Source: Nemertoderma westbladi
Taxonomy: Eukaryota; Animalia; Xenacoelomorpha
Direction: 5' to 3'
DNA: 44,834 bases
NCBI GenBank assembly: GCA_032718475.1
Contig: JAUCBJ010007788.1
Coordinates: 1 to 44,834 of the forward strand
Part shown: in pieces, positions 1-44,834 of the stretch
How the letters are laid out: the number at the start of each line of letters is the position of its first letter
Numbering within the stretch: the first letter of the stretch is position 1
The notes under the pieces: model-generated
The model's database searches: none
What the model saw: only the letters and a program-made list of their open reading frames with translations
Told to the model about the DNA's origin: nothing
Program-made: the position numbers and the translations under genes

Positions 1-723
1 TCCATTCAATGATTTATGTCCTCTTTTTTGCCAAGTACCGTCGAAGCTACAGGCTAAATTTTCTTTCGGTTCATCCACATTCACTTCCACCGCTTCAGCA
101 GCTGCATTGGCCATGGATTCCCCAGCGAAGCGTTTTATAATCTCTAATATAACGTTGTACATTGGAAACCATTTAGTTGGTGGCTGAGGGAGATTCATCA
201 TCGCAGCGAGAACTTTACCTTGCTGCTGCCCAGCCCCAATACACCTAAGACCATATGTGTACCTTATATTTACTTCATAGTGGTTCTTTTTTGTTGTCAT
301 CGTATCAGAGTCAAAGGTGTCCTCATTGTCATTGATAGTGTTAGGCCTACAAGTTTTCGATGTCCAAAACTTGTGACTAGTTTTACACTCTGAACAATTT
401 ATAAGTAGTAAAACCGCAAGACCGTCCCTAATAGTAGGATCTGCTGATAGCGTCAGGTTTGAAGAACTGCATTTATTGCAAGTAACACTTGTTATAAGTG
501 CCGCTTCTACCAACCCGAGGTCAACTATTAGATGGGTCGAGGTAGGCCTATTGGAACAACCGGTATTATTTTTACCATTATCTCTCCTAGTACCATTACT
601 GACACAGGGACCAGCTCTATGCAATTTATCTTTCAGAGCGCTAGTGCAACGTTTCTTTCCAGGAACATCTCCAGTTTTCCTTGAATAAAATTTTCCTTTG
701 CCAAAGTTTTTATTCCGAGGCAT
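1..723 (-). CDS. N-terminal part of a Kolobok(-Hydra-like) DDE transposase; runs off the left edge of the window
   Basis: Manual translation from ATG at 723 gives 241 open codons: MPRNKNFGKGKF...CNKC...CSEC...YEVNIRYTYGLRCIG...SFDGTWQKRGHKSLNG. The CxxC pairs and the DGTWQKRGHxSLNG motif (first catalytic Asp) match this transposase class. It is missing from the ORF track because there is no stop inside the window. Confidence 0.8.
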   Translation of the reverse strand, partial: MPRNKNFGKGKFYSRKTGDVPGKKRCTSALKDKLHRAGPCVSNGTRRDNGKNNTGCSNRPTSTHLIVDLGLVEAALITSVTCNKCSSSNLTLSADPTIRDGLAVLLLINCSECKTSHKFWTSKTCRPNTINDNEDTFDSDTMTTKKNHYEVNIRYTYGLRCIGAGQQQGKVLAAMMNLPQPPTKWFPMYNVILEIIKRFAGESMANAAAEAVEVNVDEPKENLACSFDGTWQKRGHKSLNG

Positions 724-1080
724 TGCGAAGTTGTAATTACTGAATTGTACTGTGTATTGTAAATACCGGTACCTATATGATACGGTTATCTAAATTGTCT
801 TCATTTTATTGAGTTTGAATTTCCCTCCAGATGAACTCATGTACAGTTTTTAAAAATACAACTCTGACAGTAGTACTGTATAAGATGACACCAAGATTAT
901 ATAAATATAAGATAGTTTAGATTAATGAATTTACGAAAAGGTATCATTGGTAAAGTTGCTGTAGTTCATGAACGGCTGACACTGTGGCTCTGAAATTTTT
1001 GCAAACTCTGGAAAATTTCGATCTAGAATCGCAGAAAAAAAAAATTTGAAAAAAATTTTTTTTGTCCAGGACTGCTCCCC
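1..1080 (-). mobile_element. 5' part of a Kolobok-type DNA transposon
   Basis: Transposase ORF plus a putative terminus ...ccaggactgctcccc|TTAA (TTAA at 1081-1084). This reads TTAA|GGGGAGCAG on the minus strand, fitting a TTAA target site and purine termini. The other end lies outside the window. Confidence 0.6.
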
Positions 1081-1854
1081 TTAATATATATGTAATATGC
1101 TGCTGCAATGCAGCAGGCCGATCGTAGTAGTATTAGTCTGGGTGTGGTGGTATCCATCAATTTCCCTAACGGTATAATAAATTTTTGTTATTGTATGTTT
1201 TTTATTTATATTGATAGAGGACATATTAAATTTCAATTTCAATGGTATACAACCAGACCCATATGCTGGGTGTCATTTTATTTTTTTATTTTAACTTTTT
1301 CGTTGTTATATTGGCATAGTTTCTTCAATGATGGGAGCATTAATCACACGAAACAATTTCACATTTTATGCTAGAGACAAGCATATATTATAATGTTATG
1401 GGATTAAACCATCAGGCACTTCATCACTTCATTATTTATTTTATACCATGTTATGAAATGCCAACCTATCTTTCATACAAGGTGGTTGTAAATCATAATA
1501 TTTAAGGGCCTACGTTTTTAATTTCATTTATGATTTATAATTCTACATTGTTTTAGGATTGGGATTATCTATATGTCTAATCTCTATTTTTATTGTTAGT
1601 CATTTAATTTTATTGACTAGTAAAAGGAAATTTATTAAATTATTGAACTCAATAATTGGGAACCCCCATTTAATTTGCATTATTGCAGAAGAGTTTGACC
1701 ATAAATAAATTAATACTCGCTCCAGCATAGATCTATACCATTGATTATGACAGCTGCAGGAGTAGGTTCTGTCTATAATTGAACGTTTGTATAGGCCAAC
1801 CTATCAGCAACAATTTGTTGCCATCCTAAGGACCCTAACAAATTACAATTACCA

Positions 1855-1930
1855 CAATGGTATTGGATTGGCTCGCTACTGTTTTTATAATGCAACTCAT
1901 CAGAATGCTGAATCAACCATATAATTGCTG
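1855..1930 (+). promoter_or_regulatory. Candidate core promoter (two inverted CCAAT boxes plus TATA-like motif)
   Basis: attggattgg at 1862-1871 followed by tttataa at ~1884-1890. The block is nearly identical in duplicate copy B (41984 onward). Function is inferred only. Confidence 0.3.
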
Positions 1931-2621
1931 CATTATGGAATAATTTTACATTCAAAGAATTAGTTATACTCTACTATTTACTTTTCATTCATTTCATTTT
2001 CATTCATTCATTTCATTCCAGGTTTAACAGTACCTGTAAACTTGTAATTATAATTTTCAGTGTTCCTACTACTATTGTATGTTGAAGGAATATAATCTCA
2101 ATATGTTGAATATGTATTGTATATATACCAAATATAATTTTTACAAATTTACAATTTCTGTATATATAATATATGTATAATAATAAGAAACTATCTAAAA
2201 ATATTGTGTTTAATGGAAAAACAGCAATATAAAATATTCATCGTGTCTTCTAGTATGATATGGCATTTAGCGAATCTTACAACAAAACCCCATATCTATG
2301 ATTATATCGGATCAAATTTTGAAACAACTTATTTAATTCAAGATTGAAATTAAAATACATCGTGGATGTGTTTTGAACAAACACAGCTCCTAATATTCCG
2401 AATAATATTTATCATTGTCTATCACAAAATTAGTGATAGAAAGACATTATTCTGTACTTTAGTCTTAATGATTAACAGTAACAATAGTGAGCGAAAGCAC
2501 TACTTTTGCCCTGTATTCCTGAAGAAAAGTGCATTTTTCAGATAAAGTAATGTTCTTCGAACGAATAAATTATTGGAAAGAAGCACTTTTTGTCTCTAAT
2601 TTTAATTGACTATATTAATCG

Positions 2622-2783
2622 AGGGCGCATCTCTGCCTTGCATCCTTAAGAGGTAGCTAAATGAGTACTGGAGATTCCTCTGGGGAGTAAAGTTCTGGGG
2701 GGGCCGCACTGGAAATAAGTCGTCAGACTTTGTGCGTAATCCCTGGCTTAACGGCCGAAGAATATTTACTATTAATTTTTTTT
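2622..2783 (+). mobile_element. 5'-truncated SINE copy
   Basis: Matches the reverse complement of ~35285-35425, has a T-rich tail, and is absent from the homologous site in duplicate copy B (aatcgagtgcaaaactc). Confidence 0.75.
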
Positions 2784-3340
2784 AGTGTAAAACTCAATAC
2801 ACGGGTGCAGAATATCTGAAATTCAGTTAATTGAAATTAGTGACAAGCAGTTCTTTATGACATTTTTTTTCTAGGAGACTTTTAACTTATTATTTACCGG
2901 TAGTAAGTAAATTCAGTGCAATTCACATACTTAGTACGTTCAGTATAAAACATTTTAGATTATTTAGTTTATAGTACTTAACTATGTTGTGAACAACAAT
3001 TCTCGTACTTCCCTATATTATTTTGATTAATTATATATTCTGTTATATTTGATAATAAGTTTCATTTATAATAATTTAGAGCGATTAAGTTGCTCCTCAT
3101 GGAAGTACGGGTGTTTACAAGGAGTGAAGTTTAAGCCTACCATAATCTAGCTTTATGGTATAGATATATTGGTCCACGATTTCCCTTTAATAAGTCTATA
3201 TTGAGAAAGGTCGTTGTTTTGAGACCACACCGCAGAAGTTTAATCCGCTATACCTATTTTATCTGAAAAATTAAACAATTTACTCGTATTGATTGATACG
3301 TAATTTTTAACTGCAGTAGGGCCTACTGAAGTACCATTAA

Positions 3341-4176
3341 CCCGACTAAACCCAGGGGGGGGGGGGGGGGGGGGGGTGGCGTCAATATGACCCTCCTCCC
3401 GTGGTTTTTTGTTACAACTCTGAATCTAAAAATCGATTGTCTTCCTAATAGTGAAAACGGTTTTTAAAAATATTGGGACATTTTCGAGTTATAGCACCAT
3501 TTTTAAACCTACTTTTAGCTCTTTTTTGAGACCTTTTTTGAAAATTGCATTTCATGAACTATGATTTGTAATATCTCTATTTTTTATTTACACAGTTTAT
3601 TCCGATGTTCTCGATTAGATGGAATTCATATAAAATAAGCTAGAAATTTCAAACGTGTTTTGTCTGGTGCCAAATTTTGGTGCCAGCACCAAATTTTTAA
3701 ATGTCAAATTTGTAAAGTGATTGTTTGAATCTGGTTTTTGAGCAATAAGGGTTTTTTTGGTTTCTGGTTTTGATGGAATATAAACGAGTTGCACAATTGA
3801 TCAATAGATAGTAACGTCGTACATAGAGGACTAAAACTACCATTTATAGTAATTAGATGATTTGTAAATATTTTTCAATGGATTCAGCGCCCCAGAAAAC
3901 CAGTACTAAAAAAAGATTATGTGAAAATTGTTCCTTTCAAATTTTTTTTAAATTGTTCACTAATTGAAATTTTGGTGGTATAAAATAACCACCCCAGTAC
4001 ATTTTTTCGGGATTTTTTTTTCGATCTGATTCAGACTAATGAAATCTACGTACAAACAAAAAATCCGATGTTTTCGTTAATATTTGTACATTTTAGAGGG
4101 GGTGGGGGGGGGGGGGGGTCTGTCTATATGACCCCCACCCCTGTATTTGTACAACATTTTTTAGCCTGGTACTGGG
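3341..4176. mobile_element. Probable non-autonomous TTAA-type (piggyBac-like) DNA element, degenerate right end
   Basis: Starts TTAA|CCC, and poly-G followed by ...tatgaccc motifs occur near both ends (3355-3395, 4096-4140). No clean right TIR or TTAA was found. Confidence 0.4.
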
Positions 4177-4356
4177 AAACAGCTGTAATAATTGACAATA
4201 TGATTGAAATTTAATTAATTATCATTAAAATGGTGTATACAAATTGTCATGTTTTATTATTTTTACGAATTATATATTTCAAGCAGTGTATGCAAATTCT
4301 TATAATTAAAGATGGATTGTAAAATAATATTTTAAATATTTGCTTTGAACTGAATA

Positions 4357-4826
4357 ATGATTACACTTACATCAAGTTATATATTTAACCTTTACATCGC
4401 TGTCTGTATTGCTTCAGACGTTTCTTTGCGACCAGCTTTGGAGAGAAAACAATATGATTCAAACAAAGCACCTCCAAATTTTATAACCTCCAAAGATACC
4501 ATTGACATCAAATTATGGTTTTACAATGTTGCAATGTTAGAAGGAAATCATATGCATATTGGATTTGCAATGACTACGAAATGGTTTGATAATAGACTGG
4601 TTAATGTTTCTAATCAAACAGTAGTATTAGATTATGATGATTTGACAATGATATGGTTACCACGCCTTGAAGTTACAAAAGGAGTTATTGGAAGAGGTGA
4701 AAGTGTCATGACTCCAATTGTCATTGTTTATAAAGATGGCACTGTAATGAATGAAAATTTTAAAGAGTTGAATATCGTTTGTGATTCTACCATTCAATAC
4801 TATCCAAAGGACAGATTGAATTGCAC
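4357..4826 (+). CDS. Cys-loop ligand-gated ion channel subunit, coding exon 1 (extracellular domain)
   Basis: Hydrophobic N-terminus, YD..APP, WFDNRL, IWLP, V.KDGTV and a canonical C-x13-C loop (CDSTIQYYPKDRLNC). Phase-2 donor ac|gtaagt at 4826/4827. Confidence 0.9.
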
Positions 4827-5134
4827 GTAAGTACTCTCAATTTTTCTTACATATAAACTATTTCCAAGATTCCCCTGGAATATTTCCTCACTATATGATA
4901 TGTTTTGGATTTATTATTTTTTACTTTGTGGAGAGCCACAACTTTGCTGAGTTTTTCAAAATTGGCATTAAAAGCAAATAAATAAAGTAAGAAAATATTT
5001 ATTTAATATTTTCAATATATTTATTTCTTAGCCTTTAAAATTTGAACCAGCATGTTTATTCAAGATATTGTAAAAGTTGTTCAGAATTGGAAAAAATGCG
5101 AAAGCACATCATCGGGGATTGAACCAGCGCTATA

Positions 5135-6775
5135 CGTAGTTAGTTAGTTGTTTATTGACAAATAATAGTAACATATTGTTTAGCAATAAAATAATATATT
5201 ACACAATATAGTGGAGCACCATTTGTCCACAAAAAATAGATAACTTGAACCAATGGGAAATGTCAGTCATATTGACAGAAAGAGTGTATCGAATTCGTAT
5301 ATAAATACTGTACTGCATACCTATACCAAAACAATAACAATATAAACCAACTACGAATAACCAATAAACATTAATCTTAGGGGGGGGGGGGGGGGGGGGG
5401 ATACACCATTTTCGGACAACTCTTCGATTTATCACTCTCAGCGTTTCAAAATTGTTTGGTTTTGGCTAAAATTTGGCATACAGGTGCCTAAGATGCTATT
5501 CTACATGACAGGTCAAAAACAACTTTTTTTTCGCTATTTAATATTAGGTATAATACTAGTTAACAATAAAAAAAACTTGGTTGCGCTTAAAACCAAAAGG
5601 ATTTTACAGTTTTGAACCTAATCACATGAAAGTTTTTTATATGATAGATCAAAGATGGGGCAACATAACTATCAGGCGAAATTTTGTTAAAATAATTCTG
5701 CACCGCTAGGTGGCGCTGCAAATTTATGCTAATTTTTAGGTTTTTTATAAATAGTATTAAATTTTATTAACAAAAAATTTCGAGAAGTTGTCTGATACTT
5801 TTATGCAGAGTGGCTATCTAGATACCCACCTGTGGGTATTTAGTAAGTTTCAGACTAATTACTCAAAAATTGTAGAAGTAGTAGGGTTTTGAAGTTGAAG
5901 AAAATATTTGGAGATAATCGACCTTTCATTATACATAGTAATAGTAATTTCAATAGGATTCCCTAAATGGAAATTTACATAACTTGAAAACTAAAAGAGC
6001 TATTAAATAGCGGTTTTCAGATTTGGAAACACCATTCAATGGTGCATTATAATAGACCATAAAAAAAACTTCGACATATTTTGGACAAAAATGGTGTACC
6101 CCCCCTTAATCATACTGTTGTAAAACTTTACTTATATAAGTGCACAATCGGCGTAATTCACTACATCTGAAAATATCGAGACTATTATTACAATTCACAA
6201 AGTTATACTCAACACGTAAATAATTTGTTTTTGGGCAGTGGAGCAGAACGTGACCTTCGTCTTGGGGCGTTTCATTGTCACAACTACAAACTCTGTCAGC
6301 AGGAGGCGTTCTGCTCCAACGCCCTTTTTCAGAACGTAAATTATAAGAAAATAATCGTAATCTAGAGAATGCAAGTTGAAAGTTATCTGGTATATAAATT
6401 GAGTTACACATGTAAACAGGATGCACTGATACACCTACATTTATTATGTTCGCATAATTCCAGAACTTAAGTACATGATTGGGGCTTTCTTAATATTTGT
6501 TCCTTAATAGAAAGATTTTTACCGACATTGCTATTTACACCGCAGAGAATATTATAACCCATAGTCTTTTAACCCATAGTCTTTTCCTGCTCACATAATT
6601 TTAATGCACATTTCATTGGTAATGTGGTGTCAGATATCTTACTATATTTCGTATAGAAATTTGTCTGTGCTACACGTACCAGTTCAGAAATTGGTTTGAG
6701 GCCCAACTCTGCCATACATATTGCGTTTGGTGTCGTGGTTCGAACACCTAATAAGCATGTTATTGCTTTGTGGTA
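5135..6775 (-). mobile_element. 3' fragment of a non-LTR retrotransposon (LINE), interrupted by a MITE
   Basis: ORF 6106-6426 has a LINE C-terminal Zn-knuckle-like region (RLRLFSYNLRSEKGRW...RVCSC...DEGHVLLHCP). The putative 3' UTR ends in aataaa plus an (aact)n tail at ~5135-5158 on the minus strand. Confidence 0.7.
5380..6105. mobile_element. Non-autonomous Kolobok-like MITE
   Basis: TIRs gggggg(a)tacaccatttt / aaaatggtgtaccccccc, flanked by tta(g) and TTAA (6106-6109). It is inserted at the LINE stop codon. Confidence 0.8.
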
Positions 6776-6886
6776 CTAGGATCGGCATGCTGCATTGCAG
6801 CTGCATTTTTAAGAATGTTGTACCGGCTTGTCGACAAAATTGCACCGCCACAACTCCCTATCACCCATGACATTTGCTAGATCATC
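6776..6886 (-). mobile_element. RTE-type LINE 3' tip
   Basis: Near-identical to the reverse complement of ~33523-33636. Confidence 0.8.
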
Positions 6887-7130
6887 CAATGTTCTGTTTT
6901 ATACATGACTTTATGAATTTTATCGGCTATTGACTATGTTTGGGAGACTTTCACACACTCATACGCATGATAAGATAAATCTCCGCTCCCTTGATCTATT
7001 AATTAATGGAATTTTGGGAACTTTATAAATTGCGTAAAAATGGCAATTTATTAAATTCATTAAAAGGCATGAATTTAAATTTATTCCCTGAAATTTTATT
7101 ATTTGATAATTAAATGGACATATTTTGATT

Positions 7131-7433
7131 CTAGAACATGTCTAGGGACACAAGATCCTTAATTCTATGACAATTGTCTTTTTTAAGAATATCGGTAAAT
7201 GCTACGATATCTTAATTGACTAGAATTGTTGAAGGATCTGAATTTTACAGATTTTGATTTATTAGATTTGCAAATATTAAATAATTAATATTTGAGATGG
7301 GCACCGATTTATTCCAGAACTTGTCTGGGGACGTTAACCACTGATTCTAGAATTTGTCTTTCAAGTATATCGGTGGGTGCCGCGATATCTTAATCGACTA
7401 GAATTACAGATGGTCAAAGGGTTTAACAGATTT
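7131..7433. repeat. Diverged direct repeat (two ~120-bp copies, ~183-bp period)
   Basis: c(t/c)agaac(a/t)tgtct...ttgtcttt...tatcggt...cgatatcttaat(t/c)gactagaatt...acagattt at 7131-7255 and 7314-7433. Confidence 0.7.
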
Positions 7434-7951
7434 ATTTTGCGTTATACGCTACTGTTAAAGGGACATCACGCTACTATATGTATTATTTAATATACGGTAT
7501 GAGAGCAATATCGCACGAAGCAATGTCAGTGTGAAGAGGCAAGTCGTTTCCAAGGTCTACCCAGAGCTTGGTTTAGCCGAGACACGAGGATCTGAACTTT
7601 GCATTCCTAATACTCTGCCTACCAATAATACTTAAATATAGTAGTGGCTTTATTGTACTTTAATAAGTACGGACATTTCATCTTACTGTAGTTACGTATT
7701 TATAATATAATACGGACAGTAAGGAAAGAGAAAAAATAATTATTTCTTCGCCGTCGCACTAAATATAATATAAGTAATTACGTACGTAATAAACACGAAT
7801 ATATTGCACTATTCTACTAAATAATCGCTAAATAATATTCTACTAAATTAAATAAAACGATTATAATAAAATTACATAGTAATACATACATAAATATAAA
7901 AATAATAAAATAATATAAAATAATAGAGTCACACACCCACTCCATATGTTG

Positions 7952-10900
7952 TTACGTTATGGAGTCCCTAGATGTTTGAAGGATTAGGGAGGTGGTCGTG
8001 GGAAGAGAATCTTGCCTTCCACAGTTTCCGGAGAGTCCTCCATTCCCTTCCGGTAAACACAAACGACCGACTGGGTGATTGAGTCGCTGCATCCTGAATA
8101 CAATTCCAGGTTTCCTCTTCGTCCTGGAATAGTGACGATAGAAACATCGCTCAAAGTATATGACGGCGTCACAAAGCCGATTCCAGGAGCTATAGTGGTC
8201 CGTCGCTCTCTGCAGGAGAGGTGAGAGTCCCTGCGAGACGTCTGATGTTCCAGAGCTCCAATCGCTCTCTCTGATCTTCATGAAGGATCCACTCGCGGTG
8301 GGGAGGTCCAGATCCACGGCGTCGTCCCTGGCAATATGTAATACCGACAGATCTATCCCGGGTTCAAATAACTCCGCTCCACCCGTCCGGGTTTTAGGTT
8401 TAACTTTCTCCGCTCCCTTGGCTGGTCTAATCTCAGTCGGAGTAAGATGGGGAGGCCATTCATCCTCCTTACTCAGGAAGTCGGGTTCACCTAACCGGTC
8501 TGTAGTATCTGTCAGTTCTTGAGGAGTTGCTCCTCTGGAAGCGATGTCAGTTGGATTAAACTTCTTGGGGCAATATCTCCATTGATCTACATTGGAGCTA
8601 AGATTGTCATTATCTGAGGAGTGTGGTGTTCCCTCAGTTGGGTCGTCTCCCTCACTAGTATCATCTTCCCATTCACTCACCTGGCAGACGCGATCTTGAA
8701 GCAGTCTTTCCCTGAGCGTTCTACGGGAAGGTCCAGTAAGGTACCAACCTACTCTAGTTCTTACCGCATAGGTCTGAAGTGGTTGCGGTTGAGCAGGTCG
8801 TTTCTCTAATGTCTCCAGCGCCTCATGCGCGTTTTGGCCGATGAGTATTTGCACTCCAGGATAATCAGTCTGGAATCGAGGTATGTTAAGATGTTGGATG
8901 CTCTCATCCTCGTCCCAATTATAAAGGTCTGCTTGAGTAGTAGCGAAGTTCTTTATAGCCACCATTTTCACTGACCTTATGCTGTGTTCTCCTAGTTCGT
9001 CTTGTGGGGTGGACAACGCGCCTACATAATAATCAGCTGTTATTGTAGATTTCCAAACTTGCATAATGCCAGACATGTTGAGCTTAGTTTGGAACTTGGG
9101 CTGTCCAGCAAATATATCTTCGGCTAGCTCTTTATCGATGAATGTTCCTGTGCTGCCGGAGTCCAGGAGGGCGTTCACTATATAGCTCTTCTGAGGTCCG
9201 TGGACCCGTAACTGGACTACAGGAAATTCTCGGATCCCTATATTGGAAGTTGGCGCTTTCCAAGATGGTTGTTGATCGGAAGTTGATAAGGTAAGGTCGC
9301 TGTCTGTGTCTTCCTCATGCACGAGTACTCGATACACTGCGGTGGTGTTTATTAGGTAACAGGATTCGTTTTGGTCGGAGAACTCGTCCGTATAGAATCC
9401 TTCCATCTCAGATTGATCAGTGTCGTTCACATCACTGAATTGGACATGTAGTTCGGACTCACTTACCTGACTCGGGCTGTTTCGTTCGAATTCCGTGTGC
9501 AACAAGATATGATGTTTTGCGCCGCACTTTGCACACCTTGCGTCGGAGTTACAGGTTCGCCGTTGGTGTCCTCGTCTGAGGCAATTATAACACAACCGCT
9601 TATCCCACATGACTTCACGTCTATCCTTTAGTGATTTCCTCAGGAATTTATCACACGCATTTAAACGGTGGGGCCCGTCGCACAGCACACATTTCGGCTT
9701 GATGTTACTTACTTTAACCTGTGCTATGTGGTGCACACTTGTTCTTTCCTCGGGCTTTCTCACCTGAATTCTTTTAGGAGACGTAGAAGGGGTTTTTTGT
9801 ACCGGTTCCCTTCTGTCATTGGGTCGAGACTTGGATTTACTTACCTGATCTTTAGGCATTTTATTGACATAATAAGATCTGTCAGTGTCTTTCCCGCTGT
9901 CCTCTCCTTGAGAAGTTTGGCTTTCACCGTCGTCGGTATAACATACTGGTGTTACCCTTCTCCTAGAAACGGGTTTATCACTTACCTTGTTTTCCAATGT
10001 CTTCTCTCTGGACTGTCTTAGGAGCTGTAATTTCACTTCTCCATCTAAGAATGACATGAGATCAGCCATGGTAGGGTCTCGTTGTTGTTGTTCCATCATA
10101 TATAACACCTTCTTGTCCCAGCGTGTACCTACTCCACCCTTGGGCAAAGTAGATGCTAAGGCTCCTACAACCATAGAATTCTGGTATTCATGAGACTTAC
10201 CTAACCAATCTAGTTGTCTACAGATCTCCTGAATCTCATCGGAAAACTCTATAATCCCGCTGCTAAGAAACTTTCGGGGCGCCATTAATTTCGCATATAA
10301 ATACCTAGCTATGTTAGTCCTATTACCATACCTGATGTTTAGTGTATCCCAAACTTGTCTTAATCCATCTGGATGTCCAATAAATTTTAACGCCATTGAC
10401 TTGGGAGATCCTTCCAAGCACTCGATGAGGAATCTAAGTTTCTCTCCATTAGATAGTACAGAGTTCTGTATGTTATCTTTGTAATATTCATTAAAAGGTA
10501 ACCATTTCATCTCATCTCCATTGAACTTGACGATCTCTCCCACCTTCACCGCTTGCCGGGCTTCGGTTCTAGCCATTTGACGCGTAAAACTTTCTTGGGC
10601 CATCGTGTTATTTAATATCGAATTATCGGTATATAAATTTCTCGGATTATGATCAGTTCTATAGGGAATATCATTATCAACAGGTCTATAATTACCCTTA
10701 ATAGGGTTCACTATAGGAGTTTCTACTTCGCTAGCAGTATAAATGCGTGTAGGCTCCACACCTTGCGCATGAGATACTTCAGACCTAACGGGTTGACACA
10801 TTATTACAGGGGGTGGTGGTATACCCTTTTGTAAATTTACTAATTTATCGCGCTCTAGCGCGATATTTTGCTGCACTTCTTGCAACTCTAACTTACTTTC

Positions 10901-12823
10901 CCTCACTGTTCCCTTTAAATGTTGGACAGTCCCTTCCAACTCTCGGACCTGTTGGGAGGAGCGTATCCGATTCTCCTTCATCTCTCCGAGGAGAATATCC
11001 ATCCCCCGCCGTCTCTCGTCTACCCAATCAACCGCCGAAACGGGATCCGCCAACGTCGTAGCGGGCAGACGAGGGACAACGGGCGACAAATTTGGAATAT
11101 TTCGCTCGGGGTCCAGGGCCTGAACTGTCTCCTGGGCAGTTCTACGGGGCACAGGTAGCTTAGTGCTATGCAGAGGGAATTTAGAGGTAGTTTCAGGGAG
11201 CACAGGTGTGTCTATCACCGAAGGGGTGATTTCAAGAACAGGCCTAATTATTTCAGGCTCATCTACTATAGTAGGGAGTCTTTCTATTTTAATTATTTGG
11301 TCTGTGGGCTCTGTACTACCTAAGTTGGTGTTATTTAGTTGCCTTCTAACAGCTGGAGGCAAATCAGGCAATTTCTGACGGTGGAATGTTCTTTTACGTC
11401 TGCTTAGACGAGATCTATTTTCTTTGCCTTCAGTATCGGTGGTATCGCCTTCCTCAGATGATGTATATCCCTGTCTTTTGGGAGTAGATCGATTCATCAT
11501 CTGCATATTACTAGCTGCTAACTGTTTATTTATGCAGTCTTGATTCTCCTGAATGTTTTCCAATTCTAATTGGGTGGTTTCTTCAGCCGCTTTCCGTTCT
11601 GCTTCTGCCACTTTTGCCTCTGCCTCTGCCGCTGCCTCTGCCGCTTTTGCCTCTGCCGCTGCCTCTGCCGCTTTTGCCTTGGCCGCTGCCTCTGCCGCTT
11701 TTGCCTTGGCCGCTGCCGCCTTTCTTTCTGCTTCTGCAGCTACCACTGCTGCTTTCTTTCTGTCTTCTATACGTTTTTTCTTTACTTGTTCTTCTTGGAC
11801 TCGTGTGATGCGGAGTTGTTCATCAAATTTAGCCTGATTCGCAGCCCTCATTTCCACATCGATGGCATCCAACACAAGCTTGGTTCCTTCACTATTAGGG
11901 CTAAGTCCCTCTAACCTTCTCCTCAACTCGTCATCACCTAAAAAACGTTGATAGTCTGACAGATAGATGTCAATGGCATCCCTCTTATGCGGTTTCTCTG
12001 CCGTCGCTTCACTTTCCACTTGGGAAAAAGTAGCGTCTGTTGATTCTCCATGGGTTGAGCGCTCCTCCAGCTGAGCTTTCCACTGAGCTGTTCCTTGAAC
12101 CTGGAGATTCACCCTTTGAAACCAAGTCTTGACGGCGACTTGCAACGACGTGTCTTGTCTTCGTTTAGAAGCCTCCTCAAAGGCCGATAAGATTAGCCTG
12201 ATTCGTAGAATTCTTTCTCTAACTTGATAAAGCAGCAATCCCTGCTCTTGAGGTCCTTGAGGTTGATGAAACAGTTGTTCTTTTAATCGCTCTATAGAGC
12301 TGAAGAATCCCTGTGCGTATCCTGCTGCGGACCTCTTCCACACAGCAGGATCGATGGTTTCCTTGGCTACTCCCATCCGGTGTATGTCTTCCCAGGCAGC
12401 TTCTGATAAATCAAACGGAAGTCCGGGTCCGGGGAAGTTCCATTGCGACTCGACAATAGACTTCAGTTCTTCACTCGTGTATCCCGCATAACTATCTCTA
12501 GTTGAACGCTGGCTTCTCGCCCAATCTATCTGGTGTTCTTCCACAGCGATCAATAACCTAGTGAGTACGGCTGCAGGAAGGATGAGAAGGGGATCTGAAT
12601 AAGCCTCATCCATCATCCTTGCTCCGCGTTCGGGTGTCAGTTCTACCGTATCTTCACTACTGGAGCTGTCGAGCTGCTGAGAAATAAGTTCTTGGCTCAC
12701 GGGTTGTTGCTGCTCCGCTGCTTCTTGGTCCCGCTTGACCTGGGCTCGAGTGCCTATGATAGACCTACGATGCTGGACCAGCCTAGGTTCTGTTATTACT
12801 ACTGGAGGGATGACTTTCCTCAC
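7952..12823 (-). CDS. BEL/Pao LTR-retrotransposon Gag-protease polyprotein lacking RT and integrase
   Basis: Capsid-like region (KFNGDEMKWLPF...EKLRFLIECLEG...RYG), three Zn knuckles (CVLCDGPHRLNAC, CYNCLRRGHQRRTC, CAKCGAKHHILLH) and aspartic protease ALLDSGS. These are followed by the Pao RNase H tail QWRYCPKKFNPTDIASRG. No YxDD or integrase motifs. The first in-frame ATG is at MMDEAYS, so the true start is uncertain. Confidence 0.9.
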   Translation of the reverse strand: MRKVIPPVVITEPRLVQHRRSIIGTRAQVKRDQEAAEQQQPVSQELISQQLDSSSSEDTVELTPERGARMMDEAYSDPLLILPAAVLTRLLIAVEEHQIDWARSQRSTRDSYAGYTSEELKSIVESQWNFPGPGLPFDLSEAAWEDIHRMGVAKETIDPAVWKRSAAGYAQGFFSSIERLKEQLFHQPQGPQEQGLLLYQVRERILRIRLILSAFEEASKRRQDTSLQVAVKTWFQRVNLQVQGTAQWKAQLEERSTHGESTDATFSQVESEATAEKPHKRDAIDIYLSDYQRFLGDDELRRRLEGLSPNSEGTKLVLDAIDVEMRAANQAKFDEQLRITRVQEEQVKKKRIEDRKKAAVVAAEAERKAAAAKAKAAEAAAKAKAAEAAAEAKAAEAAAEAEAKVAEAERKAAEETTQLELENIQENQDCINKQLAASNMQMMNRSTPKRQGYTSSEEGDTTDTEGKENRSRLSRRKRTFHRQKLPDLPPAVRRQLNNTNLGSTEPTDQIIKIERLPTIVDEPEIIRPVLEITPSVIDTPVLPETTSKFPLHSTKLPVPRRTAQETVQALDPERNIPNLSPVVPRLPATTLADPVSAVDWVDERRRGMDILLGEMKENRIRSSQQVRELEGTVQHLKGTVRESKLELQEVQQNIALERDKLVNLQKGIPPPPVIMCQPVRSEVSHAQGVEPTRIYTASEVETPIVNPIKGNYRPVDNDIPYRTDHNPRNLYTDNSILNNTMAQESFTRQMARTEARQAVKVGEIVKFNGDEMKWLPFNEYYKDNIQNSVLSNGEKLRFLIECLEGSPKSMALKFIGHPDGLRQVWDTLNIRYGNRTNIARYLYAKLMAPRKFLSSGIIEFSDEIQEICRQLDWLGKSHEYQNSMVVGALASTLPKGGVGTRWDKKVLYMMEQQQRDPTMADLMSFLDGEVKLQLLRQSREKTLENKVSDKPVSRRRVTPVCYTDDGESQTSQGEDSGKDTDRSYYVNKMPKDQVSKSKSRPNDRREPVQKTPSTSPKRIQVRKPEERTSVHHIAQVKVSNIKPKCVLCDGPHRLNACDKFLRKSLKDRREVMWDKRLCYNCLRRGHQRRTCNSDARCAKCGAKHHILLHTEFERNSPSQVSESELHVQFSDVNDTDQSEMEGFYTDEFSDQNESCYLINTTAVYRVLVHEEDTDSDLTLSTSDQQPSWKAPTSNIGIREFPVVQLRVHGPQKSYIVNALLDSGSTGTFIDKELAEDIFAGQPKFQTKLNMSGIMQVWKSTITADYYVGALSTPQDELGEHSIRSVKMVAIKNFATTQADLYNWDEDESIQHLNIPRFQTDYPGVQILIGQNAHEALETLEKRPAQPQPLQTYAVRTRVGWYLTGPSRRTLRERLLQDRVCQVSEWEDDTSEGDDPTEGTPHSSDNDNLSSNVDQWRYCPKKFNPTDIASRGATPQELTDTTDRLGEPDFLSKEDEWPPHLTPTEIRPAKGAEKVKPKTRTGGAELFEPGIDLSVLHIARDDAVDLDLPTASGSFMKIRESDWSSGTSDVSQGLSPLLQRATDHYSSWNRLCDAVIYFERCFYRHYSRTKRKPGIVFRMQRLNHPVGRLCLPEGNGGLSGNCGRQDSLPTTTSLILQTSRDSIT
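11590..11745 (-). repeat. 27-bp coding minisatellite encoding an Ala-rich (AAEAAAKAK-like) helix
   Basis: Repeated gccgctgcctctgccgcttttgcc(ttg/tct) units inside the BEL ORF. Confidence 0.85.
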
Positions 12824-14312
12824 AGTGGGAGGTGAACTGAACTTACGACCAGACGGTTCTACGTCTCTATCTGAGTCGCAGATAGTTACATCTAATATAC
12901 TGTCTGACAGGTTCTGCTTAGTATCAGATATGTTTATGTATACAGTTGAATGTCTACTGCTGTATTACAGTCTGAGCAAGTCTAGTAACTCAGTATTAAC
13001 TGCTAGCCTAGTAATTAATTACCGATACTGCTACTCAGTGTAGTAGGATATATATATAATATATTAGAACACCGGTATGCTTATGGTATATATAACTATA
13101 TAAGTATTATTACAGACTAGGTTTATCACAGAATACCGGTATAATTTTAGCACAAATATATATAAATATATAATAGGCCTATCGGGAATACCGGTATACA
13201 GTTTACAGTTTGTAGTATATATAATTCTGGACTAGAATTAATTATAAGTACCGGTATAATTTCAGCCTAAATTTATAGAAATAAAGATAATAGGCCTATC
13301 GTAAATACCGGTATATCAATTATTTTAAATAATTGAATTTCTGTATTTTAGGGTTACTTGGTTACTTTACTTACTTTACTACCGTTATTTGAGCAGTAAT
13401 CCAACTGATATTGAGACCTAATGGTTGTATGGTAGGCCTACTATTTATAAATCGTTAGATTTGATTTATAATATATATATACCCGTTTTAATGGGTTTTG
13501 TCAATGTTTGAAATAAATGTTATTATTTCTGGGGGGTAATCACTACACAAAGCGGTGCGCTTTCAATGAAGTGTTACTTATAAGACACTAAAACAAATAA
13601 TTCTAATTTACCTAAGTTACTTAATACTACAAATTACGTACGATTCGGGTTGAGATTACAATCTCTAAATAAACACAAAAATTTACAAAAACACAAAATA
13701 CGAATTTTTAGGGTAATTTTACAAGAAGTCTACAAACCAGCCTAACAAAGGGTTAGAAAACTGGTTATTACAACGGACAGGGTACTACGGTATTTGAAAT
13801 AATAAGTAGTAGTAAGTACACTGCGTTGTCCAGATAGGAAAATACCACCGCCTGACGACCTATAGCCGTATCGCTATAGGTTCTACGTTATGTATCACGG
13901 AGTGTTCCTACCTAGAAGTTAATAGAGCTAATCGAACCACTTCACTATCAACCACTTTACAACACAAATATAATGTCTACACTAATTACTTCGGAAAGTA
14001 CTGTACACTAAACCCTAAATTAGGTACGAGTACTTGTACAACAGATAATCAGTAGTTAAATATACTTGAACAGCTAAAAGAACCACGGCATCTGCTGGAG
14101 TGACCGATGCACAAAATCACCAGTCTTTACCTACGCCAAGCAGCCCGTGTAGTACCGGGGTTAATTTAACTATAGCGGTATGTATAACAAACACAATTAC
14201 TGTAGGAACAAACTTGGGGAATGAATGTTGCGGATAATCGCATAAACTCTGAATAATAAATATTACGCTACGCGTACAAACTACTCAAACAAAATGCAGA
14301 CCAAATACCGAC

Positions 14313-14829
14313 AGACTACCATCAAGCCTAAACAAACTACGGTATATGCAGACTCCGAAATGATTAGGCAGTATGCGTTCTAACCCAGTAGTACGACTTA
14401 TTCTTTAATTGGGGGTTTACCTTACCGCATTGGCTGCCCCTACTTCCTAACCGTACTTAATCGGACAGAGGCTCTACACACACTACAATCCGTTCAGACC
14501 TAATAACAGCCAGACAACTATCCAGCCTACAAATTATCTAAATAAATATTATACGCTACCTGTACGGACTTACACAAACAAAGTACAGACTAAACGATGG
14601 CAGACTACTCTCAAGCCTAAATAAACTACAGGACATGCAGACTCCGAAATGATTAGGCAGTATGCGTTCTAACTCAGTAGTACGACTTATTCTTTAATTG
14701 GGGGTTTACCTTACAGCGTTCGCTGCCCCTACTTCCTAACCGTACTCAATCGGACAGGTGATCTACACACACTGCAATCCGTTCAGACTTAACAGCAATC
14801 AGACAACAGCTCAGCCTACAAATTGTCTG
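14313..14829. repeat. Tandem duplication, ~289-bp period, upstream of the BEL ORF
   Basis: Two highly similar copies (14313-14540, 14602-14829) sharing atgcagactccgaaatgattaggcagtatgcgttctaac...gctgcccctacttcctaaccgtact. Confidence 0.9.
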
Positions 14830-15004
14830 TACAATCTGATCAGGCTTACACGCCTTCTGTTCAATACTGGCCTACAAACAAATAAAACTTGACAGAAATA
14901 AGTAAAATCTCAATAAAAAACCAGGGCTGCAGTCCCTGATTAATTATTAAGGCCTACTGGTATATAACTATCAAAATCGAATAATACTAATGTACTTATA
15001 CTGG

Positions 15005-15150
15005 AAGTACCGGTTAGGACAGTCGGGCCTACGGACCTACAGAAGTACCGGTTCTGGCAGTTGGACCTACGGACCTACAGCAGTACCGGTTCTGGCAGTT
15101 GGGCCTACTGACCTACAGATGTACCGTTCAGGTTTACCGGTTGACCGGTA
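15005..15150. repeat. Short tandem repeat (~38-bp unit, 3-4 copies)
   Basis: gtaccggttctggcagttgg(a/g)cctac(g/t)gacctacag repeated. Confidence 0.8.
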
Positions 15151-17067
15151 CTTTCAACTTTATTGCTTACTGCAATAAAGAAGCTATATCCGTTATTGTT
15201 CGCGCTTTCAGACCTTTGGCAGTTTAACCCACCAAATTAGGATGTCTTCTAGATAATAAATCGCTTTAGCCTCTAACAAGTATTTGATTCACTACACTAG
15301 TTGAAACCAATCTGTGCGCGATCATTCACCCGTTGGATATACCCGGGAGATTGATTTCGACAGCTTAATCTTATTGCTATGTAAGCCTAATGTATTATTC
15401 GACTGACAGTATTATATAATCTCTGACAATATCATTCACTTTCAGGGAATATTAATAGTTCCTTTAGGACGTGGCGCTCTATCTATATAAACAGAGTTAT
15501 GACTTAAACTACTCACAACGATATGGCTTAGTTACAATTCACATATATGGCGCATTCTTTAGGAAATGCTTCGTTATCAGTCTCACTCATACACAATGCT
15601 GCACAATACTGCACACTGATCTGCCGATCTTCACTGATTTTAGTCACATATAAAAGGAACACGGACCGAATCATGTAGGGTCTATCAAATAACATTAGAT
15701 TCACTTCAAACCACTCAACATAGGTCGCAATCATTTATCTGTAACCTTTCTCTCTTACCTTCGGTATATCAAGAATATTGGGTTTTCGGGGTTATTTGTC
15801 GTTATTCCAAATATAATAATTCATCAACCATATTATGAAGAACTGACAGTAAATAGCAGTATAACAATATAAAAGTATGCACAGTGTTACACAGTATGCA
15901 GTGTATGCAGTACTGCAGTATGCAGTATGCAGATAACGGATATATGTCCTTATAATTAAGCCTACTAGTGTAGGGCTAAAGCTGAAAACACGGAGGTGCC
16001 AAAAGCCGGTTCTTAGGCTCTGGGCAAAAACATAACACTGAACTACTGAGTTTCTGTATACACCTCCAACACAGAGACAACAAACACTCTGATTGGTCAA
16101 CCTGAACAACGAGAGAACAAAGAAACAAAGAAACGTCGAAGTGGCAATATCAGCTGCTAGCCGTCGTCATGGTAGCGACACTGTTTTCAAGAGTATCGAG
16201 CTTTTACGTCACGGAATTACGGATTATGTCCTCTAAAGTACAAATACAGAAGAAATAGCTTTTATGTCCGCTAAAACACCAGTACAGCAAGGACACGGCC
16301 TTTTTATGCCTGGTAAACCAACTACAGAGTATTTTACGGGAAAAATAAGGAAAAATAACCGGACAATTCAGCAAAAGCTTTTACAACTTTAGTTAGGAGC
16401 AATGTTTATTATTTAAAATATTCATTGATATTTATAAGAGAGCTGCCTTCTGTTAAATGCTATGCAGAGCTTAACCCTATTTGCCCACCCCCCCCCCCCC
16501 CCCCCCAGGGCCCATTTTAGAAATTTTTTGTAATTCATATGTATCCTTGAGTCACGTTTGTTGGGACAAGCAAGATTTCTTGACTTTACCTAAACGCCAT
16601 TTACATGCGCTATGCTAGTTTTCATGCTGTGGTCCCTTTCTGGCACCCATCTTCAGTATTTTTCGTGCCAAGCATATAACGGATTTTTCGATTCTGATCT
16701 CAACTATAGAACTCAAATATGTTAATTTTAAATGTGCCCCTGGGGCACGAAAAAAACAATTAGTGCAAATATGATAATAAAAAATCACCACAAAATAAAA
16801 TTGAATATATGACCATATAGACCATTTATGACCAGATCACGAATATGACACTGAAATAAATCGTACCTTGTTGATTAGGTCATTTTTAGACATGTGTCAA
16901 TTTGCGGCACGAAAAATACAATTAGCAAAATTTGATAATCAAAAATTATTATCGAATACACCTGATTTTAAGATATTATTGGTTTTCTGAGCCATCATTT
17001 GTTTATATTGATAATAATAATATTCTATATTATGATATATGTAATCTAAAAATACATTATTTTGCAG

Positions 17068-17644
17068 GTTGCACTTGTATTCCATCTACACTTTTTCATA
17101 TTCCCCCATATATTTACGATTATTACCAGTGGAAGGCGATCTGAATGAATTTAATCTACAAGGTTACAAATATGAAGATATTCTATATCCAAATACTATA
17201 ATTGATGGGAATCGTGAATTAAATATAACTATTGTGCTACACCGCCAATCTCATACAAAGATGCTCATTACCTATTTAATGCCAGCAGTTCTCGTGATGC
17301 TGAGCTGGGTGACCTTCTTCATTGATCCATTATCAGTTCCAGCAAGAGCAGCTATTGGCATGATATCAATGCTGGGGGTTTGTAATCTCCTTGTTTCTGT
17401 CATAACAATTACTGGCGATGCTTCAGAATGGTCTTATGCCGAAATTTATAATATATGTTGCGTCTGTATGGTTGCCTTGGCATTATTTTTTATGGGCATA
17501 TGTGACATGATGAGAGTTAATAAATACACTGTATTTTCCCATCAATATCAGGCTTGTAACAAAATATGTCGGATCATATTGCCGTCAATTTATCTGGTTT
17601 TTGAGATCGCGTTTTGGGTACAGTATAACAGTGAGAGCAAGTAG
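17068..17644 (+). CDS. Cys-loop ligand-gated ion channel subunit, coding exon 2 (end of ECD and M1-M4); anion-channel (GlyR/GABA-A/GluCl-like) type
   Basis: Acceptor ttttgcag|g restores the frame with exon 1 (ac+g = Thr). Motifs LHRQ...YLMP.VLVMLSWVTFFID...VPAR and four hydrophobic segments. Spliced CDS is 470+577 = 1047 nt, 348 aa. Confidence 0.9.
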
Positions 17645-17900
17645 GAATTTGAGAGATTGTTGTGTACCAAATTAAACTTCATTTCAACTTCACTTAGTTT
17701 CAACACTTACTCTTTATCTTCCCTTTCCCGATTGAAATGTCTTTTTCTTTTTAACAAGAAGCGATTTCAGAACTGATTCGTTAAATAAATGTTTATTGTT
17801 TATTATTGGTTATTATGTGTATTAATTAATTATTAAATTTTTGTATTTATTAATTTTAATAACATTTTCTCACCACCATGCAATCCACAATTGACAAACC

Positions 17901-18480
17901 CAATGCAGCATGCATTAAGAATGCTATGCATACTTACCGACAAAGTCGCACCACCACAACTCCCTATCCCCCATGACTTTCGGAAGATTATCTGCACCTT
18001 CAAGGCCAGTGTCCTTGAGGAGGCGTGTCTACGAAAGTTATGAGCTGTCCACCATGCTTATTTTCTCCATGGGGCTGCCAAAGCACAAGATTGTGCGTGC
18101 ACAGGCTGATCACACAGCAAAACAATGTCCTGCAAGGCGGAGTCGGCATTGTTCTAGTGTCAATCAATCTTGGGCAAACGAATGAGATACCTCCAATGTT
18201 GTATAGTGTCTGGTTGAAGATGTGTGCATTGTAATCGACACAGTGAACCAGATGTAGCATTCTTGGGAATGTGCCATCCAGAGATTTGGTGTCCTCAGCA
18301 GTTAGAGCCCAGAATGGATTCCCATAGAGGAGTACTGGAACTACTGCTGCTCTAAATAATCGGACCTTAAGTTTCAGATGAATTCTGTGTAAGGCTTTCA
18401 AATCCTGGAAAGGCCATTCAATGCTGTCCACGACTTTCCCTTACATATTCGAAGGTCGTCACCTGACTTCCGGATCCACA
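17901..18480 (-). mobile_element. Degenerate RTE-type LINE 3' fragment
   Basis: LKVRLFRAAVVPVLLYG...W.LT...LDG...ML and LVLWQPHG motifs; homologous to 33375-33650. Confidence 0.85.
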
Positions 18481-18773
18481 TTACTACACCACATTCAATT
18501 CATGATGGGCATCACAGGCTTACCTTAGGACATTAGTTAAAAAATATGATTGAACAATAATAGCCTGTTGATGTGGAAGATGGTAGGGAGAGACAGCCTA
18601 GAATGTTTACATTCGATTAGCATTTGTACAAGGATTGCAAGGAGGTCCCAGTGTGCCGAAAATTATTGCAATGCACTTTGGTATTGATGTGTAAGTGAAA
18701 AGGTAGTGAGTGACTGTGACATGTTGGTGAAAAGGTATTGAAAGGAATAGTTAGATGGATGGCTCTCATTGTC

Positions 18774-19670
18774 GGCTATATTGAAAAATATCGAGACATT
18801 AAAAATATCGAGAGTAAAAATAATGTGAGTAAAAATATCGAGTGTTGAAAAATAACGATAATATCGAGAGTTAAAAAAATATCAAGAGCAAAAATATCGA
18901 GAGTAAAAATATCGAGAGTAAAAGTATCGAGTGTTGAAAAATATCGAGAGTAAAAATATCGAGAGTAAAAATATTGAGTATTGAAAAATATCGAGAGTAA
19001 AATTATCGAGTGTTGAAAAATATCTTGTGTTGAAAAATATTGAGTGTTGAAAAATATCAAGAGTAACAATATCGAGCGTAACAATTTTTTTTAATAACGG
19101 TTGCATGATAATTTTTGTCCTAAAAATATTCTAGAACAAAAAAATATGTCCTAAAACAAAAATATTTATCAACATTGGTAGCTTACTAACATATTTCTTA
19201 CTCTATAATATTTATAAAAAGAAGTAGAAAATACTAGCTATTTTAAAAAATTAACAATGTGTTCTAGAACAAAAGCTAGCTAGCTAGCTAGCTCTTCATT
19301 AATAAAATAGCAAAAACTAGCTACTATAATAAATCTGGTAAATGGGTACCTAGGGTGTATTAATGTCATTTATTTGCACTTGCACTGTTGTAACCCATGC
19401 ACTGCAATATTGTCCCATAATTCTAAATAAAATGCTCACGCAAAATGCAATATTTTCTTTCACTCTCATTATTTTTCAACACTCGATATTTTTCAACACT
19501 CGATATTTTTACTCTTGATATTTTTACTCTCAATATTTTTCAACACTCGATATTTTTACTCTCGATATTTTTACTCTCGATAATTTTACTCTCGATATTT
19601 TTCAACATTCGATATTTTCAACACTCTTTATTTTCGATATTTTTCAAGTCTCGATATTTTTCACCATTAC
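18774..19670. mobile_element. Foldback-type MITE (MULE-like) with inverted arrays of 15-17-bp subrepeats
   Basis: Left array aaaaatatcgag(agt/tgttg) at 18780-19090 and the inverted array at 19470-19662. Exact 9-bp TSD ctcattgtc at 18765-18773 and 19671-19679. Confidence 0.85.
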
Positions 19671-21499
19671 CTCATTGTCTCCTTTGTGACATTCCCAACC
19701 AGGGCTATCAAATCACAACACATCAGCAGACCATAAGGAATTCAGAAATTTATATCTGATATTCCAGCTGAGTCCACATTATTGTAGAATGGAGTCACAA
19801 TGTAACTACTTCCTTCCTAAGGCGTTTGGAAATGACAAGAACTTGCATTGTATTTATTCTAATAGATTTTCAAGTCCAATGAGGAGTTCAGTCTTCCATA
19901 GAATATTGAAATGTGATTATATCATGGGAATCCATGCCCAAAAAATGATAAAGTGTTATTATGTCTCGAAGGCTGAGATATGATCCTGAGCTTAATCCTG
20001 AAGCATTCAAAAAGCATTTAGATGAAATGAATGTAACAGTGAAGGTGTTTAAAAGAGATCACGATAGAGAAACTGAAGACAACAATTACTGTAGTTTCAA
20101 CCTTAAGAAAGTGCTCAATACACTGCACCAAATTACTAGCTTATTGGTTATTAATGGTGGTTTACCTTTTACAATCAGTTTATATTCAAGTAATGGAGTA
20201 AAACAGGGATATTGCTTCATCTGGTGAGGAAAATATTGCAAAAAGGGAGTCGATCCTGTGCAAACATCTTCAGGGCCACTCTCAATCAAGTTCTATGTGA
20301 ATCCTATCAGGTTAATTTTATCCTCCAAGTTCATACTAACATGCCTGTGTTCTATACATGCCTGCATAGATAACCCATTAAAGTTGAAAGAGGAATGCAA
20401 AAGGATTTTATGATCCATATTATGTTATACAAAAATTTACTATAAAATTTACTAATATACTTCCAATTTTGTGATTGGAAAGTCTAAAGAACTACTTCAT
20501 AGCACAAATGAAAAATAGTGAACGCAAGTATGTTCCCTTGTCATATGGTTTCATAAAACCTCCATCCTTCAGCAGTTTCAATTTACCCCGGGTGGGGGTG
20601 TATATTATTATATTATTATAAAACCTCCGTTGGGAATTGAAGGTTGAAATGCACCATATAACATTTTTGAGTCTCCATTCTGCATCAACATTGGAAATTG
20701 TACCATCTTGCCCTTAAAGACATGGTCATCCGTTTAGGTTTGATTTGCCACCTTGAGCTTATTCCAGCAAACGTCCCATCTCTCTTGCAAAGTTCCGATA
20801 CCTCATGACCTTGAGTAACAAGATAATTATTCTTGCAACATTTAGGAATGAATACTAGGCTATGATTATAATGAGTCTTATCTATGATTCACTACACGAA
20901 ACTGATGGTGATGATGGGTATGGGTTTAGTTGTGTAGTTGACCTCCACTACCTTGTAGAATCCATCTTTTATCTTTTGGTGTCATCGGGTTATATATTAG
21001 ATTTTGTTTATACCTAATGCTAACAACTCTACTTCGGGCAAATTTATAAATAATTGACTTGATATGAATAGTTAACCTCAATCCATACCGATATCAGATG
21101 GTCCATTTATAACACACACAAAAATACACATTATTTTAATAAATTACTAGCAACAGATATTAACCAATCATATATGCTTGATTACTGTTGCTGTGTATTG
21201 CGTGACTTCACTCAAGCAGTTTTCCTAAATGGCCTGATTATTCTTTGTTGATAATTTTGTGTTTTGTGAAGACTATAATATTACACATCATTATTTATGC
21301 TAGATATGAGACTATAATATTGTTACTGTACACACTGTACAGGTACCAACTATACTATACTATACTGTAGCACTTCCTGTGAGGCTTGCTAAACTATGGT
21401 GTGTATGCCTGTACCTGAAGATGATATAACTATCGAAAGCACTGCATTATTTACCTACTGTACTGTATATTATTTTTTTTTAGATTTTGCATCTATCAG

Positions 21500-22540
21500 A
21501 CGGCGGGCCTCCCAGCCAAGGAATTCCTGAAGGCATTGTTTGAACTTCATTCATGCCTCATCCTGATCAGCTGTATCGAGCCTCGTCCCCAGCTGTTCAG
21601 TGACAACACTTAGCAGGCCAATCTCCTTTACATGGTGGCTGAAGCACTGCATGCTGGCAGCATAGAACACAGCTGCAAACTCATTTTCACCTATATGTAT
21701 GTTCTTACTCTCATCAAAAGTGAACGGAGCACCACGAGAATGGACTGCCCTGATGGCCAGTTGAGGCCTCCGTTTTTCTTACATTGCTCATTCCGGAACA
21801 TAATTAACTCATATGAAGGGAAGCCGGCAGCCGCAGTAATATCTTAGTGAAAATAGCCATCAATGATGGCGAGTTGACCACACTTCCCATTGATGACAAG
21901 TGTACCACACGATAGATGCTGCTGGCACATCCTCCACAATTTAAGACTAGCGATTGTTGAGAAGGATGTCCCATGTAGCTGTATGTTGGTTGAATCCACC
22001 TTGACCGGTAGGCGTGAGCCTTTGGACGATGACATTTGAATGTCGGACAAATCCTATGATAACGTGCCGTGTAGGGGGTCGGTTCCTGAATAGTTCCATG
22101 TACTCTTCAATCATCTAGAAGTCCATCAAGACCTTCATTTTTGGTAACCGAACCTACTGTGATCAGAATCACCACTTTGGCTTGTAGTTCTTCTGGTGTT
22201 ACTTTACCACAATTGTATATTCGTTTTGTATTTGTACTTTGGGAGTGTTTTTGGTACTTCCAGAGAGTACCAATATCCTTATTTCCTTTTGAAATGTTGG
22301 ATTTTCAACACAGAAAGTTTTAAGGGCGTCTGAGATCTGTCTCAGATGGACGTTTCGTTGATTAATTTCACGCTGTATTGTGGTGGTATCCATGTATGGT
22401 ATACTTGTTGGGTCATCTTTGTTGGGATAATTGTCTGACCGAAATACAAGATGGTGTTGCATCCACAAAAGCGCTTCATCCGTTGTGGTGGATAGAGCGA
22501 AGCCAGGATATATTCCAGTATATGACATTGATGAAGGTGC
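21500..22540 (-). pseudogene. Possible highly decayed LINE (RT-region) remnant
   Basis: More GC-rich than its flanks, with broken minus-strand ORFs and only weak RT-like hints. No firm motif. Confidence 0.25.
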
Positions 22541-23231
22541 ATGTAGTTTTGAGGGCAGAAATTTTGAGAAAATTGAACTCTTAATATTTACGCTCTAGAG
22601 TTCTAATGTGTTGCTGATGTTCTAATGTGTTAAAGTACCTGAGCAGTCTCACTGAGTTTCAGTTCTAAGATTCTAGAAGACTTAATCCCTAATAATAGAT
22701 ATGTTTTAAAATAGCTATAACTCAACCAATATAATTTGTAAAATTGCCCTATTGTTCTTTTTTAAATCCTCTTTTATATCATTCAACGAAAACTGATAAA
22801 AAAATTTCTTAGTCACTATCCACATTGCTACTGCGGATATAATTACAGTGACAGGAAATATTGAATTTTCCTGTATGATTAGTATGCCTTTATTGCTATG
22901 AATAATATATGCCCTATTATACATGATCTGGCATCCACATGGTATAGTAGGCCTACACATTACCCATCCATCCAATACATCTGCTGTCTTAAACGCCCAA
23001 TTTGTCAGTGGCCTAGTGTTCTATTCATTCCGTTTGCATTTCGTTAAAAACCTAGCCTAAACCAGGTGTGTCCACCGTGCACATTATATGTATCTCTCTC
23101 TTGTTACGGTTTTTTCTAATCAATAGTATACGGAAGCCCACAACTGTCAAGGACAAAACAATAATAAAACTGGGACGCAATTAAATAAATTTCATACAAA
23201 GCCATAGAAAGCATGCCATTTCTAAATTCAT

Positions 23232-23578
23232 CAGGGCGAGGCCATTTTGCCCTGAGGGCGTTTTGCCCTGCGGGCGTTTTGCCCTGAGGGCATTTTGCCC
23301 TGAGGGCATTTTGCCCTGAGGGCATTTTGCCCTGAGAGCATTTTGCCCTGATGGCATTTTGCCCTGAGGGCATTTTGCCCTGAGGGCGTTTTGCTGAGGG
23401 CATTTTGCCCTGAGGGCGTTTTGCTGAGGGCATTTTGCCCTGAGGGCATTTTGCCCTGAGGGCATTTTGCCCTGTGGGCATTTTGCCCTGAGGGCGTTTT
23501 GCCCTGAGGGCATTTTGCCCTGAGGGCATTTTGCCCTGAGGGCGTTTTGCCCTGGGGTTATTTTGCCCTGAGGGCGTT
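23232..23578. repeat. Subterminal tandem array of 16-bp palindromic unit tgagggcattttgccc (about 20 copies)
   Basis: Seen directly. A shorter inverted counterpart lies at ~28398-28545. Confidence 0.95.
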
Positions 23579-24533
23579 TAAGGCCTTATGTATATGACAA
23601 CTGGTCAGTCTGCTGCTACCTTGACCAGGAAGAATACCAGTATGGCACTGTCCTACAGTCCTATAGGGTAAAGTCCGGGGTGACCGAATCCGCTAGCGGA
23701 TATTCTGGCCCCTCTCCACAGATTCAGTCCCCCCTTTAAATTATCATTTTACATTATACAGTCAGGCTGTGCTAAACTGCAGTACAGGTACTGCAGTAGC
23801 CTACTGCTTTAAATTATCAGTATCAATATCAGCCTCCCCGGTTCTGTCGCGTTTCGGCAACTGAACAATTACGTTTCACCAACTGCTATAGTTGTATTTC
23901 GGCAACTCGTAGTTGCATTTCGGCGAACTGCAGTCGCGTTTCGGCAACTAGGTCACATACCCTCGTATGTAATGAATGTAACTGTGATTTCACTCATTAT
24001 GTAAGTAAATTATAAATGATGACAAGTTTAAGTTAGTTATAGTTATTGATGGCAGAATTGTTAACTGTTTGAGTTAGTTAGTTAATATTAAATATTTGGA
24101 ACTGGAGTCGGTCTATTTGAATTACAAATCCCGTTTACAATTTCCTTCAGAAATGAAACTGAACAAAACCTAACATATTTTGTTGCTTGTTAAAGGGGCC
24201 TAATGATGCTCACTCAGGCTTACCAGTACAATAATTAAGTTTATAAGGGGATATAGACATCCACTCTGATTTTATGGATCAGACATAATAACAATAATAT
24301 TCGTTTATTGCTGGTTTTGTGTAGGCCTACGGTAATAATCAGTAGTGTTGGAGTAGGCGTGGGTAAACTAATGTAGAACGAAAATGAATAACGGGAAACG
24401 TGAGGCCAAGGTAATAAATCATACTGATTTGCTCTGCCCTATGTGGATACAATGTGATGGTGACGTTGGGCTCAACGCAGGTTCTAACGCTATACTATCA
24501 GTTGCTGAGACGCCATAATACCAACCACCATCA

Positions 24534-26250
24534 GTGTCTAAACCAGAGGCCGTTGTTGATATGAATATAGGTATGCTTCGCTGGAACAATGGTGATGCCA
24601 AATATAAACCTATTTGGGGAAAAAGAGTTAATGTGAGAGTAAGCGAAGCAGCTAAATATACCGATATACTTCCACTCGCTTTAGATACATGGAAAGCATA
24701 CTACCCTGATGACTATGAGATTGACGAGGAGTACCAACTATCTTATGATAGTGGACGGTTAGCTGAATATTTGCCTGGGACGCAAAAGGAATTCACTCTC
24801 AAGGGTTATAAAGATGGTACAGGGAAACAATATAAGAGAATCACACTGTATTTACTCTCAAACTCTTGATGACCCAACAGCAAATGCCAGTAGTAGCTGC
24901 GAACGTGAGGTTTCTCGACCAAGAAGGAAACGAGTCAAGATTGATCGAAATAGTGAAGAAATTCCAGAAATAGTAATTAATGATGAAAGTGTGGGAACTT
25001 CGTGCGAGCCACCCTTCATTTCCGTTTCCGATGAATTTCAGGATCAATTGTCTTGTCTTGAGTATCTTGTTCCTTTGCCAACAACTTTTTTATCAGTTTC
25101 GGAACTCATTCATCGTTTATCAACTTTTGTTGCTGATTCAGGCCAATTCTTTTTAACTGTTAGGAGAGGAGCTCCAATTAGTTGTGTTTTAAGTTTATGG
25201 AGTCGTGAAAGTACGAAATGTTCACCAACAAAAAAATTAATAGTAAAGATGGTAGGAGAGGATGGAATAGACACTGGAGCCATGGCGAAAGAATTTTTAG
25301 AAACGGCTATTACTGGAATTGCGAGCTCCATGTTTCCCAGTGGCTATCCTATAGATTCCATGTCTAATGTACAAAATGGTCACTTCTTCGCTTGTGGCCA
25401 GATAGTTGCAACTAGTTTGGCGCAGGGTGGCCCTGCACCGAGATTTCTTAACAAATCAATGTATGACATTATTGAAAATTCCGACTTCGATATTATGTGT
25501 GTTAAAAGGGAGAAATATTTATCGCCTGAGGATACAAATCTCATTAAAAAATGATAGACACTAACCCGATAATAGATATGACCGATGTTATCATTGACAA
25601 TGGATATACTGCTCCTATACATGTTGAAAACAAGGAGGATATTAAAGGAACTATCATCATTAGTGTACTTACTCGTCGAAAGCTCTATATTAATGAGTTC
25701 TGTAAAGGTTTAGAGTTATTAGGCTTATGGTCTCTAGTAAAGGATAATAAACAAGTATGTGAAGAATTGTTCATTCTTCCCCATTCTGAGAGCAGTGTTA
25801 GCGCGAATTACATTGTATCGATATTGCGCCCTCAGTACTCTGAAAGCTCTACAAGGAAAATTCGTGAAGATGCATTGATTGACTATTTCCAAGACTTTCT
25901 GATGTTGCTAGAGGATTCGACAATATCTGGTTATTCTGAAATCTTAGCAAATTACAGTGAAGGGGAGTATTCTGATGAATATACGAAGCCTGATTTATCA
26001 CCAAGTGGTGTTCTAGGGTGGCTTACAGGCCAGAAACATGTAACCATTAACTAAGGAGTATTTCTACATTACAGTGGCATTCAATCATGATTGCCTCATA
26101 GATAATCCCCAGCATAGTATTTGCTTCCCAGTTGTGGGCGCTTGTGCTCGAATCATAACTTTCCCTGTTTCGCACATGATAAGGCAAGATGATTTTAATA
26201 AACTTCTCCTGTTGGCATTTTGCAAAGGTCAAACATTTGCGTTACATTAG
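24534..26250 (+). pseudogene. Transposon-borne HECT-domain (G2E3-like) gene, frameshifted
   Basis: Consecutive frames 24534-24869, 24814-25554 (GEDGIDTGAMAKEFL; GQIVATSLAQGGPAPRFL) and 25551-26054 (VLGWLTG). A shifted frame then gives FNHDC...CFPVVGACARIITFP...GQTFALH* (stop 26248-26250), containing the HECT catalytic-Cys-like motif. Confidence 0.8.
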
Positions 26251-27137
26251 CTGAGTTGTTATATAGTAACTGCTGTTGTTATTGTGTCCCTTTAGTTGTA
26301 TTAGCAGTATTTCAGTTATTACTGTAGTTGTGTTACTTTAATTCTTAGATGTGTTATTATAGTTGTTGGTTTTTAAATATTTGAATGGTTTTGTTAAAAA
26401 ATTTTCAAAGTTTCTCTCGCCTTAAAATAAATTTTTTTAAGAATAATACAATGTTATATAAAAGTTTGTACCAGTCTCCCGCCTTATAAAGTCACCCGGC
26501 GCATAAAGTTATTCATTTTGCATTGTTTTTTTTGCAGTTTTTTTGTTTTGCATCCAATATTGGTTTATGTAGTTATGCGGCTCTCCAGTTACGTAATAAA
26601 TATTCGAGAACTCTAAATTATTTAACATTGAGTAAGTAAACAATTATTTAACATTCGCTGAGAAAGAATTTGCGTCAAATCCCCCCCCCCCCCCCCCCCC
26701 CTCGTCTCATGAACACATATCTATCCTTCTACTATAATAATATATTGGAATTATCAATTATAAACCATAATTACCAATTATTATAAGGTAACTTATAAGG
26801 TAAACCTCCGGGCTCCGGCTCCGGATGAAATTTTAGCACTGGTGCATCCCTAGTTGATAGAGGTGGAATAAAACTTTTATAATATTATAATACTAAAATA
26901 AATCACCAAGGTAATATACAGTATCTAATAAACTCAAAATAATTGATTGTGATTCACTTGCTACTTGCTTATAATCCAACAAGATGAACCATTTTTTTAT
27001 TTACTGAAGTTTGTGGCGTGGCAGCTCCTACTGATTGCGGTTAAAATAAATAAGAACATACCAAATTAAGTTTAAAGAAGTTATAATAATAGTACCGGTA
27101 CTAGATTATACCATGGTTCGTAAATATTATTCCTAGT

Positions 27138-28299
27138 TTATTCCAGCCCATCATTCGCTATGGACATAAAACGTAGGTAGAAGTCGATACCATCGAGAGG
27201 ATCAGTAGGATCGGGAAGAGATAATCTGTCTTTAACATAATCGAAATACTCTTGATATGTATTTGTATAATTGTTTTTAATGATGCTTTCTTTCCGAAAT
27301 GTGATTCAACTGATTTGCAGTTACTTCAGTCGCGGAATCATTCACCCCTCCACAAGTCAGATAATATAGACTATCAGGTCGTCCATGGACCATAGAATAT
27401 CGGGATTTTCTTATCCAGTGGGTATTCCATGCATGTTTCACAGTATCTAAATCTCTTTGAATTAAAGGGCTAAACGTGTACCACAAGCACTCTTTGCTCA
27501 TGGTTGTCGATGTATCAATAATATCGCGGTATTCTAAATCTGTTTAACATGTTTCGCCACCACATTGATCGATTCCTAGAATAGAAGGACCACCAGCCAT
27601 CTATTCATTGGTTTCTCTGTGACGATACGTACTTATGGGCCGTTGTGGATTCTCTAATATAGGCCTGAATCGCAGCCGCTGTGCCGTTTTCCATTCCCAA
27701 GTCTGTAATTAACTTCATGGGGCATCCATGTTCACTAATAGCTTTGAGGAACATATGAGCTATGTTTTCGGGCGCGTTGTTGGATTGGATGACATTCAAC
27801 CATAGTACTTTCCTACTGTACCCGTCAATACAACCGTGAATGGGGAAACCGAAAGGCTTCAGCTTGTCATAGCCACCATCTATGTGCCAAGCGTAATTTG
27901 GACCGGGGTTGTAATATTGCCTACGTTTCAGTCTATGGCGCTGACGGATCTCGTTTCCTTCGGGGTCTATAGCTCGCAGAAACTCTGCAACCATCTTGGA
28001 ACTCTTAGCCCCTCTAGCTGTAATGTATGCCATATACTCCTGTAACCGCCCAATGAACCTGGCCCTGAAGATACTATCTCGCAAATTCGATCCCACACGA
28101 TTTCCTCTAAGTCCCCTTTGTCAGGATCCCACTTCGCTAGTGAGGAACGCCTTACAAGCCCGTATTCCAGTAGGCGCCTTAACAGAGTACTGTAACTGAT
28201 ATTTATACCAGATAACTTAAGAAATTCTAGAATTTCCTTATAATCAAAGCCACTACTGAAGTAATACCTAATTATATCCTCCTGATTAGTTTCAGACAT
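27138..28299 (-). pseudogene. IS3EU-type integrase-core DDE transposase, frameshifted
   Basis: HTH-like N-terminus (ISYSTLLRRL), GYRSIW, RLKRRQYYNPGPNYAWHIDG.YDKLKPFGFPIHGCIDGYSRKVLWL, TDLGMEN, SSQRNQ and WNTHWIRKS. The C-terminal frame ends ...ANDGLE* at 27138. Confidence 0.88.
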
Positions 28300-29737
28300 T
28301 ATAGGCCAACCACTACCATACCACGGTAATCTGTTAGATAGTAATGGGCAGCAAGGATGGTCATATACATGAGAGCAGTAATATTCCTAATAAATGCGCT
28401 CAGGGCAAAATGCCCTCATGGCAAAATGCCCTCAGGGCAAAATGCCCTCAGAGCAAAATGCCCCCTAATTTTGAAATGACAGGGCAAACTGCCCTCATGG
28501 CAAAATGCCCTCATGGCAAAATGCCCTCAGGGCAAAATGCCCTGATGAATTTTGAAATGGCATGCTTTCTATGGCTTTGTATGAAATTTATTTAATTGCG
28601 TCCAAGTTGTATTAATGTTTTGTCCTTGACAGTTGTGGGCTTCCGTAATAGTACTACTGCCTAGCCTACTTACTGTGTCTATATGTCAAGTCAAAATACG
28701 TGGACAAAATGCTCAGCCCCTGAAGTTGAGCCGGTTATGAAAAACATTATTTCTTTGCAACTAGACGTAACCACACATAGTTTCTTTCTAATTATCCACT
28801 CTTGATTTTTAGTAGTGTAACCACTAAAATGAATTGGAAGTTGCCATTGTTATACAAGGTGTGGTGCAGTAAAATAAAGTTATTAGTGTATGAGAAATGT
28901 ATGGATCGACATAGCATAGATTGAAAGCGAAAATACAAATTCTGACTCACCCAGTAGGGATGAACGAGGTGGAAAGATCTCAGTTTCATATTCCATGCAA
29001 TCTCATTAAGATATGACAGATGTAGATAATTTTTTTCTTTTTGGGGGTGGAGGTCTAAGTCTCTGAATTACGACACAATTATATTGCAGAACATCGTATA
29101 GGTTCGATTTGCTTAAAACAATCAGAAAATTATTTTTATTGAATTTTGTACAATGAAAGATATGCGAAGTTCAGGTATATAATTTCTTCAGCTGAAAGGT
29201 GTGAACCACATAGAAGACTAACGTTCACCAACAACGTTACCTTCTAGTATGTGCACACTGTTAGAAAACCGTCTTTACGCGCTCCACAGCAGGGTCGAAA
29301 ATTATATGGTCGTTGAAATCATTCCTTCACACCTTTCATACCTTTCACACATAGCGAGGAGGGTAATGTAATTTATAATTATGGTGAATATATTACTCTA
29401 TAAACTTTACTACACATGCAATAGGTTTTAATCAATGAAAATTTCATTACATTTTATATGCAAACAATAGATGTATAATTTAATTACAGTTATACACCCT
29501 TGTACTCCTTCAAGGATATACATTATCACTCTCAAATTGTGTTCATGATATGGAAGGAAAATATCAGCGATTTAATCCAACAGCAGCTAAATCATCCCAT
29601 GGAATTTTCTGCCCATTTGAATGTAAATACTTTGTTACTTATACTACTTATATTATGGACCCCTAAAGGGAGATTGTGAAAGATATTTTATTGATATAAA
29701 TAAACTATTTTTTCATTTAAAACAAATTCTTTTTCCA

Positions 29738-30586
29738 GGGGTAAACGTAGAACCAACAGCCGGCAGGTTTTGCTGACAGGTTTTCGCCATCAGCCGCCAG
29801 GTATTTACTGACAGGTTTATGCAGACACATTTTGCCAACAGCTGACAGGTTTTTGCCAACAGGTTTAAAGAAGGACTATCATAAAGTTAAAAGCTAAGAT
29901 TGAAGAGATTGAAAGCAATTCAAATATTCAGTATATTATGTAACTCATAGCTCATATTCGTGATACGAAGGACAACTCTACTAAAGGACTGGCGCAGTCA
30001 ATTATAAGACCCGGCTAGCGGGCTTAATTGGCTGTGCCAGTGCTTTAGTTGCATTGTCCTTGGGCTACCCTAATGCAGTAATGCTAACCAATCTGCCAAT
30101 ACACAATTATCAATTACTGTTAAAGTTATACAGTACCGGTAACCCTACTGCAGTAGGTCCTATAGTGCTAAATGAGACTACAAGCTTGCCAGCTAGAGCT
30201 GGCAATAATGGAAGAATCCATTGCTATCATATTGTTGTACACTATTATTGTACTGTTCTACACTATTGTCACCAATATTGTTGTAAATCAATTATGCACC
30301 TATGGAAGGCAGTCTAATAGCGAAAAACGAAACATTGGTCAAAGTACCATCAGTACAATATACAACAAATGCAATAATATATATATGCTACAGTACCTAC
30401 CTGGTTGGTCTACTTTTATTACATTTTTGAAACCATCTGTCAGTATGTGAATTAATTTTACTTAATTACATACATACATAATAATTACATATTATTTTGA
30501 TTAATTCGGCAAAAACCTGTCGGCAAAAACATATTGGCAAAAACCTGTTGGCAAAACCTGTCATCTGTCAGTTCTACATTTACCCC
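29738..30586. mobile_element. MITE with TIRs and subterminal repeats
   Basis: ggggtaaacgtagaac / gttctacatttacccc TIRs, with internal inverted caggttttgcc / ggcaaaacctg repeats. No TSD identified. Confidence 0.7.
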
Positions 30587-32074
30587 TACTTTTAAAAGGA
30601 TTTACCATATGGTATGCAACAACTGGAAAAGAAGGTGATGTTGACGACGACGACAATCAGACTCAGACACCCAGTCAGCGGTATATATCCAATGACCACA
30701 GCCCCAATCAGTTGAACTCACCATATAGGTGTACCAGTATTAGTCTAGGTCTAGGTACAAAGCCTACTGCGCATACCCTAAATGACACTGAGCAATAGGA
30801 TGGTCCATCATTGCACACATAGTAAATGCATACTGGATAAAGGCAACACTAACATATCAAACCTGGAACAACAAACACATCGATAACAGTGACCCTAATG
30901 AGCCGGGCCCAAGGTGAACTCAATCCTGCAAACAATGATGTTGATAACACGATAGATGCTGCTGAGCAACTTTCTTCTGATTCACCCTTACCGGTGGCAG
31001 AAGATTATCCACTGAGCACCACAAAACACAGAGAGCGACCATTTGGGGATTTACAGTGATTAAAAGCCATAAATCTAAACACAAAAATATGACAAAATGA
31101 AACAGAATGCCTATTTTTTATGGATAGCAACTTTCAATCATCTTGTCACTAACCAACTAAAAACCAGCATCACATATGATCTTGATCCCAACACCAAAAC
31201 ACTTATCAATAACTTAACGAGAGCTGCAAAGCAATTCATTCCCAATTATCTCAACTGGTTTTATAATAGTTGGACCCATGGACTTCTAGAATGTTATTTA
31301 TACCAGGACTGGAAACTAGGTAGCTATAGGTAAAATAAAAATACCAGTGGATGATATACACGTTTTTAGTGATTATTATATTAGTCATAATTAATTTTTA
31401 TATTTTTGTAGGGCTGCATATTATGACGTTTGCTTAAACCAATTATTGTGCAGCTACATAATAATGTGAGTGTGTGTATGCAACATTACATTTATAGTTC
31501 AGATCAGTATTTATGATATACTGTACAGTAGGCCGGATCATAAATACAAAAATGTTGGTCAATTTATTAGAGAATCTCAATTTAGTGGCTTCCAGATGTG
31601 CTGAATCCATTGCTGCATACCGTTTATTTCTAGCACTTCGCTATACTTTGCGTTATTTGCCTCAAAGATCCGAAAAATATCATCCAAACACTAAATGTTT
31701 TATCTACATAGTATTGAACACAAAAACACGTCCAACACATTAACAAAGGAAATTATAATTATCTCATCACATAAGGCAACATTAAGACAAATAGTTAAGG
31801 CCAAAACACCAATAACATAATAAAATAGCATTTAAGAAGTCAGTTTATAAGCCTTTGAATTCTGATTTGGTATTGAAGTGAAGCATCAATTGGCACCATT
31901 TCAGGAGAACCCCAATATACCCATCGCGATCTTAACCTTCAAGGCAGATTCAGTTGACTTTTATTAAATGCTCCACAGCTTGATTGTGGCATGGAAATTG
32001 TTCAATGTTCACAAGAATATCCTCATCGAATGCAAGCCACACTGAAATGAGTATTCGAAATTACTTTAGTGATA

Positions 32075-32238
32075 ACTACGTCCGCATAGAGCCGCCTCTT
32101 CTCGTCTTCGGCAGACACTAGTACGGACATCGGGGCGCGACCCATATAAGACTCGGGGTCAAGGTTTACAACCCGGATGTCTATCAATGCCTGAGTCTGT
32201 GGGTTTAGTGCGCCCCGGATGCCCACGTCACACCGAAG
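32075..32238 (-). mobile_element. Fragment of a CRE/R2-type LINE restriction-like endonuclease domain
   Basis: CDVGIRGALNPQTQALIDIRVVNLDPESY...L.SAEDEKRRLY matches the REL C-terminal pattern. Confidence 0.7.
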
Positions 32239-32344
32239 AAATTAATATTAGTTTTGTGTATTAATTAAAGTAAATGATAATATTAAATCCATATACTTTT
32301 TGATATTAACTTAACAATATTAGATTTATATATATTTATTTTAG

Positions 32345-33283
32345 ATAAAGAACTCGACCTCCGATAACTACATCACTGGACTTAACGAAGCGGCTGATCT
32401 CATCTCCATGGCTGGTTGTATTCACTTATCGTTACTTTCTTTCTCGGTGGAGTCAATCCATGAACTGGTTACAGCTTTAACTAAATTCGTAGTCTTGGAT
32501 AGTTCCTTGGATTCTTGGATAGTCTTGGATGTGCATTTTGGTGAAATTTTGTTAAGAAGATAGGGTTAAGAAAAATTCCGGTTCCGGGTGGATGGAAAAT
32601 ATCGGTTCTGGTGCAGCCCTATAACGGAAATGCCCCCTATAATGTTTTTCTATAATTAATTCAGATTCCAGGCTGGACTTCAAACCTTTGGTTTACTGGA
32701 CGAAATACGAGAAAACAAATGTGCATGGAAACAAGCATATGTGTATTCGCCCCTTGGTGTCACTGCAGAAGTCTCGACACATTTATGATGTCACATATTC
32801 AACAGATCAGAGCAAGCAGCGCAAGGAGAGAAGGATTATGTTGTATTGGTGCGATTTCTTACAGGATTTAGAAGGTAATATAATTGAAATTATTTTTTTA
32901 TTATATTTTTATTATATTTATATTTATCTATTATATTTATATTTATCTATTATATTTATATTTATCTATTATATTTATATTTATTTATCTATTATATTTA
33001 TTTTTTAGAGGGTGAAGTTGGTCCTGAAACTAAGCAGCCTTTGGGACTGGAGGATATGCTGTCTTTTGCAACTGGTGCCGCTACAGTTCCACAGCTGGGC
33101 TTTCCTGTCACACCGACTGTCGAGTTTCCACATGCTGATGATCGAAATGAGTGGTATACCGATCTACCACTCACTAATACGTGTGCCCTTACGTTACAAT
33201 TGCCTGTCATTGAAAACTATGTGAAATTTAAAACAATTATGTTGAGATGCTTGGATATTGTTACTACATTTTCAGCCGATTAG
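32345..33283 (+). pseudogene. Spliced 3' remnant of a second HECT-domain (G2E3-like) gene
   Basis: Exon-like blocks ~32345-32520, ~32665-32874 (FQAGLQTFGLL; IMLYWCDFLQDLE) and 33009-33283 (MLSFATGAATVPQLGF...LPLTNTCALTLQLP). The in-frame GT-AG intron 32875-33008 contains an AT-rich minisatellite. Confidence 0.75.
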
Positions 33284-33374
33284 AATACTGTAAATATTAA
33301 TAATTAAAGTTAAATATAATGGATTAAATCGCTTGGTCAAACCAAGCCTGCTATGATCCAAAATCGAACAAAAT

Positions 33375-33651
33375 CGCCTCCGCTTTGCAGGACATTGCTT
33401 TCGCCGTGAGGACCAGCCAGTGCATAATCTTGTACTTTGGCAGCCTCACGGAGTGAATACGCATGGTGGACAGCCCATGACTTTCTTGAGACGCATCTTA
33501 AAGGACACTGGCCTTAAAGATGCGGATGATCTAGCAAATGTCATGGGTGATAGGGAGTTGTGGCGGTGCAATTTTGTTGACAAGCCGGCACAGCATTCTT
33601 AAAAATGCAGCTGCAATGCAGCATGCCGATCCTAGTAGTAGTAGTAGTAGT
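33375..33651 (+). mobile_element. RTE-type LINE 3' end with (TAG)n tail
   Basis: RLRFAGHCFRR...LVLWQPHG...DRELWR, then a short UTR and tagtagtag tail. Related pieces at ~1099-1135, 6776-6886 and 17901-18480. Confidence 0.88.
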
Positions 33652-33951
33652 GCTATGATCCCTTCTTATTATTCGAATAGAAACATGTATTCCTATATTG
33701 GTCAATAAACGCTGAGTTTCTGAATAAGTATATCCCTTGAAATACGAATCTTCGATTGTAGTACTATAAACTTTATGGTTAGAGTTGTCACCGACATCCA
33801 TAGCAAAACCCAATTACGAAGTAGCCTATCACTGTATCAGCCTATTCCTAAAAGGGATCTAGGGGTCTTAACCTAGAATGATAAAAATAACCTGGTAGTG
33901 TACAAATTTAGGAATCGCGTAATTTTTCTTGAAATTAATATCTCATATCTC

Positions 33952-34004
33952 TCCAAATCACGTACACGTTTCGACCTTACTGGGTCTATCAGCGTGGTGT
34001 CGGA
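33952..34004 (-). ncRNA. Type I hammerhead ribozyme copy 1 (core mutated)
   Basis: Minus strand reads accacg ctgata gacc cagtaa ggtc gaaa cgtgta cgtgat, with one G lost from CUGAUGA. Confidence 0.65.
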
Positions 34005-34361
34005 TTCGAACCTGGGACCTCGAGGTGGAAGCCGAGACTACAACCACTAGGCCACAGGTTCTTGCGATATGGATTATTAATTTCTAAGCCAGCTGCCATT
34101 TTATTAGCCCCTGATTTTTGATTATTGATAGTAAAAAGTGTTGGCAAGCTGTATTTTTCGAGGTGTTTTGTTATTATACATTTATTATAGGAATGGATCT
34201 AGTGGTCTTAACCTCGAATGATAAATTTATTTTACCGAAAATAACGTATCTTTTATTGGCGCAATTGTAGGACTAATCCCATCACATGCGTACTTTATAA
34301 CCGGGTTGTGTACAAATTTAGGAATCGCGTAATTTTTATTGAAATTAATATCTCATATCTC

Positions 34362-34415
34362 TCCAAACCACGTACGCGTTTCGACCTTACTGGGTCTCAT
34401 CAGTGTGGTGTCGGA
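34362..34415 (-). ncRNA. Minimal type I hammerhead ribozyme copy 2
   Basis: Minus strand reads accaca CTGATGA gacc cagtaa ggtc GAAA cgcGTA cgtggt. The core is intact, with one mismatch at the base of stem I. Confidence 0.85.
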
Positions 34416-34724
34416 TTCGAACCTGGGACCTCGAGGTGGAAGCCGAGACTACAACCACTAGGCCACAGGTTCTTGAGATATGGAGTATTAATTTCAAAGC
34501 CAGCTGCCATTTTATTTGTACACTACCCGGTTAAAAAGTATGCATGTGATGGGATTAGTCCTACCAATAAAAGATAAATTATTTTCGGTAAAATAAACTT
34601 ATCATTCGAGGTTAAGACCCCTAGATATCTTCCTATAATAAATGTATAATAACAAGAAAAATAATCAAAAATCAGGGGCTAATAAAATGGCAGCTGGCTT
34701 TGAAATTAATACTCCACATCTAAA

Positions 34725-34791
34725 GAACCTGTGGCCTAGTGGTTGTAGTCTCGGCTTCCACCTCGAGGTCCCAGGTTCGAATCCGACACCA
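34725..34791 (+). ncRNA. tRNA-derived Pol III head (not a functional tRNA)
   Basis: A box TGGCCTAGTGG at 34732-34742, B box GGTTCGAATCC at 34774-34784, cttccac loop, ending ACCA at 34791. The acceptor stem does not pair. Also present in both minus-strand copies. Confidence 0.8.
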
Positions 34792-34835
34792 CGCTGATGA
34801 GACCCAGTAAGGTCGAAACGCGTACATGGTTTGGA
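34782..34835 (+). ncRNA. Minimal type I hammerhead ribozyme copy 3
   Basis: Stem I accacg (34788-93) / catggt (34825-30) and CTGATGA at 34794-34800. Stem II gacc/ggtc, GAAA at 34815-18, palindromic acgcgt stem III. Predicted cleavage after GUA at 34824. Confidence 0.85.
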
Positions 34836-35264
34836 GAGATATGAGGTATTAATTTCAAGAAAAATTACGCGATTCCTAAATTTGTACACTACCCGGTTAT
34901 AAAGTACGCATGTGATCCAATAAAAGATAATGTTATTTTCGGTAAAATAAACTTATCATTCGAGGTTAAGATCCCTTCCTATAATAAATGTATAATAACC
35001 AAACACCTCGAAAAATACAGCTTGCCAACACATTGTTACTATCAATATTCCTAAAAGTACCTATTACAAAAAGGGGCTATTGGTCTGTAAATGACAAAAG
35101 ACAGTGCAGCAGGGATGCAGTTGGATAATGACTAAAAGTCAGTAGGTGTCTGACAGGATAGCTTTTGAGTAACTACTGCTGTAATGATAGATAAAGTCTA
35201 CATTATATGTCCCTCCCTATCTGCTTAAACGGTTAAATGAAATAAAAGTACTTGTACTGTTAGT

Positions 35265-35503
35265 AAAAAAAAAAAGAAAAAAAATTCTTCGGCCACTAGG
35301 CAAGGGATTACGCACAAAGTCTGACGACTTATTTCCAGTGCGGTCCCCCCAGAAATTTACTCCCCAGAGGAAACTCCAGTACTCATTTAGCTACCACTTA
35401 TGGATGCAAGACAGAGATGCGCCCTGGCTGGTCCCTTTAAAGCATTCGTGCCGAAACGAAAACTGCCCTGGCCCATGTGAGGATCGAACCCACGACCTAC
35501 GGG
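35265..35503 (-). mobile_element. tRNA-derived SINE (second family)
   Basis: Minus-strand B box ggttcgatcc, body shared with 2622-2783, T-rich tail. Confidence 0.8.
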
Positions 35504-35671
35504 AGATATGAATTCAATTCAACTACTACACCAAAGTGGAAGAACCCTAGGTCAACAGTACTGCTGCAGTGTGCACTCAGCAGTGCTGTATGGTTTGATA
35601 CAGCGTAAGTGTAGGCCTACAGTATGGGTACCTGTCTTCTGGTTCAAAATTCCCTCCAATAACATATATTA

Positions 35672-35930
35672 ATTAATTATGAGTATTTTTTTAGATAACG
35701 AAAAAAAGAAATACTCCAAATTATTTGTCAGAATAATTAGGTGTATTTTTTTGAAGAAAAAAAAAAGTACAGCTAAATATTTGTGTAAATAATTAGGGTA
35801 TTTTTTTTTAGATAAAGAAAAAAGAAATACTACAAATTATTTGTCTGAATAATTAGGTGTATTTTTTTTGAAGAAAAAAAAGTACAGCTAAATATTTGTC
35901 TAAATAATTAAGTGTACTTTTTTTTAGAAA
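35672..35930. repeat. AT-rich tandem repeat (~117-bp dimeric unit, ~2.3 copies)
   Basis: aataattaggtgtattttttt...gaagaaaaaaaagtacagctaaatatttgt repeated. Confidence 0.8.
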
Positions 35931-36449
35931 AAAAATAAGAATTCAAATGTGGCCGCAATCAGCCACGGTACATGAGGGCCTGCTTAGTAAGCTACTACTA
36001 TTGATTGAATAGATAGGCCCAAACTGCAAAGAAGTATGTTCCTTGCCAATTTTATTTCTATCCCAGACAGTAAGCAAATATCAACTGATAGTTTGCAATG
36101 TATTATTACCCGTCAGCTGAATAGCTCTTCCCAGTGAATCCCACAGGAATATCAATATCCATAACCATAATGTTACTCACTGCTGTGTTAGGTAGGAGGC
36201 GAGCTGATTGAATATTAAGCACTGGGCCGTTCAAATGTTTTATAGGTTAATAATAATGACATGTAGGGGCTGGTATTAGTTTCTCTCAGACTGTTGTGTT
36301 GTGTTGACTGGAGTTGTGTTCCGATTATTTATCTTCTATCTTTTTGTGAAATATCAGTCGCAATACGACTGATATTAAGGTATTTTGTATTTTCTCCAAT
36401 TTATATAGTATTTTTTTGTAACTATGCCTATCATGGAATTATGTACATA

Positions 36450-37330
36450 GTGTACTACAGTAATTGTGATAGGGTAGTAAGTACTAGGGTTTTATACAGC
36501 GGTGGTTCTTGGTAATTGGCCTTTTATTTGTCGGATTACTGATGTATCAGCTGACATTTTATGTGCTGTTTCATGTATTTGAGTTTTCCATGACTATGAC
36601 AGCTTATTATCTATAGTTATGCTTAAATATTTGATTTCTGTTGATTGTGTAATTATTTTATTATGCAGTAATGAGTTATTATGCAGTTATAATTGTTAAT
36701 ATCAGTGGTTCTTTGGGGTGATAATAATATAAGTTCTAATAAATATAAGGTCTTTTGTCTAAATAATCTAAGTTTTTTTTATGTATTAAGTTGCATGCAT
36801 AATGTCCCAAATAGCTTCCTAATGTTAATTATTTGATCATTTAGTATTTTTATAGCAATTGCTGGATTTTTATCTGAACAGTATTTGAAGTGTATCATCT
36901 GCATATTGTAAGGTTTCTAAGTTGAGTTTGTCTGCAATATCATGAACATAAATTGGAAAGAATAACGGTCCCTGTTTTGTTCCCATGGTATATCCCTGTT
37001 GCCCATTTTCATATTATTGTTTGTAACTTTATGGCTAGAGATCGATCACTTAAGTAACTTTTAATTAGGATTGTTGCATTTGATTTGAATCCTATTTCTT
37101 GCAGCTTTTTTTAAAAGTATTGTGTTCAAGAGAGTTGAATTCCTTAGAGAGGTCAAGGACTCCAACAGCAATATAATTATTATTGTCTAATTCGTGCCCC
37201 CATGATTCAATTGCATACATAACTGCATCTTAACACTTTGAATGGTTCTGTGTCTCCATCAACAGTAGAGATAAATGTTGTCAAACCATCATATACTGAT
37301 CTGATTGCTGCAATAATTTAATCAGGATTC
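36450..37330 (-). mobile_element. Decayed CR1/L2-group LINE reverse transcriptase fragment
   Basis: Minus-strand LQYADDT (~36890-36911) and GVLDLSK.F (~37140-37165), with many stops. Boundaries are approximate. Confidence 0.7.
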
Positions 37331-37339
37331 CCATATAAT

Positions 37340-37612
37340 GAAAGTATGCTGAACGTATGTGAGCGAGAGACTGAATCAAAGGCCTTGAAGAAGTCAACAA
37401 AGATAACAGCCAGATATGCCTGTCTTTCTTTTTTGATAACTCTTCAATTACCCTTCGTCAAAATGTGTCAAAATCGGTTCCATGGACCCACACCCTTTAC
37501 AGAACCCATTTTGATGTCCACAGAGCAGTCTCTCAATGGGATCCCTGATGCCATTTAATATAATTTTATTGTATAGCTTTGCAGCAATCGCGATTAATGA
37601 GATTCCCCCACA
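37340..37612 (-). mobile_element. RTE-type LINE RT fragment
   Basis: GISLIAIAAKLYNKIIL...HQNGF and, in another frame, AVIFVDFFKAFDSVSR. Confidence 0.8.
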
Positions 37613-37961
37613 AACGAACCATATTGCCATTAAACCCATTTATTTTATGCCATGTTATGAAATGTAATTTCATTTATGATTTATTTTACAACATTGTTTT
37701 AGGATTATCTATATGTATACTCTCTATTTTTATTGTTATTCATTTAATTTTATTGACTAAAAGGAAAATATTAAATTATAGAACTCAATAGTTGGGAACC
37801 CACGTTTAATTTGCATTATTCTATTGCTGAAGTGTTTGACCATAAATAAATTAATACTTGCTCCAATGGTATACCATTGATTATGACAGCTGCAGGAGTA
37901 AGTACTGTCTGTACCTGTTCGTTTGTGTAGGCCAACCTATCGGTGACTATTTGTTGCCATC

Positions 37962-40900
37962 GGGTGCTGCTAAATTCACTCCACAGACTCGACATAAGCT
38001 GAGGGTAAGGTAGAAAGCAGTAACAGCCAATACAATTACAGGAGGCGCTTAGTTGCTAAGATGCACTGTCAAGACAACAGTATAAATAATAACATAAACA
38101 GCTGGGATTAAATAGGCTTGCAGTTACACATCACAGACTGATTGCTTACTTACAGACTGTCTTCTGATAAAGTATTATATTTAGTTATATAGTCATAGTC
38201 TTACGGCATAGTCGGCGTCAATAATTATTGAAATCTGTCGTATTAAAATTTACTTTACGCAGAATATTATGGTTAGAATTTCCATTTCAATGCAGCTATT
38301 TCTAACCAACCTGCCGTATATGTAACGCTGTCGGTATTTTCTCAAAAGCTTGGTATGAACTACTGTATATATTGTACAGTATATGTCCATCTGCCATAAA
38401 TCAGCAGTTCCACGCGCAGTTTCGAGAATTTACATAGTTATAAAGGTCGTAAGTGTAAGTTTGTGAAAAATAGTCTCAGTCAAAACAGGACGAGCGCAAC
38501 GAGGCTTTTAATGAAGACGAGTACTGCGTTTACTATATATAACCCTAAACCGCCTGATATACAGTAGCATATTGAAAGAGTTATCATTTTGTTCAAAACT
38601 GGGAGTGGAATGTTGTAAGCTATATATTTTGATGACAAGATGTACAGGAAGAGCGCAAGGAGTGTTTTAATGAATACGAAAAGTGCGTTGAATATACTCA
38701 TAAACCAGCTGGTTTAGCACTCTGAAGGATAATATATGAATTTGTTCAGAACAGGTGGAATGTTGTAAGATGTATAATTGGTGATCAGATATACAGAACG
38801 AGAGCAATTATGCTTTTTAACCCTTTCGTGCGGGCATATTTTATATATTTGATTATATTTTATAATTAGACCACCCACCCCCCCCCCCTCATTTAGCGTA
38901 CAGTATAATTTATGATGGAACCATATCCCAAAGAGGCAACGTATGTCCCTAAACTAGTATGGTTACGACATAACAGACGACGAGGCCAGTGATTCCCATG
39001 AATCCGAATATTCCGAATCCTCGGATGTGTCAAGTAGTAGTGATAATCTCCCGAAACGGCTTTCACTTCAACATTTGATAGAATAGATACCCGTAACATG
39101 TAAACAAACAACAACGTCCATCCCTGCGCTGTGTTTGATGTCGGGAGAACGTAGCGAGTGGTGTTCGTCCAAGGGATACCAGATACAGATATAGTGTACA
39201 GTATGTCCCCCAAAGCAAGCCCTACATTTTGGAGAACAGCTTTGCATTTGAGGCATATCATAATGTAGGCCCTAGCCTACACTCTACAGTATCTTAGACT
39301 TCAGTCATTCCTCCTCTAGGAACCACTCCCGTCCACTCACGGACCCAACGCAGGCACAAAGACAACGGCTCTTCGCCGTCCCCGTCGACCAGGAGAAGGG
39401 CAACAGGCACGTACATGACGTTGCCCTTCACAACCAGCAAATTCAGCGTCAGGTTGAACCTGGTTGTCTTGTACGTCCCGTCAAGCAGTACGCACATGTC
39501 GCCGTAGCGATGCAACAACTGGACTCCCTGACGCGGAACTACTGCCATGGCGAGATGCTGGCCATCCGCCGGGTACCGGACCTGCACGAAGCAGCCCCGA
39601 TTCCGGTAGTGGTCCACCAAACTCGCCAACTGGGCGACATCATGAGCCTCCGTACTCGGGGTCCCGACGTCTCGCCGATGCCTTTGGACCATGTTGCTGA
39701 GGTCCTTTTGTGTCATGAAGTACATGTAAAAGCATAATATAAAGTAAATTTTACAGACTGAAAAATTAACCAATTTATTAATTAAGCAATTAAAGGACAT
39801 TACACATTATATATATATAACTATAACTAATAAACCATAAAAAATAATATGAAAAACTATAAAATTAAATAATAGCTAAAAGGTATGTCAATTTAATAAC
39901 GTAAATAAATTTTTGTGATCAGCGTAATCAGCTCTGTCTAAATTACTATAGTGTATTTTTATCGTCTCAACTCTCTATCACTACCTGTATACAAATTATC
40001 ATTTGTTTGACTACCAAATAACGTTGGTAAAACTAAATATAAAAAAAATATATAGAGGTATACTTCAAACAATAACGATAGGCCTGCCACCAACAATACC
40101 AACCGCCTAGAGCTCAAGTCCGGCATCTCTGCAAGACGCGTGTCCGACACCATTCCCTCCACGAAGACCTCGTTGGCTCGGCGTAGTGCGGGAATGGAGT
40201 AAAACCCAGCAGCAACTTGCGACTTCATGTAGGCCATGACATCATCCGTAGTCCGCTGGAATGGACGGGCCGCATCACCGACTAAGTGGGCGGCGTGGGA
40301 ATGTACGTCGGGGACCATAACCCAGTAGACTGTTAGGCCCCCAACATCGCCATAGTGGCACTCCCCGGTGGCAGAACCAAGACGAAGGACCTCCTTGACG
40401 TCACTGGCAGCCTTCCTCTTCATTCTGCTGGTGGGGTTGCCACCAACAGCAAAGTCGGGGAACGCAACAACTTTCTTGATTGCAATCTCCGACTTACATT
40501 CCCCCTTCATCGTATTATTCCTGACGCCGGCCTAAGGAATGCAATGCAAACATAATGAAATAAAACTAAGTTGACTCAATAATAAAGATAAAATTACTAT
40601 CTATTATATCAAAAAAGAATAAACAATGCATTGCGTGAGTCGAGCAAGCTATATTATTATAAATTATTAAAATTTGAGAATAATATTCAAGGATGTGTTT
40701 AAATCAATCACAGTGAGCAGTATTCATTGAGGTTTGTATAGCAAACCACTCTGTACCGTACACGTGTATCGTGTCCGTGTATCTGGTACATGTATTGTAT
40801 ATCACCTAATCACCATAAATATATGTGTCATAGGCCTACAAAGTAAGATTTAGTAGAAATATTTTACCGGTACTAATAAATAGTACTACTAATAGTTCGT

Positions 40901-41938
40901 AGAGCTGTAGAACTCTAGAACAAAGAACACTATATAATAATAAAGTTCACATACATTTCCGTGGTAGTCCTTTGCAAATATGCAAAACCGTCGTTGGCGA
41001 GCCACACTGACGAACGGTATGCCGACGTCAGGAACTCCGCCGATTCCATGTGTCATCCAGTGCGTGTATGGCGCACCGACAAACACACCCGGATCCGGGT
41101 CCCAGAATTGGGATAACGGGACCGACGTGGTACGCACGGTGTACTGGAAGCCACCAGCTTCCTCAAACGCCGAAATTACGGCCTCAACATGGTCCTTGGA
41201 GGCGCAAGGGCGACCCGATCCAGACATAATTAATAATTAATTAATTAATAATATACTGAAATATTACGAGTAGGGCCTACAGCTGTACAGGAATTAGCAG
41301 TATAGACGAATTAGAATATAGAAGAATTAGCAAATGAGTTAGGCCCCTAAATATTGCTAATGTCTGAATGTCAGAATACATGAACAACAGAATAGGCATA
41401 TCAGCTCAGCATATGGGCTAAAAGAGGAGTCAACGGCAGAATGGTTACATGTAATTAAAAGACTAAAAAAACGACTACCGGCTAACCGGTAGCGCGGTAG
41501 GCTATAAATCTGAAATAAATTGATGACTGACTACCGGCAGACCGGTACTGCAGTACTGCGGTAGGCCTACCAGTTCCGGTACGATCTATATCAGTATATC
41601 TATCTGCTGATCTGATACGCAAGTTCCGTTCGGATGGTGGCTGCAGCACCCTGGCACCCGTACATGCAGGCTAAGCATCGCGCTCGCATCTGCAAATATA
41701 CCTGTATACTAGCAGACTCACTTACTTCATGTTGTAGGCCTAATTCAGTACGGTAATTGGTAATTGTGTAATCAAATCAAACCTACCGGTAGTACTACAT
41801 ACTACTGCTGTCGAATGAACAAAGAATCAGCTGATTTATGTTAAGTAGGCGGAGCTAGTTTACATGGCAACATCCAATGGATGAAGCCCTAGTGCCTATT
41901 GAAGATGTCAAGTCTGTGGAGCGAATTTAGCATCTACC
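37962..41938 (-). mobile_element. MULE/Mutator DNA transposon (3977 bp), probably defective
   Basis: ~35-bp imperfect TIRs (gggtgctgctaaattcactccacagactcgacat / atgtcaagtctgtggagcgaatttagcatctacc). 9-bp TSD gttgccatc at 37953-37961 and 41939-41947. The empty site is visible at ~1818-1832. Confidence 0.92.
39294..41227 (-). pseudogene. Spliced MULE transposase with CaRF-like N-terminal region, C-terminally incomplete
   Basis: GC-rich exons 41227-40955, 40531-40104 and ~39723-39300. The exon 1-2 join is GT-AG and in frame. MULE motif LLDGTYKTTRFNLTLNLLVVK; the second catalytic position reads MTE, followed by a stop. Confidence 0.8.
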
Positions 41939-42967
41939 GTTGCCATCGGTAGGACCCTAACAAATTACAATTACCACAATGGTATTGGATTGGCTGGCTA
42001 CTGTTTTTATAATGCAACTCATCAGAATGCTGAATCAACCATATAATTGCTGCAATATGGAATAATTTTACATTCAAAGAATTAGTTATACTCCACTGTT
42101 TTTCTTTTCATTTATATTCCAGGTTTAACAGTACCTGTAAACTTGTAATTATAATTATCAGTATTCCTACTATTATTGAATGTTGAAGGAATATATTCTC
42201 AATGTTGAGTATGTATTGTATATATACTAAATATCATTTTTACGAATTGACAATTTCCGTTTGAAATAATAATATCTATCTAAAAATAACAATAAATCGC
42301 GGATGAGTCGACTGAGTTAAAATTTCTCATTGTCTATTATAAACTTAGTGATAGAAAGACATTCTGTAACTACTTTAGTGATTAATAGTAACAATAGTGA
42401 GCGAAAGTGCAACTTTTTCCCTGTATTCCTGAGGAAAAGTGAATTTTTCAGATAAAGTAATGTTCTTCGATACGAAAAATGTTGAGGAAAGAAACACTTT
42501 TTGTCTCTTTTTAATTGACTATTTCAATCGAGTGCAAAACTCAATACACGAGGACAGAATGTCTTAAATTCGGTGAACTGAAATTAGTGACAAAGAATTC
42601 TTTCTGACATGTTTATTTAATAGTAACTGTATCTACAGTATATTGGTGTGTGATAATTAGAGAAGTTCTAGAGATATCGATTTAAAGTGGGTTTAACCTC
42701 GCGAATTAGAAGGTTAGAATCTTTGGTTAGAGAGTCGAATTGGGTGTTAGAAGAAGAAAGTATAGAAAGTGTTTAGTATCAGTTGGGTGGTCCTCGGTAA
42801 GTGAATGTTCTAGAACGGCTGAGTAATTAACTAGTTTTATTCCAAAATTGTAACATTATTCAGTGCCGTTAGTATTAACAGCGAGTTGTTATTTAGCACC
42901 ACCTTACAAATTTAGAGGTCATTGCAGTATTTGGCCTGTACATTTAGTATTGGTGTTGTAATGTCCC

Positions 42968-43026
42968 TTGTTTATGTGGTAACCAATGATGTATAGTTAT
43001 GGCGTCATTGGTTACCACATAAACAA
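42968..43026. repeat. Perfect 22-bp inverted repeat hairpin
   Basis: ttgtttatgtggtaaccaatga ... tcattggttaccacataaacaa with a 15-nt spacer that can pair further. Confidence 0.9.
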
Positions 43027-44380
43027 TAGGTGGTATTTATTAATAATTGCCTGACAGCCAGATAAGATAGACCTACTACATTACCTACCGGTAGATATTA
43101 AAAACCAGTAGTTATAAACTATTAACATGGCTCCAAACGCCACCATAAAAATAAGCTAACTTTTTTATAACATAATTTATGTTATTTTTACATTTATTTA
43201 TACAGCAACTAATTTAATTTGTGCAGTTTCTATCACTTTATAATATATACAATCATTTCGTAATGTTAAAATTTTGGAATAAAAATACATAAATACTTGT
43301 TGCAAAGTACTTTACAGTGTTCTGATCCTCGTGGCTTTATTTTCACTCACTCACTACGTTCGTTCGTGTAACAAAGCACTCGGATCATCACAGTGTAAAG
43401 TGCTACTTTACACAAAAGTATGTAAATAGATATTACACGTTTGTCAGTTAGATGAAATGTTGCCGTATGTTCACCTATGCGGGCACAAAATTGTCAGGTA
43501 GTTTCACCAACATAGGAAGCAGGGCAATAATCTCTAATCAAAGAAGCCCTACTAATTCGCGAGTAATATACACCTAACTCAAGATTCATATAATAACCGC
43601 TAGAGGGATATACGAATATAAAATGTGTTTGTAAAGTTAGGACTTTAAGTTAAAGGTAATCTTGAGTGCACTTTGTGTTGTAATATGTACTGTATACACC
43701 ATATAAATGATATCACATTATTTAAGGTGAATGAATGTTTTCAGAACGATGCCTAATATATGAAATGATAACATCAAATTTATCTTTATGTTTCACAATT
43801 GAAACTTCACAACATTTTAAAAGAAGTCAGAAACAGTTTATGAATGTAAAGTTACTTCCTTAAATGCAGAAATGTTTCGTTTCATTTAGTTTTATTTAGC
43901 CTTTTTTTATGTTCATAAAATATTTTAAACTATTTAAAAAAAATTAAAAAGGATCATTCTGAATCTTAAAAGAAGAGGATTTTGAATCTTAAAACGCATA
44001 ATGCTAGCAAAAAAAATCAAATTTTGTCACAATGGGGTTCACGACTCAAATTCAAAACCAGATTAATTAGATGCAATAATATCACAGAACACATAATGGC
44101 GTTTACAGAATTCAATAAGATGCTAAAATAGCCGAGTTTAAATATTGGTATTTTCAGTTTAAAAATTATTCAAAATTTAAAAACTATCTGTGATTGGTCA
44201 TGACGCCACTGTACGCCTCGGAATACCATTGATATCAACATTCAGATACCTAATACTATCTTTGTATAAATTAGGCAGTTCGTTAGGCAGGGACTTCTAC
44301 ATTAGTACTGTAGTACAGTGCAGCAGTCACCGCCTGGGGTACAAGCAGCACTCCAGCACTGTATACCTGCTTATTTATAA

Positions 44381-44783
44381 GGCGAACGGAGAGTACTCAG
44401 GACAACAGCAACAGCAAGGCGAACGGAGAGTACCCAGGACAACAGTAAGGAGGAACGAATACGGCGAATGGAGAGTACCCGGGACAACGGCAAGGAGGAG
44501 CGAATACAGCGAATGGAGAGTACCCGGGACAATGGCAAGGAGGAGCGAATATGGCGAATGGAGAGTACCCGGGATGATGGCAAGGAGGAGCGAATATGGC
44601 GAACGGAGAGTACCCAGGATGATGGCAAGGAGGAGCGAATGCGGTAAACGGTGAGTACCTGGTACAACAGCAAGGAGGAGCGAATACGGCGAACTGAGAG
44701 TACCTGGGACAACAGCAAGGAGGAGTGAATATAGCGAACGGAGAGTACCCGGGACAATGGCAAGGAGGAGCGAATACTGCGAA
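44381..44783. repeat. 45-bp minisatellite, about 9 copies
   Basis: Unit ggcgaatggagagtacccgggacaacggcaaggaggagcgaatac gives a 15-aa periodicity in ORFs on both strands. Confidence 0.95.
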
Positions 44784-44834
44784 TACTTTACATATATACT
44801 TTAATTTGAAACTTTTCACACTTTCGTCTTTAGT

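Follow-up and report, generated by a model that had tools for sequence, protein, structure and literature searches.

A polymorphic insertion of a hammerhead-bearing 411-bp repeat with a tRNA-like head in Nemertoderma westbladi, probably a non-LTR retrozyme of the Sm-alpha type

In the stretch of Nemertoderma westbladi DNA analyzed here (contig JAUCBJ010007788.1, 44,834 nt, referred to as the window), positions 33855-35045 hold a polymorphic insertion built from a high-copy, often tandem, non-coding 411-bp repeat, in which a tRNA-like head is followed by a hammerhead ribozyme. The insertion is likely (probability about 0.7) a non-LTR retrozyme of the type represented by Sm-alpha in schistosomes, i.e., an element that would be transcribed from A and B boxes in its head, processed by paired hammerheads and inserted by a Penelope-type reverse transcriptase. 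In the available text of earlier studies, both the mode of transcription and the inserting enzyme of animal retrozymes are still inferred (PMC7761336, PMC7229834, bioRxiv 10.64898/2026.07.22.740005). The present family has a candidate internal promoter, and the locus offers a clean view before and after an insertion with a Penelope-like layout, which makes both questions testable.

Structure and polymorphism of the insertion

A preliminary description of this DNA had placed three units of head and hammerhead in the region, and these were found again, two on the minus strand (copies A and B) and one on the plus strand (copy C), together with a partial fourth piece, D. Beyond that description, the whole span proves to be one insertion that contains an inversion and is flanked by a 12-bp target-site duplication; its parts are as follows:

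33843..33854, plus strand: left copy of the 12-bp target-site duplication, same letters as 35046-35057, single in the empty allele
33855..35045, no strand assigned: the complete insertion, its two arms arranged head to head with both 3' ends of the element outward
33855..34105, minus strand: copy A, a monomer truncated at the 3' side and shortened by an internal deletion of 70 nt; its hammerhead (33957-33998) is without the G of CUGAUGA
34106..34516, minus strand: copy B, a complete monomer of 411 bp in circularly permuted form, in tandem with A
34514..34516, no strand assigned: inversion junction, a 3-nt overlap of the two arms
34514..34652, plus strand: piece D, the 3' portion of a monomer, joined to copy C through a deletion
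34661..35045, plus strand: copy C, a near-full monomer with deletions of 21 nt and 8 nt
35046..35057, plus strand: right copy of the target-site duplication, identical to 33843-33854

The duplicated target, TATTCCTAAAAG, occurs twice in the whole window, i.e., only at the two borders of the insertion. Two DNA sequencing runs, denoted X1 (possibly the source sample) and X3, were available for comparison. One X3 contig (record 10) fuses 33651-33842 straight to 35046-35257, which is an exact empty site with the 12-bp sequence present once, and an X1 contig (record 5) begins at 35046 in the register of the empty site, while the filled junction is found in X3 record 11 and X1 record 4. Because the contigs hold both the filled junction and the exact empty site, the insertion is real and polymorphic, with some chromosomes filled and others empty; an assembly artefact was ruled out as its source, since independent contigs show both types of junction.

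Between the empty and filled haplotypes, 4 of 192 letters differ in the left flank (33651-33842), and the right flank (35046-35257, about 210 bp) has 14 differing letters as well as gaps; the strong difference on the right suggests high heterozygosity. Copy B departs from the family majority at 8 of 411 positions and by small indels. Because the flank haplotypes differ and copy B has diverged in this way, there is no need to assume a very recent insertion, and the damage to its ribozymes would fit neutral decay.

The units of the A-B tandem are spaced by 410-411 bp, and a monomer length of 411 nt follows from a 441-nt contig in another run (X4) that closes on itself with a 30-nt overlap (411 + 30). 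This contig was rejected as a candidate RNA circle; the RNA nature of X4 is a guess, the run is labeled as another organism and it also carries two repeats that neighbor the insertion, so that it may hold trace DNA. A search of sequencing runs returned no RNA run among those listed, and an exact pattern for the family had 0 matches in metagenome contigs. The monomer has a GC content of 0.38. No coding capacity was found in 33855-35045, where one 110-codon antisense frame spans the junction by chance. The length, the lack of an open reading frame and the exact empty site all support the non-coding mobile element with a monomer of about 410 nt that had been proposed initially.

On a single monomer, 2,703 contigs were placed in X1 and 999 in X3, and head-to-tail joints between monomers are present in both runs. 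The summed contig depth is 1e5-8e5 for the monomer vs 16-50 for the flank, a difference of three to four orders of magnitude that is not itself a copy number; allowing for 31-mer overlap, the family would comprise at least hundreds of copies. Polymorphisms at a frequency of at least 2% are too few to gauge conservation of the core within the species, and all (34210, 34450 and indels at 34166 and 34332) lie outside the ribozyme.

Ribozyme, tRNA-like head and predicted fold

The RNA-level motifs of copies B and C are located as follows:

34367..34409, minus strand: copy B hammerhead, type I, with cleavage predicted after 34373 and a private mismatch at 34404, Rfam RF00163 at 23.3 bits
34413..34472, minus strand: putative tRNA-derived head of copy B, with the A box at 34465-34455 and the B box at 34423-34413
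34700..34858, plus strand: predicted 22-23 bp long-range helix enclosing head and hammerhead, arms 34700-34721 and 34837-34858 (inverted repeats I22, I25)
34725..34784, plus strand: putative tRNA-derived head of copy C, with the A box at 34732-34742 and the B box at 34774-34784, folding as a hairpin rather than a cloverleaf
34788..34830, plus strand: copy C hammerhead, type I, with cleavage predicted after 34824 and a private mismatch at 34826

A pattern made of the 26-nt core and stem II matches the window twice, vs 0.00 times in 100 shuffles. The Rfam type I model, Hammerhead_1, matched at 34367-34409, at a score that lies below the gathering score of 34; HH9 scored 22.6 bits (E 0.001) on a 161-nt stretch, likewise below gathering. 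Under standard hammerhead numbering, the predicted cut falls after GUA at 34824, exactly where it had been placed before.

All three local ribozymes have defects: copy C has a mismatch in helix I, copy B has one in the pair that closes the core, and in copy A the palindrome is broken in addition to the missing G. The hammerhead string quoted originally is thus exact in 0 of 3 copies, but it does represent the family majority, where the pairing letter at 34404 accounts for more than 99% of the summed contig depth in the two DNA runs and the pairing letter at 34826 is dominant in X1. Unlike the damaged local copies, the family-majority ribozyme is intact. It was rightly recognized as a type I hammerhead with a palindromic helix III, but its assignment to the minimal Penelope type was rejected. 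The Penelope ribozymes have a helix II of 7-8 bp, a helix I of 4-5 bp and an extra base before position 10.1 (PMC4209133, in its available portion), whereas here helix I is 6 bp, helix II is 4 bp, helix III is a short palindrome and the extra base is absent. Judged by these features, the ribozyme is a canonical metazoan type I hammerhead as Cervera and de la Pena use the term (PMC4209133).

Three contigs of a further run, X7, are divergent homologues of the monomer. Over the ribozyme and B box (34350-34429) at most 1 of 80 positions sets this relative apart from the majority, as compared with 9 of 35 in the head (34430-34464; Fisher p 8e-5, for boundaries chosen after the fact), and the body between does not align with the majority monomer. 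Preferential conservation of the ribozyme core, on which the original proposal had been staked, is therefore seen across species, and these few sequences support apparent selection on the hammerhead.

The two boxes of the head were called from the usual A- and B-box consensus sequences. In all three copies, which account for all 3 B boxes of the window, the A box lies 42 nt upstream of the B box; shuffling the monomer 20,000 times gave 0 such pairs. Among phage sequences, the 20 top matches listed for the head are tRNA-Gly, the first of them being weak (85% over 40 nt, E 0.05), and the X7 relatives have TTC at the anticodon position, so that the head may descend from tRNA-Gly or tRNA-Glu. The head is not a tRNA gene: ARAGORN reported 0 tRNAs, Rfam gave no tRNA match and the sequence folds as a hairpin instead of a cloverleaf with an acceptor stem. 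The head is thus not a foldable tRNA. The letters ACCA, previously read as the tRNA-type end of the head, start helix I of the hammerhead and, in standard tRNA numbering, lie 7 nt nearer the T-loop than in a tRNA. Runs of T are scarce on the sense strand (1 vs 8), a difference that is not significant at fixed composition (p ~0.55), and the only T4 of the monomer is found at +134 from the cut.

The majority monomer, computed from copy B, was folded as a circle. It reaches -101.7 kcal/mol (z -4.2, 0 of 100 shuffles as stable); the antisense circle also folds well (-104.9). Pair probabilities in the circular fold are 0.76-0.97 for helix I, 0.99-1.0 for helix II, 0.87-1.0 for an extension of helix I that is contributed by the 3' half of the B box and 0.8-1.0 for the enclosing helix, the 5' arm of which lies upstream of any Pol III start. 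The head hairpin forms in the same fold, where it is hung on a three-way junction, and both halves of the B box are paired in helices. A transcript running from the tRNA +1 position to the T4 forms helix I with a probability of only 0.4-0.5. For two ribozymes, the co-fold of lowest energy is a dimer with a 6-bp helix III (-42.7 vs -34.4 for two monomers). The hammerhead helices are accordingly modeled as forming in both the circle and the dimer, and the circle is predicted to leave the hammerhead able to form.

Relation to known elements, proposed mechanism and alternatives

As far as its sequence goes, the monomer combines the properties by which non-LTR retrozymes are recognized (PMC7229834) with the layout of Sm-alpha. 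Like metazoan non-LTR retrozymes, in the text available for them, it forms tandem units within the range of 150-450 bp that carry a type I hammerhead (PMC7229834, PMC7761336), has neither an open reading frame nor an LTR, has a GC content below 50% and is flanked by a duplication of more than 4 bp (PMC7229834); a self-paired circle is a further shared property, predicted in the present case (PMC7229834; bioRxiv 10.64898/2026.07.22.740005). The sequence criteria for this class also include the absence of PBS and PPT (PMC7229834, PMC7761336). The A and B boxes set the repeat apart, as the accessible parts of these sources do not describe them for the coral, mussel and axolotl units. The combination of promoter and hammerhead is already known from schistosomes, and Sm-alpha, which had been named initially as a precedent for a Pol III head with a hammerhead, proved an apt one (PMC6765202). 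Sm-alpha and Sj-alpha of Schistosoma carry a canonical type I hammerhead behind a promoter derived from a tRNA and are likewise of high copy number and tandem (PMC6765202, PMC2770079, PMC8490949); tandem copies are needed there because cutting leaves the promoter at the 3' end of the monomer. In the portions of these papers that were available, the schistosome elements differ in unit length (~335 bp vs 411 bp here) and in a tRNA-Gln-like rather than tRNA-Gly/Glu-like head, and in the present family the head is refolded inside the long helix of the ribozyme. The likeness described here is one of layout.

A literature search found neither a description of this monomer family nor a tRNA-headed hammerhead element outside schistosomes; Repbase/Dfam, subscription journals and supplements lay outside that search, and supplements may list the family. 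The comparison suggests that the Sm-alpha design may recur beyond blood flukes.

With Penelope-like elements and their pLTR hammerheads the locus shares a head-to-head inverted insert, a short duplication, partial tandems and an AT-rich target (PMC4209133, PMC3846280, PMC8557442, PMC11167929), as well as a type I hammerhead with a palindromic helix III (PMC4209133); it differs in having no open reading frame and a canonical ribozyme rather than the minimal one. Within the 44,834-nt window, no Penelope element or homology to a Penelope terminus was found.

In the mechanism that we consider likely, the A and B boxes of an upstream copy would start Pol III transcription, which would read through the single T4 into the next copy. 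Cleavage after GUA by the predicted paired hammerheads would then free a 411-nt unit that carries the promoter at its 3' end, as is the case for the cut monomer of Sm-alpha (PMC6765202). A host ligase may circularize this unit, a closure that is shown for other retrozymes (PMC7229834). A Penelope-type protein would nick both strands of the AT-rich target 12 bp apart, one nick per arm, and its reverse transcriptase would copy multimeric or circular RNA, priming each arm at preferred internal RNA sites, which would yield the head-to-head insert. Published accounts, as available, describe head-to-head inverted inserts with duplications of 8-10 bp as typical of Penelope elements (PMC3846280; PMC8557442), and a Penelope protein that extends both target strands and starts within the RNA at AT-rich DNA, with hammerhead cleavage being dispensable for insertion in vitro (PMC11167929). 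The dispensability of cleavage counts against the proposed route, as do the Xenopus retrozyme dimers, of which 1 of 9 cleaved and 8 of 9 failed (bioRxiv 10.64898/2026.07.22.740005, in the part available). The damage to all three local ribozymes, the Rfam scores below gathering, the negative tRNA results from ARAGORN and Rfam, the weak tRNA-Gly match and the outcome for T runs weigh in the same direction.

The insertion ends at about +177 and +248 from the cut, in both cases past the only T4, and its copies also carry sequence from upstream of the head. Because the ends match neither the cut nor a Pol III start or stop, they point to a read-through or circular RNA as the template. The rare letter at 34297, common to copies B and C and absent from D, favors a multimeric template over a single circle, or later conversion. 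Other copies of the family have loose ends as well. Among the 14 loose-end rows listed out of 397, those with the best support put 3' ends of other copies near 34122 (31 and 17 contigs) and at 34181-34204 (7, 4 and 6 contigs), not far from the two ends of the present insertion, and 0 of the 14 lie at the cut or at the head.

A more far-reaching and, at present, doubtful reading is that the Pol III promoter and the hammerhead constitute one fused RNA module, such that the family would name Pol III as the polymerase and a Penelope enzyme as the mobilizer. The B box would then supply the extension of helix I, and only read-through or circular RNA would fold properly because the enclosing helix uses sequence upstream of the start site. 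If this holds, both the polymerase and the mobilizer would be identified for animal retrozymes outside schistosomes.

The predicted fold also bears on an explanation that we regard as unlikely, i.e., that the head is a passenger, a tRNA fragment that the 5' arm of the long ribozyme helix took up and that is retained for folding, with transcription by any polymerase reading through from neighboring promoters. Such a role would suit a hairpin on a three-way junction with both B-box halves paired, and because the B box also provides helix sequence, it could be conserved for reasons other than promoter use. The A box shows no clear constraint in X7, with 2 listed changes in 11 positions per copy vs 7 in 25 in the spacer; however, these changes fall at degenerate positions of the consensus, and 3 of 3 copies keep the two boxes intact and at the spacing of a tRNA. 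In the available literature, read-through by Pol I, II or III is considered for retrozymes (PMC7761336), whereas Sm-alpha, which has the same layout, is reported to use Pol III (PMC6765202).

The head-to-head layout with a short duplication is seen at one locus and is not exclusive to Penelope. L1-type twin priming likewise yields inversions with duplications. An ordinary tRNA-derived SINE, moved by an abundant RTE-like LINE and inverted in this manner, with the hammerhead as a relic, is less probable still. The 3' end of a very abundant LINE-like element (33366-33650, depth ~2e6) lies only 200 bp away, both insertion ends display short microhomology (2-3 nt adjacent, 7 of 12 overall) and, as in tRNA-derived SINEs, the A and B boxes are at tRNA spacing. 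On the other hand, the monomer has no similarity to the LINE tail at 33366-33650, no A-rich or microsatellite tail was found on the insertion, the ends are not at the head, the tandem monomers carry sequence upstream of it and the ribozyme is conserved across species. A classical tRNA SINE, by contrast, would have its 5' end at the head and a LINE-related or A-rich 3' tail. Least probable, and very unlikely, is a satellite-type DNA that spread by DNA recombination, with the RNA motifs irrelevant to mobility. The tandem organization would agree with this, and DNA arrays alone could yield the closed 441-nt contig, but the exact empty site, the 12-bp duplication and the two outward 3' ends indicate target-primed insertion, and the helices are conserved at the RNA level.

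Neighboring repeats and tRNA-associated hammerheads elsewhere

Other repeats were noted in the window. The LINE-like 3' end at 33366-33650 (plus strand) ends in a (TAG)n tail and has a summed depth of ~2e6 in X1; we take the element to be RTE-like, a Pfam search on it gave no match, and a related frame is found at 18000-18440 (minus strand). A second high-copy repeat at 35300-35500 has a B-box-like motif on the minus strand and is probably another SINE family. At 7952-12964 (minus strand), downstream of a ligand-gated ion-channel exon at 4354-4830, a 1,670-codon frame contains DUF1759, presumably the gag region of a BEL/Pao-type element. Frames with an integrase core (rva_4; minus strand) and HECT-domain fragments (plus strand) occupy 24519-28386 and 32888-33283 and are likely transposon-borne; the last HECT-domain fragment is split by an AT-rich microsatellite. 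For a gene fragment near the insertion, a search for homologs gave 0 matches. A MULE transposase-like fragment (E 0.001) lies at 39294-39806 (minus strand), and short tandem arrays, inverted or paired, at 18784-19660, 23238-23579, 28392-28559 and 35670-35941 resemble repeat-bearing ends of non-autonomous DNA transposons.

A generic pattern of a B box followed by a hammerhead matched 12 viral and 35 metagenome loci (L001-L047), 0 of 47 being similar to the monomer. In this set, which the pattern itself selected for the pairing of tRNA and hammerhead and in which redundancy was kept, 15 of 47 matches passed a three-stem test, several of them in phage tRNA clusters. In these viral and metagenome contigs, a well-formed type I hammerhead often lies within 10-20 nt downstream of an intact tRNA gene (e.g., L047:949-1090, L037:952-1090, L044, L029 and L017), and hammerheads in this position could serve to process tRNA 3' trailers.
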